DNA from: Myxococcales bacterium
Lineage (GTDB): Bacteria > Myxococcota_A > Polyangia > Polyangiales > DASUME01
Direction: 5' to 3'
Assembly: GCA_047601445.1 (NCBI GenBank)
Contig: JASGJH010000001.1
Location: forward strand, 6,464,001-6,528,000
DNA: 64,000 nucleotides
Of this stretch, positions 1-64,000 are shown piece by piece. The notes beneath the pieces are model-generated. The model made no database searches. It saw only the letters and a list, made by a program, of their open reading frames with translations, and was not told where the DNA came from. The position numbers were made by a program, and so were the translations under genes. The first letter of the stretch is position 1; each line of letters starts with the position of its first letter.

Positions 1-432
1 CCATTTTTGCGCCGCAGGAAACACACCGGACGATTCCGGCCTGGTTCTCGAAGCCGCACATCGGGCAGGTGAGCGTATCCGCCATCGAGCTTTCCTCTCC
101 CCCGTATCCGCAAGATTTAGCGCGGATAGCCAGTTTGTCTCCGTCCAGACAAAGGCGCCTCGATTGTCGCAAGACTGTACGCAAAAAGGCAACCTTGCGC
201 CGCGACCGGCCCCGAGACGCGCAGACCGCGCGTGTCCACGCCCTGTCCAGCCGGGGCCCACGACGCCCCGTTCCCCGTGAGCTAGCGCAGGTTCGTCATC
301 TTTCCCACAGCTAACTAAGGCAGGTCGTTCACACGGGACGCGTAGTCAGCTCAAAAGGCCTTCTTTGTCCTCAATCCCGGGCTGCTTTGGTATTTCTCGT
401 GCGCTTAATTGCGTTAGGATCGTAAGCCGGCC

Positions 433-1998
433 GTGAAAAGTAACGCAGTACCGCCAGCAGGGGCACCTAAAGGACCGCAAGAGGCGGCTCCCCCGCCAAG
501 TCCGATTGGGCACCCGTCGCGGTCGGCCTGGACCCTCGCTCTGGCCTCCGTGTGTGTCGGAGCCCTGGCGCTGGCGTATGGCGCAGTGGAGTCCGATGAC
601 GCCCTGGTGGCGGGGCTTTCCGCGCTGGCTCTGCTCTCGGTGATCATATCGGTCTACGCCTCGCGGCGTGCTCCCGAGGTGGCCGCGCCGGCCCCCCAAA
701 GGCTGGCAGTGGAGCCAGCGCCGCCGACGATGCAGGCCAATCCCACGCCTTCGAATCGCGGTCATTTGGCCTCGGGTGTGGTCCCCCGGCCCGAGCTCGC
801 GGTCACGCCTGGGGTCCAGACGGAAGAGGGAGCCCAGCACATCCAGCGGCTCGAAGTGGTGGGCAGGTTGGCTGGCGGCATCGCCCACGACTTCAACAAC
901 ACGCTCACCGTCATTCTCTCCTACGGCGAGCTCATGAAGACGCGGCTGGGACCCGAGCATCCGGTCACCGAGCTGGCCAACCACGTCGTCGAGGCGGCGG
1001 AACACGGCGCGGCCCTCACCAAGCAGCTGCTCACGTTTACGCGGCGCCAGGTGGTCAAGCCCCGGGCGGTCGAGGTCCGGCAGTTGCTGGGGTCCACCGA
1101 GCGGGCCCTCGCCCGCGTGATCCCGCGGACGATCCAGGTCCACCGCAGCCAGGGCGAGGACGAGCTCTTCGTGAAGCTCGACGCGCTCCAGCTCCAGCAG
1201 GCCGTGCTCAACCTGGTGCTGAACGCGCGGGACGCCATGCCGTTCGGCGGCGACCTGTACCTGCAGATCGAAGGGGTCGACGTGCCCAATGGCAATCCCC
1301 ATGGCCTCTTGCCTGGGGCCTACGTGGTGCTGCGCGTCCGTGACACGGGCCTCGGCATTGCCCCCGACGTGCTGCCCCATATTTTCGAGCCCTTCTTCAC
1401 CACCAAGGAGCCGGGACGCGGCACGGGTCTCGGGCTCTCCAACGTCCGCGAGATCACCGAGGCCTCGGGCGGCCACGTGACGGTGCAGAGCGAGCTCGGG
1501 CGCGGCTCGGAATTCTCCCTGTATTTTCCGCGTGTCGAGTCGCGTCCCAGCGGCGTTCAGTCGCGGGCGCCCACGGGTCGCAGCCACCGCGCGACCCTGC
1601 TCGTGGTGGACGACGAGCCGCAGATCCGCGAGGTCATCCAGACCATGCTCAGCGAGGGGGGCTTCCTGGTGAAGACCGCCGAGACCGGCAGCGAGGCGCT
1701 CGCCCAGCTCGCCGACGAGCCCGTGGACCTGGTCTGCACCGACCTGGTGATGCCCGACATGACCGGCGCCGCCCTCATCGACGAGGTGCGCAAGGTCCAT
1801 CCGCGCTTGCCGGTGGTGGTGTGCTCCGCTTACGGCAGCGACGCCGACGTCAGCCGGCGCGTGACCAGCGGCGATGCCTGGTTTTTGGCCAAGCCCTTCA
1901 CGCGGACCGATCTGCTGGAGGTGGTGGAACGGGCGTTGGCAGCGCAGCGCAAGCGGGTCACGGGGGAAGGCGGCAGCCCGCTGTCTCAGGGGAACTGA
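433..1998 (+). CDS. Membrane-anchored hybrid sensor histidine kinase/response regulator (HisKA-HATPase-REC)
   Basis: H-box AGGIAHDFNN, N-box NLVLNARDAM, G-boxes DTGLG/FEPFFTTK/GTGLGL, C-terminal receiver (VVDDE, TDLVMP, KPF); two N-terminal hydrophobic segments. Confidence 0.92.
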   Translation: MKSNAVPPAGAPKGPQEAAPPPSPIGHPSRSAWTLALASVCVGALALAYGAVESDDALVAGLSALALLSVIISVYASRRAPEVAAPAPQRLAVEPAPPTMQANPTPSNRGHLASGVVPRPELAVTPGVQTEEGAQHIQRLEVVGRLAGGIAHDFNNTLTVILSYGELMKTRLGPEHPVTELANHVVEAAEHGAALTKQLLTFTRRQVVKPRAVEVRQLLGSTERALARVIPRTIQVHRSQGEDELFVKLDALQLQQAVLNLVLNARDAMPFGGDLYLQIEGVDVPNGNPHGLLPGAYVVLRVRDTGLGIAPDVLPHIFEPFFTTKEPGRGTGLGLSNVREITEASGGHVTVQSELGRGSEFSLYFPRVESRPSGVQSRAPTGRSHRATLLVVDDEPQIREVIQTMLSEGGFLVKTAETGSEALAQLADEPVDLVCTDLVMPDMTGAALIDEVRKVHPRLPVVVCSAYGSDADVSRRVTSGDAWFLAKPFTRTDLLEVVERALAAQRKRVTGEGGSPLSQGN

Positions 1999-2166
1999 GG
2001 GCCTCAGAGCCCGTCTCATGACCTCCTCGGTCGCCCCGCGGGCGGAGCGGGCCTCCGATTTTGCCCCAATTCTGTTGCATTTTCGGGACTGTGCGGACTC
2101 GGTGTCGGGTTGCTCCGAGCGGGTCCCGGCGGTACACACGAGCCCCCTGAAAGAAAGGTGCGGCCC

Positions 2167-4038
2167 GTGGCGCGATTCATCGACGAACTCAAGCGAACTC
2201 ACTCCTGTGGAGGCCTGCGCGGTACCGATGAGGGCCGCGAAGTCGTGCTCTTCGGCTGGGTCCAGAATCGTCGCGACCACGGTGGCTGCATCTTCATCGA
2301 TCTGCGCGACCGCGAGGGCGTGACCCAGCTGGTGTTCGATCCCGGCGTGGGCGACGCGAGCGCCTTCGGCGTGGCGGATCAAGCCCGCTCGGAGTGGGTG
2401 CTCGGTGTGCGCGGCACGGTGCGTTCGCGCGGCGGCAACTCCAACCCGAACCTGCCGACCGGCGCCATCGAAGTGGTGGGCCTCGAGGCCACGGTGTTCA
2501 ACAAGGCGCTCACGCCGCCCTTCGAGATCGCCGACAACATCACCACCAACGAAGAGAAGCGCCTCGAGTATCGCTACCTCGATCTGCGCCGCCCCAAGCT
2601 GCAGAAGAACATCCTCACGCGCTCCAAGCTCAACCAGACCACGCGCGGCTACTTCGGCGACAACAACTTCGTGGAGGTCGAGACGCCCTTCATGGTGAAG
2701 TACACGCCCGGTGGCGCGCGCAACTTCCTGGTGCCGTCGCGCATCCACCACGGCAGCTTCTACGCGCTCGCCGAGAGCCCGCAGCTCTTCAAGCAGCTCC
2801 TGATGGTGGGCGGCTACGACCGCTACTTCCAGATCGTGCGCTGCTTCCGCGACGAGGACCTGCGCCTCGATCGTCAGCCCGAGTTCACCCAGCTAGACGT
2901 CGAGATGAGCTTCATCAACCAGGATGACCTCTTCTCCATCATGGAGGGCTACATCTTCCGCGTCTGGCAGGCCATCCTCGGCATCGACCTCAAGGAGCGC
3001 TACACGAGCGGCACCTTCCCGCGCATGACCTTCGAGGAGAGCATGCGCAAGTACGGCAACGACAAGCCCGACCTGCGCTTCGGCCTCGAACACACGGAGC
3101 TCACCGAGCTCACCGTGGAGCACGACGGTGGCGGCATCGGCATGCTCGAGCCCCTGGCCAAGAAGTTCCGCGCTGGCGAGTACCGCAAGGACCTGCCCGA
3201 AGAGATCGTCAAGGCGCTGGTGGTGCCCGCGGACGCCAACTTCTCGCGTAAGGACCTCGACGACCTGGAGAAGTACGTGAAGTCCATGGGCGCCGGCGGT
3301 CTCGCGCGCGCCAAGGTGGGCGAGGGCGGTAGCTGGGTGCAGAGCCCGCTCTCCAAGACCGTCACCGACGCATTCCGCATCGCCGTCAATCAGGCCACGG
3401 GTGCCCAGGAGGGAGCGCTCATCCTGTTCCAGTTCGGCAAGGCCGAGCTGGTGCACACCGTGATGGCGAACCTGCGTCTCTACATCGCGAAGAAGCTCGG
3501 CTACATCCCCGAGAGCGGCACCAAGGACAACGACTTCAACTTCCTGTGGATCATCGATCCGCCGCTCTTCGAGTACGACGACCAGGCCAAGCGCTGGGCC
3601 GCGGCTCACCACCCCTTTACGCGCCCGCTGGACGCCTGCGTGGACCTCATCGAGAAGGATCCCGGCAAGGTGCTCTGCTACCGCTATGACCTGGTGCTCA
3701 ACGGCTTCGAGATCGGCGGCGGCTCCATCCGCTTGCACGATCCAGACGTGCAGGCCCGGGTGTTCAAGGCGCTCGGCATCGAGGACGAAGTGGCGCGCGA
3801 GAAGTTCGGCTTCTTGTTGGACGCACTCAAGCTCGGCGCACCGCCCCACGGCGGCATCGCGCTCGGCATGGACCGGCTCACCATGCTGCTCACGAACGCG
3901 GAGAGCTTGCGCGACGTGGTCGCTTTCCCGAAGACCCAGCGTGCCAACGACCTGATGACCGGTGCACCCACGCCCGTGAACGTGGACCAGCTACTCGAGC
4001 TCAAGCTGCGCGTGCTGGCGGACGAGAAGAAGGAATAA
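2167..4038 (+). CDS. aspS: Aspartate--tRNA ligase
   Basis: RTHSCG, GWVQNRRDHGG, FIDLRDREG, YRYLDLRR, RCFRDEDLRLDRQPEFTQLD, GAPPHGGIALGMDR; start set at GTG 2167 after AAGGTG (ORF track start 2110). Confidence 0.97.
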   Translation: MARFIDELKRTHSCGGLRGTDEGREVVLFGWVQNRRDHGGCIFIDLRDREGVTQLVFDPGVGDASAFGVADQARSEWVLGVRGTVRSRGGNSNPNLPTGAIEVVGLEATVFNKALTPPFEIADNITTNEEKRLEYRYLDLRRPKLQKNILTRSKLNQTTRGYFGDNNFVEVETPFMVKYTPGGARNFLVPSRIHHGSFYALAESPQLFKQLLMVGGYDRYFQIVRCFRDEDLRLDRQPEFTQLDVEMSFINQDDLFSIMEGYIFRVWQAILGIDLKERYTSGTFPRMTFEESMRKYGNDKPDLRFGLEHTELTELTVEHDGGGIGMLEPLAKKFRAGEYRKDLPEEIVKALVVPADANFSRKDLDDLEKYVKSMGAGGLARAKVGEGGSWVQSPLSKTVTDAFRIAVNQATGAQEGALILFQFGKAELVHTVMANLRLYIAKKLGYIPESGTKDNDFNFLWIIDPPLFEYDDQAKRWAAAHHPFTRPLDACVDLIEKDPGKVLCYRYDLVLNGFEIGGGSIRLHDPDVQARVFKALGIEDEVAREKFGFLLDALKLGAPPHGGIALGMDRLTMLLTNAESLRDVVAFPKTQRANDLMTGAPTPVNVDQLLELKLRVLADEKKE

Positions 4039-4081
4039 GCTGGGCCGCCGCCCGCCGCTTGGATGACCTTTCGAGCGCAGC

Positions 4082-4165
4082 CGTGAGCGCAGCGCACCTC
4101 GCGGTGGGGTGGGTCCCAGCGCGGCTTGGCCGCGGTGGGCGGGTAGGGCGCGTGCCCTCCCCGTC
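4082..4165 (-). repeat. Dispersed palindromic repeat family A, copy 1 (REP-like)
   Basis: Reverse complement matches 32175-32384 and 37183-37265 (GGGGAGG..ACGC..CCTCCCC hairpin plus GGGACCCACCCCACCGCGAGG); lies between convergent aspS and yehS-like genes. Confidence 0.85.
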
Positions 4166-4644
4166 TATTGTCGCTGCCGGCCGGACCGGTGCCAGAGGCC
4201 GAGACCGCGCAGGAAATTGCGCAGGAACTGGTCGCCGCAGGGCTGGAAGTTGCGGTGGTCTTCGCGGCGGAACAACGCGCTGAGCTCGGCCTTGGAGATC
4301 GGCACTTCGGCTTCGTCCATGATGGCGATCATGTCGACGTCCTTGAGCTCGAGGGCGATCTTCAAGCAGCGCAGAACATGGTTGTTGGTGATGCGCGTGG
4401 GCGGCGGCGGCGCGGGCTGTGACGGGTCCCGTGGGCCGCGCTGGCTGATGATGAAGCCATCGAGGAAGCGCGCGAACTTGGCATCCGACAGCGCCGCAAA
4501 GCCGGGCTCGTCTTCGTCCTTGAGGTGCGCCGCGAGGTTCTCGAGCGGCATCGCTTGGCCGGCTTCGGCGAAGAAGCGCGCGAGCGAGCCATTGTCGAGC
4601 TCGAGCGCGTAGCGCAGGGCGCGCAGCACGTCGTTGTTGGTCAT
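4165..4644 (-). CDS. DUF1456 family protein (YehS-like)
   Basis: MTNNDVLRALRYAL, TNNHVLRCLKIALEL, SKAELSALFR, CGDQFLRNFLRGL. Confidence 0.88.
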   Translation of the reverse strand: MTNNDVLRALRYALELDNGSLARFFAEAGQAMPLENLAAHLKDEDEPGFAALSDAKFARFLDGFIISQRGPRDPSQPAPPPPTRITNNHVLRCLKIALELKDVDMIAIMDEAEVPISKAELSALFRREDHRNFQPCGDQFLRNFLRGLGLWHRSGRQRQ

Positions 4645-4659
4645 GGAAAGGTCTACGGC

Positions 4660-5289
4660 TCAGAGTTTGGGGATGCGGAGGGTGCTGATCATCAAGCTGC
4701 CACTGGCCGCGTAGGCGAGCACCAGGGGATGCATGCTCAACGGACCGATTTGCCACACGCCGAGCGGCAAGAGGTCGCCGATCTGCCCGCGCCAGACCAG
4801 CCAAGCGATGACGCCCACGAGGAGCACGCTGGTCGGGATGGGCGTGCCTTCGAAGTACTTCACCTTACCGCTGTCATCGGCGAGATCGGCCGCGGTCACG
4901 TTGAAGCGGGCGAGGCGGCTGATGCCGCAGGCCACGAAGTAGAGCAACACCACCACGTCGAGCGTGTGTCGCATGCCCACGGCAAAGGCGATGGCCGCCG
5001 GGGTCATGCCGAACGAGATCACGTCGGCCAGCGAGTCCAGGTCGGCCCCCAGTGCGGAGCTACGGTGACGCCAGCGCGCCACGCGCCCGTCCGCGAAGTC
5101 GAGGAACAGGGCGATCGGAGACAGCGCCAACGCGGTCCACAGCCAGCGTTGGTTACCCTCGGCGATGTACTGCATGAGGGCCAAGATCGCCCCCGCTCCA
5201 CAGAATCCGTTGCCGAGCGTGAGTACGTCAGCCAGGGCAAACGAACGGATCATGGAAAACGGACGACGGACCTCGGGCGCTTCGCTCAT
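4660..5289 (-). CDS. pssA: CDP-alcohol phosphatidyltransferase (PssA-like, phosphatidylserine synthase type II)
   Basis: DFADGRVAR..S.LGADLDSLADVISFG motif, SRLARFN, FEGTPIP. Confidence 0.85.
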   Translation of the reverse strand: MSEAPEVRRPFSMIRSFALADVLTLGNGFCGAGAILALMQYIAEGNQRWLWTALALSPIALFLDFADGRVARWRHRSSALGADLDSLADVISFGMTPAAIAFAVGMRHTLDVVVLLYFVACGISRLARFNVTAADLADDSGKVKYFEGTPIPTSVLLVGVIAWLVWRGQIGDLLPLGVWQIGPLSMHPLVLAYAASGSLMISTLRIPKL

Positions 5290-5382
5290 GAGTTCTCTGG
5301 ACTCCAGGGCGGAGCTTCAAGGCAGCCCCGGCCGAGCCCAAGCATAGCGCTGGCGCTGCTCGGGCGACCCATGGCTTTTGCT

Positions 5383-5775
5383 TCAAGCCGAGTGAGCCTG
5401 CTTGGGCTCCAGGATGATGTGCCAGGGCGGCAGCGCACGGCACAGGATGGCCACGGCACCGATCTCCCCCGCCTCGCGGTTCATCGGCTGCGCGGTCAAC
5501 GACACGTCCACCCAGCGGCCATCGGTCTTGGGCAGGCTGGTCTGGATGCGCGGGGTGGGGTGGCCCATGAACACCGCATGGAGGAACTCCATGTGGTCTG
5601 GCAGCACGTCCACCACGCGTAGCCCGCGCAGCGTTCCCATGGCGTACCCGAGCATGCGATGCATCGCCGGATTTCCCCAAGTCAGGGTGCCATCCGAGCT
5701 AATCACCATCACTGCGACCGGTTCACGTTCCTGATCGCCCCCCAGCAATCGATTGATAAACCTCTGCCTCGACAT
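5383..5775 (-). CDS. Small PAS-domain protein
   Basis: VISSDGTLTWGNPAMHRMLGY...KTDGRWVDVSLTAQP PAS-fold pattern. Confidence 0.65.
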   Translation of the reverse strand: MSRQRFINRLLGGDQEREPVAVMVISSDGTLTWGNPAMHRMLGYAMGTLRGLRVVDVLPDHMEFLHAVFMGHPTPRIQTSLPKTDGRWVDVSLTAQPMNREAGEIGAVAILCRALPPWHIILEPKQAHSA

Positions 5776-5915
5776 CGCTTCCCCCCTGCGATTCCCCCTA
5801 CGACTGACACCTACATCTACGTGGGTCTGCTGAATCTCCCCCTGCCGCGCGAGCGCAATCGACCCGCATCGCGAGCCAGATCACGAGGCATCGCGAGGAG
5901 ATGCAGGTGGACTTG

Positions 5916-6857
5916 TCAGGCTGGAGGCGGCGCTTGCTCGCTGTGCCTGAGCACGCCTTCATCGCGCGCCGAGGCCGCGGTGAGCTCCGCGCCGAATAGG
6001 AAGAAGATGGCCCCGTAGTAGGCGCTCAGCATGAACACCACCAACGAGCCGGCTGCGCCGAATGCCGAGGCCACCACGCCGGAGTCCAGGTAGACGCCCA
6101 CCACCAAGACACCGAGCGCGAGGAACACGGCCGTGATGAAGCCGCCGCGCAGCGCATGGCGGAAGCCGATGCTCAGATCCGGGAGCACGCGGTAGATGGC
6201 GGAGAGCGCGCAAACCAGGGCGCAAAACGTGAGCCCGGCGTCGGCGGCGTGCCAAATCAGGGGTACGTCGGGCAGACCCAAGTGATGCGCGAGATGGGAG
6301 AGCGCCGTCTTGGTCACCGTGGTGACGGCGAGCAGCGCGCCGAGGCCGAGCACCAAGGCAAACGAGAGCAGGCGCTTCTTGACCATGCGCATCATCTGTT
6401 GGCGCAGGTTCTGGCTATCGCGCGTGCCCACGCGCCACACTCGATTGAGAGCGCTCTGGACCTGGATGAACAGGCGTGAGCTGGCGTAGACGGTGATCAC
6501 TGCGCCGATGATGGCGGCGTGCTTCGAGAGCCCGGTCGCCTCGCTGCGCCCCATCACGTCGCTCACGAACTGCGCCGCGCTGCCGCCAATCAACGGCTTG
6601 AGCTCCGCAACCAGCACACCGTCGAGCGCGCGACCGCCGAGTACTCGGCTCGCCAACGCCAGCGCCACGACCAGCATGGGCGCCAGCGAGAGCACCGCGA
6701 AGAAGGCGATGCCCCCTGCCAGGAGCTCGCCGTCGTCCTCCTGGAACGCCTGGTATGCCCGCACCAACTGGGCGCGAAAGTGCCTCAGCCAGCGGCGCAC
6801 GGCCCGCCATTTCCTGGCGGGGTTCGCAGCGCGCACCGGTTCGGGATACTCGATCAT
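5916..6857 (-). CDS. YihY/virulence factor BrkB family membrane protein
   Basis: AGGIAFFAVLSLAP, ALNRVW, IYRVLPD, FGAAGSLVVFML, FLFGAE. Confidence 0.9.
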   Translation of the reverse strand: MIEYPEPVRAANPARKWRAVRRWLRHFRAQLVRAYQAFQEDDGELLAGGIAFFAVLSLAPMLVVALALASRVLGGRALDGVLVAELKPLIGGSAAQFVSDVMGRSEATGLSKHAAIIGAVITVYASSRLFIQVQSALNRVWRVGTRDSQNLRQQMMRMVKKRLLSFALVLGLGALLAVTTVTKTALSHLAHHLGLPDVPLIWHAADAGLTFCALVCALSAIYRVLPDLSIGFRHALRGGFITAVFLALGVLVVGVYLDSGVVASAFGAAGSLVVFMLSAYYGAIFFLFGAELTAASARDEGVLRHSEQAPPPA

Positions 6858-9080
6858 TCAGAGCTCGTCGGGTCGCTGTTGTCGCGTGGGGCGCGGCGCG
6901 GGTGGACCCGTGAGCACCTGTTTCAGCGCGTGGACCCTCGCCTCGAGCTCTTCGATGCGCTCCCGGGTGCGCTCTTGCTCGGCGTTGGCGCTCTTCAGCT
7001 GATCGCGCAGCTGGCCCACCGAGTTCTCTGCGTCGACTCGCCGCGAGCGTTCGCTGTCGAGGCTGTGTTCGGTGCGCTCCAGGTCCGCCTGCACGTCCGA
7101 GAGGCGCGCAGCGTTCGTCTCGAGGTCGGCCTTGAGCTGCTTCTGTTCTCGCTTGAGCTCGCGCTCCTCGGTCTCGTGCTGGCGCAGTCGCAGTGCCTGG
7201 ATGGACTTTTGATCCACCAGCATCGCCAGGTCGCCCTCGGTCTGCGCGAGGCGCGAGGCCAGCTGCTCGCGCGTCAGGCGGCTGCTCTGGTACTGCTGCT
7301 CGAGGTGCGTCACGTGGGCCTCGAGCTCCTTCCGGCGGGCCTGCTGTTCACTGAGGCTCGCCGAAATGCTCGCGGCGCGTTCGCGTGCTCGGTCGGCGCG
7401 TTCGCGGGCCTGGGCGGCCTCCAGGCGCTGCAGGGCAGCTTCACGCGAGAGCACGTAGACCACGGCGCTGAACAGGGCGAGCACGGCCACCGCAGTGGGG
7501 ATCGCCCAGCGCATCACGGACCAACGCCGCTCCGCCATCTCTTCGGGGCGAGTCAGCACGGCGAGCTCGCGGTAGAGCTCCTCGGAGCTCGGGCGTTGAT
7601 CCGGCGAGAGGTTGAGCCAGCGCTCGAAGTAAGGGCGGAGATCCCGCAGGTCGCCCCGCGAAGGAGCGTTTGGTGTGCGGGTCGCCCGGAAGGCCACGAA
7701 GGCATCTACGGCGCCGCCGGCGACCTCTTCGGTGGTGTCCGGGTCGAGTGCGCGGCGCAGGGTGAGGGCCAGCGAGAACACGTCGGCTTTGGGACCCACG
7801 GGGGCGGGATCGGGCGCGCCTGCGAAGCGGGCGGCGACCTCGGGCGCGAAGTAGGCAGGCGTGCCTGCCAGCACGAGCTCAGCGTCTTTGGCCGCCACAC
7901 CCAGATCGAGCAGCACCGGCAAGATGCGGCGCGGGGACGCCTGGGCGCCGGTCTCGGGATTGATCTGCGCCAGGAAGACGTTCTCGGGCTTCACGTCCTG
8001 ATGGCGCACCCCGGCGCGATGCATCGAGGCCAAGGCTTCCGTGAGCGGCTCGAAGATTTCGCGGGCTTCGCGCCGGCTCAGGGCTCCCCGCGACAGGCGC
8101 GTGGCCAGGGTTTCCCCGCGGTAGAGCGGCATCACGAACCACAGTCGGCCCTCGTGCCAACCGTGATCCTTGAGCTGCACTACCGACGGATGGAACACCG
8201 AGGCGATCAGCTGCAGTTCGCGCAGCGCCGCCTTCACCGAGCGGGTGTCTGCGGAGGCCGTACGCAGGATCTTGAGGGCCACCACGTGGTCGGTCACGTC
8301 CCGGTCGCGGGCCCGGTAGACGTCCGCGAAAGCGCCTGCCCCCAAGAGCGCTTCGATCTCGTAGCGCCCGGCGATCACGGCCCCCTTCTCGAGGACGGGC
8401 TTACGGCGGCTGCGGCGCGGGGCACGCGTACGGCGGGGGTCGAGTGCGAAGGCCTCCAGCAGGGCTCCCTCGAGCGTGCGGTCGCGGCTCTGGGGTCTTC
8501 GGCCCAGCAGGCGCTCGGTGCGGGCGAGGCCGTCGGTGATGCGGCGCTCGACCTCCTCCGAGCTCAGCCCGAGGACATGGGCGAGGTCCGCCACGGTGAG
8601 GCTGCGCGCGTAGCGCAGCTCGAGCACCTCGGCGATCTCGGCGGGTAGGGTGGCCCGTAGCTCGATCAGGCGCGCGCGCAGGCTCTCGTTGGCGGGGGCC
8701 CACCAGGCGTTGGCCCCTGGGTCCATGCTCTTCTTCGGGGCCTCGGACACCAGGCCGCGCATCAGGTGGTAGAGCTGCGCGCGCGGGCTCTGGTGGCGGT
8801 CGGTCTCTTCCTCGGAAGACTCCTCCTCCACGCGCTTCTCGAGCGCTTCGAGCAGCCGCGCCGCCGCCTCGGGTCCCACCCGCACCGCGGCGTACTGGAA
8901 GAGACTCTCCCAGTGGTGATCGAGCGCCCGGCCCGCCACCATGCTCGCGACCGTGCCCGCGATGGCCTGGCTCTCGAGCAGCGAGCGGGCGGCGATGTCC
9001 AGGGTCGGAACCACGCGTAGGCCCGGCCGATCGCCGCGCACTACGGAAGAAGATTCAGACCGGTCGATCCAACTCGTCAC
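6858..9080 (-). CDS. Ser/Thr protein kinase with N-terminal ECF sigma-like region, one TM helix and C-terminal coiled coil
   Basis: Kinase motifs LGAGAFADVY, VALK, HQDVKPEN, DLG, GTPAYFAPE; sigma4-like LPAEIAEVLELRYARSLTVADLAHVLGLSSEEVERRI; TM WAIPTAVAVLALFSAVVYVL. Confidence 0.85.
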   Translation of the reverse strand: MTSWIDRSESSSVVRGDRPGLRVVPTLDIAARSLLESQAIAGTVASMVAGRALDHHWESLFQYAAVRVGPEAAARLLEALEKRVEEESSEEETDRHQSPRAQLYHLMRGLVSEAPKKSMDPGANAWWAPANESLRARLIELRATLPAEIAEVLELRYARSLTVADLAHVLGLSSEEVERRITDGLARTERLLGRRPQSRDRTLEGALLEAFALDPRRTRAPRRSRRKPVLEKGAVIAGRYEIEALLGAGAFADVYRARDRDVTDHVVALKILRTASADTRSVKAALRELQLIASVFHPSVVQLKDHGWHEGRLWFVMPLYRGETLATRLSRGALSRREAREIFEPLTEALASMHRAGVRHQDVKPENVFLAQINPETGAQASPRRILPVLLDLGVAAKDAELVLAGTPAYFAPEVAARFAGAPDPAPVGPKADVFSLALTLRRALDPDTTEEVAGGAVDAFVAFRATRTPNAPSRGDLRDLRPYFERWLNLSPDQRPSSEELYRELAVLTRPEEMAERRWSVMRWAIPTAVAVLALFSAVVYVLSREAALQRLEAAQARERADRARERAASISASLSEQQARRKELEAHVTHLEQQYQSSRLTREQLASRLAQTEGDLAMLVDQKSIQALRLRQHETEERELKREQKQLKADLETNAARLSDVQADLERTEHSLDSERSRRVDAENSVGQLRDQLKSANAEQERTRERIEELEARVHALKQVLTGPPAPRPTRQQRPDEL

Positions 9081-9252
9081 GATCGCACTCGCACAGGGTG
9101 GCGGCAGTTGCTGCCGTGGTGCCTTTCGGCGGTTTCCGTGGGGTTTCTTGGGCTAGCTAGCTCGCTCGCACGCGGATGCGCGAAGAGCCGAGGTGATCGA
9201 CCATCGGGTGGTGCAAGACCGTGCCCAAAATGCGCGCGCAGAGGGGCGCCGA

Positions 9253-9289
9253 TGGTCGAAGCGCGCCCTCGGGCGCGCGAGTGAAGAAC
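9253..9289 (-). repeat. Dispersed repeat family B, copy 1
   Basis: Reverse complement GTTCTTCACTCGCGCGCCCGAGGGCGCGCTTCGACCA; near-identical to 9775-9811 and 18828-18863. Confidence 0.85.
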
Positions 9290-9774
9290 CGATTGTCGCT
9301 GCAGAATGCAGGGGCCGACAATTGCTGACAAATGGATAAGCCCACGTCGTTGCGAAGCTACCACCCGGGCCTCAGGGTGACCACGTGTCGCAGAGCTCCG
9401 AAATAGCCGTGGATTACGTCGGGTTGCCAACCGCAATTCTGACCCATTGTGGCGCCTGGGCCCGGCTCGGTGCCCTGCTTCACAGGTGCACTAGTGTGCC
9501 AGCGCGCGAACTTTGGAATCTGGGTGAAGCAGCCACGACAGCGGCGTCTTTCTCCACTACGCTCGGCGCTCGCTTCAGCGCAGTCGCAGTTTTGCGCGCA
9601 TTAAGCAATGTCTTGCCATGGTACGGGTTCCTGACACAGTGGCCCCACGAGGCGTACGTTTGCGCGAATCCACCCCAGCTCAGCCGCGTACCGAAAAGAA
9701 AGAGCGTGCCTCCGTGCATGTTCGCGCGCCCAGCTGCGTCGGCACGTCGCTCGTGTGCAAAGCCGCCCGCCTCA

Positions 9775-9811
9775 GTTCTTCGTTCGCGCGCCCGAGGGCG
9801 CGCTTCGACCA
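9775..9811 (+). repeat. Dispersed repeat family B, copy 2
   Basis: GTTCTTCGTTCGCGCGCCCGAGGGCGCGCTTCGACCA with internal GCGCGCC-CGAG-GGCGCGC hairpin. Confidence 0.85.
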
Positions 9812-9917
9812 ACCCCGTAGGCGCGCCCCACGCGGCGTTGCACCCATTCTTGCATAGCGGGGAGGTGCTCGAGGGTGGTGACACCCACCCGGCCCCCCTG
9901 ATGAACCGAACCTGGAG

Positions 9918-12527
9918 TTGACCGTCGTGGCAGCCCAACCTGCAAAACGCGAAGAGCTAGCCGAAGCCAACGTGATCCGTCTCGCGAGCAACAAGCCCGT
10001 GAGCGCCGACGCGGTGGCCGAGGGCGCCGAAGAGTCCTGTGAGCGCGAGCGCGCGACCTCCTCCGCTTCAGCAAGCGTCGAACACGCTTCTTCGCACGTT
10101 CGAGCGCGCGGCGGCAGTGAGCCCTTCGATCGCGCCGTGGAGCGCGTGAGCGAGTACCTGCGGGCCGTGGGCCTGAGCGAGAGCGCGCGCATTCAAACGT
10201 TGGCGCTCGGGATCTGCGAAGGAGCCCTGATGGAAGGGGCGCTCGAGTCCAAGCTCCCTGAGCGCGCCGTGGCTGCAGCCCAGGTACGCGTCGAGGCGTT
10301 TTGGCACGACGTGTTCGGCGAACAGGTGAAGACGGTCGATCCGTTGTGGTCGCGTACCTTTGCCGGAGCCCTGCCGGAGGTGTTCCTGGGCGATGTGGCC
10401 GAGGCGCAGCGGGCGGCGAGTTTGTTTGGCGATCCTCAGCTGGGGCGTGCCCCCACGCGCGTTCAGTTCCGCGACCAGGCCCTTCATCCGCTCACCGTCC
10501 CGCGCTGGCTCGTCGGCTTCGCTCCGGCGGTGGTGCTGACCGTGTCCGCCAGCCTCTTGCTCCTGCGGGACCTGGCCCAAGATGGCCTGTCCGTGCTGGA
10601 AGCCAGCTGGACCGGGCTGTTCGCCTTCTTGTTCGGCTTCGCGGCCCTCGGCTTGAGCGCGGCGACCTACGGCTTCGCGGCCGGGCTCCGCAAGCGCAAG
10701 GGAAGCGCCAGCGAAGCGGCTCCCGCGGCGAGCGGCGACTTGCCCCGCAGCGTGCTCCTGATGCCCGTGTATCACGAGAGCGCCGAGGACGTGTTCGCGG
10801 CGCTGATGGCGATGCGCGAGTCGCTCGAGCACACGCCGGGTGGCGATTGCTTCGAGATCTTCGTGCTCAGCGACTCCCGTGACGCCGAGAAGGCCGCCGA
10901 GGAAGAGCGCGCGTTTCGTCGCGTGGCGGCCGACACCTCGTCGCGCATCCCGGTCTACTACCGACGCCGGGCGCGCAACGACCGCCAGAAGGCGGGTAAC
11001 CTGGCCGAGTTCTTCGAGCGCTGGGGCCATCGCTACACCTACGCCGTGGTGCTCGATGCCGACAGCCTGATGCGCGGCGACACGCTGGTGGAGATGGTGC
11101 GCCGCATCCACGCGGACCCCAAGGTTGCGTTGCTCCAGGCCCCGCTCGAGCTGCATCGCGGCACCACGCTGTTCGCGCGCGCGCAGCAGCACGCTGCCAG
11201 CGTGAGCGGTCCCATGTTTACCCGCGGTCTTGCGGTGTGGGCCGGCGGCACCGGCAACTACTACGGCCACAACGCCGTGGTGCGGGTGCAGGCGTTCCTC
11301 GATTGCTGCGCCCTCCCCGAGCTGCGCGGTGAAGCCCCGCTCGGTGGTCACATCTTGAGCCACGACTTCGTGGAGGCCGCGCTCCTGTGCAGGGCTGGTT
11401 GGGAAGTGCGCATCGCGCACGAGCTCAGCGGCAGCTGGGAAGAGCTGCCCCCCACGCTCTCTGCCTATGTCACGCGTGACCGTCGTTGGTGCCAGGGCAA
11501 CCTGCAGCACGTGAAGGTGGCGATGTCCGAGGGCCTCAAGCCCATGAGTCGTCTGCACATGGCTTGCGGCGTGGCTTCCTATCTGGCTTCTCCGCTCTGG
11601 CTGGCCTTCGTGAGCTTGGGCGTCACCATGGCTTTCCTGGGCGGCGGCCCCTTCGTGTCGCGTCCCCTCGCGCTGCTGCTCTCCGCGCTCACGGCGGTTG
11701 TGCTGCTCGGGCCGCGCCTGCTCGGCACCATCTCCACGCTGCTCGACGCCGACCAGCGTCGCGCCCACGGTGGCGCGCTGCGTTTGATCGCGAGCGTGGG
11801 CACCGAAGCCACCTTCTCGGCGCTGCTCGCGCCGCTGATGATGCTGCACCACACGCGGATCGTGGCCTCCATCCTATCCGGCACCTCGGTTCGCTGGGGT
11901 GCGCAGAAGCGCAAGGCCAGCGGTGAGTTTCTCACGGCCGTGCGCACCGAGCTCTCGACCACGCTGCTCGGCGTCAGCCTCGTCGCTTACCTGATGCACG
12001 CGGCGCCCCAGCTCGTGTGGCCGCTCTCGCCGCTCTGGCTGCCCTGGGCGCTCGCGATTCCGCTGGCCTGGGTGGCCTCGAGCAGCCGCGCCGGCAACCT
12101 ACTGCGCAGCCTGGGGCTGTTGTGGGTGCCGAGTGAGACCGAGCCCGCCGAGATCGCCCAGCGCGTGGACGACCTGCGCGCCCTGACTGCACCCGATGAG
12201 GCGGCCCGTTTCCGCGACCTGGTGCTCGACCCGGTGCTGGTCTCGGTGCACGTGCAGCGCCTGCGCGGCTCTTCGCTCGCGCACCCGAGGGCGCGCGCCG
12301 ACCAGGCGCAGGGCACGGCTCCTCGAGCCAACGAGCTCGAGCTCCCCCGCCTGCGTCAGCGCGCCCTGCGCGCCGGTCCTGCTGGGCTCACCGCTGAGGA
12401 GCGCCGTGCGCTCACGCGTGATGCCGAGAGCATGCTGTATCTGCACCGTGAGGCCTGGCAGCACTGGCCCGTGGAGTCTTGGCGCCTGTCCCGCGAGCAG
12501 CCTCAGCTGCCCGTCGAGCCTGCCTGA
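9918..12527 (+). CDS. mdoH: Glucans biosynthesis glucosyltransferase OpgH/MdoH (GT2)
   Basis: LMPVYHE, YYRRR, KAGNL, VLDADSLM, NYYGHNAVVR, ILSHDFVEAALL, GSWEELPP, RDRRWCQGNLQH; start codon uncertain. Confidence 0.93.
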   Translation: MTVVAAQPAKREELAEANVIRLASNKPVSADAVAEGAEESCERERATSSASASVEHASSHVRARGGSEPFDRAVERVSEYLRAVGLSESARIQTLALGICEGALMEGALESKLPERAVAAAQVRVEAFWHDVFGEQVKTVDPLWSRTFAGALPEVFLGDVAEAQRAASLFGDPQLGRAPTRVQFRDQALHPLTVPRWLVGFAPAVVLTVSASLLLLRDLAQDGLSVLEASWTGLFAFLFGFAALGLSAATYGFAAGLRKRKGSASEAAPAASGDLPRSVLLMPVYHESAEDVFAALMAMRESLEHTPGGDCFEIFVLSDSRDAEKAAEEERAFRRVAADTSSRIPVYYRRRARNDRQKAGNLAEFFERWGHRYTYAVVLDADSLMRGDTLVEMVRRIHADPKVALLQAPLELHRGTTLFARAQQHAASVSGPMFTRGLAVWAGGTGNYYGHNAVVRVQAFLDCCALPELRGEAPLGGHILSHDFVEAALLCRAGWEVRIAHELSGSWEELPPTLSAYVTRDRRWCQGNLQHVKVAMSEGLKPMSRLHMACGVASYLASPLWLAFVSLGVTMAFLGGGPFVSRPLALLLSALTAVVLLGPRLLGTISTLLDADQRRAHGGALRLIASVGTEATFSALLAPLMMLHHTRIVASILSGTSVRWGAQKRKASGEFLTAVRTELSTTLLGVSLVAYLMHAAPQLVWPLSPLWLPWALAIPLAWVASSSRAGNLLRSLGLLWVPSETEPAEIAQRVDDLRALTAPDEAARFRDLVLDPVLVSVHVQRLRGSSLAHPRARADQAQGTAPRANELELPRLRQRALRAGPAGLTAEERRALTRDAESMLYLHREAWQHWPVESWRLSREQPQLPVEPA

Positions 12528-12686
12528 TTCTAGCGCCCTCTGTGCGCTTCCAGGCCCCGCCTGGCCCCTCAGGCCGCACCGGGGCCGTTGACAGGCCCTG
12601 GCTCGAGTCCACCTTTCAAGCTCGCGTTGCGCGCGTCGTCCCTGGAACGACGCACCAGGAGAGCTTCGGGATAAGGAGGGTTCGAG

Positions 12687-13089
12687 ATGGCAATCAGCAA
12701 AGCTTCCGCCAGCTGGCAAGGCACGCTCAAGGACGGCCGCGGCAACATGAAGCCGGATCACGGCAGCGATGTGCCGTTCTCCCTGGCTACACGCTTCGAG
12801 GGCGTCAAAGGCAGCAATCCGGAGGAGATGATCGGCGCAGCCCTGGCCGGCTGCTTCTCGATGGCGCTTGCGGCCTCGCTCTCCCGCGCCGGGCTGGCCC
12901 CCACGTCGATTCGCACCGAGGCCAGCGTGCGGCTCGACAAGGACGGTGAGGGCTTCTCGATCACCCAGATCAACCTGACGACCCAGGCTCAGGTGCCCGG
13001 CATCGACGCGGCCAAGTTCGAGACCATCGCCCAGGAGACCAAGAAGAACTGTCCGGTCTCCAAGGCCCTGGCCGGCACCAAGATCGAGC

Positions 13090-13109
<20 letters not shown>
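12687..13109 (+). CDS. osmC: OsmC family peroxiredoxin
   Basis: WQGTLKDGRG, TRFEG, SNPEEMIGAALAGCFSMAL, NCPVSKAL; AGGAGG RBS. Confidence 0.93.
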
Positions 13110-16962
<3,853 letters not shown>

Positions 16963-17128
16963 TCCGCGCGCACGGCGTCGCAGTCCGCGCGGACGAGCAT
17001 GGTATCCGGCTACGGACGCACGGCGCGCCGGGAAGTTTCGTGAGCCAGCCCGCAGCCCTCTCGATCCGCAGCCAGGACTGCTCTTCCGCGCATGCAGGTG
17101 CGTGGCCCACCCGGGCGGTGAGCTTCGC

Positions 17129-18202
17129 TCAGCCCACGCTCGAGGCGCGATCGGCCCCGTAGTCCCGCTGATAAATGCGCACCAGGGCCAGGAAGAACGT
17201 CACCAGTAGCGGCCCCAGCAGCAGCCCCACGGTCCCGAACGCCGCCAACCCGCCGAGCAGCGCGAAGAACACCACCGCCCCGTGCATCTCCAGGCCGCGC
17301 CGCACGAGCAGCGGCTTGATGATGTTGTCCATCAGGCCCACCACGGCGATGCCCCACACCGCGAGGAACCCGGCCAGGAAGGCCTTCCCCTGTAGGAACA
17401 GCCACAGCGCGCCCACCAGGCACATGCCGCCTGCGCCCACCGCGGGGATGAAGGCCGTGAAGAAGGTGACCGTGGCGAAGAAGAAGGGATGGGGGAGCGA
17501 GCTCACCAGGTATCCCAGCAAGGCCGCCGCCGCTTGCACGCCCGCGGTCGCGATGGTGGACGCCAGCACCGACACCGAGACCTTACGGAATTCTCTTAGC
17601 AGCTCGAGCGTCTGACCAGGCGCCAGCGGGGACACCTGCTCAATCCACGCCACCAAGTTCACGCCGTCGATGAGTAAGAAGAACAGAGCGATGAGCATCA
17701 TCACGGTCTGCACCAGCACGGACCCCGTGGCCGCCAGTGCACCGGTTACTGCACGTGCTGCCTTGCCGCCCTGCGCGCTGGCCTGCTCCTGGAGGGTCGC
17801 GTCGATCTCCTCCTCTTCGATGGGAAACCTCTCGAGCAGGTCGTCGGCCAGGTCATGCAGCCCATTCGGGAGCTGATCGATGAGTCCCGTCACACCCTCG
17901 CTGTTGATGGTCTCCACCACGAAGCGAGCACCAGATACGCTCTCGCGCACCACGAAAGCAGCGATGCCCCCGAATGGCACCAACAACGCCAGGACCACCA
18001 CGAGGCACAACACGCCCGCACTCAAATCCTTGCGGCCGCGCAGTCGCGGCACGAGGCGCACTTGCAGCGGATGCAGGGCACCGGCCAACACGGCCGCAAA
18101 AATAAAGGCTTCGAAGAAGGGGCGAATGATCAGGCCGAGCAGGAAGAGCGCAGCCAGGATCAAACCGCCAAAGATCTTTCGGGCGCTGGTGTGTGTGTCC
18201 AT
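17129..18202 (-). CDS. AI-2E family transporter
   Basis: Multi-TM; IALFFLLIDG, AFIPAVG, DNIIKPLL, FFALLGGLAAFG.VGLLLGP; start set at ATG 18202. Confidence 0.9.
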   Translation of the reverse strand: MDTHTSARKIFGGLILAALFLLGLIIRPFFEAFIFAAVLAGALHPLQVRLVPRLRGRKDLSAGVLCLVVVLALLVPFGGIAAFVVRESVSGARFVVETINSEGVTGLIDQLPNGLHDLADDLLERFPIEEEEIDATLQEQASAQGGKAARAVTGALAATGSVLVQTVMMLIALFFLLIDGVNLVAWIEQVSPLAPGQTLELLREFRKVSVSVLASTIATAGVQAAAALLGYLVSSLPHPFFFATVTFFTAFIPAVGAGGMCLVGALWLFLQGKAFLAGFLAVWGIAVVGLMDNIIKPLLVRRGLEMHGAVVFFALLGGLAAFGTVGLLLGPLLVTFFLALVRIYQRDYGADRASSVG

Positions 18203-18426
18203 GACTTCCTGACCATAGAGGGCAAAAGGGCGTGAGGAAATGCAGTGGCCCAGCTCGCTCTCATGAGCACTGCCAGCGGAAAACAACACTCACACCACAT
18301 TTGTGCCGCACAACCGCGTACTTTCTCTCGTCACAGATATGAAATCGGGGGGAAGAAAGGTTGCCATCATCGTCAAGGTCGAGGAACCTGGACGTGTTAG
18401 GGGGCCTTCGGGCCTAGGGTGCCATC

Positions 18427-18801
18427 ATGGTCTGGCTCAACGAGATATCGCCTTGGACGGTCGCGGCCTTTGGGCTGGGCTGGATCGGAGTCTCCGGAGC
18501 GTTGGCCCTGGTTCTCGGAAAGGTGCTCGCGCGCACCAATCGAGCGGCAGAGAACGAAGAGCTCGCCCTCGAGCGCGCCCGCGCCGAGCGCGCGGCGGGC
18601 ACGCCGGCGATCCAGTACGAGCCCACTGGGGACTGGCTGCTCGACTCGGCCAGCCAAGACAGCTTCGAAGAAGATGAGGCCTACGCAGGCCGTGCCGCCA
18701 GCGGGACCCGCTTCAAGCCCGTCCACGATGAGAGCGACGCCGGTGGCGCTGAGAGCGAAGCCGCGCGCGACAACGTTCGTCCGCTGCGCAACGTCCGCTA
18801 G
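18427..18801 (+). CDS. Small single-TM hypothetical protein with acidic tail
   Basis: N-terminal hydrophobic helix, GC3-biased codons, fills the gap between neighbours. Confidence 0.6.
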   Translation: MVWLNEISPWTVAAFGLGWIGVSGALALVLGKVLARTNRAAENEELALERARAERAAGTPAIQYEPTGDWLLDSASQDSFEEDEAYAGRAASGTRFKPVHDESDAGGAESEAARDNVRPLRNVR

Positions 18802-18827
18802 CCCCTCTTCCCCGTAGACCCCATTTC

Positions 18828-18863
18828 TTCTTCGCTCGCGCGCCCGAGGGCACGCTTCGACCA
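18828..18863 (+). repeat. Dispersed repeat family B, copy 3
   Basis: TTCTTCGCTCGCGCGCCCGAGGGCACGCTTCGACCA, 27 bp upstream of ATG 18891. Confidence 0.85.
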
Positions 18864-18890
18864 CCGCTCTTTTGCAGCAGGCGCACCGCC

Positions 18891-20012
18891 ATGGCGAAGG
18901 CTCCCTTCGACGCGTTGTTCGCGCTGCTCTTGGCAGAAGACGCACCAGCACATGTCGCCGCGCACCACGCTGCGCTCGAGCACGCTCTGTCGGCTCGCGT
19001 TCTGCCTGAGGCGCTGACCCGACTCGAGACCCACAAGGTGTTGCCCCTCCTGGCCCATCAGCTGACACGCGCCGGGCGCATCGCGACCATCGATGGAGAC
19101 GCGCGCGCTCGTCTGGAGCTCGCCCAGCGCAAGGTACGCGAGCTGAACCAGGTGCTGTTCGTGTCCGCCAGCCTGGCACTCAAGCTGGCGCAGGAAGCCG
19201 AGTGCGCGCCGCTGGTGCTCAAGGGACTCCTGCTGGCGGACTCGTACTATCCGGATCCTTCCACGCGGCCCATGGGAGACTTCGACCTGGTGGCGCCTCC
19301 TGGGCAGTTCGAGCGGCTGCAGCGTGCACTGGAGCGCGCCGGCTTCACGCCCGTGATGGACCACGTGGAGCAGGAGCACGCCGTGGCCTTCGCCAATCGG
19401 ATGGGCGTGTCGTGCGACGTGCATGCTTACCTCGAGTCTTACCCCCAGCTCGACTGGGCCGCGTGGACCCGCCACAGCAAGCTGCAGCGCGTGCACGGAG
19501 TGTCGTTGCGGACGCTCGAGCCGAACCTGATGTTGGCCCACGCCATCGACCACCTGTACGGGCACGCGCGCGAAACGGGGCTCGTGCTGTTGTGGTTGAT
19601 CGACATCGCGCTGATGCTGCGAAGACACGCGGCGGAGTTCGATCTCGGCATGCTTCGGGCTCTGCTCGGCCGACCTGCCATGTGGGTGTTCCTGCTACGG
19701 GTGCTTGGCTTGCTCGAGCATCATGGCGTTGCGCTACCAGCCGCACTGGCTCCGCTGCGAGGCCCGATCACGAAACTCCCAGCGCTCAGCCTGGCGCAGG
19801 TGATGCGCGGCCGACGCACGCTGCCTTGGGGACTGCCCGCGCCGCTGGGGTACCTGCGCCTCCTGGCCACGAGCCTCTCGCTGCGCGACTACGCACAGCA
19901 CGCTTCGCGCAGCAGACCGCACGCAATCGATGTCCTGCTTTTGCCGTTGGACATGCTGATCACGCGCCTCGCCGAGAACGCGCTTTCGCGTGTGATCGAG
20001 TGCGATAGCTAG
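18891..20012 (+). CDS. Nucleotidyltransferase family protein (NTP_transf_5-like)
   Basis: LVLKGLLL..YYPDPSTRPMGDFDLV, CDVH, LLWLIDI motifs. Confidence 0.82.
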   Translation: MAKAPFDALFALLLAEDAPAHVAAHHAALEHALSARVLPEALTRLETHKVLPLLAHQLTRAGRIATIDGDARARLELAQRKVRELNQVLFVSASLALKLAQEAECAPLVLKGLLLADSYYPDPSTRPMGDFDLVAPPGQFERLQRALERAGFTPVMDHVEQEHAVAFANRMGVSCDVHAYLESYPQLDWAAWTRHSKLQRVHGVSLRTLEPNLMLAHAIDHLYGHARETGLVLLWLIDIALMLRRHAAEFDLGMLRALLGRPAMWVFLLRVLGLLEHHGVALPAALAPLRGPITKLPALSLAQVMRGRRTLPWGLPAPLGYLRLLATSLSLRDYAQHASRSRPHAIDVLLLPLDMLITRLAENALSRVIECDS

Positions 20013-20164
20013 CGCGAGTCGAGCCTTTTCGTGTGGTATCGGGGGCTCGGATCAGTTGATCTGGGCGGCGCCGATTGAGTTTGCGGACTATCGTTTCATG
20101 ATCTCGATCGCTGCGCACACGTTGCGCCCTTGTGTCGGCGTAGCAAGCGCCGCCCTCCAATAGG

Positions 20165-21487
20165 ATGGTCTCCATGTACTCATCGCATCTCGGTCGTCTT
20201 GGTTTCCTCGCACTGCTCTCGCTCGCTGCAGCCCCACTTTCGACCGGTTGCGGGGACAGCGACAAGGACAAGTCGTCGTCCGATGCTGGGGGAGATGCGG
20301 GACAAGATCGCTTCGCCGGATGCGACACCATCATCAAGGCAGGTAGCACCACCGAGCAGGTACAGGAGGTCTTCATCGACGCGCAGACCGGACAGACGCT
20401 GTGCTTCGAGGACGGCACCTACGCGCTGACCGCCGAGCTGAACTTGAGCGTCGCCGACGTCACCGTGCAAGGGAATCCGGCCGACCGCAACGCAGTGGTG
20501 CTCGACTACACGGGACAAGTGGAGGGCAAGGACTCGCTCACCTCCTCGGGCGACGGCTTCACGGTTCAGCACCTCAGCGTGAAGAACTCCCATGGCAATA
20601 CCATCGTGACCCGCGGCGTGAAGCGCGTGACGTTCCGCGACCTCAAGGTGTCTTGGGACGCGGGCTCGGTGACCTCCAACGGCGCCTATGCGGTGTATCC
20701 GTTGAGTGCCGACGGCGTGTTGGTCGAGGGCTGCGAGATCGTGGGCGCGGCGGACGCCGGCATCTACGTGGGCCAGTCCAAGAACATCATCGTGCGCAAC
20801 AACGTGGTGCACGGGAACGTGGCGGGCATCGAGATCGAGAACAGCGACAACGCGCTCGTCACCGGCAACGAAACCTACGACAACGCCTCGGGCATCCTGG
20901 TGTTCGCCATGCCCAACCTGGAGAAGACGACGGGTACCAACAGCATCGTGGAGAACAACAACGTCCACGACAACAACCACCCGAATTTCGGTGCGGCTGG
21001 CACCACGGTCTCCTACGTGCCGCCGGGCACCGGCATGCTCGTGTTGGCCAACGACGGCACCGAGATCCGCAAGAACACCTTCACCAACAACGAGACCGCG
21101 GCCATCTTGGCGGTCTCCTATCAGACCTTCGCTACCATCTGCGCAGCCAACGGTGGCACCCAGTGCGGCGGCGACGATGCCAAGACGGACCCGTACCTGA
21201 GCAAGACCTACATCCACGACAACACGTTCACGAACAACGGCACCATGCCGGACCCGCTCGTGGAGGGCTTGCTCGGGACCAATCTGCCCAACGTGCTCTG
21301 GGACGGCGTCACGCCGCCCGACGCGCCCACCGGTCAGTTCTGTCTGGGGCCCACGCCCACCACCATCATGCAGTTCGGTAACAACGACGGCTTCTTCGAG
21401 GCCAACGAAGTGATCACCGATCCGAACCAGTTCACCTGCACGATTCCCTCTCCGTTCGAGACCATCACGCTCCCACAGGGATCCTGA
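20165..21487 (+). CDS. Parallel beta-helix repeat lipoprotein (type usually paired with SO2930-family cytochrome)
   Basis: Lipobox STGC; NGAYAVYP, GAADAGIYVGQSKNIIVRNN, NVAGIEIENS, GILVFAMPNL, NNHPNF. Confidence 0.85.
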   Translation: MVSMYSSHLGRLGFLALLSLAAAPLSTGCGDSDKDKSSSDAGGDAGQDRFAGCDTIIKAGSTTEQVQEVFIDAQTGQTLCFEDGTYALTAELNLSVADVTVQGNPADRNAVVLDYTGQVEGKDSLTSSGDGFTVQHLSVKNSHGNTIVTRGVKRVTFRDLKVSWDAGSVTSNGAYAVYPLSADGVLVEGCEIVGAADAGIYVGQSKNIIVRNNVVHGNVAGIEIENSDNALVTGNETYDNASGILVFAMPNLEKTTGTNSIVENNNVHDNNHPNFGAAGTTVSYVPPGTGMLVLANDGTEIRKNTFTNNETAAILAVSYQTFATICAANGGTQCGGDDAKTDPYLSKTYIHDNTFTNNGTMPDPLVEGLLGTNLPNVLWDGVTPPDAPTGQFCLGPTPTTIMQFGNNDGFFEANEVITDPNQFTCTIPSPFETITLPQGS

Positions 21488-22636
21488 ATGCACGCACGCT
21501 CCGCTCGTCTCGCAAGCATCCTGTGGCTGGTCTGCGCTGGCTGCGACTCGAGTGGAGCGCCCGACGGCATGTCGGAGCCCGTGGCACAACCGGACGCTGG
21601 GGCCGACAGCGGAGCGAACCTCGGCTTGCCCTGGCCGGCCGATAGGCTCGGTCCGGCGCCGTACCCGGACGACAATCCCCCCACCGAGGCCAAGCGCCTG
21701 CTCGGGCGTGCGCTCTTCTACGATCCCGTGGTGTCGAGCGACAAGGCCACCGCCTGCGTGAGCTGCCACAGCGAGATCTGGGGGCTGAGCGATCAGCTCG
21801 CGCGCTCGGTGGGCGTCGACGGCACGGGACCCATCGGACCCGGTCGCAAGGGGCCGAACATGACGCGTCGCAATTCGCAGGCGTTGTGGAATTTGGCCTA
21901 TCGCAAGGAGTTCTTCTGGGACGGCCGGGCAGACTCGCTGGAGCATCAGGTGTTCTTCCCCATCGAGTCCGCCGAGGAGCTCAATCGCAAGCCTTCCGAG
22001 CTGGTGGCTGAGCTGGCGGCCAATCCGCAGTACCAGATGCTGTTCCAGGCGGCTTTCCCGGGCGTGGAGCCGGCGGTCACCGAGCAAACGTTCTCGCAGG
22101 CGCTGGGCGTGTTCATGCGCGCCTACATCTCCGATCGGGCGCCCTACGACAGCTATCTCAAGGGGGACATGCGCGCGCTCGATGCGCAGGACCTGCGAGG
22201 CGCCTCGCTGTTTGCGGCGCTGGGCTGCCACGGCTGCCACCTGCCGCCGCGCTTCGAGAGCGACCAGTACCACGACCGCCAGGTCCCGAACCCCGAGAAC
22301 ATCGTGGACGACGGACGCTTCGAATTCAGTGGAGAAGCGGCCGATCGAGGAACATTTCGAGTCCCCACGCTGCGCAACGCGCGCGAGTCGGGTCCCTACT
22401 TCCACAACGGGTCGGTGCGCACCTTCGAGGAGGCGGTCGCCCACGAGGTCGATCTGCAAGTTGCGTCAGGAGCGCGCGGGGCGCTCACGGGCGACGAGTT
22501 CGACGACCTGATGAGTTTCCTGAGACGTTCTCTCACCGACGTTTCGCGGGAGCAACATCCACCCAAATCCGTGCCGAGTGGCCTGCCAATTCCGCTCGAC
22601 GGTGATCTATTGCTTCGAGGGGGTCATGGCGATTGA
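21488..22636 (+). CDS. Di-heme cytochrome c peroxidase/MauG family protein
   Basis: LGRALFYDP, CVSCH, FFWDGRA.SLE.Q, CHGCH, FRVPTLRN, PYFHNG. Confidence 0.9.
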   Translation: MHARSARLASILWLVCAGCDSSGAPDGMSEPVAQPDAGADSGANLGLPWPADRLGPAPYPDDNPPTEAKRLLGRALFYDPVVSSDKATACVSCHSEIWGLSDQLARSVGVDGTGPIGPGRKGPNMTRRNSQALWNLAYRKEFFWDGRADSLEHQVFFPIESAEELNRKPSELVAELAANPQYQMLFQAAFPGVEPAVTEQTFSQALGVFMRAYISDRAPYDSYLKGDMRALDAQDLRGASLFAALGCHGCHLPPRFESDQYHDRQVPNPENIVDDGRFEFSGEAADRGTFRVPTLRNARESGPYFHNGSVRTFEEAVAHEVDLQVASGARGALTGDEFDDLMSFLRRSLTDVSREQHPPKSVPSGLPIPLDGDLLLRGGHGD

Positions 22637-23801
22637 GTTGTACAAGTCATCGTCGCGCGCATTTCGCGTCGCGTTCGGCGCGGCCGTTTGCGCCTTGCTT
22701 GGGCTCGGGGGCTGCGGCTCGGACGAACACGGGGAAATGCCCAACAAGGACCGCGATGCGGGAGACGAATTCGACGCCGGCGAAGTGCCCGACGTGGGGC
22801 CGCCGGCTGCGGCCTACCTCACGCCGCCCGAAAACTTGTCGGAGTGGAATCTCTTCGCAGACGAGGTGAACCAGACGCCCGGACCGCGCACGGTGCCCTA
22901 TGACGTCATCGCGCCGCTGTTTTCCGACTACGCGGCCAAGCGCCGCTTCATCTACGTGCCCGAAGGCAAGAGCATCGGATATTCCGAGACGGATCTGTGG
23001 ACGCTGCCCGAGGGGAGCGTGCTGATCAAGACCTTCAGCTATCCCCGTGACCTGCGCGACCCCGCGGCGGGAGAACGACTGCTCGAGACGCGCTTGCTCG
23101 TATACACGGCCGAGGGCGTAGTGCCACACACCTACGTGTGGAACGAGGAGCAGACGGCGGCGACGCGCAAAGTGGTCGGCACCAACATCGCGGCCAGCTG
23201 GATCGACCAGAGCGGCGCTCAAGTGAGCAATACGTTCACGGTGCCCAACACCAACCAGTGTTTCGATTGCCACGGCAAACGAGGGGTGACGAACACACTC
23301 GGGGTACGCACGCGTCAGCTCGACCGCAGCCACGATTTCGACGGAAGCCCGCAAAATCAGGTCGATCGCCTGAGTGCGCTCGGCTTCCTCGACCGGGTTC
23401 CCGAGGCCAGTGATCAGCGGCAGCGTTTGGTGGACCCCTTCGGTGACGCGTCCGTCGACTTGCGCGCGCGCTCGTACATCGACGCCAATTGCTCCCAATG
23501 TCACAAGCAGGGCGGCGACGCCTCCGCCAGCGGTATGTGGCTCGACTGGCCTAACACAGGGCCCGAGACGAACCCCACTTACTGGGGCGTCTGCAAGCGT
23601 CCCACCAGCGCCGGCGGGGCGACTTGCGGGAACGAAGTGGACATCGTGCCGGGTGATCCCGACCACTCCATCTATTTGTGTCGCCTCGAGAGCACCGACC
23701 CCAAGGTTCAGATGCCGCCTCTCGGTCGCAACATGGTGCACGAGGAAGGGGTGGCCTTGATCCGCGAGTGGATCACCTTGTTGCAGGGTAGTTGCCAGTA
23801 A
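22626..23801 (+). CDS. SO2930-family di-heme c-type cytochrome lipoprotein
   Basis: LSEWNLF, PYDVIAPLFSDYAAKRRFIYVP, GSVLIKTF, LETRLL, CFDCH, ARSYIDANCSQCH, MPPLGR..VHEEGVALIREWI. Confidence 0.85.
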   Translation: MAIELYKSSSRAFRVAFGAAVCALLGLGGCGSDEHGEMPNKDRDAGDEFDAGEVPDVGPPAAAYLTPPENLSEWNLFADEVNQTPGPRTVPYDVIAPLFSDYAAKRRFIYVPEGKSIGYSETDLWTLPEGSVLIKTFSYPRDLRDPAAGERLLETRLLVYTAEGVVPHTYVWNEEQTAATRKVVGTNIAASWIDQSGAQVSNTFTVPNTNQCFDCHGKRGVTNTLGVRTRQLDRSHDFDGSPQNQVDRLSALGFLDRVPEASDQRQRLVDPFGDASVDLRARSYIDANCSQCHKQGGDASASGMWLDWPNTGPETNPTYWGVCKRPTSAGGATCGNEVDIVPGDPDHSIYLCRLESTDPKVQMPPLGRNMVHEEGVALIREWITLLQGSCQ

Positions 23802-23867
23802 CGGCGCTGTCGGATCGGCGCCAAACGCGCATGAATTGACGGTCTCTGCTACCCTCTGGGCCTCCCA

Positions 23868-25661
23868 ATGGGATTCCGGAGTCGTCGCTCGTTGCTCGCG
23901 TACGCAGCAGTATTGCTGGGCGGCTGGCTGCTGGCGTTGAGCGCACGGGCGCAACCCGTGGTGCAGGCCGGAGGCAGCGGCGGCGTCGAGACCTACGAGT
24001 GGGAGCGCACACGCAAGGTGCTCGAGCGGCAGGGGCTCGTGGTGGCGGAGAACGCTGCCGTCGAGAACAAGCCCATCGCCTGGATCCGCATCGTCCGCAA
24101 CGACATTTTCGTGCCCGACGAGCTCGTGCCCCTGTGGCTCAACAAGTTCCACAGCCGCACGCGCGAGTTCGTGGTGCGCCGCGAGCTGCTGTTCCACGAG
24201 GGCGGGCCCTACCACGACGCGCGCATCGAGGAGACCATGCGCAACCTGCGCAACATGGGCATCTTCGCCCTGGTGCGCATCGTGCCGATTCAAGTCGAAG
24301 ACCCCAACAAGGTGGGCGTCCTCGTCTACACGCGCGACATCTGGAGTCTGCGCCTCGAGCAGGCCTTCAACATCACGACCCAGATCAACCAGCTCAGCTT
24401 GCAGCTCACCGAGGTCAACCTCTTCGGTGCGAACAAGCAAGTAGGGCTGGACTTCGAGATGTTCCCGAAGACGTATTTCTTCCTGCCGTCGTTCTACGCT
24501 CGCCGCGTGCTCAACTCGCGGGTGGGGTTGAACGCCGGGGCGGGGCCCATCCTCAACCGCGCTCACAATCAGGTCGAGGGAAGTCTGTGGCGCCTGCGCG
24601 TGGGCGAGCCGTTCTACTATCTCAACCAGCACTTCTCGTATCAGCTCAACGGGGCCTACACGGATCAGGTGGTACGCCGCGTGCGGGATGGAGACGTGCA
24701 GAAGTATCAGCCCGACGGCAAGGGCACGCCCTTCGCCAACGCGGTGTTTCGGCAGAAGACGCCGTCGGTGAACCTGTGGGGCTACTACCGGCGCGGTGAT
24801 GCCTACAAGCAGACCTTTGGCGTCGGCTGGGATTACCGGGAGATCCACGCGAGCCCCACGCACGAGAGCGACGTACCCGCAGCCTTGCGCGATGGGTTCG
24901 AGCGCACCGTGCTGCCCATGCAGCGTCGCGAGATTGGTCCGGCCCTCGAGTACGCCATCTTCGTGCCGAAGTTCGCCACCTTCAACAACCTGTCCACCTT
25001 CGGAAAGAGCGAGAACGTGCAAGTGGGCCCGACCGCCGACGTGCTCGTGCGCGCTCCGCTGGCGGCCTTTGGTTCCAACGTCAGCTCGTGGGTGTTATCT
25101 GGTGACTTCGGCTATGTGGTGGCGCCCGGTGGTGGTCTCCTGCAGCTGAAAGTCGGCGGCCGCACCCGCTATCAGCAAGGGGAGCTCTACGACCAACTCG
25201 CGACCGCCGTGCTCCGCGGCGCGACGCCCATCCTGGGCTGGGTGCGCCTGGTGGGACGCGCTTACGTCGAAGCACGCAGGCGCGACACCGCGCGTACCTA
25301 CGTGACGCTAGGCTCGGACATGGCGCTACGCGGCTTTCCCAGCCAGTACTTGTGGGGCTACGGCGCGAGTCGCTGGCTCGCGAATTTCGAGGCTCGCACC
25401 TTGCCCTGGAAGTTCCATGCCTTCTACCTGGGTGGCGTGGCGTTCTTCGACGTGGGCTCGGTGTTCTACAAGTGGAGCGAGGCGCACCCTTACTACGCCG
25501 CGGGGCTCGGCATCCGCTTCCTGTTCTCCAAGCTCAGCCGCTACCCGTTCTCGGTCGATGGGGGCACCTCGCCGCAGTACGGCTACAACCCGGTGCCAGC
25601 GTTCAACAGTCACCAGACCGTGCCGATGACCGAGTACGAGGACACGCTGATCGGCTTCTGA
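23868..25661 (+). CDS. Omp85 (BamA/TamA-like) outer membrane protein
   Basis: Signal peptide; POTRA-like TREFVVRRELLF..ETMRNLR; barrel motifs LRGFP, NFEAR, FFDVG, GLGIRF. Confidence 0.75.
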   Translation: MGFRSRRSLLAYAAVLLGGWLLALSARAQPVVQAGGSGGVETYEWERTRKVLERQGLVVAENAAVENKPIAWIRIVRNDIFVPDELVPLWLNKFHSRTREFVVRRELLFHEGGPYHDARIEETMRNLRNMGIFALVRIVPIQVEDPNKVGVLVYTRDIWSLRLEQAFNITTQINQLSLQLTEVNLFGANKQVGLDFEMFPKTYFFLPSFYARRVLNSRVGLNAGAGPILNRAHNQVEGSLWRLRVGEPFYYLNQHFSYQLNGAYTDQVVRRVRDGDVQKYQPDGKGTPFANAVFRQKTPSVNLWGYYRRGDAYKQTFGVGWDYREIHASPTHESDVPAALRDGFERTVLPMQRREIGPALEYAIFVPKFATFNNLSTFGKSENVQVGPTADVLVRAPLAAFGSNVSSWVLSGDFGYVVAPGGGLLQLKVGGRTRYQQGELYDQLATAVLRGATPILGWVRLVGRAYVEARRRDTARTYVTLGSDMALRGFPSQYLWGYGASRWLANFEARTLPWKFHAFYLGGVAFFDVGSVFYKWSEAHPYYAAGLGIRFLFSKLSRYPFSVDGGTSPQYGYNPVPAFNSHQTVPMTEYEDTLIGF

Positions 25662-25688
25662 GCCACCGGATGAAAGTTGCGCGACCTA

Positions 25689-27611
25689 CTACTGCGAGCA
25701 GGCGCAAATCTTGAGTGTACTGGCCGAGTTTCGAGGCGACGGGGTCCCGACCGTGAAGTCGCTAAAGTTGTCGTTCGTGTCTGCGCAGCCGTCGTCGTTG
25801 CGTAGCGCGGCTGTCGTGTTGGAGAGGTCCCCCGTGGAGGCGCCTTCGATCGGCGGACTCCACGCACCTGTGCCGTAGACGACGAGATCGAGACGGAGAG
25901 GATCCGCGGCCGAGGTCGCGGTGGTACCCGCGACCAGCGCTACTCTGCCTGCTCTCGATCCCATGGCCATGGTACCTTGCGTATCGGCTCCTTGCAGAGG
26001 CGTGCCTGAGACCGTTCCCCCGGTCTCTTTGATGAGGTAGTAACCGCCTCCGGGGATGCTCACGTCCGGCAGGGGTTGCACCAGCCACGAAGCGCTGCTG
26101 GACGCATATTGAACCGACCAGCCGCTGAGGCTGGCGGGCGCGGCTCCCCGATTGTGCAGCTCGATGAAGTCGTTGCCGATCATCGCCCCCGTGTTGCCTC
26201 CGCCTCCGTAGACCTGGCTGATCACGACCGCAGGGCCACAGGTGGCTACCTCCGAGGTCGTGGTGAAAGTACTGGTCACGGTCGAAGCCAGCGGTGAGCC
26301 ATACAGAGCCTTCACCCCCGAGACGACGCGAATGGCGTACGTGGTGCCAATCGCGAACTTCTCGCCTGGGTGCATGGTCGAGACCGTACCGGAGGCATCG
26401 ACCTCGGCATTCGCCGTGGCGAAAGGCAAACAGCTGGCAAAGTTGTCCGCTGACAGTTGGACGGCGCCGGTGCACGGACCCGCGGTGACCTGCGTCGTGA
26501 TCTCGGACGCCTGAACGGCTTGATTGAACTGCACGCGAACAGCCGAGAGCAAAGCCACGTTCGTCCCCCCGTCGGCAGGAAACGTGTTGACCACGGCCAG
26601 TTCAGGACAGGTGATCTCGGCGTCCGTCGGGTCCCAGACTGACAGTTGGAGCTTGTTTCGGTATCTCGAGAGCGGCGTCCCCAGGAGCTTCACCGTGCAG
26701 GTGGCGAACAGCTTCGAGACCCACTCCGTCGGCCCACGCAGGACGAAGTATTGGCTCCCAACCGGCTCACCGCCCGTGGTGATATAGGCCGAGCTGAAAC
26801 CGAAGCCGGCCCCGACGAACGCGCCATCGATGGTGACCGTGCCCGTCACGAGCTCACTCTCGAGGTCATACTCGCCGAGGTCGAGGCCCACCGACGTATC
26901 GAGCAGGTCGAGCGCGGAGATGGTCTGTGCTTGAGGCAGCAACGCCCCTTCTCCCACGAGACGAGCACTCGCACCCGTCACGACGACGAGTTGATCTGGC
27001 GCATCTCCGGCGGAAATCGTGAGATCCAGGATGTCTCCCACGCGCACGCCTCCGGGCACGGTGGTCGCGGGATCCATCGCAATCAACAGGGCGGGTCCGG
27101 CGGTCCCGTTCTGCACGTAGAACGCCGGGCCATCCGAGCTGCCCACCGGGTTATCACCGACGCCGCGCCTCACGTACGTCACGACTGCGCCGCGGACGGT
27201 GATCGGGGCCCACGGATCTCCTGAGCGGATCGCCTGGCGTACTGCGGCGATCTGACCGCTCGTCTCGCCGGGAGCGAGAGGTGGACCAGCGTCTTCGATG
27301 ACGCGCTGTCCATCGGGCGAGCCATCCTCCTGTGGAACCGTCCCGTCGTCGAGAACGACTTCGGCATCGAGTCCAGCGTCGCTACCGTCGCCGCCGTCGA
27401 TGTCGATCTCGGAGTTGGGATCGTCGCCGCCTGCTGCTCCGTCCGGGCGCGGGGTTTCAGCATCGAGGCTGCCGCCACCGTGCGTGGGCGCTTTCCAGTC
27501 GAGCGCGCAGCCGCTCGTACCCAGGGTCAACCCGATCCCCCAAGCGGCTGCGACGACGCCGTTCGCTGTGAGGGAGCGCCCAGCTAACACGGTGTTCTTT
27601 GTGCTCGGCAT
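25689..27611 (-). CDS. Secreted lipoprotein with Ig-like (SbsA-type) and lamin-tail domains
   Basis: Lipobox TSGC; VVNTFPADGGTNV..VRVQFNQAV; VVISQVYGGGGN..DFIELHN.G..SLSGWSVQYAS; DTNDNFSDF..PSPRNS. Confidence 0.75.
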   Translation of the reverse strand: MPSTKNTVLAGRSLTANGVVAAAWGIGLTLGTSGCALDWKAPTHGGGSLDAETPRPDGAAGGDDPNSEIDIDGGDGSDAGLDAEVVLDDGTVPQEDGSPDGQRVIEDAGPPLAPGETSGQIAAVRQAIRSGDPWAPITVRGAVVTYVRRGVGDNPVGSSDGPAFYVQNGTAGPALLIAMDPATTVPGGVRVGDILDLTISAGDAPDQLVVVTGASARLVGEGALLPQAQTISALDLLDTSVGLDLGEYDLESELVTGTVTIDGAFVGAGFGFSSAYITTGGEPVGSQYFVLRGPTEWVSKLFATCTVKLLGTPLSRYRNKLQLSVWDPTDAEITCPELAVVNTFPADGGTNVALLSAVRVQFNQAVQASEITTQVTAGPCTGAVQLSADNFASCLPFATANAEVDASGTVSTMHPGEKFAIGTTYAIRVVSGVKALYGSPLASTVTSTFTTTSEVATCGPAVVISQVYGGGGNTGAMIGNDFIELHNRGAAPASLSGWSVQYASSSASWLVQPLPDVSIPGGGYYLIKETGGTVSGTPLQGADTQGTMAMGSRAGRVALVAGTTATSAADPLRLDLVVYGTGAWSPPIEGASTGDLSNTTAALRNDDGCADTNDNFSDFTVGTPSPRNSASTLKICACSQ

Positions 27612-27747
27612 CCGACTGGCCCTGCGCTTTGGTGCGCCCCATCACAGCTTCGACCGGACGGAGAAGCGTCCAAAAGCTGGGAGGGTTCCTAAAGCGCCGT
27701 AGCACAGCGGTGTTTTCGAAGCGACGGAGATGGCCGCGCGATCACCC

Positions 27748-28380
27748 TCAAGGAGCCATCGACGAGCGCTTCGTGATCAGGGCTTGATGGAACTCGAACG
27801 CTGCCGCGCGCGGATCGGCCGCACCGCATACCAAACGGACCGACGCCGCGTAGCTCGCTCCAGTGCGCCGGAGTAGGCGCGCGTGTTGGCGTTGGATGCC
27901 GCCGATAGCGAGCACCGGGGTCCGCACCGCTCGACAGACTTCCGCCAGCGCGAACAGGCCGATGTCTTCAGGTTGGTGCACTGGCGTACGTTCGCGAAAC
28001 ACCGGCCCATAGCCGATGAGATCGACGCCCTGATTCTCCGCTGCCTTTGCTTGCTGCAGCGTGTCCACCGAAAGACCGAGCAAGCGCGGCCCCCAAACCT
28101 GCCGAACCTCGTCGACCGCCAAATCATCTTGGCTGAGAAACAGGCCGTCGGCGCGCGACAGGAGGGCGATATCCAGGCGGTCGTTAACCCAGAATTGCAC
28201 GCCCGCTCGCTTGCAATGCACCTGCACCTGTTGCGCGATCTTGAGGAAGGCCCGGTCGCTCATCGTCTTGACGCGCAGCTGCAGTGCGGTGCACCCGCTC
28301 CGAACCGTCTGCTCCGAGACCCATACCGGATCGCGGCCCTTACACTGACTGGGATCGATGATCGCGTACAAGCCCCTCAT
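27748..28380 (-). CDS. thiE: Thiamine-phosphate synthase (ThiE/TenI)-like protein, divergent
   Basis: GLYAIID, LQLRVK, VNDRLDIAL, QDDL, GPVF, PVLAIGGI; several canonical active-site positions altered. Confidence 0.7.
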   Translation of the reverse strand: MRGLYAIIDPSQCKGRDPVWVSEQTVRSGCTALQLRVKTMSDRAFLKIAQQVQVHCKRAGVQFWVNDRLDIALLSRADGLFLSQDDLAVDEVRQVWGPRLLGLSVDTLQQAKAAENQGVDLIGYGPVFRERTPVHQPEDIGLFALAEVCRAVRTPVLAIGGIQRQHARLLRRTGASYAASVRLVCGAADPRAAAFEFHQALITKRSSMAP

Positions 28381-28428
28381 TCACTCCAATCCTAGGACAT
28401 TCTCTCGAGTTTCCTCAAACACAACTCT

Positions 28429-28747
28429 CCTCCCATGGGGCCGGTGAAGCGGAGCGGGGGTCACCTCTCGGCTCGTCGCGCTGCTGCTCCGCGCCCCGGT
28501 CGTACACTCCCTCCCATGGGGTCGGTGAAGCAGAGCGGGGGTCACCTCTCGGCTCGTCGCGCTGCTGCTCCGCGCCCCGGTCGTACACTCCCTCCCATGG
28601 GGTCGGTGAAGCGGAGCGGGGTCACCTCTCGGCTCGTCGCGCTGCTGCTCCGCGCCCCGCTCGTACACTCCCTCCCATGGGGTCGGTGAAGCGGAGCGGG
28701 GGTCACCTCTCGGCTCGTCGCGCTGCTGCTCCGCGCCCCGCTCGTAC
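28429..28747. repeat. Tandem repeat, 4 x ~81 bp
   Basis: Units begin at 28429, 28510, 28591, 28671 (CCTCCCATGGGGTCGGTGAAGCGGAGCGGGGGTCACCTCTCGG...CGTAC); no spacers. Confidence 0.95.
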
Positions 28748-28919
28748 GTCTTGAGGTGCTTGGGGGCCGGTTGGCCGCATGCGCGCCGAGGCACGGCGCG
28801 CGGGCTGTACTTCTGGGGGTGGGGATCTAGGCGTGGTTGTACGTCTGTTCTTCGATTCTTGCGGGGGCGCTCCAATGCGCCGCCAGGTGACCCCCGCTCC
28901 GCTTCACCGACCCCATGGG
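28674..28919. other. 246-bp non-coding element with perfect 35-bp terminal inverted repeats (copy 1)
   Basis: 28674-28708 is the exact reverse complement of 28885-28919; interior homologous to 29153-29390. Confidence 0.85.
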
Positions 28920-29152
28920 TGGCTCGCGTGCGCTCGAGAACTCGAGTTTTCTCGGGTGTTCTCGGATCCCGAGCGTTCTCAGGGGTCCACGGCGGCAGGG
29001 GTTCTCTGGGGTGCGCGAGCGAGCGTTCCCGGACGCCCGAGCGTTCTCGGATGACCTATGCCCACCCGAGTAACCCTGAGTCGAGCTCACCTGAGGCCTT
29101 CGAGCCAACGAGTGCCCGCCCGAGCGACTCCGAGTCGAGCCCACCCGAGCCA

Positions 29153-29390
29153 CCCCGTGGGCTCGGTGGAAGCGGGGGGGTGGCCTCGCGGCGCGCATTG
29201 GAGCGCCTCCGCCCGAATCGCAGAACAGACGTACGACCCGGCCCAGCCGCACCTCCCCAGAAGCACAGCCCGCGCGCCGTGCCCGCGGCCAACCGGCCCC
29301 CAGCTACCTCATGACGTACGAGCTACGCGCGAAGCAGCAGCGCAACGAGCCGAGAGGCCACCCACCCCCGCTTCCACCGAGTCCACGGGG
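29153..29390. other. 238-bp diverged, inverted copy 2 of the same element
   Basis: Arms 29153-29187 and 29354-29390 are complementary; interior shares GCATTGGAGCGCC, AGAACAGACGTAC, CCCCAGAAG, CAGCCCGCGCGCCGTGCC, GCGGCCAACCGGCCCCCA with the reverse complement of copy 1. Confidence 0.85.
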
Positions 29391-29411
29391 AGGGGAGGTT
29401 GGTTGGAAGGG

Positions 29412-30974
<1,563 letters not shown>

Positions 30975-30977
30975 CGC

Positions 30978-32090
30978 TCATTTCCCCTTGCCCAAGAACT
31001 CTTTGATGGAGCCCACGATGCCGTCGCGATCGCGGATCTCGCTGGTGATGATGCGGTCGTCGGTCTTGAGGTGCTCGCGCAGGTCTTTGATGAACTGGCC
31101 CGAGCCGTAGGGGCTCTCCACCTGGCCGTAGCAGAACACGTTGCTGGCGGGCAGGAGCTTGGTCTTGAGCAGCTGGACGCACGAGAGCGTGTCGTCGACG
31201 CTCCAGTTGTCGCCGTCGGAGAAATGGAAGGGGTAGATGTTCCACTCGCTCGGCGGGTAGTCGGCCTCGATGATGTCCGTGCACAGCTTGTAGGCCGAGG
31301 AGATCATGGTGCCGCCGCTCTCGCGCGTGCGGAAGAAGGTGTCGCGGTCGACCTCGCGGGCCACGGCGTCGTGGATGATGAAGCGGGTCTCGATGCCCTT
31401 GTATTGGCGCGATAGCCAGGCGTCGATCCAGAAGCTCTCGATGCGAACGATTTCCTTCTGCTCGTCGCCCATGGAGCCCGACACGTCCATCATGTAGAGG
31501 ATGACGGCGTTGGCGACCGGCTCGGTCTCGGTCTTCCACGAGCGGAAGCGCATGTCGTCGCGCACGGGCACCACCACCGGGAACTTGGGGTTGTAGGTGC
31601 CCATCGAGATCTGGCGCTTGAGCGCCTCGCGGTAAGTGCGCCTGAAGTGGCGCAGCGAGTTGGGGCCCACGCGGCGTACGCCCACGTAGCGGTCGCGCTG
31701 ATTGACGATGCGACTCTTGCCCTTGTCCTCGATGTTCGGCAGCGCGAGCTCCTCGCCGAGGATGTCCGCCAGCTCATCGAGGCTGACTTCGACCTCGAGC
31801 GCGTGCTCGCCCGGGTTCTCACCGGCCTGCTTGCCCTGGCCGGGCTGGGGTTGGCCGCCCTGGCTGAGCGGGTCGCCCGCGTCCCCATCGCCCTGGCCGA
31901 CACCACCCTGTTGCTTGTCTCCGTAGCGGAAACGGGGGATGTCGATTTGGGGGATCGGTATCGAGACCACCTCTTTACCCTGGCGGCCGAGTAGCTCCCC
32001 CTGAGAGATGTACTTGCGCAGGTTCTGGCGGATTTTTCCGCGGACGATATGGCGGAAGCGCCCGTGATCCTGGTCGATCTTCAGGGACAT
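30978..32090 (-). CDS. yeaH: DUF444 family protein (YeaH/YhbH)
   Basis: [51 protein letters not shown]. Confidence 0.93.
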
Positions 32091-32174
32091 GCCCTTGGAG
32101 TGTACCCTCCTTTCCTCCCCCGGGAGCGCAACAAATCACCAGTCGGTACGGCCGTGTGGGCGATGGTCGTATTG

Positions 32175-32384
32175 GACGGGGAGGGCACGCGCCCCTCCCC
32201 GCCCGTCGCGGCAGTTGCTGGGGGAGGTCACGGGACCTCCCCGCCCGTCGCGGCAGTTGCTGGGGGAGGTCACGGGACCTCCCCGCCCGTCGCGGCAAAG
32301 CCGCGCCGGGACCCACCCCACCGCGAGGTTCGCTTCGCTCACTGCGCCGGGACCCACCCCACCGCGAGGTTCGCTGCGCTCACG
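32175..32384 (+). repeat. Repeat family A cluster (3 x ~42-bp hairpin module + 2 x 41-bp module)
   Basis: GGGGAGG(GC/TC)ACG(C/G)(GC/GA)CCTCCCCGCCCGTCGCGGC repeated three times, then GCGCCGGGACCCACCCCACCGCGAGGTTCGC twice. Confidence 0.9.
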
Positions 32385-32688
32385 AGGTCGCCTTGCTTCA
32401 AGCGACTGGCCAGACACCGCTACGAATTTGGCAAGCGACCGCCCAATTGTGTCGACCCGGGGCCGGGAACGACACCTAAACGTCACACTCCCTTCGTCTC
32501 CCCGTGACGCACCGGCAGTAGCTCTCTGGCGTGGCTTTTCGAGGTCCGGGAGCTCCCGACTTGGGTGGGCTTAGTGCCCAGCCAGGGATCCCCATCTCTG
32601 GGCCCGAAGTCCCCTAGGTCTCATGCGCAGGCGAACGAGCCTGACGCGGCGGATTCAAGCCTCGGAGTAGCCGGGGAAGGTACGGAGC

Positions 32689-33390
32689 ATGGAACAGCAC
32701 GCGGAAAAAGGTCTCTCTCTGATCGAAACCTTCACCAAGCTCGCCGGCCTCGGTGCCGAGTGGGTGATGTGGATGCTCATCGGCATGTTCACGCTGGGCA
32801 TCATCATCGCGGTGGAACGTCTTTACCTGTTCCTCTCCACCAAGGTCGACGTCACGGCCACCGCGCGCAAGCTCATCGGCTTCCTCGAGTCCGACCAGGT
32901 GGACAAGGCGCGGGAACTCGTGCGTTCCGGCAAGGGCATGGAAGAGCGCGTGGTCTCGGACGCCCTCTCCATGTACGAGCGCGGCGCCGACGCCGTGGAA
33001 GAGGTGGCGCACGCCTCGCTGATCCGCGAGAAGCAGCGCTACGAGCGCGCCCTGATGTACCTCGGCACGGTGGGCAGCAACGGTCCGTTCATCGGTCTGC
33101 TCGGCACTGTTATCGGCGTCATCATCTCTTTCGCCGAGCTCGGTCGTAACCCGAAGGGCGGCCTCGAAGTGGTCGGTCCCGGTATCTCGGAGGCGCTCGT
33201 CGCCACCGCGGTGGGTCTGCTGGTCGCCATTCCCTCGGTCATCTCCTTCAACTGGTTCAAGTCGCTGCTCAAGACGCGCGTGAACAACACGGACTTCTTG
33301 ACCCGCCTCGTGGTGGCGCAGCTCAAGCGCAACGACCGCGTGCCTGGCGGCTCTCTGATGGCCGACGCCGCTGCCGCCGAGGAGGAGTGA
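32689..33390 (+). CDS. exbB: MotA/TolQ/ExbB proton channel
   Basis: LGTVGSNGPFIGLLGTVIGVI, GISEALVATAVGLLVAIP. Confidence 0.92.
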   Translation: MEQHAEKGLSLIETFTKLAGLGAEWVMWMLIGMFTLGIIIAVERLYLFLSTKVDVTATARKLIGFLESDQVDKARELVRSGKGMEERVVSDALSMYERGADAVEEVAHASLIREKQRYERALMYLGTVGSNGPFIGLLGTVIGVIISFAELGRNPKGGLEVVGPGISEALVATAVGLLVAIPSVISFNWFKSLLKTRVNNTDFLTRLVVAQLKRNDRVPGGSLMADAAAAEEE

Positions 33391-33391
33391 C

Positions 33392-33817
33392 ATGGCTGGC
33401 TCCGCAAAGATGGACGATGACGAGGGCATCAACGAGATCAACGTGACCCCCCTCGTGGATGTGATGCTGGTGCTGCTCGTGATCTTCATGGTGGCTTCGG
33501 TGTACATCGTGAAGGAGTCGATCGAGATCGAGCTGCCCAAGGCGGCCACCGCCACCGACACGGTCGAGACCACGGTCTCCATCGTGATGGACAAGAACCG
33601 CGACCTCTACCTGAACGGCGAGAAGATCAGCGATAACGCCTTGGCAGCTGCGTGTCAGAAGGCTGCGGCCAAGGATGCCAGCACGCAGGCGATCATTGCG
33701 GCTGACCACGCGGTGTCGCACGGCGACGTGATTCGCCTGATCGACCTGGTGCGCAGCAATGGGCTCGAACGCTTCGCCCTGAACGTGAAGCGCCCCGAGA
33801 CCGCCAAGGCCAACTGA
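33392..33817 (+). CDS. exbD: ExbD/TolR biopolymer transport protein
   Basis: EINVTPLVDVMLVLLVIFMV, IELPKA. Confidence 0.92.
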   Translation: MAGSAKMDDDEGINEINVTPLVDVMLVLLVIFMVASVYIVKESIEIELPKAATATDTVETTVSIVMDKNRDLYLNGEKISDNALAAACQKAAAKDASTQAIIAADHAVSHGDVIRLIDLVRSNGLERFALNVKRPETAKAN

Positions 33818-33853
33818 ACCTTCCCCGAGCACGAGCGCGAGAACGAGGCAGTC

Positions 33854-34603
33854 ATGAATGCACTTGGACCTGAGCCAGAGAGCGGCGGCCGCCTGGGCCG
33901 CATGGGAATCGGACTCGGCATCGCCTTGGCGCTAGGCCTCGGTCTGGTGTTCGGAGCGGATCACATCGTGCCCACCAAGCGCCTGCTGGCCGAGGTGCTG
34001 CCGATCACGATGGTGGAAGACCGTCCGATTCCGCCGAAGAAGGAAGAAGAGCCGCCGCCGCCTCCTCCGCCCCCGCTCGAGGCGCCCAAGCCCAAGCCCC
34101 AGAAGGCTGACAAGCCCGCTCCGGCCGAGGCACCGCCGCCCGACGCACCCCCGCCTCCCTCCGACCAGCCCCAGCAGGACCCGGTCGGCCTGGACGCCGA
34201 TAGCTTCGGCGCGGGCAGCGGTGGCGCTGCGTTCCACGTGGGCACCAGCCAGATGGGTACCCCCGGCGGCTTCGGCCGCGGTGGAGTCCAGCAGCAGCCC
34301 ACGAACCAGGACATGCGCGGCCCCGGTCCCCGTCTGGTGGAAGCCAGGGCTCGTCCCGGCAACGCCATCCCGGCCTACTCGGACCGCGCTCGTCGCCGCA
34401 ATATCCAGGGCATGATCGTGATCGAGGCCGACATCGACGAGTCCGGTCACGTCACGCGCGCCGTGGTGCGTGGCAAGGTGGACCCGGAGCTCGACGCCGC
34501 GGCCCTGAAGGCCGTGAAGACCTGGAGTTTCGAGCCCGCGACCCTGGCCGGCAAGGCCGTGGCGAGCACCAAGTTCCTCAAGTTCCGCTTCGAGCTGAAC
34601 TGA
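33854..34603 (+). CDS. tonB: TonB family energy transducer
   Basis: N-terminal TM, Pro-rich linker, C-terminal PAYSDRARR..QG.I..DIDESG.V..LDAAALKAVKTWSFEPA. Confidence 0.88.
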   Translation: MNALGPEPESGGRLGRMGIGLGIALALGLGLVFGADHIVPTKRLLAEVLPITMVEDRPIPPKKEEEPPPPPPPPLEAPKPKPQKADKPAPAEAPPPDAPPPPSDQPQQDPVGLDADSFGAGSGGAAFHVGTSQMGTPGGFGRGGVQQQPTNQDMRGPGPRLVEARARPGNAIPAYSDRARRRNIQGMIVIEADIDESGHVTRAVVRGKVDPELDAAALKAVKTWSFEPATLAGKAVASTKFLKFRFELN

Positions 34604-34683
34604 CTTGGTGTCCTGGCCCACCCCCTCCCGGAGGGTGAGCGGCCGGCCGAGTACGTTCTTGGTGTCTTGAGGTCATTATCTCG

Positions 34684-34726
34684 AAGGCCCTGTCCCGGTT
34701 AGGTTCCGGGCAGGGCCTTTCGCCTT
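34684..34726 (+). terminator. Probable intrinsic terminator after tonB
   Basis: AAGGCCCTGTCCCGG-TTAGGTT-CCGGGCAGGGCCTTT hairpin followed by short T tracts. Confidence 0.5.
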
Positions 34727-34786
34727 TGGATCTCCTCCCGAGCGGACCGCCCTTTTTGGCTTGGCTGCTTTGCTTGGAGACGATCC

Positions 34787-36736
34787 ATGAACATTCGCGA
34801 CGTCCGCGTGCGCGGGCCCGTACTGGGGCTGCTTCTCTGCGCGTTGAGCGCTGGCTGTCACGGCGACAAACCCACCGTCGGCACCAACCAGGGCCCGTCG
34901 ACCGGAGACGGTGATGGCGACGGCAGCGGGGACGGCGATGGGGATGGCCGCGGTGACGGCGATGGTGACGGCGACGGTGATGGCGACGGCGACGGCGACG
35001 GTGGCGATTCGGGCGAGGCCGTGGTCATCGACGAGTGCAAGTCGGGAGCTGCCGGGCTGAGCAACGATCAGATCAGCGCGCTCAAGAAGGGGGGCGACGC
35101 CAGCAAGGCGCGCCTGCTCTATCCCTACGACGGCACCGTGTTCCCCCGTGGACTCGAGGGCCCTCAGCTGATGTGGGAGCTCGACCCGAAGGCCGACGCG
35201 GTGTTCGTGCACCTCAAGTCCTCGCGCTTCGAATACAGCGGCTGCCTGAAGCCCACCGCCAACAACACGCTGCTGTTGCCCCAGAAGATCTGGCAGCAAG
35301 CTGGCACCAAGACCCTGGGCCTGAAGGATCCATTCGCGGTGGAGGTGACGCTGCTATCGGGCAAGAGCGCGCGCGGTCCGCTCAAGCAGCAGTGGATCAT
35401 CGCGCAGGCGACCATCAAGGGGTCCATCTACTACAACAGCTATATCTCGGCGGCGGGTGGAGGGATCCCCGGCGGCAAGGTGTTCCGCATCCCACCCGGC
35501 AAGAAGTTCGAGCCGTTCTCGGCCATGGAGTGCAACGGCTGTCACTCGGTCTCGGCCAACGGCGCGCGCATGACGAGCCAGGCCTTGAGCACCATCCCCG
35601 GTTTTCCGGTGGGCCGTACTTTCGACATCGAGAACGGCAAGGCCAAGCAGCTCTCGACGCCTGGGGCGGCTCCATACACCGCGCTCTATCCCGATGGATC
35701 CGTGTACGTGATGCCTTCGCTGGGGACCGAGGTCGCGCGCTCCGTGCTCAGCACGAACACCGCCGTGGCGCTGCTGCCGAACACCGACGCGGCGCTCTAC
35801 GAGACCGACACGGGCACGTTGATCCCCAACTCCAACATCCCACCTGGCGCGCTGATGCCGAGCTTCGCGCCCGACGGTTCGCTGCTGGTGTTCAACGACA
35901 ACGCCCGCAGCGCGGACGAGCTCGCGATGGTGACCTTCGACGGTAAGACCAATAAAGCTGGCACCTATACGCAAGTCTTCAAGGACACGGCGGCGGACAC
36001 GCGGCCGGGCTGGCCCTTCTTTCTTCCCGACAAGAAGGGCGTGGTCTTCGTGCGCGCGGGCGGGGACTTTTCGGGCAATGGCGCCGGCGTGGCGGGTGGT
36101 GTGCTCGCGGAGCTCGGTCCCTACAGCGAGTTGTTCTCCGTGGATCTCGACACCGGCAAGTCCACCGTGCTCGCGCGCGCCATGGGCTTCAACAGCGCAG
36201 CCGACGCCGCCGCGGGCAAGACGTACATGCCGTTCGGCAACGCCGACATCAAGAAGGCCTACTTCCCCACGGTGTCTCCCGTGGCCGCGGGCGGCTTCTT
36301 CTGGGTGTTCTACGATGCGGTACGCCACTACGGAAACCTCGGGCAGCAACGCGCGCTGTGGGGCAGCGCCGTGGAGATCTCCAAGGACGGCGACTACTCC
36401 GTGGATCGTAGCCATCCGCCCTTCTACATCCCGGGCCAAGAGCTGAACACCGGCAACCATCGCGCCTTCACCGCGCTCGATCCGTGCAAAGCGGACGGCG
36501 ACAAGTGCACGAGCGGCGTGGACTGCTGCGGCGGGTTCTGCACCTTCCCCGACGACACGAGCGGTAGTGAGTTCTCCGAAGGCGAGCGCGTGGGCTCCTG
36601 CGCCTCCACGCCCAAGGAGTGCTCCGGCACCGACGAACGTTGCAAGGTGGACGCCGACTGCTGCGCGCCCGCTTCCGACAAGGAGGCGCCCTTGAGCTGC
36701 ATCTCGGGCTACTGCGCCGGGTTGATCCTGCTCTGA
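34787..36736 (+). CDS. Secreted lipoprotein with GD repeats, TolB-like beta-propeller and Cys-rich C-terminus
   Basis: Lipobox SAGC; (GD)n tract; LLYPYDGTVFPRG; CNGCHSVS; PSFAPDG, WPFFLPD propeller blades; CC-rich tail. Confidence 0.75.
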   Translation: MNIRDVRVRGPVLGLLLCALSAGCHGDKPTVGTNQGPSTGDGDGDGSGDGDGDGRGDGDGDGDGDGDGDGDGGDSGEAVVIDECKSGAAGLSNDQISALKKGGDASKARLLYPYDGTVFPRGLEGPQLMWELDPKADAVFVHLKSSRFEYSGCLKPTANNTLLLPQKIWQQAGTKTLGLKDPFAVEVTLLSGKSARGPLKQQWIIAQATIKGSIYYNSYISAAGGGIPGGKVFRIPPGKKFEPFSAMECNGCHSVSANGARMTSQALSTIPGFPVGRTFDIENGKAKQLSTPGAAPYTALYPDGSVYVMPSLGTEVARSVLSTNTAVALLPNTDAALYETDTGTLIPNSNIPPGALMPSFAPDGSLLVFNDNARSADELAMVTFDGKTNKAGTYTQVFKDTAADTRPGWPFFLPDKKGVVFVRAGGDFSGNGAGVAGGVLAELGPYSELFSVDLDTGKSTVLARAMGFNSAADAAAGKTYMPFGNADIKKAYFPTVSPVAAGGFFWVFYDAVRHYGNLGQQRALWGSAVEISKDGDYSVDRSHPPFYIPGQELNTGNHRAFTALDPCKADGDKCTSGVDCCGGFCTFPDDTSGSEFSEGERVGSCASTPKECSGTDERCKVDADCCAPASDKEAPLSCISGYCAGLILL

Positions 36737-36826
36737 GGAGACGCGGTCCAACCAATCGTGCGCGTGCGGCCGTTTCGGGGGGTCGGGACGCTTGCGCCTC
36801 GTGCCTCCATGGGTGAGTTTTCCCAG

Positions 36827-37171
36827 ATGTCGATGATCATCGCCTGGTTGAGTGCCTCCCTCGGTCTCTTCATCGCCTCGCGCGTGCTGTCCGGCGTGAA
36901 GTTGGCGTCGGCCACGGACGCGCTCTGGGCGGGTGCCCTGCTTGGCGTGCTGCAGTGGGCCCTCTACAAGTTCATCTTCCTTGCGCTCGGGGTGGCCACG
37001 CTCGGCATCGGGTTCTTGCTGTGGTTCATCACGCGCTGGATCGCCTCGGCCCTGGTCATTTTGCTGACCTCGAAGCTGAGTTCACGTCTGCACGTCGACG
37101 GCTTCTTCAGCGCCCTGATCACCGCATTCATCGTCGCCGCAGCCGGTAGCGCCGTCCGCTGGGCCATGTGA
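36827..37171 (+). CDS. 4-TM holin-like membrane protein (YvlD/DUF360, holin superfamily IV)
   Basis: Four hydrophobic helices, TLGIGFLL, LHVDGFFSALI; start uncertain (36809 or 36827). Confidence 0.65.
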   Translation: MSMIIAWLSASLGLFIASRVLSGVKLASATDALWAGALLGVLQWALYKFIFLALGVATLGIGFLLWFITRWIASALVILLTSKLSSRLHVDGFFSALITAFIVAAAGSAVRWAM

Positions 37172-37182
37172 GCGGCTTTTGT

Positions 37183-37265
37183 ACGGGGAGGTCACGCGAC
37201 CTCCCCGCCCTGCGCAGCAAAGCCGCGCCGGGACCCACCCCACCGCGAGGTTCGCTCCGCTCACG
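37183..37265 (+). repeat. Repeat family A, copy 3
   Basis: ACGGGGAGGTCACGCGACCTCCCCGCCC...AAAGCCGCGCCGGGACCCACCCCACCGCGAGGTTCGCTCCGCTCACG. Confidence 0.88.
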
Positions 37266-37433
37266 AAACGCTTCGCGCCTGTGCTCCCTTGCCTTCGTGA
37301 GCGAACCCTGCCACGCGCACCGCCTCGAAATTAATCTCTGGTGTTCGCCCACGGAAATGGGCTTCTCTGGCCACCTGAGCCGAAGGGGAAACTCGATTTC
37401 ACCCCGGCTGCGACTTTTCCGCTCGAGGTGGCT

Positions 37434-38501
37434 ATGAAACGGTTTGCCCTGGTCTGTCCGCTGATTTTTGCTCTGGCCTGCAGTGGAGACAAAGACCCCA
37501 AGGGGGGCAACGGTCTAGGAAGTGGCAACGGCGGTGATGGCGATGGTGACGTCGAAGGCTCAGGCATGTCTGGCGACGGCTGCGAGGAGCACATCGTCAA
37601 ACCCATGCGCGTGACGCCCGATATGCTCATCGTGCTGGACCGTTCCGGCAGCATGGAAATGTTCAAGCGTTGGCAGCCCTCGGTAAAGGGACTCGAGGCG
37701 ATCGTCGACAAGCTCGATAACGTGATCAACTTCGGTTTGATGACGTTCCCCAACAAGTCGGGCGATCGACAGGCCTCGGGCGATACCCAGAACTGCACCC
37801 CGGGTGAGATCGACGTGCCGGTGGCCGCGAAGAACGCCTCCAAGATCGACAGCTTCTTGAGCAGCACGAGCTCCAATGGACGCACGCCCACGGCGGCCAC
37901 GCTGCAGAACGTGCTCAAGAACTTCCAGGCCGACTCGGAGGATCCCGACCAGGTTTACACGGGTCGCTACGTGCTGCTCGTCACGGATGGTGCTCCCAAC
38001 TGCAGCAATCCCAACGGCGGTGGCGGCTTTGGCGGTGGCGGCTTCGGCGGCGGCGGCGCGGGCGGAGAGCCCCAGGCGGTTGACGACTCGGTGGCAGCCG
38101 TGAAGGCGCTGGCGGCTGCTGGCATCCCCACCTACGTGTTGGGTTACGACGCCAAGAGCGACATGACTCTGAGCGCAGCGCTCGACCGCATGGCCCAGGC
38201 GGGCGACACGGGTGACACCTCGTATCGACCGATCGAAGACGAAGCGAGCCTCGTGAAGGAATTCGATCAGATCGCGGGTGGTGCCGTGACCTGCGATTAC
38301 TTGCTCGACAACGTGCAGAAGAACCCGGCGCTGGTGCGCGTGGAGCTCGATGGCGAGATGCTGAACTACGACGACCCCAACGGCTGGCGCTTGCGCCAGG
38401 ACAACCGCACGGTGTCGCTGCAGGGCACTGCCTGCGACAAGCTACGCACGGGAGACGATCACACCTTCTCGGTGGTCGTGCAGTGCGTGGAGTTGTTCTG
38501 A
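37434..38501 (+). CDS. vWA-domain lipoprotein (CglB-like myxobacterial type)
   Basis: Lipobox ALAC; MIDAS DRSGSM, TPT, LVTDGAPNC; C-terminal PNGW..VSLQGTACD; GAGGTG RBS before ATG 37434. Confidence 0.82.
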   Translation: MKRFALVCPLIFALACSGDKDPKGGNGLGSGNGGDGDGDVEGSGMSGDGCEEHIVKPMRVTPDMLIVLDRSGSMEMFKRWQPSVKGLEAIVDKLDNVINFGLMTFPNKSGDRQASGDTQNCTPGEIDVPVAAKNASKIDSFLSSTSSNGRTPTAATLQNVLKNFQADSEDPDQVYTGRYVLLVTDGAPNCSNPNGGGGFGGGGFGGGGAGGEPQAVDDSVAAVKALAAAGIPTYVLGYDAKSDMTLSAALDRMAQAGDTGDTSYRPIEDEASLVKEFDQIAGGAVTCDYLLDNVQKNPALVRVELDGEMLNYDDPNGWRLRQDNRTVSLQGTACDKLRTGDDHTFSVVVQCVELF

Positions 38502-38548
38502 GGGTAAGGGGCTTCCCCCTGGGAGCCCACGTGGTGTAGAAGGCAGGC

Positions 38549-40336
38549 GTGCCTGAACGTAGTCAGCTGAGTTGGGCGCGCCGCGTTCTGCTTTCGGACC
38601 GAGCCGTGTGGTGGGTGGCAGCTGCGGCCATGCTGGCGGCCCTGCCATCGACCGCCATCGGCTTCTACACCGACGACTACACGCTCTTCGCGTATCTGAC
38701 CAAGGTCTTCTCCGAGAGCCCTCCCTGGTACGACCTGTATCGCTTCGTGCCAGGTGATCCGCAGGTCAATCGCGTATACATCGACGAGGGCTTCTTGGCC
38801 TGGTGGTCCGCACCCGAGCTCCGCGTGCGTCTCCTGCGTCCGCTCTCGAGCGTGCTCTTCAGCTGGGAGCGCGCGGCCTTCGGCGACCATGCGCTGCTCT
38901 ACCACGTGCACTCGCTGGCCTGGTTCGCGGGCTTGCTCGCCGCACTCTGGTCGTTCTATCGACGCTTGTTCACCCGTGAGCTCGCCGCGCTGGCGTTGCT
39001 CGTGTACGGCGTGTCGTCGGCCAACCTGCACCTCTATGGCTGGGTCTCGGCGCGGCACCTGCTCCTGAGCACCACCTTCGTGGCGCTCGCGCTGGGCCTG
39101 CAGGAGCGCGCACAGCGGGAGAACTCGACCCGCTTTCGCGGGCTGTCGTGGCTCTCGTTGGTGCTGGGCCTGCTTTGTGGTGAGAGCGGTCTGTGCGGTT
39201 TGATCTTCGCGGGCGCCTATGCCGTGGCCCACGCGCACGAGGGCGGCAAGAACCGTCCCTGGCGGGCCGCATTGCCCTATCTCGCGGGAGCCCTGGGCTA
39301 CTTGCTGTTCTACGCGGCGCTCGGTGGCGGGGCCAAGTACAGCGGTATGTACATCTCGCCGCTGGCTTCGCCCGCTGCCTATCTCAAGGCGACCGTGGTA
39401 CGCGTGCCCGCGCTGATCGGCAACGCGCTGTGGAGCATTCCAGCGGACTTCATCAACGTGGTGCCTCCAGCCAGCATCGCGCTGCTCGGGCTCGTCGCGT
39501 TCGCTGCCTTCGGTTGGCTGGTCAGCCGCATCTGGAGCACGCTCTCGGAGTTCGAGCAGACGACGCTACGTTGGCTCGGACTGGCTGCGCTGATTTCGTT
39601 GCCTGCCATGGTGGGAGGCTCTCCGGGCTCGCGCATGCTCGCGATTCCCAACATCGGGTTCGCACCCGTGTGCGCGGCCGTACTGCTCTATGGAAAGCGG
39701 GCCTTCGAGGACGAGCCGCGCGGGCTCGCGCTCACCGGCAGGGGACTCGTGAGGCTATTCGGGTTCACCACGCTGGTATTGGCGCCCTTGCAGCTGTTGG
39801 TGGGTGTCGCCATGCATCGATCGATGGCCGACAAGACGCGTTTCGTGGCCGAACACCTGCCGTCTTCAGCGCTGCGCGCGGACACCCGCCTGGTGATGGT
39901 CGCTTCGTCGGATCCGCTGGCCTATATGTATCCGCGCTCCATTCTGGGCGCGCAGCACGCTACCCAGGCGCGCTGCTGGTCGGTGCTGTCGGGAGCACGC
40001 GCCGATCACCGAATCACGCGGGTTGGCGAGCGCGAACTGATGATCGCACCCATCGGCCGGACGATGCTGCAGGGGGAGTTCGAGGGACTCTATCGCGCGG
40101 CGGAGATCCCGCTGCGGGTCGGCGACGAGGTGGAGCAGTGCGGACTCAAGATCCGCGTGGCTGCCCTGCAAGACGGAAAGCCCAGCCGCATCCACGTGGC
40201 CTTCGACGCTGCGCTCGACGACCCCACGCTCAGCCTGGTGGAATGGAAAGACGAACGCTTCGTCCCCTTCGTGCCGCCTGCGGTGGGCCAGAGCGTGCTG
40301 TGGAAGTGGTCGAGCGGACCCACCGGATTGTTCTAG
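38549..40336 (+). CDS. Multi-pass membrane protein, GT-C glycosyltransferase-like
   Basis: GFYTDDY after TM1, LRPLSS, YHVHSL, many TM helices. Confidence 0.65.
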   Translation: MPERSQLSWARRVLLSDRAVWWVAAAAMLAALPSTAIGFYTDDYTLFAYLTKVFSESPPWYDLYRFVPGDPQVNRVYIDEGFLAWWSAPELRVRLLRPLSSVLFSWERAAFGDHALLYHVHSLAWFAGLLAALWSFYRRLFTRELAALALLVYGVSSANLHLYGWVSARHLLLSTTFVALALGLQERAQRENSTRFRGLSWLSLVLGLLCGESGLCGLIFAGAYAVAHAHEGGKNRPWRAALPYLAGALGYLLFYAALGGGAKYSGMYISPLASPAAYLKATVVRVPALIGNALWSIPADFINVVPPASIALLGLVAFAAFGWLVSRIWSTLSEFEQTTLRWLGLAALISLPAMVGGSPGSRMLAIPNIGFAPVCAAVLLYGKRAFEDEPRGLALTGRGLVRLFGFTTLVLAPLQLLVGVAMHRSMADKTRFVAEHLPSSALRADTRLVMVASSDPLAYMYPRSILGAQHATQARCWSVLSGARADHRITRVGERELMIAPIGRTMLQGEFEGLYRAAEIPLRVGDEVEQCGLKIRVAALQDGKPSRIHVAFDAALDDPTLSLVEWKDERFVPFVPPAVGQSVLWKWSSGPTGLF

Positions 40337-41184
40337 CGAGTGGCTCCTGCATCGGGCGAGACCCGATGCAGGAGCCACGGCGTGAGCGCGCCGAATGCGG
40401 TGCCCAATGCGGCGCCCACCAGGACATCGCTCATGTAGTGCCGATCGGCCGCGATACGCAGGTAGCCGCTCAACAACGCGAGCGGGATCCCCACCGCCCA
40501 AACGTAGGGCGCGCCGCGATACCCGCGCATCGTGGCCACAGTGCCCGCGGCGACCGCCATCGAAAACGCCAACGAGGTATGACCCGAGTAGAAGGATAGG
40601 TTGTTGTCGGAGGGGTGATCGGTGGACCCCTTGTCCGCCTCGGGCAGAGCGTGCACGAAGGGACGCTCACGGCCCGCGATGAACTTGATGCCTTGGTTTG
40701 CCAGGCCAGCCAGGGCCACCGCCTCCGAGATGAACAGCAGATCCTCGGGCAGCCGGTCAGCCGCATGGTCGCGAACGGCGGCCACGCTCATGATGGCGGC
40801 CAGGCCCAAGGGTAAGACCCCTACGGTGACCCAGTTGCTGGCGCGCCGCGCAGCCGTGGTGTTCTCCCACTTCAACCCCTCGCGAATGCCCTCGTCGAAC
40901 CCGTTGGTCCGACACCATCGACAATCCTCGGGAGCCAGCGCCGACTTGCCCAACTCCGTACCCACCCAGATGCTCAGGGCACCCAGTGTGAGCGGCAGAT
41001 CCAGCTTGAGATTGTAGGGCAGCTCATGGACCGCGCTGGTGCCGCTTTGCGCGGGAGCCTCGGCGAGCGCCTGAGCACGAGCGGACGACGGGGCCGCCGC
41101 GGCCAAAAGCGAGAGCACTGCCAGCATTACCAGCGACCCGGTCCACAGACGCAACATTCCGGGGCGGATCTTGCCATCGGCCAT
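40333..41184 (-). CDS. PAP2 family phosphatase
   Basis: KFIAGRERP, SFYSGH, LRIAADRHYMSDV. Confidence 0.9.
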   Translation of the reverse strand: MADGKIRPGMLRLWTGSLVMLAVLSLLAAAAPSSARAQALAEAPAQSGTSAVHELPYNLKLDLPLTLGALSIWVGTELGKSALAPEDCRWCRTNGFDEGIREGLKWENTTAARRASNWVTVGVLPLGLAAIMSVAAVRDHAADRLPEDLLFISEAVALAGLANQGIKFIAGRERPFVHALPEADKGSTDHPSDNNLSFYSGHTSLAFSMAVAAGTVATMRGYRGAPYVWAVGIPLALLSGYLRIAADRHYMSDVLVGAALGTAFGALTPWLLHRVSPDAGATR

Positions 41185-41397
41185 CTGCCCACGGCAAATG
41201 GCCGATCGGTCCGTCGGCCAACCGCGAGCGACCCGCGGCGCCCGGCGAGCTAAAGCGTCGTCTGGACGCTTGGCACGCGGTAGTCGGCGCTCGATGTGCG
41301 GCAGCTCTCAGGCTGTCAGCTACGGATGGGGTGACCGGCTCGAGCACGATTTGCTTTGCTTGTCACCCCACCTTAAGGTCGCGGTACGTCCAGGTGC

Positions 41398-43053
41398 GTG
41401 ATGCGTCTTTTGGTCTCGTTTGTAGCGATTTGCTTTGGCGGATGCGCGTTCGATTGGTCCTCGTCGCCGGAGCATGCTGGAAAACTCATGACTTCGCCCG
41501 ATGCGTCGACACCGTTCGATGCCTCGACGGAAATGGATGGGGCCGCTCGACTGTCTGATGCCTCGGTGCCCGAGCGCGACGCGGCGACTTGTGTCGGTGA
41601 CTGCCGTGTTCGCTGCATGGAAAGCACGGAGTGTGCTGCGGGCAAGGTCTGCGAAGTGGACACGGGGAGCTGTGTCGAGTGCTACCAGCACGCCCAATGT
41701 TCTGGAGACAAGCCCTTCTGCGATCTCGAAAGCCGCACCTGCGTAGCCTGCCTCGAACAGAAGGACTGTGACCAGGCGGGAGCGAATGACCGATGCGTCG
41801 ACGGCGCATGCGTGTCGGCGTGCAGCACTGGATACGATTGTGCTGCACAACCAGGTAGCGTCTGCGACGCCGCTGAAGGCGCCTGCCTGTGCCTCGCAGC
41901 GGCCACTTCGTGTGCTCCCGACGGCCAAGTCCGAGCCAAGGACAGTTGCGGCTCCTACGGCAAGGTCGTCCAAGACTGTTGCGGTGCCGGCTGCGCGGGT
42001 GCCGCCTGCAACGCGCCCGTCGCCCATGCACGCATGGGGTGTCACGCAGGAGATTTGTACTGGATCGACAGCTGTGGCGTGGCCACGGACTTGATCCAGG
42101 ACTGTTGCGGCGCTGGATGCTCGAACGGCACCTGCGCGCCGGTCGACCCGCAAGCATCCAAGACCTGTTCGGGTGGTGACAGCTACTGGACCGATAGCTG
42201 CGGCGAGCTCGGATCCTTGGCGCAAGGATGCTGCGGTGTCGGCTGCAGCAGCGGTCAATGCAGCGCCGTCAACACGCAGGCGACAAAGCAGTGCTACCAG
42301 GGGCACGTGTACTGGTTCGACAGCTGCGGCACTCCCACCTCGATCGCGGAAAACTGCGGCTCGCGCGACTGCCTCAATGCGAAATGTCGGGCTGCTTGTC
42401 CTTCGGGTACCGTGCCGGTGCCTGGATTTGCCACGTGCATCGATCGCTACGAGGCGAGCTTCTGGAGCGCGAGCGCATGTTCGGGAACGCGCTACGACGC
42501 GGCGCCTGCAGGCTTTCCCAAGTACGTGACCAGCCAAGGCTTGCCCGCAACCTACACGCAGTGGGACACGGGCCAGGTGTACACGTTGCAGCAACCCACC
42601 GTGAACGTGTACGCCTGCAGCGTAGCGGGCGTGCGCCCCACCACCAACATCACGTACTTCCAGGCCAAGCGCGCCTGTGAAAACTCAGGCAAGCGGCTGT
42701 GTTCGGACGCCGAATGGGGCGCGTCCTGCCCCGGCACGTACCCCTACGGGGAGACGTACATCGAGGGAGCGTGCCACCGCACCTACTCGTCGACCGTTGC
42801 CACCACGGGAAGCTCGCCGCAGTGTGAGGGTGGGTTGACCGGACTCTTCGACATGGTTGGCAACGTGAGCGAGTGGCTGCAATGCCCGATCGACGCGCAG
42901 TACTGCAACCTGGCGAGCGGCATCCAGGTCGACAAGGACATGGGTTGTGCGTATCGGCAGGGAAACTCTCTCCGAGAGCCCGGTGTCTATCTCACTAGTG
43001 GCGGCACGTACGTCCCCACCGAAGAAGGAACGCGCTGCTGTCTTTCGCAGTAG
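41398..43053 (+). CDS. Cys-rich lipoprotein with C-terminal FGE/SUMF1-like domain
   Basis: Lipobox FGGC; repeated YWxDSCG..CCG.GC units; CIDRYEA, GKRLCSDAEW, YPYG, GLFDMVGNVSEW, RCC. Confidence 0.8.
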   Translation: MMRLLVSFVAICFGGCAFDWSSSPEHAGKLMTSPDASTPFDASTEMDGAARLSDASVPERDAATCVGDCRVRCMESTECAAGKVCEVDTGSCVECYQHAQCSGDKPFCDLESRTCVACLEQKDCDQAGANDRCVDGACVSACSTGYDCAAQPGSVCDAAEGACLCLAAATSCAPDGQVRAKDSCGSYGKVVQDCCGAGCAGAACNAPVAHARMGCHAGDLYWIDSCGVATDLIQDCCGAGCSNGTCAPVDPQASKTCSGGDSYWTDSCGELGSLAQGCCGVGCSSGQCSAVNTQATKQCYQGHVYWFDSCGTPTSIAENCGSRDCLNAKCRAACPSGTVPVPGFATCIDRYEASFWSASACSGTRYDAAPAGFPKYVTSQGLPATYTQWDTGQVYTLQQPTVNVYACSVAGVRPTTNITYFQAKRACENSGKRLCSDAEWGASCPGTYPYGETYIEGACHRTYSSTVATTGSSPQCEGGLTGLFDMVGNVSEWLQCPIDAQYCNLASGIQVDKDMGCAYRQGNSLREPGVYLTSGGTYVPTEEGTRCCLSQ

Positions 43054-43064
43054 CTCCCTCTCGC

Positions 43065-44957
43065 CTAATCTCGCCGCCCGAGAGCTCGGTCGAGGTTGTA
43101 CGCGGCGCTGATCAAGGCGAGGTGCGTAAAGGCTTGAGGAAAGTTCCCGAGCGCCGCGCCCGAGGGGCCGATTTCCTCGGAGTAGAGGCCGAGGTGGTTC
43201 GCGTAGCCAAGCATGCGCTCGAACATGAGGCGGGCGCTGTCGAGGTACTTGCGGTCGGCTACGCTTGCTCTGGTGAGTGCTTCGACGAGCCAGAAGGAGC
43301 ACAGGTTGAAGGTTCCCTCGTGGCCGACGAGTCCGTCGGGACTGCGGTCGAGGTCGTAGCGGTACACGAGGCTGTCGGAGACCAGGCCGCCCGCGGACGG
43401 TGGCTTGAGGGTGGCGTCGAGCGTGCTGAGCATGCGCGGGTCCACGGGGGACATGAAGAAGACGAGTGGCATGGAGAGGTTGGCGGCGTCGAGTGAGTCC
43501 ACGCCGTAGGCCTGCAGGAAGGCGCCGCGCTCGCTGCTGTAGCCGCGTGCTTGCACCTGTTCGTAGATGGCGTCGCGCACCGCGAGCCAGCGCTGCCGAT
43601 CGGCCGGGAAGGAGCGCTTGTCCGCCAAGCGCAGCGCGCGGTCGACCGCCACCCAGCACATCACCTTGGAATAGATGAAGTGCTTGGGGCCCCCGCGCAC
43701 TTCCCAGATGCCGTCGTCCTCCTCTTCCCAGTGATCGCACACCCAGTTGACGAGCCGACGCAAGTGCAGCCAGAGATCGTAGCTGATGGGTGCACCGTGC
43801 TTGTTGTAGAGGTAGACCGCGTCCATCAGCTCGCCGTAAATGTCGAGCTGCTTCTGCAAGTGCGCCCCGTTCCCGATGCGTACGGGAGCGCTGCCACGGT
43901 GTCCCCGCAAGTGCGGCAAGATCTCTTCGTGGAGCTCGTGCCGGCCGTCGATTCCATACATGATCTGTAGGGAACCATCGGGCTCCAGCTCCTTGCAGCG
44001 CGCCTCGACCCAGCCCATGAAGTGCCCGGCCTCGCGCGTGAATCCGATGCGCATGAAGGCGTACACGGTGAAGGCCGCGTCGCGTAGCCACGTGTAGCGA
44101 TAGTCCCAGTTGCGCGTGCCACCGATGAACTCGGGCAGACTGCAAGTGGGGGAGGCCACGATGGCTCCCGTGGGTTCGAAGGTCATGAGCTTGAGAGCCA
44201 GGGCCGAGCGATGCACCATCTCGCGCCAGCGACCGGTGTACGTGCACCCGCCGATCCAGTGGCGCCAGTACTCCGCGGTCTGTTGAAACAGCAGGTCCCC
44301 GGTGTGTCCCGCGTACACCGTTCGCGTGCAGTTCTCGCAGGCGCCCTCCGTGAGCGTGAACACGGCGGACTGCCCTTCTTCGAGCGAAAACGTGGTCACC
44401 GCAGCGGGCCCTTCGAGGTAGAGCTTGGTCTCGCTGGCCAGGCTGAAGGCGAGATCGCGGGAGCGAAAGCAGACCCCGCCCGTGATGCGTTGGCTCGTGT
44501 GGACGTCGCGTCCGTAGTTGAAGGCAGGCCGGCAATCGAGCTTGAACTCCATGTGCCCGCGCACGAGGGTCACGCGGCGGATCAAGCGTCTCGGCGTCTG
44601 GTCGCTGGCCTTCGAGATCGGCATGAAGTCGTAGAGCTCGGCCACGCCGTCCGCGCTCATGAAGCGCGTGACGAGCACGTTGGTTTCGGGCCAATAGAAC
44701 TGTTTGCTGACGACCCCATCGGGTTCGACGGGAGCGATCTGGTAGTAGCCGCCGCGCTCGCTATCGAGGATGGAGGCGAACAGCGCTGGGCTATCGAAGT
44801 AGGGGTAGCAGAACCAATCGATGGTGCCGTCGCTGGCCACCAGGGCGCAGCTCCGCAGGTCCCCGATGATGCCGTGATCCTCGATGGCCGGGGCGGCGCG
44901 CGGGGCGCTGATTCCGCGGTGTTCCGCGCTGACGTGAGATGCCGACTGCGCGTGCAT
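43065..44957 (-). CDS. Glycoside hydrolase family 15 (glucoamylase/trehalase-like)
   Basis: [60 protein letters not shown]. Confidence 0.95.
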
Positions 44958-45043
44958 GCTGCTGGACCTCAGCGCACCGAGGTAAGCGCAGGCCGGAGAC
45001 GGGCAAGTCGGGTAAGCACGCGCCGGTCACGGGCGATGTGAGC

Positions 45044-45931
45044 TCAGGGAATTCCGCGCCACTTTGCGGCGTCGCGCACGAACAGTTCGGTGAGGAAGTC
45101 CATGCAGGCTCGCACACGGGCGACGCGCGTGAGGTCGGGATGCACTACCAGCAAGATGTCTCGCGCCCCCACCAGCTCGGGCACCAAGCGCACCAGGGAG
45201 TCGTCGCGATCGGCGGTGAAGCACGGCAGCGCCACGACGCCAAAGCCGTAGCTGCCCGCTGACTGCGCGGCCGCGATGCTGTTGGCTCTCAGCACCACGT
45301 TCGCCCCGCGTCCATGTCGCTGCAACCACTGAGCGCCGATGATGCTGGTCAGGCTCGTGTCGAAGCCGATCACGTCATGGCCCACCACGTCGGAGTGACT
45401 CGTCACCGGTCCCTTGCGCTCCAGGTACTTGGCCGAGGCGTAGAGTGACCAGCCCGCTTCCCCGAAGCGCTTCACCACGAGCTCCGGGTCCGTCACGTCG
45501 CGAAAGCGCACCGCGAGGTCCGCCTCGCCGCGTCGCAGATCGAGCTCGCGATTGTCGCTCAAGAGCTCCACGAGCAACCCCGGATGGAGCTCGCGCAGCA
45601 CGGCCAGCTCCTGCACCATGTAGGAGTCGATGGATTCGGGCACCGTGAGTCGCACGCTGCCTTCGACTCTGGAGTCTCCGCCGCGCACGCGGCGTGCCAC
45701 GGCTTCGGCATGTTCGAGCATGGCTTCGGCGTGGGGCAGGATATCGAGGCCGGCCGGCGTCAGATGGAGCCCTTCGGGCCCCCGCGTGAAGAGCTTCGTG
45801 CCGAGCGCAGTCTCGAGGGCACCGACTCGGCGGCTCACCGTGGTGTGTTCGCAGCCCAGGCTGCGCCCTGCGGCGACCCAGGTTTGAGCCTGAGCGGCGG
45901 CCAGGAAATAGCGGAGATCATTCCAGTCCAC
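45044..45931 (-). CDS. LysR family transcriptional regulator
   Basis: DWNDLRYF..TVSRRVGALETALGTKLF.R..LTPAG HTH; DLRRGEADLAVR; start set at GTG 45931. Confidence 0.92.
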   Translation of the reverse strand: MDWNDLRYFLAAAQAQTWVAAGRSLGCEHTTVSRRVGALETALGTKLFTRGPEGLHLTPAGLDILPHAEAMLEHAEAVARRVRGGDSRVEGSVRLTVPESIDSYMVQELAVLRELHPGLLVELLSDNRELDLRRGEADLAVRFRDVTDPELVVKRFGEAGWSLYASAKYLERKGPVTSHSDVVGHDVIGFDTSLTSIIGAQWLQRHGRGANVVLRANSIAAAQSAGSYGFGVVALPCFTADRDDSLVRLVPELVGARDILLVVHPDLTRVARVRACMDFLTELFVRDAAKWRGIP

Positions 45932-46024
45932 GGCAGGCGTGCAGGCTTGCACAGGGGCTGTGCGCAATCAATCCGCCAGAGTCTGCTCGGGGCTTGCGTA
46001 AGACCGCGCAAAGGACCTCACGCC

Positions 46025-46642
46025 ATGTCTTCACAGAAATCATTCTCTGCCCTCACACTCAGTTGGACCGGCACCGCGCTGCTCACGTGTCTTTCGATCA
46101 CGGCCTGCTCCAGCTCCGACGCTCCCAAGTCGCAGGCCCGGGAGCTCATGCCCAGTCAGCGCGACCGCGTCGCGCGCGGCGAGTATCTGGTCACCACCAG
46201 CGGCTGCCACGACTGTCATTCCCCCAAGGTGATGACCGAGCACGGGCCCGAACCAGATCCCAATCGCCTGATGTCGGGTCACCCGTCGGGCGAGGCACTG
46301 CCGCCGGTGGCGAGCACCGATCCTCGCTGGATCGCCTTCAGCATGGGGCTCACCGCCACGGTGGGCCCGTGGGGAGTCTCCCATGCGGCCAACCTCACGC
46401 CGGATGACACCGGCATCGGGACCTGGAGCTTCGAGCAATTCGAGACCGCGATTCGCCGCGGCAAGTCCAAGGGCCTGGTGGGTGCGCGCGACCTGCTGCC
46501 GCCCATGCCGTGGCCCATGTACAAGCACTTCAACGACGAAGACCTGCGCTCCATCTTCGCCTATTTGAAGTCGCTCAAGCCCGTGAAGAACCTGGTGCCC
46601 GCACCGATCCCGCCGGGGGCGGCGCCGCAGGTCGACGGCTGA
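46025..46642 (+). CDS. c-type cytochrome lipoprotein (single CXXCH)
   Basis: Lipobox ITAC; RGEYLV..GCHDCHSP, GPWG, NLTPD.TGIG.W, PPMPW, SIFAYLKSLKPV; start at ATG 46025. Confidence 0.87.
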   Translation: MSSQKSFSALTLSWTGTALLTCLSITACSSSDAPKSQARELMPSQRDRVARGEYLVTTSGCHDCHSPKVMTEHGPEPDPNRLMSGHPSGEALPPVASTDPRWIAFSMGLTATVGPWGVSHAANLTPDDTGIGTWSFEQFETAIRRGKSKGLVGARDLLPPMPWPMYKHFNDEDLRSIFAYLKSLKPVKNLVPAPIPPGAAPQVDG

Positions 46643-46680
46643 GTGCCCCCGTTCCCTGGCGGAGTTGCCGTTCGCCGGCC

Positions 46681-46779
46681 CCTGTTGTGCCGGCTGCAAC
46701 AGGTGTCGCCGACCACGCGACAGTTGGATGAGATGAAGCCTGGAAATTACGAGGGAATCGGATCGGTCCGAAGCTTGCT
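46681..46779 (+). promoter_or_regulatory. Putative sigma54 promoter with tandem enhancer palindromes upstream of globin
   Basis: TGTTG-N9-CAACA (46683-46701) and TGTCG-N9-CGACA (46704-46722), 21 bp apart; CGGTCCG-AAGC-TTGCT (GG-N10-GC) at 46764-46779. Confidence 0.55.
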
Positions 46780-46829
46780 GTAGGGGCTGGTACGGCTCGC
46801 ACGGGGCCGCCTACTCAAGGAGCACTCCG

Positions 46830-47243
46830 ATGGCACTCCAGGTCGACCTTCTGCGGCAGAGCTTCGAGCTCGTGGTGGAGCGGAACCCCGATCTCACGGT
46901 TCGATTCTATGAAATCCTGTTCGAGCGCTATCCGCAGCTGAAGCCGATGTTCGACCCGAGCCGGCGCGCCCAGCAGGCCAAGATGTTGGCCACCGCCTTG
47001 GGGGCCGTACTCGATCACCTGGAAGACGCCGCCTGGCTCGAAGCCCACCTGTCGGCGCTGGGCACCCGTCACGTGGACTACGGCGTGACCCACCAGATGT
47101 ACGACTGGGTCGGTGACTCGCTCTTGATCACGCTCGCCGAAGTGGCCGGCGGAGACTGGACTCCCCATCTCCAGGAAGCCTGGAGCGAGGCCTATGGCGC
47201 CATCGTGGGCTTGATGCTGCGACCGGCAGCGGCCGCCGAGTAA
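46830..47243 (+). CDS. Single-domain globin (flavohemoglobin-like 3/3 globin without reductase domain)
   Basis: RFYEILFERYP (B10 Tyr), PMF (CD1 Phe), AQQ (E7), LGTRH (F8 His), YGV..Y, AWSEAY; AAGGAG RBS. Confidence 0.92.
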   Translation: MALQVDLLRQSFELVVERNPDLTVRFYEILFERYPQLKPMFDPSRRAQQAKMLATALGAVLDHLEDAAWLEAHLSALGTRHVDYGVTHQMYDWVGDSLLITLAEVAGGDWTPHLQEAWSEAYGAIVGLMLRPAAAAE

Positions 47244-47260
47244 TGCGGTGGAGGAGCGCG

Positions 47261-48766
47261 CTACAACGACGGACGGGAGGAGCGCTTGTTGCCGGTGTTC
47301 ATCCCTCGCTGCATGGCGCTGGAGATCTGTTGGTAGGCACCGGTCCACGCCGCGTTGAGCGCCGGGTTCCAGTGCGCGGAATCGAACTCGGCCAGGCTCT
47401 CGAGCAGCGCCGTGCCCACGTCGTCGAAGTCGGTCGCGCGCACGCCGTAGAGGGCATGTCGACGACCCAGCTCTTCCAGCAGCGGCGTGAGGCGTTCGGG
47501 GCGGTCGAGGTGTTCGAGGGCGAGCTGCAGGGCACCCACGAGCTTGAGCTGTTGTTCTCCCAGGTCGGCCGGGAACAGCCCACGCACGTCGGGACGGGCC
47601 TCGAAGAGGCGCGCGTAGAAGCGGGCCGTCAGTTCCACCGCGCGGGATTCGATGCGGGCGAACGACGCCACCACGAGCTTTTGGCCGCCATCAGGGGCGC
47701 TGGACGGTGCGCGCTGCACCAGCCGCAGCAGCCGCTCGAGGTCCTCCAGGGCGCCGCACAGCTCGATCGCGGTGGGAAAGCGCAAGCTGGGATCGCGCTT
47801 GAGGGAGCGGTCGACGATCTCCGCGAGCATCGCCGGCACCTCCGGGACCAGGCTCGCCAGCGGAGCGGGATCGCGAAACGCGGGATCACGCAGGCCTTCT
47901 CCCGGCCCGATGGTCCCGCGCGGGGGCGAGCCGGTGCACAGCTCGTGCAGCACGAGGCCGAGGCTGTAGACGTCGGAGCGCGCGTCGCCGAGGCCGAGCC
48001 AGACTTCGGGCGCCACGTAGAGCGGCGTGCCGAGGATCATGCCGGGTGCGGTGAGTCCCTCGGCCGCTCCCAAACTCCATTGCTCGTGGGCGCCAAGCTC
48101 TCCGGTTTGCTTCCAGGAATCGGAGATCGGCTGACTGTCCGACGGTTTCAGCGCGCTGTCGGAGTCGGCCGCGCGGGCGGCGGCGCCGAGTGGCAGGGTC
48201 GCGGCAGCGTTGCCTTCGTGCCAGGGCGTGACCGGTTGCCACGAGACCCGCGAGTTAGGGCCGAGCGAGAACTTGGCCAGACCGAAGTCGAGCAGCTTCA
48301 CCACACCGCTGGCATCGACCATGGCATTGGCGGGCTTGATGTCGCGGTGGACCGTGCCCGAGCGATGGACCGCCGAGAGGCCACGCGCCAATCCGAGGGC
48401 GAGATCGAAGACGCGGCGCCAGTGGACCGGTCGCGGGATTTGCTCGAGGCTCTCCCCCTCCACGAACTCGTAGGCGATGTAGGGGCGACCCAGCACGTCA
48501 CCGATGCGATAGATGGCGACCACATTGGGATGCTGCAGGCGCGCGATGGCCTGGGCCTCGACCAGAAAGCGACCGCGCAGGGCCAGGTCCGGCTTACCGG
48601 CGATGAACTTGAGCGCCACGCGCCGGTCGAGCAGCGTGTCGTGTCCGAGGTAGACGTGGCCCATGCCGCCGCGACCGAGCGGCCGGATGACCTTGAACTC
48701 ATCCACCTGTCCGGAGGGGGTCCACTCCTCTGAAGCTGTGCCGAAGCTATCCACGAGTGACGACAA
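47261..48766 (-). CDS. Ser/Thr protein kinase with C-terminal globin domain
   Basis: LGRGGMG, VALK, HRDIKPAN, DFGLAK, GTPLYVAPE, SDVYSLG; C-terminal RFYARLFEARP..LF..QQ..LGRRH..YGV..AWTGAY; start TTG 48766 or GTG 48754 (ORF track 48898). Confidence 0.9.
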   Translation of the reverse strand: MSSLVDSFGTASEEWTPSGQVDEFKVIRPLGRGGMGHVYLGHDTLLDRRVALKFIAGKPDLALRGRFLVEAQAIARLQHPNVVAIYRIGDVLGRPYIAYEFVEGESLEQIPRPVHWRRVFDLALGLARGLSAVHRSGTVHRDIKPANAMVDASGVVKLLDFGLAKFSLGPNSRVSWQPVTPWHEGNAAATLPLGAAARAADSDSALKPSDSQPISDSWKQTGELGAHEQWSLGAAEGLTAPGMILGTPLYVAPEVWLGLGDARSDVYSLGLVLHELCTGSPPRGTIGPGEGLRDPAFRDPAPLASLVPEVPAMLAEIVDRSLKRDPSLRFPTAIELCGALEDLERLLRLVQRAPSSAPDGGQKLVVASFARIESRAVELTARFYARLFEARPDVRGLFPADLGEQQLKLVGALQLALEHLDRPERLTPLLEELGRRHALYGVRATDFDDVGTALLESLAEFDSAHWNPALNAAWTGAYQQISSAMQRGMNTGNKRSSRPSL

Positions 48767-48824
48767 CCGGCCGCATCCTACTTGGATCCCAGGGCCGGGA
48801 GCAAACCGTCTGAGGTGAAAAACC

Positions 48825-50216
48825 CTACTTGAGTCCGGCGCGCCACAGCAGTCGGTAAAATTGTGCGCGATCCAACCCTGCAGCGCGCGCGGCGGCACTC
48901 ACGTTTCCTGCGTGTCGTGCGAGTAGGGCGGTCAGGTAGCGACGCTCGAGCTGGCTGCTCCAGCGCTCCCGGGACTCGCGGTAAGGCAGACTCGGATCGA
49001 TCAGGGCGTCGAGCGAGTCTGACGAATCTGGAGGGGTGGCGTCGAGGTTCGCGGGTACGGCCGTCTGATGCAAGATGCAGCGCTCGAGGTAGTTGCGAAG
49101 TTCGCGCACATTGCCTGGCCAGCGATGACGGGCGAGCTCGCTCAAGAACGCCGGGGAGCGCAGGAACGAAAGCTCAGCACGCTCGGGGTCGTGGCCGAGT
49201 TTGCGCAAGAGATGCGGGACCAATACCGCGAAGTCTTCGCTGCGCTCGCGCAGGGGTGGCAACCTCACCTCCAGCACCGCCAAGCGGAAGAAGAGATCGC
49301 TGCGGAAGCGGCGCGCGTTGACCTCGGCCCGGAGGTCTCGGTGAGTGGCGGCGATGACCCGCACGTCCACTTGCTGCGTGCGGTCGCTGCCCACGGGCTT
49401 GATGGTGTGTCGTTCGAGGACCCGCAGCAGCTTGGGTTGAAGCTCCAGGTCGAGCTCCCCGATCTCGTCCAGCAGCAAGGTGCCGCCGTGCGCCGCCGCG
49501 AAGGCTCCCTGGCGTGTGCCCGTGGCGCCGGTGAAAGCGCCCTTCTCGTGCCCGAATAACTCGCTCTCGAGCAACGCACCGGGGATCGCTCCGCAGTCGA
49601 CTACCACGAAGGGACCATCGCGGCGCGGGCTCTGATCGTGCAGGGCCTCCGCCACGGCTTCCTTGCCCGTGCCCGTCTCTCCCAGCACGAGCACGGTGGA
49701 TTCGCTGGCCCCCACGCGCTCGAGCAGTGCGAACACCTGCCGCATCGCGAGCGAGCTACCGACCATGTCACCGAACACGCTCTGGGTGGAGAGCGGCACC
49801 CGCAGGGAGCCCGGGTCGAGCTCCACGCGCAGGCGGGTCCGGCCCACCTCCACGACCGAGCCAGGCCGAAGCCGCGCGTGCAGCACCGAGACGCCGTCCA
49901 GGCGCGTGCCATTGCGACTCCCCAGATCGCGCACGTGGACTTCATTGCCCACCACGCTGAGCTCGCAATGAAAGCGCGACACCGTGGGGTCTTCGAGGCA
50001 GATGGGGGCACCCTTGGCCGACCCGATGGCGAACTGGGATGCCGGAGCGACGAAGCGCGTGCCCTTTTGGTTTCCGTCGAGCACCACGAGAGCCAGCTGG
50101 CGCACCATGGCGTGGGGACCGTCCGGCGCCTCGAGCATGAGCGTGGACAGGCCCGTAATGGCTTGCTCTGGCGCGTGGGACTCGGGCTCGTCGTCGGCGG
50201 AATTCACGGCGAACAT
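48825..50216 (-). CDS. FHA-domain sigma54-dependent enhancer-binding protein (Fis-type HTH)
   Basis: [66 protein letters not shown]. Confidence 0.95.
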
Positions 50217-50379
50217 AGTACTAGAGCGCGCGTGTCCACGCGCAAGCTGGGTTGGCAGGTGAAGGGCGAATTGCGTGCTTGCCGTGCCGAGTTGTTCTGG
50301 TTAACTCAGTTACAGAGCCCGCTGCGGCGCAGCGATCTGCCGGACCCTCGGCAGCCAAGCACTCTTTGTTTTGCGCGGC

Positions 50380-50530
50380 GCGCTCGGGGCGCCCAGCACT
50401 CGTGTCGCGCTCGGAGCGCCCGGCACTCGTCTCTTCGCGTAGTGCGCTCGATATTTCTGCTCGCGCAGTACGCTCGATATTTCTGCTCGCGCAGTACGCT
50501 CGATATTTCTGCTCGCGCAATGCGCTCGAC
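50380..50530. repeat. Short tandem repeats in divergent intergenic region (2 x 27 bp, 3 x 26 bp)
   Basis: CGCTCGATATTTCTGCTCGCGCAGTA at 50445, 50471, 50497; GCGCTCGGRGCGCCCRGCACTCGT twice before it. Confidence 0.9.
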
Positions 50531-50588
50531 CGCGCCGCGCGCCTTCCCTGCCGCCTCTCGCCTTTCAGCCAAATCGACAGGAGAATCC

Positions 50589-51788
50589 ATGCGCTCGAAG
50601 CCTTCCGCGGCCCTGTCCGCGGCGTTGGTCACGTTGTCTTTCGTCTCGCAGGCTTGTTTGCCGGCGCCCGAGCCTGCGGCCTACGAGGAGTGCGTCAAAG
50701 ATCAGCTCCACAAAGGTATCCCCTTGCTCGAAGCCCAACATTTTTGCCGAGCGCACGAGCCGCCTCCGCGGCCTGACCCCTCGAACTGCTTCACGGGCGA
50801 CGCGGTCATCGACGACGCCAGCGACGTGGCCACGTTCGCACCGTTCTCCGAAATCCATGGCGCGCTGCGTGTGTTGTCCGGTGCTCCCAACGTGGTGTCG
50901 TTGCCGAATCTCACGCGTGTGACCGGAGACGTGGAGCTCGTGTACTCCAGCTACCGCCCGGAACCGCCGCCGATGTCGGCTTCCTATCCCGCCATGCGCT
51001 GCGGAGCGATCCGCCAGGTCACGGCCGACGTGCGGGTCTTCCAGCTTCCTCAGCTAACCACCATCGGTGGCGATCTCACGATGGAGCAGGAGAACAGCTT
51101 CTCGGGCATCTCCACGCAACCCATCGAGCTGGGCATGGACCAACTGACCTCACTCGGGGGCAGCCTCAGCATCTCCATCGGACAGTTCGGCGGATCTCCC
51201 TGTGGTCTCACCGGCCTGGGGCAGATCCCCGCAGACCTGACGGTGCGCTTTCTGACTTCGGGCGAGGTCGATGGCAGCATCAGTGGTCTGCTCACCACCC
51301 TCACGCAGGTGGGTGGAACCTTCACCTTCGAGCGATCGCACAACTCCTTTGGCGTGCCGCTCCCTTTGCTCGCTCGGGTAGGTGCGCTGCGTATCCTGAA
51401 GGACGATCCATCCCTCAGCGGCTTTCACTTCCCGAGTCTCACCGATGTCGCCGGATTGGCTGAGCTGTCGGGCACGGGGCCGCTCAGCAACCTCACGGCC
51501 CTCACGCGCGTGGGCTCCCTGTTGGTGCATGACAGTGGCTATCTCTCGCTCGAGGACGTCGGAGGAGCGAGCCTCGAACTCGGCGGCCTCGAGCTGCGGG
51601 ACAACCCCGCGCTGGCTGCCCTCACCACGCCCGCCGGCACGAGCAAGGTCACGCTCGCGGTAAGCGCGCCGCTCACCATCGTGGACAACCCGCTCTTGAG
51701 CGCCGCCGCCATCTGCGCCTTCGTGGACTACGAAGAGGGCCAGAGCTGGAGTGGACCGAGCGACCTCGGCGGCACCGTGTGCCCCTGA
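50589..51788 (+). CDS. Secreted lipoprotein with receptor-L-domain-like leucine-rich repeats
   Basis: Lipobox SQAC; repeated LxxLTxVGGxL units (LPNLTRVTGDV, LPQLTTIGGDL, LTQVGGTF), DNPxL motifs; start at ATG 50589. Confidence 0.7.
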   Translation: MRSKPSAALSAALVTLSFVSQACLPAPEPAAYEECVKDQLHKGIPLLEAQHFCRAHEPPPRPDPSNCFTGDAVIDDASDVATFAPFSEIHGALRVLSGAPNVVSLPNLTRVTGDVELVYSSYRPEPPPMSASYPAMRCGAIRQVTADVRVFQLPQLTTIGGDLTMEQENSFSGISTQPIELGMDQLTSLGGSLSISIGQFGGSPCGLTGLGQIPADLTVRFLTSGEVDGSISGLLTTLTQVGGTFTFERSHNSFGVPLPLLARVGALRILKDDPSLSGFHFPSLTDVAGLAELSGTGPLSNLTALTRVGSLLVHDSGYLSLEDVGGASLELGGLELRDNPALAALTTPAGTSKVTLAVSAPLTIVDNPLLSAAAICAFVDYEEGQSWSGPSDLGGTVCP

Positions 51789-51817
51789 CGGGCGGGGAGG
51801 GCGCGTACCCTCCCCGT
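51787..51817 (-). repeat. Repeat family A, partial copy (hairpin module)
   Basis: Reverse complement ACGGGGAGGGTACGCGCCCTCCCCGCCCGTC, between convergent genes. Confidence 0.75.
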
Positions 51818-52684
51818 TCATTCCATCGGCCGCAGCGGCGTGTCACCGACCGGTGCGTTCTGGGGCACCGGCCCGAGACCCTGGGTCTTGATGCTGGCCT
51901 TGCCCGCTGGCATGGCCTCACGCTGGATCTGCACCTTCTTGTCGCCCTTTTGGACCTTCTCCGCCACGAGCAAGTAGCTGTTGTTGACCTGGATCTTTTG
52001 CCCGTCGACATTGAGGTGGTCGCCCTCGTCGACATCGAAGGCCTTGAGCTGATCGACCGGTCCCAGGTCCACCAGCATGCGCGAGCCGTCGACGTCGATC
52101 ACCGCGAGCTCGTGATCGATGTGTGTCTCCTTGGCGTTCATCTTTTCCTTGTCCACGACCTTGCCGGAGATGTGCTGCCTCTGCGGCTGCTTGGTGGCGC
52201 CCAGTGACGCTGCCTTCACCTGCGCGTTGGCGGGTGCGGGACCGGTGGCCTTGGCCCCCACCTTCACGGTCGCCGGCACGAAGCGCTGCGTACCTTCCAC
52301 GCTGCGCATTTCGCCCATCACTGTGGCAGGTGTGCCCTCCTCAACTTTGGTCGTCTCGCTGGGACCGAGATCCGCGAGCACCACTTGGCCCTGATCCGTT
52401 TCGATCAAGACCACCTTGTTCTCCTTGTCCTTGTTGCGTACTTCCGCTTCCCACACGTCGGAGACGCGGCCGCGCACTTCGATGGAGACCTTGGTCAGCG
52501 CGGGTGGCGGAGCGACCTTCGAGGTGGCGCCCGGCACCGCCGGCGTGCTCGGACTCGGTGTGGCGGGTTGCGTGGGCGCGGTCGGTTGGGGGCTGGGATT
52601 CATCGTGTCTTGCGCCAGCCCGTTCGCCGATACGCCTGCCGTGAGCCCGGCAATCATCAGCGTTCCAGTAAGAAGCTTTCTCAT
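51818..52684 (-). CDS. Secreted protein with two OB-fold-like repeats
   Basis: Signal peptide MRKLLTG..GLA; duplicated G.V....(V/M)L(A/V)DLGP....V.EG....V.G pattern; AGGAGG RBS. Confidence 0.65.
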   Translation of the reverse strand: MRKLLTGTLMIAGLTAGVSANGLAQDTMNPSPQPTAPTQPATPSPSTPAVPGATSKVAPPPALTKVSIEVRGRVSDVWEAEVRNKDKENKVVLIETDQGQVVLADLGPSETTKVEEGTPATVMGEMRSVEGTQRFVPATVKVGAKATGPAPANAQVKAASLGATKQPQRQHISGKVVDKEKMNAKETHIDHELAVIDVDGSRMLVDLGPVDQLKAFDVDEGDHLNVDGQKIQVNNSYLLVAEKVQKGDKKVQIQREAMPAGKASIKTQGLGPVPQNAPVGDTPLRPME

Positions 52685-52745
52685 GGTGTCCTCCTGGCCC
52701 GCGCGTTCCGGACAGCGAGCCCGCAATGCAACGCCCACACGAGGC

Positions 52746-52761
52746 TGCATCCTACGTGCCA
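52746..52761 (-). promoter_or_regulatory. Sigma54 -24/-12 promoter
   Basis: TGGCACG-TAGG-ATGCA on the minus strand, ~60 bp upstream of ATG 52684. Confidence 0.65.
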
Positions 52762-52864
52762 AACGGGGAGCACTGGTCTTCGAGCAGCGTAGGTTGGAAA
52801 GGCGCCAGCTTCAGCGTAACGTCGCTGCCAAGCGCTTCCGGAATGCCCCCATGTCGAGGACTCC

Positions 52865-53725
52865 ATGAACCAGCCAGCTGCTCCAGCTCAACCCGCTCCA
52901 AGCCCTCTCGCTGTGCCCGCGCCGTGGGATCTGGTGGCGGAGGGATACTCCGCCGAGGTCGACTTGATCATGCGACCGGTCTCCCTCGAGGCGCTGCGCC
53001 GCGCGCAAAGTAAGGCGCCCCATGCCATCGGTCCCGACACTTCGGTGGTCGACGTGGCAGCCGGACCGGGCACGCTCACCTTCGAGCTGGCCTCGCGCAC
53101 CAAGCAGGTCGACGCCCTGGACTTTTCCGAGAACATGCTGGCCGAGCTCACGCAGGGGCTCGCACGACGCGCGATCCAGAACGTGCGCGCGGTGCAAGGC
53201 GATGGCATGGCGCTTCCGTACGCCGACGCGAGCTTCGAGGCGGGCTTCTCGATGTTCGGTCTGATGTTCTTTCCGGATCGCGGACGCGGCTTTCGAGAGC
53301 TCCTGCGCGTGCTCAAGCCGGGAGGCATCGCGGTGGTCTCGAGTTGGGGGCCCCTCGACATTTCCCCGGCCATGGACTTGATGTTCGGTGCCCTGCGCGC
53401 AGCGGACCCGAGCATGCCGCCCCCGCAGCGCAACCTGCTCTCCCTGGAGAACGCCGAGCTGTTCGAGCGTGAGTTCAAGCAAGCGGGCTTCCTGGACGTG
53501 AGCGTGGAGCCCTACGAGTACTTCGTGAAGCTCGATAGCGCCGAGGACTACTGGTACCTGATGACCCGCAGCGCTGCCCCTTGCATGCTCATGCGCAAGC
53601 GTCTGGGCGAGGAAGAGTGGGCGCGTCGGAGCGAGGTTGCACAGGCCTATTTGCGGGACGCCTTTCCCAAGGCGCGCGAGCGACTCTCCACCACAGCGTA
53701 CTTGGGCTTTGGGCGCAAGGTGTAG
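52865..53725 (+). CDS. Class I SAM-dependent methyltransferase
   Basis: VVDVAAGPG, ALDFSENML, GDGMALPYADASFE, RVLKPGG. Confidence 0.92.
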   Translation: MNQPAAPAQPAPSPLAVPAPWDLVAEGYSAEVDLIMRPVSLEALRRAQSKAPHAIGPDTSVVDVAAGPGTLTFELASRTKQVDALDFSENMLAELTQGLARRAIQNVRAVQGDGMALPYADASFEAGFSMFGLMFFPDRGRGFRELLRVLKPGGIAVVSSWGPLDISPAMDLMFGALRAADPSMPPPQRNLLSLENAELFEREFKQAGFLDVSVEPYEYFVKLDSAEDYWYLMTRSAAPCMLMRKRLGEEEWARRSEVAQAYLRDAFPKARERLSTTAYLGFGRKV

Positions 53726-53744
53726 GGGCCGTAACCGCAGGAAC

Positions 53745-55028
53745 TCAGGCCTGTCGCGCGAGCTGCTCGGCGTGACGCGCGAGCCCCTGCACCACCGAGT
53801 GGAAGCTCTTCAGGCGACGTTGCACGGCCTGCGGCAAGCGGCGCGTGATCTCGGCTTCGATCAGCGGCATGCGCGAGGTGCCGCCCGTGAGGCACACGAT
53901 CTCCACGTCCGCATGGTCGACGCCGCCCGCCGCAAGGGTGCGATCCAGGGCCTCGAAGATGCGGTCGAGAGGACGCTGGGCGGCCTGCTGGAATTCGGAT
54001 TGAGCCACGTTGCGAGAGAACTCGGCCCCGGGGTAGTCGAGCGTGACCTCGGTGCGCTCGCGCTCGGAGAGCCGCCGCTTGGCTCCTTCGACGGCTTCGT
54101 ACAGGTCGAACCCGACGCCGTCTTCCACGATCACCCGATACTTCTCGAGCTTCTCGCGATCCGCCAGGTCGAGCACGCCATGCTGAATGTCTGCGAGGCG
54201 ACGCATGATCGTGGTGCGGTCCACCAGCGTGAGATCCGCCGGTGAGCAGAGCAGCTCGATGAGGTCCATCGGCATGGTCAGCACGTTGGAGCCAAAGGGC
54301 ACCCGAAAGCGCGCTTCGGAGCCGAGCTCCGGGGCCACCGAACAGCGCACGAGCGAGCCGTCGAAGGCATCGCCAGCCACCGCCACACCGCCCACGGCGA
54401 GCACGTCGGAGCTCGCGAACTCGCGTGCGGACATGCGCACCAGCGTGAAGTCCGAGGTGCCGCCTCCGAGGTCCACGATCAACACCAGGCGAGGCTCCGT
54501 GAGATCCGAAGCGAAGTCATAGGCCGCGGCCACCGGCTCGGGGCAGAAGCTCACCTGCGTGAACCCTGCGAGCTCGGCGGCGCGCGCCAGGCGCGCCTGG
54601 GCCAGGGCATCCTCATCGTCGTCGTTGGAGAAGCGGGCGGGTCGACCCAGCACCGCGCGCGTGACCTCGGCGTCGAAGTGTCGGCAGGCGCGCTCGCGCA
54701 TGGCGCGCAGGATCGCCGCGATGAGCTCTTCGATGGTCATCGTCTTTTCAGCGATGCGCGTGGCCGTGAAGGCACGCGAGGGGAGGTGACGCTTGATGGA
54801 ACGGATCAGGCGACCACGGAAGCCGTTGGCCACCAGGGCTTTGGTGGCCGCTACACCAAACGCGCTCTCACGAGCGCTCGCGAAATAGAGCGCACTGCGC
54901 AGCACCGTGGGATCCGACGCGTCCGGATCGAGCGGCGCCGGCTCGAACACATGACCGGGTGCTGCCGCAGCGAGCAAGGAGTTGCTGGTGCCGAAGTCGA
55001 TGGCGAAGATGGTGGGTTTCGGCGACAT
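53745..55028 (-). CDS. Hsp70 family protein (YegD-like)
   Basis: AIDFGTSNS, RLIRSIK, VLGRPARF, EPVAAA, VDLGGGTSDF, LTGGTS; start at ATG 55028. Confidence 0.9.
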   Translation of the reverse strand: MSPKPTIFAIDFGTSNSLLAAAAPGHVFEPAPLDPDASDPTVLRSALYFASARESAFGVAATKALVANGFRGRLIRSIKRHLPSRAFTATRIAEKTMTIEELIAAILRAMRERACRHFDAEVTRAVLGRPARFSNDDDEDALAQARLARAAELAGFTQVSFCPEPVAAAYDFASDLTEPRLVLIVDLGGGTSDFTLVRMSAREFASSDVLAVGGVAVAGDAFDGSLVRCSVAPELGSEARFRVPFGSNVLTMPMDLIELLCSPADLTLVDRTTIMRRLADIQHGVLDLADREKLEKYRVIVEDGVGFDLYEAVEGAKRRLSERERTEVTLDYPGAEFSRNVAQSEFQQAAQRPLDRIFEALDRTLAAGGVDHADVEIVCLTGGTSRMPLIEAEITRRLPQAVQRRLKSFHSVVQGLARHAEQLARQA

Positions 55029-55083
55029 GCTCGGCCCGCTTTCGGATCGCGTGCAGCCCCGACTGGCTCGCGCGGCCAGTGCA

Positions 55084-55536
55084 CTAGCACGTGGCTTCGA
55101 GCGCGGGTGCTTCTCCGAGTGCAAACAACGAGGTGTCGGCGGCGTCGTCTCTCCGCGGGCGCCCTCGCCGCTTGGGGGCGGCACTCAAGGGAGCGCCGCG
55201 CTGGACCTCGCCCACCTGCTGCACACGCAAGGCCAGATCCGGATCGCTCTCCGCGAACACGCGGGCGTAAGCCAGGGCGCGTTGAGCGCGCTGGCTGAGC
55301 TGTTCGGCCTGGGCCTGCAGGGCTGCCCGGGCGGCGGCGAGCTCCGCCTCGATTTGCTCGAGCTCCACCTGGGCCGCGCGCAGGTCATCGGCGGCCGACT
55401 CGAGCACGGCCAGATCCATGTCGGGGAACCGCACGGTGGGGAGGGCCTCCGCGAACAGTTCGATCACGGCGCGCGCCAGCGCGGGCACGGGATCGGCGGC
55501 AAACTGGGGCTTGGGACGGTCGACGGGCGAAGACAT
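55084..55536 (-). CDS. Hypothetical coiled-coil protein with C-terminal AT-hook-like motif
   Basis: AAAGGAG RBS before ATG 55536; helical heptads; PKRRGRPRR. Confidence 0.7.
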   Translation of the reverse strand: MSSPVDRPKPQFAADPVPALARAVIELFAEALPTVRFPDMDLAVLESAADDLRAAQVELEQIEAELAAARAALQAQAEQLSQRAQRALAYARVFAESDPDLALRVQQVGEVQRGAPLSAAPKRRGRPRRDDAADTSLFALGEAPALEATC

Positions 55537-55548
55537 GGCGGCTCCTTT

Positions 55549-55565
55549 GCTGAACGTATGAGCAG
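55549..55565 (-). promoter_or_regulatory. Putative myxobacterial LexA (SOS) box
   Basis: CTGCTCATACGTTCAGC matches 15/17 positions of the M. xanthus consensus as I recall it (CTRHAMRYBYGTTCAGS); directly downstream of TTGCGC-N17-CAATAT. Confidence 0.55.
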
Positions 55566-55759
55566 TATATTGGAGGAAGCCTCCCGGGCGCGCAAGAAAG
55601 CAGATCCCCTCGAGCTGCCCATGATCGAGGAGCGAGCCCGCCTTGCCCCCATCGATGCGGGCACGCAATGACCAAGGCGGGCGCCGATCCAGTCCGTTCC
55701 CGTAAGGGCCAGGCGTTCTTCATCGCTCGTGCGGAGTGCGGGCTCGCCGCGGAAACAGC

Positions 55760-57370
55760 TCAGTAAGGCTGTTCGATGATGCGCCGACTCGCGGGCGGAG
55801 CCTCGGGTCCACCGAACGGGTCGGGCTTCCACTGAGGAGAGCGTTCCTTGCTCGCGGGCGCTGCGGGCGTGGTTGTCGCGGGCGTGCCGCTCGTGTTCTT
55901 GGCGGCGCCTGCCGTGAGCTTCTCGAGCTGGATGCGCGCGGGCGGCGGAGCGTCCTGAAACATCACGCTGGCGGAGCGATAGCCCGGTGCGGAGGCTTCG
56001 AGCACGTGCGTTGAGCCATCGACCTTGAAGGCGGCCACGAGCTTGCTCGTGGCCATGCGGTGGCCGTCCAGCACGATGGTGGCCTGGGGCGGATCCACCA
56101 GCACCGACACCTCGTAGCGAGCCACCTCTCCCTTGGCAGTCGAGCTCAACGCCTGGCTCGGCGCTTGCGCTTCAGCCGCGGGTTCCCTGGGCACGGCCGG
56201 CGCCATGGCTGCCGGAGCCGGAGCGGCCGTGCCGAGCTTGGTGGTGTCCTTCAGTGCGACCGTGGTGGGTTCGGGCACCCGCGCCTGGTCGCGCACCACG
56301 GCCCAGGCGACGCCGGCCACCAGGGCTGCGCCGAGTGCGATGGCGGCCTTGCGCTTGAGCGGCGCTGGAGGCGACGACGCCAATGAACCGTCGGGACTCT
56401 TGGTCCCCGAGTGACGCACCTGCACCGGGCGCGCCGTGGACTCCATGTGCACCTCGAGCTCGCTCGCATAGAGCGCGCGGGTGCGCTGACTCGAAAGCGG
56501 CAACAGCGCTCGGGCGAATTCGCGCATGGTCCCGAAGCGCGCGTCGGGCTGCTTTTGCAGGGCCTTGGCCAGTGCTTCGCGCAGCTCGATGGGGGCATCC
56601 GGGACGTAGTCCGAGAGTGGCTTGGGTGCCGCGGTGACGATGCTGCTCAAGAGGTCGTAGAGCGACTCGCCTTCGAAGGGCTTAACGCCCGTGACGCACT
56701 CGTAGAGGATGACGCCCAGCGCGAACACGTCGCTACGCGCGTCGACCGAGCGCTTGGCCTGGGCCTGCTCGGGCGACATGTAGAAGGGCGTGCCCAAGAG
56801 CGCCTTGGTGCCGGTGAGGTTGAAGGCGTCCTGGTCGAGCACCTTGGAGATGCCGAAGTCCACCACCTTGGGCACGCGCAGCTTGCCCTGCATGCTCAGG
56901 AAGATGTTTTGTGGCTTGAGATCGCGGTGGACGATGCCGGCTGCGTGGGCCGCCACCAGACCGGCCATGACCGGGATCAGGAGATCGGCGGTCTCTTGCA
57001 CCCCGAGCCGTCCCACGCGACGCAGGTAGTGGTCGAGGTCCTCACCGTCCAGGAACTCCATCACGAGGTAAGGGCAGCCCGAGTCCGTGGTGCCCACGTC
57101 GATGACGTCGACCACGTGCGGATGCTCGAGCTTGGCTGTGGCGCGCCCCTCGCGGACGAAGCGCTGGGCCAGGTCCGTGTTGGCGTGGGCGGGCAGGAGC
57201 ACCTTCACGGCCACGCGCTTCTGCAGCGTGTCGTGGTGCGCGGCGTAGACGAGCGCGCTCGCCCCCTCGCCGATGGGGCGCTCGATGACGTAAGCACCGA
57301 GCCGGTCGCCCCGGCGCGGCACCCCCGCGCTCCCTAGCGCGGCGAAATCGTTGTCCCCGCTACGCCCCAA
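55760..57370 (-). CDS. Membrane Ser/Thr protein kinase with PEGA-like extracytoplasmic domain
   Basis: IGEGASA, VAVK, HRDLKPQN, DFGISK, GTPFYMSPE; TM; VDPPQATIVLDG..ASAPGY. Confidence 0.92.
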   Translation of the reverse strand: MGRSGDNDFAALGSAGVPRRGDRLGAYVIERPIGEGASALVYAAHHDTLQKRVAVKVLLPAHANTDLAQRFVREGRATAKLEHPHVVDVIDVGTTDSGCPYLVMEFLDGEDLDHYLRRVGRLGVQETADLLIPVMAGLVAAHAAGIVHRDLKPQNIFLSMQGKLRVPKVVDFGISKVLDQDAFNLTGTKALLGTPFYMSPEQAQAKRSVDARSDVFALGVILYECVTGVKPFEGESLYDLLSSIVTAAPKPLSDYVPDAPIELREALAKALQKQPDARFGTMREFARALLPLSSQRTRALYASELEVHMESTARPVQVRHSGTKSPDGSLASSPPAPLKRKAAIALGAALVAGVAWAVVRDQARVPEPTTVALKDTTKLGTAAPAPAAMAPAVPREPAAEAQAPSQALSSTAKGEVARYEVSVLVDPPQATIVLDGHRMATSKLVAAFKVDGSTHVLEASAPGYRSASVMFQDAPPPARIQLEKLTAGAAKNTSGTPATTTPAAPASKERSPQWKPDPFGGPEAPPASRRIIEQPY

Positions 57371-57678
57371 CGAAAACCCCTAGGTTTGGCCGCGAGCTTA
57401 TCACGCGACTGCCCAGAATGAAGTGTTGGACCAGTGCCGGCAACGCCGGAGGAGGCGCAAAAGGTGTGATCCGTACCGCAAATGGCCGACATGGACCGAC
57501 CCCGCCGACCAGACCGGGCCAGGCGATGGAGAGAAGGAAAGAAGAATCCCCTACGCCGGGGCCGAGGGGCCGACCCATGGGCCGGCGGGCGAGCGGTCCC
57601 ACGCCTCGGAACGCCTCGGGCACGAGAGCCGCGACGACTCGAGGCCACCGCGGCTCTTGTGTGAACGGGACGCCGAAC

Positions 57679-58854
57679 TCAGACGACTTCGAACAGCCCA
57701 GCGGCCCCCATGCCGCCGCCGATGCACATGGTCACGACCACGTACTTGGCGCCGCGCCGCTTGCCCTCGATCAGCGCGTGGCCGGTGAGGCGCGTCCCCG
57801 AGACGCCGTAGGGATGGCCCACGGCAATGGCGCCGCCGTTGACGTTCATGCGGTCCATTGGGATGCCTAGCTTGTCGGCGCAGTAGAGCACCTGCACTGC
57901 GAAGGCCTCATTGAGCTCCCACAGGCCGATGTCGTCCACCTTGAGTCCGTGGCGGGCGAGCAGCTTCGGCACCGCGAAGGCCGGGCCGATGCCCATCTCG
58001 TCGGGCTCACAGCCCGCCACCGCGAAGCCGCGGAACACGCCGAGCGGCTTGATGTTGCGCTTGGCGGCCAGGGCACCGTCCATCACCACCACCGCGGCCG
58101 CGCCGTCGGAGAACTGGCTGGCGTTGCCGGCGGCGATCACGCCACCGGGCACGGCGGGCTTGATCTTGGCGAGACCTTCGTAGGTGGTGTCCGCGCGGAT
58201 GCCCTCGTCGGTATCCAGCAGCACTTCCTTGGTGATCATGCCGAGCGCCTTGTCGGCCACGCCGGCCAGGGCCTTGAAGGGCACGATCTCGTCCTTGAAC
58301 TTGCCCGCAGCCAGCGCCGCCGCCGCGCGCTGCTGGCTCTGCACGCCGTACTGATCCTGCCGCTCGCGTGAGATGTTGTAGCGCTTGGCCACGGTCTCCG
58401 CGGTCTGCAGCATGGGCCAGTAGATGGCTGGCTTGTTCTCGCGCAACCAGCTCTCGGTGAACATGTGCTGGTTGATCTGGTTTTGCACGCAGGAGATCGA
58501 CTCCACGCCGCCCGCGACCATCACGGGAGACTTGTCGACGATCACGGCCTGTGCCGCCATGGCGATAGCCTGCAGACCCGAGGAGCAGAAGCGATTGATG
58601 GTGGCGCCCGAGGCGGTCACCGGCAGTCCGGCGCGCAGCGCAATCTGGCGCGCGATGTTGCTGCCGTCGGCGCCCTCGGGGAAGGCGCAACCCATCAGCA
58701 CGTCCTCGACTTCGCCGGGCTCGACGCCCGCGCGCTCGACGGCCGCTTTCACCACGTGACCACCCATGGTGGCACCGTGCGTCATGTTGAGGGCACCCTT
58801 CCAGGACTTGGCCAGGCCTGTGCGTGCGTAGGAAACGATCACTGCATCGGTCAT
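57679..58854 (-). CDS. Acetyl-CoA C-acyltransferase (thiolase)
   Basis: [35 protein letters not shown]. Confidence 0.95.
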
Positions 58855-58944
58855 CTTGGATCTCCGTGAAAAAAACTTTTGGGATGAGGGGACGTGAACT
58901 CACGTACGGGCACGGTCACGGGCGCGCGTACGCATCGGAAGCGG

Positions 58945-61030
58945 TCAGCCGTTGAAGGACTTGCCCTCCGCAGCGAGCTTCTTGATCAGGTCGGCGGGCT
59001 CCCAGAACTTGTCGCCGGTCTGCGCCTTGTAGCCCTCGAGGGCGCGCGCAACGCGATACAGGCCCTGGCTATCCGCGTAGAGCATGGGCCCGCCGCGGAA
59101 CAGCGGGAACCCGTAGCCCGTGAGATAGACCATATCGATGTCCGACGCGCGCTGAGCGATGCGCTCTTCCAGAATGCGCGCACCCTCGTTGACCAGGGCG
59201 TACACGCAACGCTCCAGGATCTCCTTGTCGCTGATCTTGCGAGCCTTGATGCCGTTCTGCTCACGGAACTTCAGGATCAGCTCATCCGTCGAGCTGTCCG
59301 GGATGGCGTCGCGTCGGCCGGCTTCGTAGCGGTAGTAGCCCGCGCCCGTCTTCTGCCCGAAGCGGTTCTGCTCGCACAGGCCGTCGGCCACGTGCGGCTT
59401 GAGCGCCTTGGGATTCTGGGCCGCGCGCGCCTTGCGGATCTGCCAGCCGATGTCGAGGCCCGCCAGGTCGGCGACGCGGAAAGGCCCCATCGCCATGCCG
59501 AACTTCTCGAGCACCTTGTCGACCTGCCACGGCGAAGCGCCCTCCTCGACCAGGAGGTCTGCCTGGTGGAAATACGCGTGCAGCATGCGGTTGCCGATGA
59601 AGCCGTCACACACGCCCGCGACCACCGCGGTCTTCTTGATCTTCTTGGCCAGCTGCATGACCGTGGCCAGTACGTCCTTGGCGGTCTTCTCGCCGCGCAC
59701 GACCTCGAGCAGCTTCATGATGTTGGCGGGGCTGAAGAAGTGCAGACCGAGCACGCTCTCCGGACGCTTGGTGAAGCTCGCGATCTGGTTGATGTCGAGG
59801 GTCGACGTGTTGCTGGCCAGGATGGCGCCCTGCTTCACCACGGAGTCGAGCGTGCTGAAGACCTTCTGCTTCACGTCCATGTTCTCGAACACGGCCTCGA
59901 TCACCAGATCGCAATCGGCGAGGTCGGCGTACTCGAGCGTGGGCTTGAGCAGGCTGATCGCCTTGTCGAGCTTCTCCTGCGTGAGCTTGCCCTTCTTGAG
60001 CGAGCCCTCGTAGTTCTTGCGGATGATGCCCACGCCCTTCTCGAGCGCCTCGGGCTTGACCTCGAGCAGCACCACCTGGATGCCGGCGCTCAAGAAGTTC
60101 ATCGCGATGCCACCGCCCATGGTGCCCGCGCCGATGATGCCTACCTTGTTCACGGGGCGGACGGCGGTGTCCTCGGGCACGTCGGCGATCTTGGAGGCGG
60201 CGCGCTCACCGAAGAACGCGTGACGCAGTGCCTTGGACTCGTCGCTCTGTACCAGCTGCGCGAACAGGTCGCGCTCGATGCGCAGCCCCTCGTCGAAGGG
60301 CTTGGCCACGGCTGCCGCCACGGCGTCGATGCACTTGAGCGGAGCGGGGAAGTTCTTGGACATCGCGCCCACGCCGTTGCGGGCGAACTGGAAGTAGCCG
60401 TCGGCCTCGGCGTAGCTGAGCTTGATGTCGCGCACCTTCTTGAGCTCGCGCTTCTCGGCCACGACCTTGTCGGCGAAGGCGACGGCTCCGTCGAGCAGCT
60501 TCTCGCTCAGGATCGCGTCGAAGAGCTGGGTGCCCTGCAGCTTGGCCGCGGGCACGATCTCGCCGGAGACGATCATGTTGAGCGCCGTCTCCACACCCAC
60601 CACGCGGGGCAGGCGCTGGGTGCCGCCTGCGCCGGGTAGGATGCCGAGCTTCACCTCGGGCAGGGCGATTCTGGGCGTCCGCCAGCGCCACGCGGAAGTG
60701 ACAGCCGAGGGCGAGCTCGAGGCCACCGCCCATGCAGGCGCCGCCGATGGCGGCGACGACGGGCTTGTTGGAGGACTCCACGACCTCGATGACGGTGTGG
60801 AGATTGGGCTCGGCGAAGGCCTTGGGGCTGCCGAATTCCTTGATGTCGGCGCCGCCCGAGAACGCACGCTCGGACCCGATCAAGACCACGGCTTGCACCT
60901 TGGCGTCGGCACGGGCGGCCTCGATCCCAGCCACGATCTGCGCGCGCAAGGCGTGGCTCAGGCCGTTGACGGGGGGGTTGTTGAGCGTGATGACGGCCAC
61001 GCTGCCTCGCAACTCATAGGGCGCTTGCAT
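58945..61030 (-). pseudogene. fadB: Multifunctional enoyl-CoA hydratase/3-hydroxyacyl-CoA dehydrogenase (FadB-like), split by a +1 frameshift near 60670
   Basis: N-part [32 protein letters not shown] in one frame; [39 protein letters not shown] in another; may be a sequencing error. Confidence 0.8.
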
Positions 61031-61089
61031 GCTCTCTCCTCGGGCTTGCCAAAAACGGCACTCGGCGATCTCGGGGCGCTGGCTCCGAA

Positions 61090-61103
61090 ACCGAACGTTC
61101 GTT
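61090..61103. promoter_or_regulatory. Palindromic operator-like site upstream of beta-oxidation operon
   Basis: ACCGAAC|GTTCGTT near-perfect inverted repeat ~60 bp upstream of ATG 61030, beside AT-rich TATATT. Confidence 0.4.
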
Positions 61104-61348
61104 CTATATTCGCGAAATGTTGGCCCGGAGAAAGCGGGCACGCAACCCGGGCCGCCGGCCACCCCGCTCGAGGGTGAAAAAGCGCGGCAGAACGGGCGAA
61201 TCACACGGAGTAGAGGCCGTTTTTCACCCCCTTTGGAGGGGGCCGAACCTTGACTGAAAAGGCCCGTAAAGAAAGGCTCGGGAGTAGCCCAAGCGGGCTT
61301 TTGACGGGGTTTCGACCACCCCGAGCGACGAGGGAGCGTCTGGAGCGC

Positions 61349-63010
61349 ATGGAGCAAGCCGCGCGAAATTCGTCGAACGAGGGACTATCCCGCTGTGGCC
61401 GCTACGAGATCCTCGGGGAGATCGCGCGCGGCGGGATGGGCATCGTGTACCTGGCGCGACTGTCCCGTGAGGGCGGGTTCTCGCGCATCTATTGTCTGAA
61501 GGTGATGCATCCGCACCTCGAGCAGAAGGCGGACTTCGCCGAGCTCATGCTCAGCGAGGCCAAGCTGGCCGCCCGCATCCACCATCCCAACGTGGTCGGC
61601 ACGGTGGACTTCGGCGTGCACGACGGGCGCTACTTCATGGTGCTGGACTATGTCGAAGGAGTCTCGTTGGCGACTGCTATGCGGCAAGCCGGGCAAGACG
61701 CGGTGCGGCTATTCGTGCCCTGCATCGTGGACGCGCTGCGCGGGCTGCAGGCGGCTCACGCCACCACCGACTACCACGGGCGAGCGTGCCCCATCGTCCA
61801 TCAGGACGTGTCGCCCGATAACATCTTGCTCGGGGTCGACGGCTCGGCGCGCATCAGCGACTTCGGCGTGGCATCGGAGGCGCGTCAGAGCTCGCCGGTC
61901 CACTCGCCGCGCGGCAAGGCCGCCTTCATGGCGCCGGAGCAGCTGATGGGAAAGCGCGTCGATGTGCGCGCCGACCTGTGGTCGATGGGCGTGGTGCTGT
62001 GGAACTTGCTCACGGGGCGCCGATTGTTCGCCGGGGGCAACACCGCCGAGATGTTTCGACGGGTGCTCTACTCCGAGATCCCGGTGCCGAGTCAGCTGGC
62101 GGGTGCATCGGTCGCGGTCTTCGACCAGGTTGTGATGCGGGCGCTCCGCCGTGACCGCGACGACCGCTATCAGAGCGCCGAGCAGATGGCGAGCGAGCTC
62201 GAGGCTGCAGCGCTCGCCTGGGGCAAGCTCGGCAGCCGCAGCGAACTGGGCGCTTTCGTGCAGCGCACCCACCACGACGAGCTGGAGCGGCGCCGCGACA
62301 TGTTGCGGCGCTCCGAGCTGGCCGAGGAGTCGCGGGTGTTCGAGACCGGGCGCGGTTCGCACGAACGTCCGCGCGGGGGCGAACCTTCGAGTCCGGCCCC
62401 GGCTCGCAGCTCGACGCACTTCGGTGACCTGCCCGGGGCAAGCTTCGCAGCCCGAGCGGTTTGGTTCGCGAGGGGCATGCGCGTCGCCTGTGTGGCCATG
62501 GCGGTCGGTTGTGCGGTTTGGTTCGGGGCGCGGGATTCGCAGCCCGAGTCCTCGGCGGCGCTCGCGGGGAGTGGCCTTTCCGGCGCGGTATTGGTCACAC
62601 CCGTCGCTCCCCAGGTCCCCGTGGTCAGTCGGCCCGAGAGCCTCGCGCCGCTCGCCACAGACACGCCCATCCGACTACACGCCCTACCAGCGGCGCCGAG
62701 CGACCCGCATCCGACGCAAGCTGCGCAAGTCGCGCAAGTTGAGCCCCCAAAGCTGCCGAAAGCGGCCACTCATAGGCTCGTCAGGGAGAGAAAAGCCCTT
62801 TCCCAGCGTAGCCATGGAGGCTCCAATGAAAGCGCTGGCCCGAGCGCGCCACGAAAGCTCACGAATGCAGTCCCATCTGAGCCAGAGATCGCGACGGAAT
62901 CCGTGCCTGTGCGGCCGGCGCTCAAAAGCGATCCGAGCCCGTATCCACGCGCGATCAAAGAGCGAGGCGCGGCGGTCCCCCGCGAACGCAATCCCTACTT
63001 GCTCCGCTAG
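61349..63010 (+). CDS. Membrane Ser/Thr protein kinase (non-RD, HQD)
   Basis: IARGGMGIVY, CLK, HQDVSPDN, DFGVA, GKAAFMAPE; TM, Pro-rich tail ending RNPY; start set at ATG 61349. Confidence 0.9.
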   Translation: MEQAARNSSNEGLSRCGRYEILGEIARGGMGIVYLARLSREGGFSRIYCLKVMHPHLEQKADFAELMLSEAKLAARIHHPNVVGTVDFGVHDGRYFMVLDYVEGVSLATAMRQAGQDAVRLFVPCIVDALRGLQAAHATTDYHGRACPIVHQDVSPDNILLGVDGSARISDFGVASEARQSSPVHSPRGKAAFMAPEQLMGKRVDVRADLWSMGVVLWNLLTGRRLFAGGNTAEMFRRVLYSEIPVPSQLAGASVAVFDQVVMRALRRDRDDRYQSAEQMASELEAAALAWGKLGSRSELGAFVQRTHHDELERRRDMLRRSELAEESRVFETGRGSHERPRGGEPSSPAPARSSTHFGDLPGASFAARAVWFARGMRVACVAMAVGCAVWFGARDSQPESSAALAGSGLSGAVLVTPVAPQVPVVSRPESLAPLATDTPIRLHALPAAPSDPHPTQAAQVAQVEPPKLPKAATHRLVRERKALSQRSHGGSNESAGPSAPRKLTNAVPSEPEIATESVPVRPALKSDPSPYPRAIKERGAAVPRERNPYLLR

Positions 63011-63109
63011 CAAACGCGTGGCTGCCAGGAATCAGCTCCGAATCCACGGCAACCCTGCTAAGCTCAACGAGCCGCGCATGGTCTTGGGGGATCGCGCAGG
63101 ACGGCTCGG

Positions 63110-64000
<891 letters not shown>

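Follow-up and report, generated by a model that had tools for sequence, protein, structure and literature searches.

The window, a stretch of 64,000 nucleotides from a Myxococcales bacterium (assembly GCA_047601445.1, contig JASGJH010000001.1, positions 6,464,001 to 6,528,000), contains a locus of three intact genes, identified from open reading frame calls and Pfam matches. On the reverse strand, a gene at 48825..50216 (463 aa) encodes an FHA-AAA+(GAFTGA)-HTH sigma54 enhancer-binding protein (EBP; FHA, E 1.5e-14; Sigma54_activat, E 7e-67; HTH_8), and 58 nt past its stop codon lies the start, TTG 48766 in the call of the protein collection, of a second reverse-strand gene (47261..48766, 501 aa) for a soluble Hanks-type Ser/Thr kinase with a C-terminal F-family globin (P0001; Pkinase, E 6e-33; Globin, E 6e-16). 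Converging on this pair from the forward strand is the putative output gene, which encodes a free single-domain F-family globin (46830..47243, 137 aa; PF00042, E 2e-17), with a Shine-Dalgarno sequence at 46817 and 17 nt between its stop codon and that of the kinase-globin. A membrane helix is absent from the kinase-globin by hydropathy (top 19-residue value 1.23). The forward strand upstream of the free globin carries palindrome 1 (TGTTG-N9-CAACA, 46683..46701), found by pattern search and predicted to be an EBP site, palindrome 2 (TGTCG-N9-CGACA, 46704..46722), 21 nt after palindrome 1, and a predicted sigma54 -24/-12 promoter (GG-N10-GC with TTGC at -12, 46764..46779), 41 nt after palindrome 2. 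The first-pass annotation had described the co-oriented, closely spaced EBP and kinase-globin genes, the convergent globin, and the GG-N10-GC element with two tandem palindromes, and all of these were confirmed.

The kinase domain of P0001 (residues about 20-345; 47732..48709) retains the Gly loop, Lys, HRD, DFG and APE motifs intact, and its structure model has a bilobal kinase fold that matches PknB (E 6e-17); by motifs and modelled fold, it belongs with the Hanks-type Ser/Thr kinases and is predicted to be capable of phosphotransfer. Its activation segment of 81 residues is predicted to be mostly disordered, and a count of T-x-x-L docking motifs in the activation insert of the kinases gave 26 of 50, where shuffling gave a mean of 20.8 and 49 of 1000 shuffles equalled the count, an excess too weak to be given weight. 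The fused globin domain (residues about 361-495; 47282..47686) has Tyr384 at B10, Phe398 at CD1, Gln405 at E7, Lys408 at E10, Leu409 at E11 and His437 at F8, and the free globin has TyrB10, PheCD1, GlnE7, MetE10, LeuE11 and HisF8. Both appear from their sequences to be F-family 3/3 globins, nearest to flavohaemoglobin-type structures, and are predicted to bind haem and gas; the top PDB match of the fused domain is HGbRL (3wfw, E 1e-28). The fusion represents a family, one member of which (P0191, WP_053231050.1) comes from a cultured species recorded as Sandaracinus amylolyticus. In 65 fusion sequences, HisF8 is conserved in 65, TyrB10 in 63, PheCD1 in 62, GlnE7 in 59 and LysE10 in 53, and position E10 separates the two kinds of globin, being Lys in 22/24 fused domains versus Met in 38/38 free globins of the output clade. 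A scan of genome contigs with the full fusion alignment gave patterns that fell in the kinase domain, and the globin was absent at the four top loci among the matches listed; a metagenome scan with the globin domain gave 52 loci, none from the close clade of the locus, including a divergent kinase-globin (L189) and an EBP-globin cluster (L169).

The EBP has the Walker A and B motifs, GAFTGA loop and C-terminal HTH of a sigma54 enhancer-binding protein. Its FHA domain (49824..50096, reverse strand) retains the S-R-x-H and N-G motifs, which are invariant in 9/9 aligned rows, and has G-S where GarA, in a gapless alignment, has the canonical G-R. This deviation, against which the first-pass annotation had cautioned, is confirmed, and the absence of G-R from the EBP and its 18 closest relatives marks it as a subfamily trait rather than decay in the copy at this locus. 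In 16/18 EBPs, an N-terminal tail carries a T-x-x-hydrophobic motif with constant spacing to the FHA domain (shuffles gave a mean of 3.2 and a maximum of 10 in 5000, in a test defined post hoc after the data had been seen); in the locus EBP, the motif is T-x-x-L (50133..50147, reverse strand), and its Thr25 is a candidate phosphosite by analogy with DgcB and GarA. A search for longer proteins that contain the EBP N-terminus gave no kinase-FHA-EBP fusion among its 12 matches, which is weak evidence, and a predicted complex of the kinase-globin, haem and the first 140 residues of the EBP scored 0.16, below the mark of 0.32 at which it would weigh either way.

The sigma54-like site before the globin scores 6 of 8 in our own 8-point scheme, a value that 41 of 5000 random 100-nt stretches reach, and a search of the 9.5 Mb genome finds the tandem palindromes a single time, whether exact or with one mismatch allowed per copy. 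A second -24-like word closer to the globin start codon was rejected for its wrong spacing and low score, and neither a sigma70 promoter nor a terminator was called in the globin upstream region. Tandem upstream palindromes, a -24/-12 promoter and a sigma54 gene in the genome together constitute, computationally, the arrangement of an EBP-controlled system. When the palindrome, as defined from the globin upstream sequence here, was sought together with a sigma54 score of at least 6, eight sites were found in 213 kb around the 18 closest relatives of the EBP (6/18 loci), compared with one site in 1,219 kb of control sequence (1/116 loci). The 21-nt palindrome period is also present in L235 and L238, and the 41-nt distance from palindrome to sigma54 site in L236 and L238. 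By pattern search, the locus EBP is the only activator in the genome with its recognition helix, and none of ten Rrf2-linked globins from the clade of the output globin has a sigma54 score of at least 6. The earlier proposal that the EBP drives the sigma54 promoter of the globin is thus well supported by sequence comparison.

We consider the best reading of the locus to be a loop in which a gas, likely NO, acts through the kinase and the EBP on the globin, and we place its probability at about 45%. The fused globin would bind haem via His437, and Lys408 at E10 may, by analogy with HGbRL, serve as an internal sixth ligand that is displaced by the incoming gas. The change at the haem would pass by a short linker into the kinase C-lobe, either activating or inhibiting the kinase, which would phosphorylate Thr25 in the EBP tail. 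Phospho-Thr25 may then dock in the FHA domain of its own or a neighbouring subunit and free the AAA+ domain, as in DgcB and GarA/OdhI. The next step, in which the EBP would bind the two palindromes and open the sigma54 promoter of the free globin, has strong comparative support, and the free globin would close the feedback loop by removing NO or buffering O2. Given a gas as input, our own split is NO about 55%, O2 about 35%, and CO or redox about 10%.

How tightly these parts belong together can be judged from their neighbourhoods elsewhere. In a survey of Pkinase-Globin proteins with EBP and free globin, of the kind the first-pass annotation had suggested, an FHA-type EBP was found within 1.5 kb at 11/27 other fusion loci (11/26 without L207, which was counted despite a doubtful frame and an absent kinase match), compared with 5/146 other kinases in this genome; a free globin, however, was absent beside 22/27 fusions. 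A Fisher test on these counts was set aside, since related loci are not independent observations; the fusions that adjoin an EBP fall on several branches and involve three EBP lineages. From the other side, a Ser/Thr kinase match lies inside the 12-kb locus of 15/18 EBP relatives. This co-occurrence from both sides and the conserved Thr tail lend support to the earlier suggestion that the kinase acts on the EBP, and phosphorylation itself stays predicted. All three parts recur in five other genomes (L012, L193, L197, L218 and L196/L252), where each globin has a sigma54-like site scoring 5-6 and tandem GTGCGCGCAC; these clusters have a different palindrome and an EBP of a different lineage, which lacks GAFTGA. 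The exact trio was seen once, at this locus, in a count that leaves out the closest fusions, P0002-P0005, which are sequences without genomic context. Conservation of the neighbourhood, the first refuting test named by the first-pass annotation, gave a mixed outcome: the three-part design recurs, but with another EBP lineage; none of the 18 closest EBP relatives has a globin nearby; and the queries used found no kinase-globin fusion in nine genomes of the same genus.

These neighbourhoods also bear on an alternative that we regard as fairly unlikely, namely that the parts are loose modules in a recently formed cluster: the kinase-globin would be a haem sensor with other substrates, and the globin promoter would be one of several targets of the EBP or a paralogue, activated by other kinases. 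More than half of the fusions (14/27) have no EBP inside 5 kb, and this speaks against a dedicated loop, as do the FHA domain without its first Arg and three other promoters in the genome (genome positions 7076869, 516612 and 4205883) that match the motif and stand before genes for secreted proteins; the EBP may thus serve more than the globin, or its site may also be used by a paralogue, for which the one at genome position 2663645 is a candidate. Moreover, the EBP subfamily adjoins unrelated kinases, and by our own search the genome holds 147 Ser/Thr kinases and 11 FHA-type EBPs, six of which adjoin kinases, so that adjacency by itself says little. Against this alternative, an FHA-type EBP neighbours the fusions about twelve times as often as it does other kinases here, and the trio of kinase-globin, EBP and sigma54-linked globin has also been assembled with another EBP lineage.

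A second alternative accepts the circuit and replaces its input: the fused globin would respond to redox state, to the supply of haem or to a hydrophobic ligand, or would simply shield the kinase from NO. An extra alpha/beta-hydrolase-like domain in 29/65 fusions suggests that other inputs may matter, and in HGbRL and flavohaemoglobins the pocket is described as large enough to accommodate imidazole, azoles or lipid (PMC4476040). We nevertheless judge a non-gas input improbable, since the conserved TyrB10/GlnE7 pair is typical of O2-binding bacterial globins and the presumed target of the circuit also encodes a globin, from a clade that elsewhere stands under Rrf2 repressors. It is highly improbable that the palindromes arose by chance or fold, in RNA, into a hairpin that terminates transcription of the upstream cytochrome c gene, with the globin expressed by read-through and the EBP a bystander: palindrome 1 can be extended to 16-nt arms of 81% complementarity and a cytochrome c gene on the same strand ends 40 nt upstream, but a T-run and a called terminator are absent there, and the motif, its period and its distance to the sigma54 site recur at the EBP relatives.

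More broadly, and tentatively, the gas-to-globin loop may exemplify a myxobacterial class of threonine-phosphorylation gas pathways in which an FHA activator, once phosphorylated in its tail by a haem-globin Hanks kinase, switches on a sigma54-dependent globin; such pathways may have been assembled more than once, with differing activator lineages and sites, including activators that work at sigma54 promoters despite lacking GAFTGA, and the sensor globin may be part of the kinase or a protein of its own. The known bacterial haem gas sensors signal through histidine kinases, chemoreceptors, cyclases or transcription factors; in the literature searched, we found neither a bacterial Ser/Thr kinase under globin control nor a gas-sensing circuit that runs on threonine phosphorylation from kinase-globin through FHA-EBP to globin. 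If the reading is correct, a flavohaemoglobin-type globin would serve as a C-terminal sensor. Myxobacteria have very many Ser/Thr kinases and FHA-type sigma54 activators, and for most of them neither signal nor wiring has been described. Jelsbak et al. (2005) reportedly proposed the FHA-AAA+-HTH activators of Myxococcus xanthus as the link from Ser/Thr kinases to sigma54 genes, and we know of no M. xanthus FHA-EBP for which input signal, phosphosite and direct promoter have been tied together. By comparison, within 3.5 kb that encode soluble proteins only, the locus here offers candidates for all three: a gas as the possible input, Thr25 as the possible phosphosite, and a predicted EBP site with a promoter usable as a reporter. 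It thus makes this long-standing hypothesis directly testable.

Among known regulators of this kind, NorR is the sigma54 activator of NO-defence genes. The EBP here differs from it in having an FHA domain in place of GAF, and thus no GAF iron site, and in scoring 312 bits with the NorR model against a cut-off of 476; sensing would instead sit in the separate kinase. A likeness to NsrR lies in the Rrf2 repressors that flank sister globins of the output globin. The notion of the locus as an alternative to NsrR control fits a 61% identical globin elsewhere in the genome that adjoins an Rrf2 repressor, but this repressor, like the other Rrf2 neighbours, scores below the NCBIfam cut-off for NsrR, which weakens the NO reading.

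Globin-coupled sensors have an N-terminal S-family globin before a signalling output domain (PMC7475203). P0001 likewise couples a globin to a signalling domain, but its globin is of the F family and C-terminal to the kinase, which sets it outside this class. HGbRL of Methylacidiphilum infernorum, described as restricted to one genus, is a putative sensor whose F-type globin ligates the haem through Lys(E10); it shares TyrB10, GlnE7 and LysE10 with the globin of P0001 and differs in its N-terminal globin and Roadblock/LC7 output, without a kinase (PMC4476040). NmpRSTU of Myxococcus xanthus, like AfGcHK, relies on a soluble haem-globin kinase to control a sigma54 EBP, which binds tandem palindromes and drives oxygen-use genes, including one for an O2-binding protein (PMC11841059); the order of globin kinase, sigma54 EBP and tandem palindromes is the one proposed here. 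That system has a histidine kinase, a protoglobin sensor, an Asp phosphorelay, a receiver-domain EBP and the site GCGCA-N5-TGCGC (PMC11841059), which was not seen on reading 46643-46829, and the Pfam matches at the locus include none of these domains; the present locus differs from NmpRSTU in its Hanks kinase, C-terminal F-family globin, FHA-type EBP and other palindrome. In DgcB of Bdellovibrio and in GarA/OdhI, a disordered tail ahead of the FHA domain carries a phospho-Thr that docks in the FHA of the same protein and thereby switches its output, a diguanylate cyclase or a metabolic inhibitor; binding in DgcB involves Ser, Arg, Thr and His of the pocket, and the kinase that acts on DgcB was not identified (PMC6733907). 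With its tail at the corresponding position in 16/18 sequences, the EBP resembles these self-tail switches, and binding of the phospho-tail by its FHA domain is putative, on this analogy; compared with DgcB and GarA, it has a sigma54-activator output, an FHA domain without the first Arg, and a candidate kinase encoded by the adjoining gene.

The three-gene arrangement read by the first-pass annotation is borne out: a 137-aa globin (46830-47243, forward strand), a 501-aa kinase-globin protein, P0001 (47261-48766, reverse strand), and an FHA-AAA+-HTH activator (EBP; 48825-50216, reverse strand) are all intact reading frames with domain matches, within a genome represented by a single 9.5 Mb contig of 66% GC in which a sigma54 gene is present. 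We place the full predicted circuit, in which a gas of whatever kind would act through the fused-globin kinase on the EBP, with either sign, and the EBP on a sigma54-dependent globin gene, a little below even odds (about 0.45). Nearby, a LysR regulator is divergent from a c-type cytochrome gene (45044-46642), a pair not seen as a conserved neighbour, and the region upstream of the EBP contains three tandem copies of a 26-nt unit (50430-50529) and two copies of a 27-nt unit (50374-50427).

Judged from sequence, the fusion is a family. When a profile of kinase C-lobe plus globin was searched against 1.84 billion representatives and the best 150 matches were taken, at least 65 of 158 collected proteins (these matches plus earlier hits) spanned both domains in one stretch. 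HisF8 is conserved in all 65, TyrB10 in 63, PheCD1 in 62, GlnE7 in 59 and LysE10 in 53. Forty-nine show the catalytic loop, most of the others being short records that start after it. By pattern, 29 of the 65 carry an extra alpha/beta-hydrolase-like domain, and other fusions carry added NTPase or cNMP-binding domains. Source names of P0001-type relatives are Polyangiales, Myxococcales and Polyangiaceae proteins, which makes a myxobacterial origin of the window likely. P0001 keeps all catalytic kinase motifs, no membrane helix was found in it, and its structure model (pLDDT 82, pTM 0.69) consists of a PknB-like kinase, with a disordered stretch at ~166-239 within the activation segment, a short linker and a helical globin. 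Very long proteins with up to 14 tandem globin-region matches (P0011-P0018, P0021-P0027) stood at the top of the profile search. Other architectures found were kinase-LRR-globin, kinase-2Fe2S-cyclase-like-globin and a divergent kinase-globin (L213:5223-8603, L215:5265-8504, L217:5098-8397, L220:7808-10996; L219:5693-8062; L189:17-1468), and free globins lie divergent from large Ser/Thr kinases on metagenome contigs L151, L154, L156, L157, L172 and L178.

Among solved structures, the fused domain is nearest to F-family globins, namely HGbRL, flavohaemoglobin and Vitreoscilla haemoglobin. In HGbRL, according to PMC4476040, Lys(E10) is a haem ligand in the closed form and is displaced upon ligand binding. 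E10 is Lys in 22/24 fused domains, whereas it is Met in 38/38 free globins of the output clade, that of the window's free globin. The fused domains form a separate branch of the globin tree, and that of P0001 shares 39% identity with the neighbouring free globin, so it was not copied recently from this neighbour.

Upstream of the free globin, palindromes TGTTG-N9-CAACA (46683-46701) and TGTCG-N9-CGACA (46704-46722), the first starting 40 nt after the cytochrome gene, precede a predicted sigma54 site (46764-46779, GG-N10-GC). This tandem palindrome occurs once in the genome. The pattern, defined from the window alone as a palindrome plus a sigma54 site scoring at least 6/8 (our own score, built on a consensus), was found eight times in 213 kb around EBP relatives (6/18 loci; the 18 best non-self matches in a sample of 400 genomes from the order). 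Searched in the same way, 1,219 kb at other myxobacterial loci, many of which contain other EBPs, gave one instance (1/116). The 21-nt period (L235, L238) and 41-nt palindrome-promoter distance (L236, L238) are matched at relatives' loci, and among activators in a pattern search of the genome's ORFs only the window EBP has the subfamily recognition helix. The predicted globin promoter, originally proposed from its layout, belongs on these patterns to the EBP's subfamily. Counted against a dedicated kinase-EBP-globin circuit are similar promoters before secreted-protein genes. By a matrix from 12 sites of EBP relatives the window's pair ranks third genome-wide, a ranking that is not independent because the sites were selected with the window's pattern; the pairs in first and second place, together with one ranked below the window's, precede secreted-protein genes and have sigma54 sites. 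Tandem palindromes of this type lie at 7076869, 516612, 515844 and 4205883 of the contig; the genes downstream encode two lipoprotein-like proteins with short repeats, one subtilase-like protein and an 878-aa exported protein. Two readings fit: a wider regulon of this EBP, or use of the motif by a paralogue as well, for which the 49% identical protein at 2663645 is a candidate.

The link from kinase to EBP would run through the FHA domain. It aligns without gaps to GarA, keeping S-R-x-H and N-G; the first Arg, flagged earlier as GS in place of GR, is indeed absent, as in 18/18 relatives. A Ser/Thr kinase match, one of them weak, lies within the 12-kb locus of 15/18 relatives. The motif T-x-x-[LIVM] occurs 52-60 residues before S-R-x-H in 16/18 FHA-aligned EBPs (window included, L242 unscored), whereas 5000 shuffles averaged 3.2 and never exceeded 10; motif and interval were chosen after the sequences were seen. 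The subfamily thus resembles DgcB and GarA/OdhI, in which a phosphorylated tail docks onto the protein's own FHA (PMC6733907), and Thr25, the motif's Thr in the window, is a candidate phosphosite.

Fusion loci were drawn from long-frame globin matches, leaving out G682, G661, G684 and some lower matches; 27 were counted, L207 being doubtful. Of these, 11/27 have an FHA-type EBP within 1.5 kb and 13/27 within 5 kb, leaving 14/27 with none inside 5 kb; among the kinases of the window's genome (window's included) the 1.5-kb figure is 6/147. Related fusion loci are not independent in these counts. A free globin is adjacent in 5/27. EBP-adjacent fusions are spread over several branches with three EBP types: one with GAFTGA, as in the window; one with GAYSGA and a G-R FHA; and an atypical one in which NYPNxG-like loops replace GAFTGA and the N-terminus is FHA-like (hhalign 67.5%, E 5e-5). 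All three parts recur, with the atypical EBP, in L012, L193, L197, L218 and L196/L252, where tandem GTGCGCGCAC and a sigma54-like site with a score of 5-6 accompany the globin; the design thus recurs while activator and site change together. The exact trio was found only in the window, none of the 18 EBP relatives having a globin nearby; sequences of the four nearest fusions lacked genomic context, and these queries found no fusion in nine same-genus genomes. The original interpretation is supported in part, by promoter-EBP enrichment, kinase/EBP co-occurrence and the Thr tail but not by conservation of the exact trio, and has become more specific.

Atypical EBPs (L012:8286-9701, L193:2714-4168, L197:9903-11327, L218:9845-11284, L281, L299, L301, L306; G000:C1:4020419-4022059 in the window's genome) are putative sigma54 activators adjoining globins that carry tandem GTGCGCGCAC and sigma54-like sites. 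A further 60 globin loci were selected by sequence similarity only; in these, five output-type globins beside such an EBP (recognised in L273 from its C-terminus only) all have GTGCGCGCAC, and three have sigma54 scores of 7-8. At six loci the atypical EBP directly adjoins a second free globin and the retrieved stretch contains no fusion, so the sensor may exist in a split form; these small globins (L134:6552-8267, L169:537-932, L273, L281, L299, L306) form their own branch, mostly with Phe at E11. Globins at L260:2042, L276:3967 and L282:3948 have GTGCGCGCAC copies and a sigma54-like site; they are likely controlled from elsewhere in the genome, since no EBP lies within ~4 kb.

Rrf2-linked globins of the output clade reach a sigma54 score of 6 in 0/10 cases. 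The window genome's second globin (G000:C1:2764565-2765546, L314), 61% identical to the free globin, is of this type: it is divergent from a three-Cys repressor that passes the Rrf2 superfamily cut-off only. This globin has an AT-rich inverted repeat but lacks a strong sigma54 site, as is common among the genus genomes sampled (L226-L229). A one-protein winged-helix, ATPase and globin regulator beside output-clade globins (L131:7842-9980, L223:5764-8010, L230:7050-9137) is a putative third control mode.

Full-text searches turned up no paper describing a fusion of a Ser/Thr kinase with a globin, though subscription globin surveys and supplements may list it; "globin" and "heme" are absent from the main text of a bacterial kinase atlas preprint, and passages of PMC1457004 and PMC8717448 contain no such fusion. 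PMC11980068 and PMC2875238 offer a citation and general FHA content only. P0001 falls outside the globin-coupled sensor definition of PMC7475203. NmpRSTU/AfGcHK, as described in PMC11841059, resembles the predicted circuit in that a kinase with a globin sensor controls a sigma54 activator. The two differ in the class of kinase, the family of globin, the order of domains, the receiver and the binding site, and the window's predicted circuit is not a member of that system.
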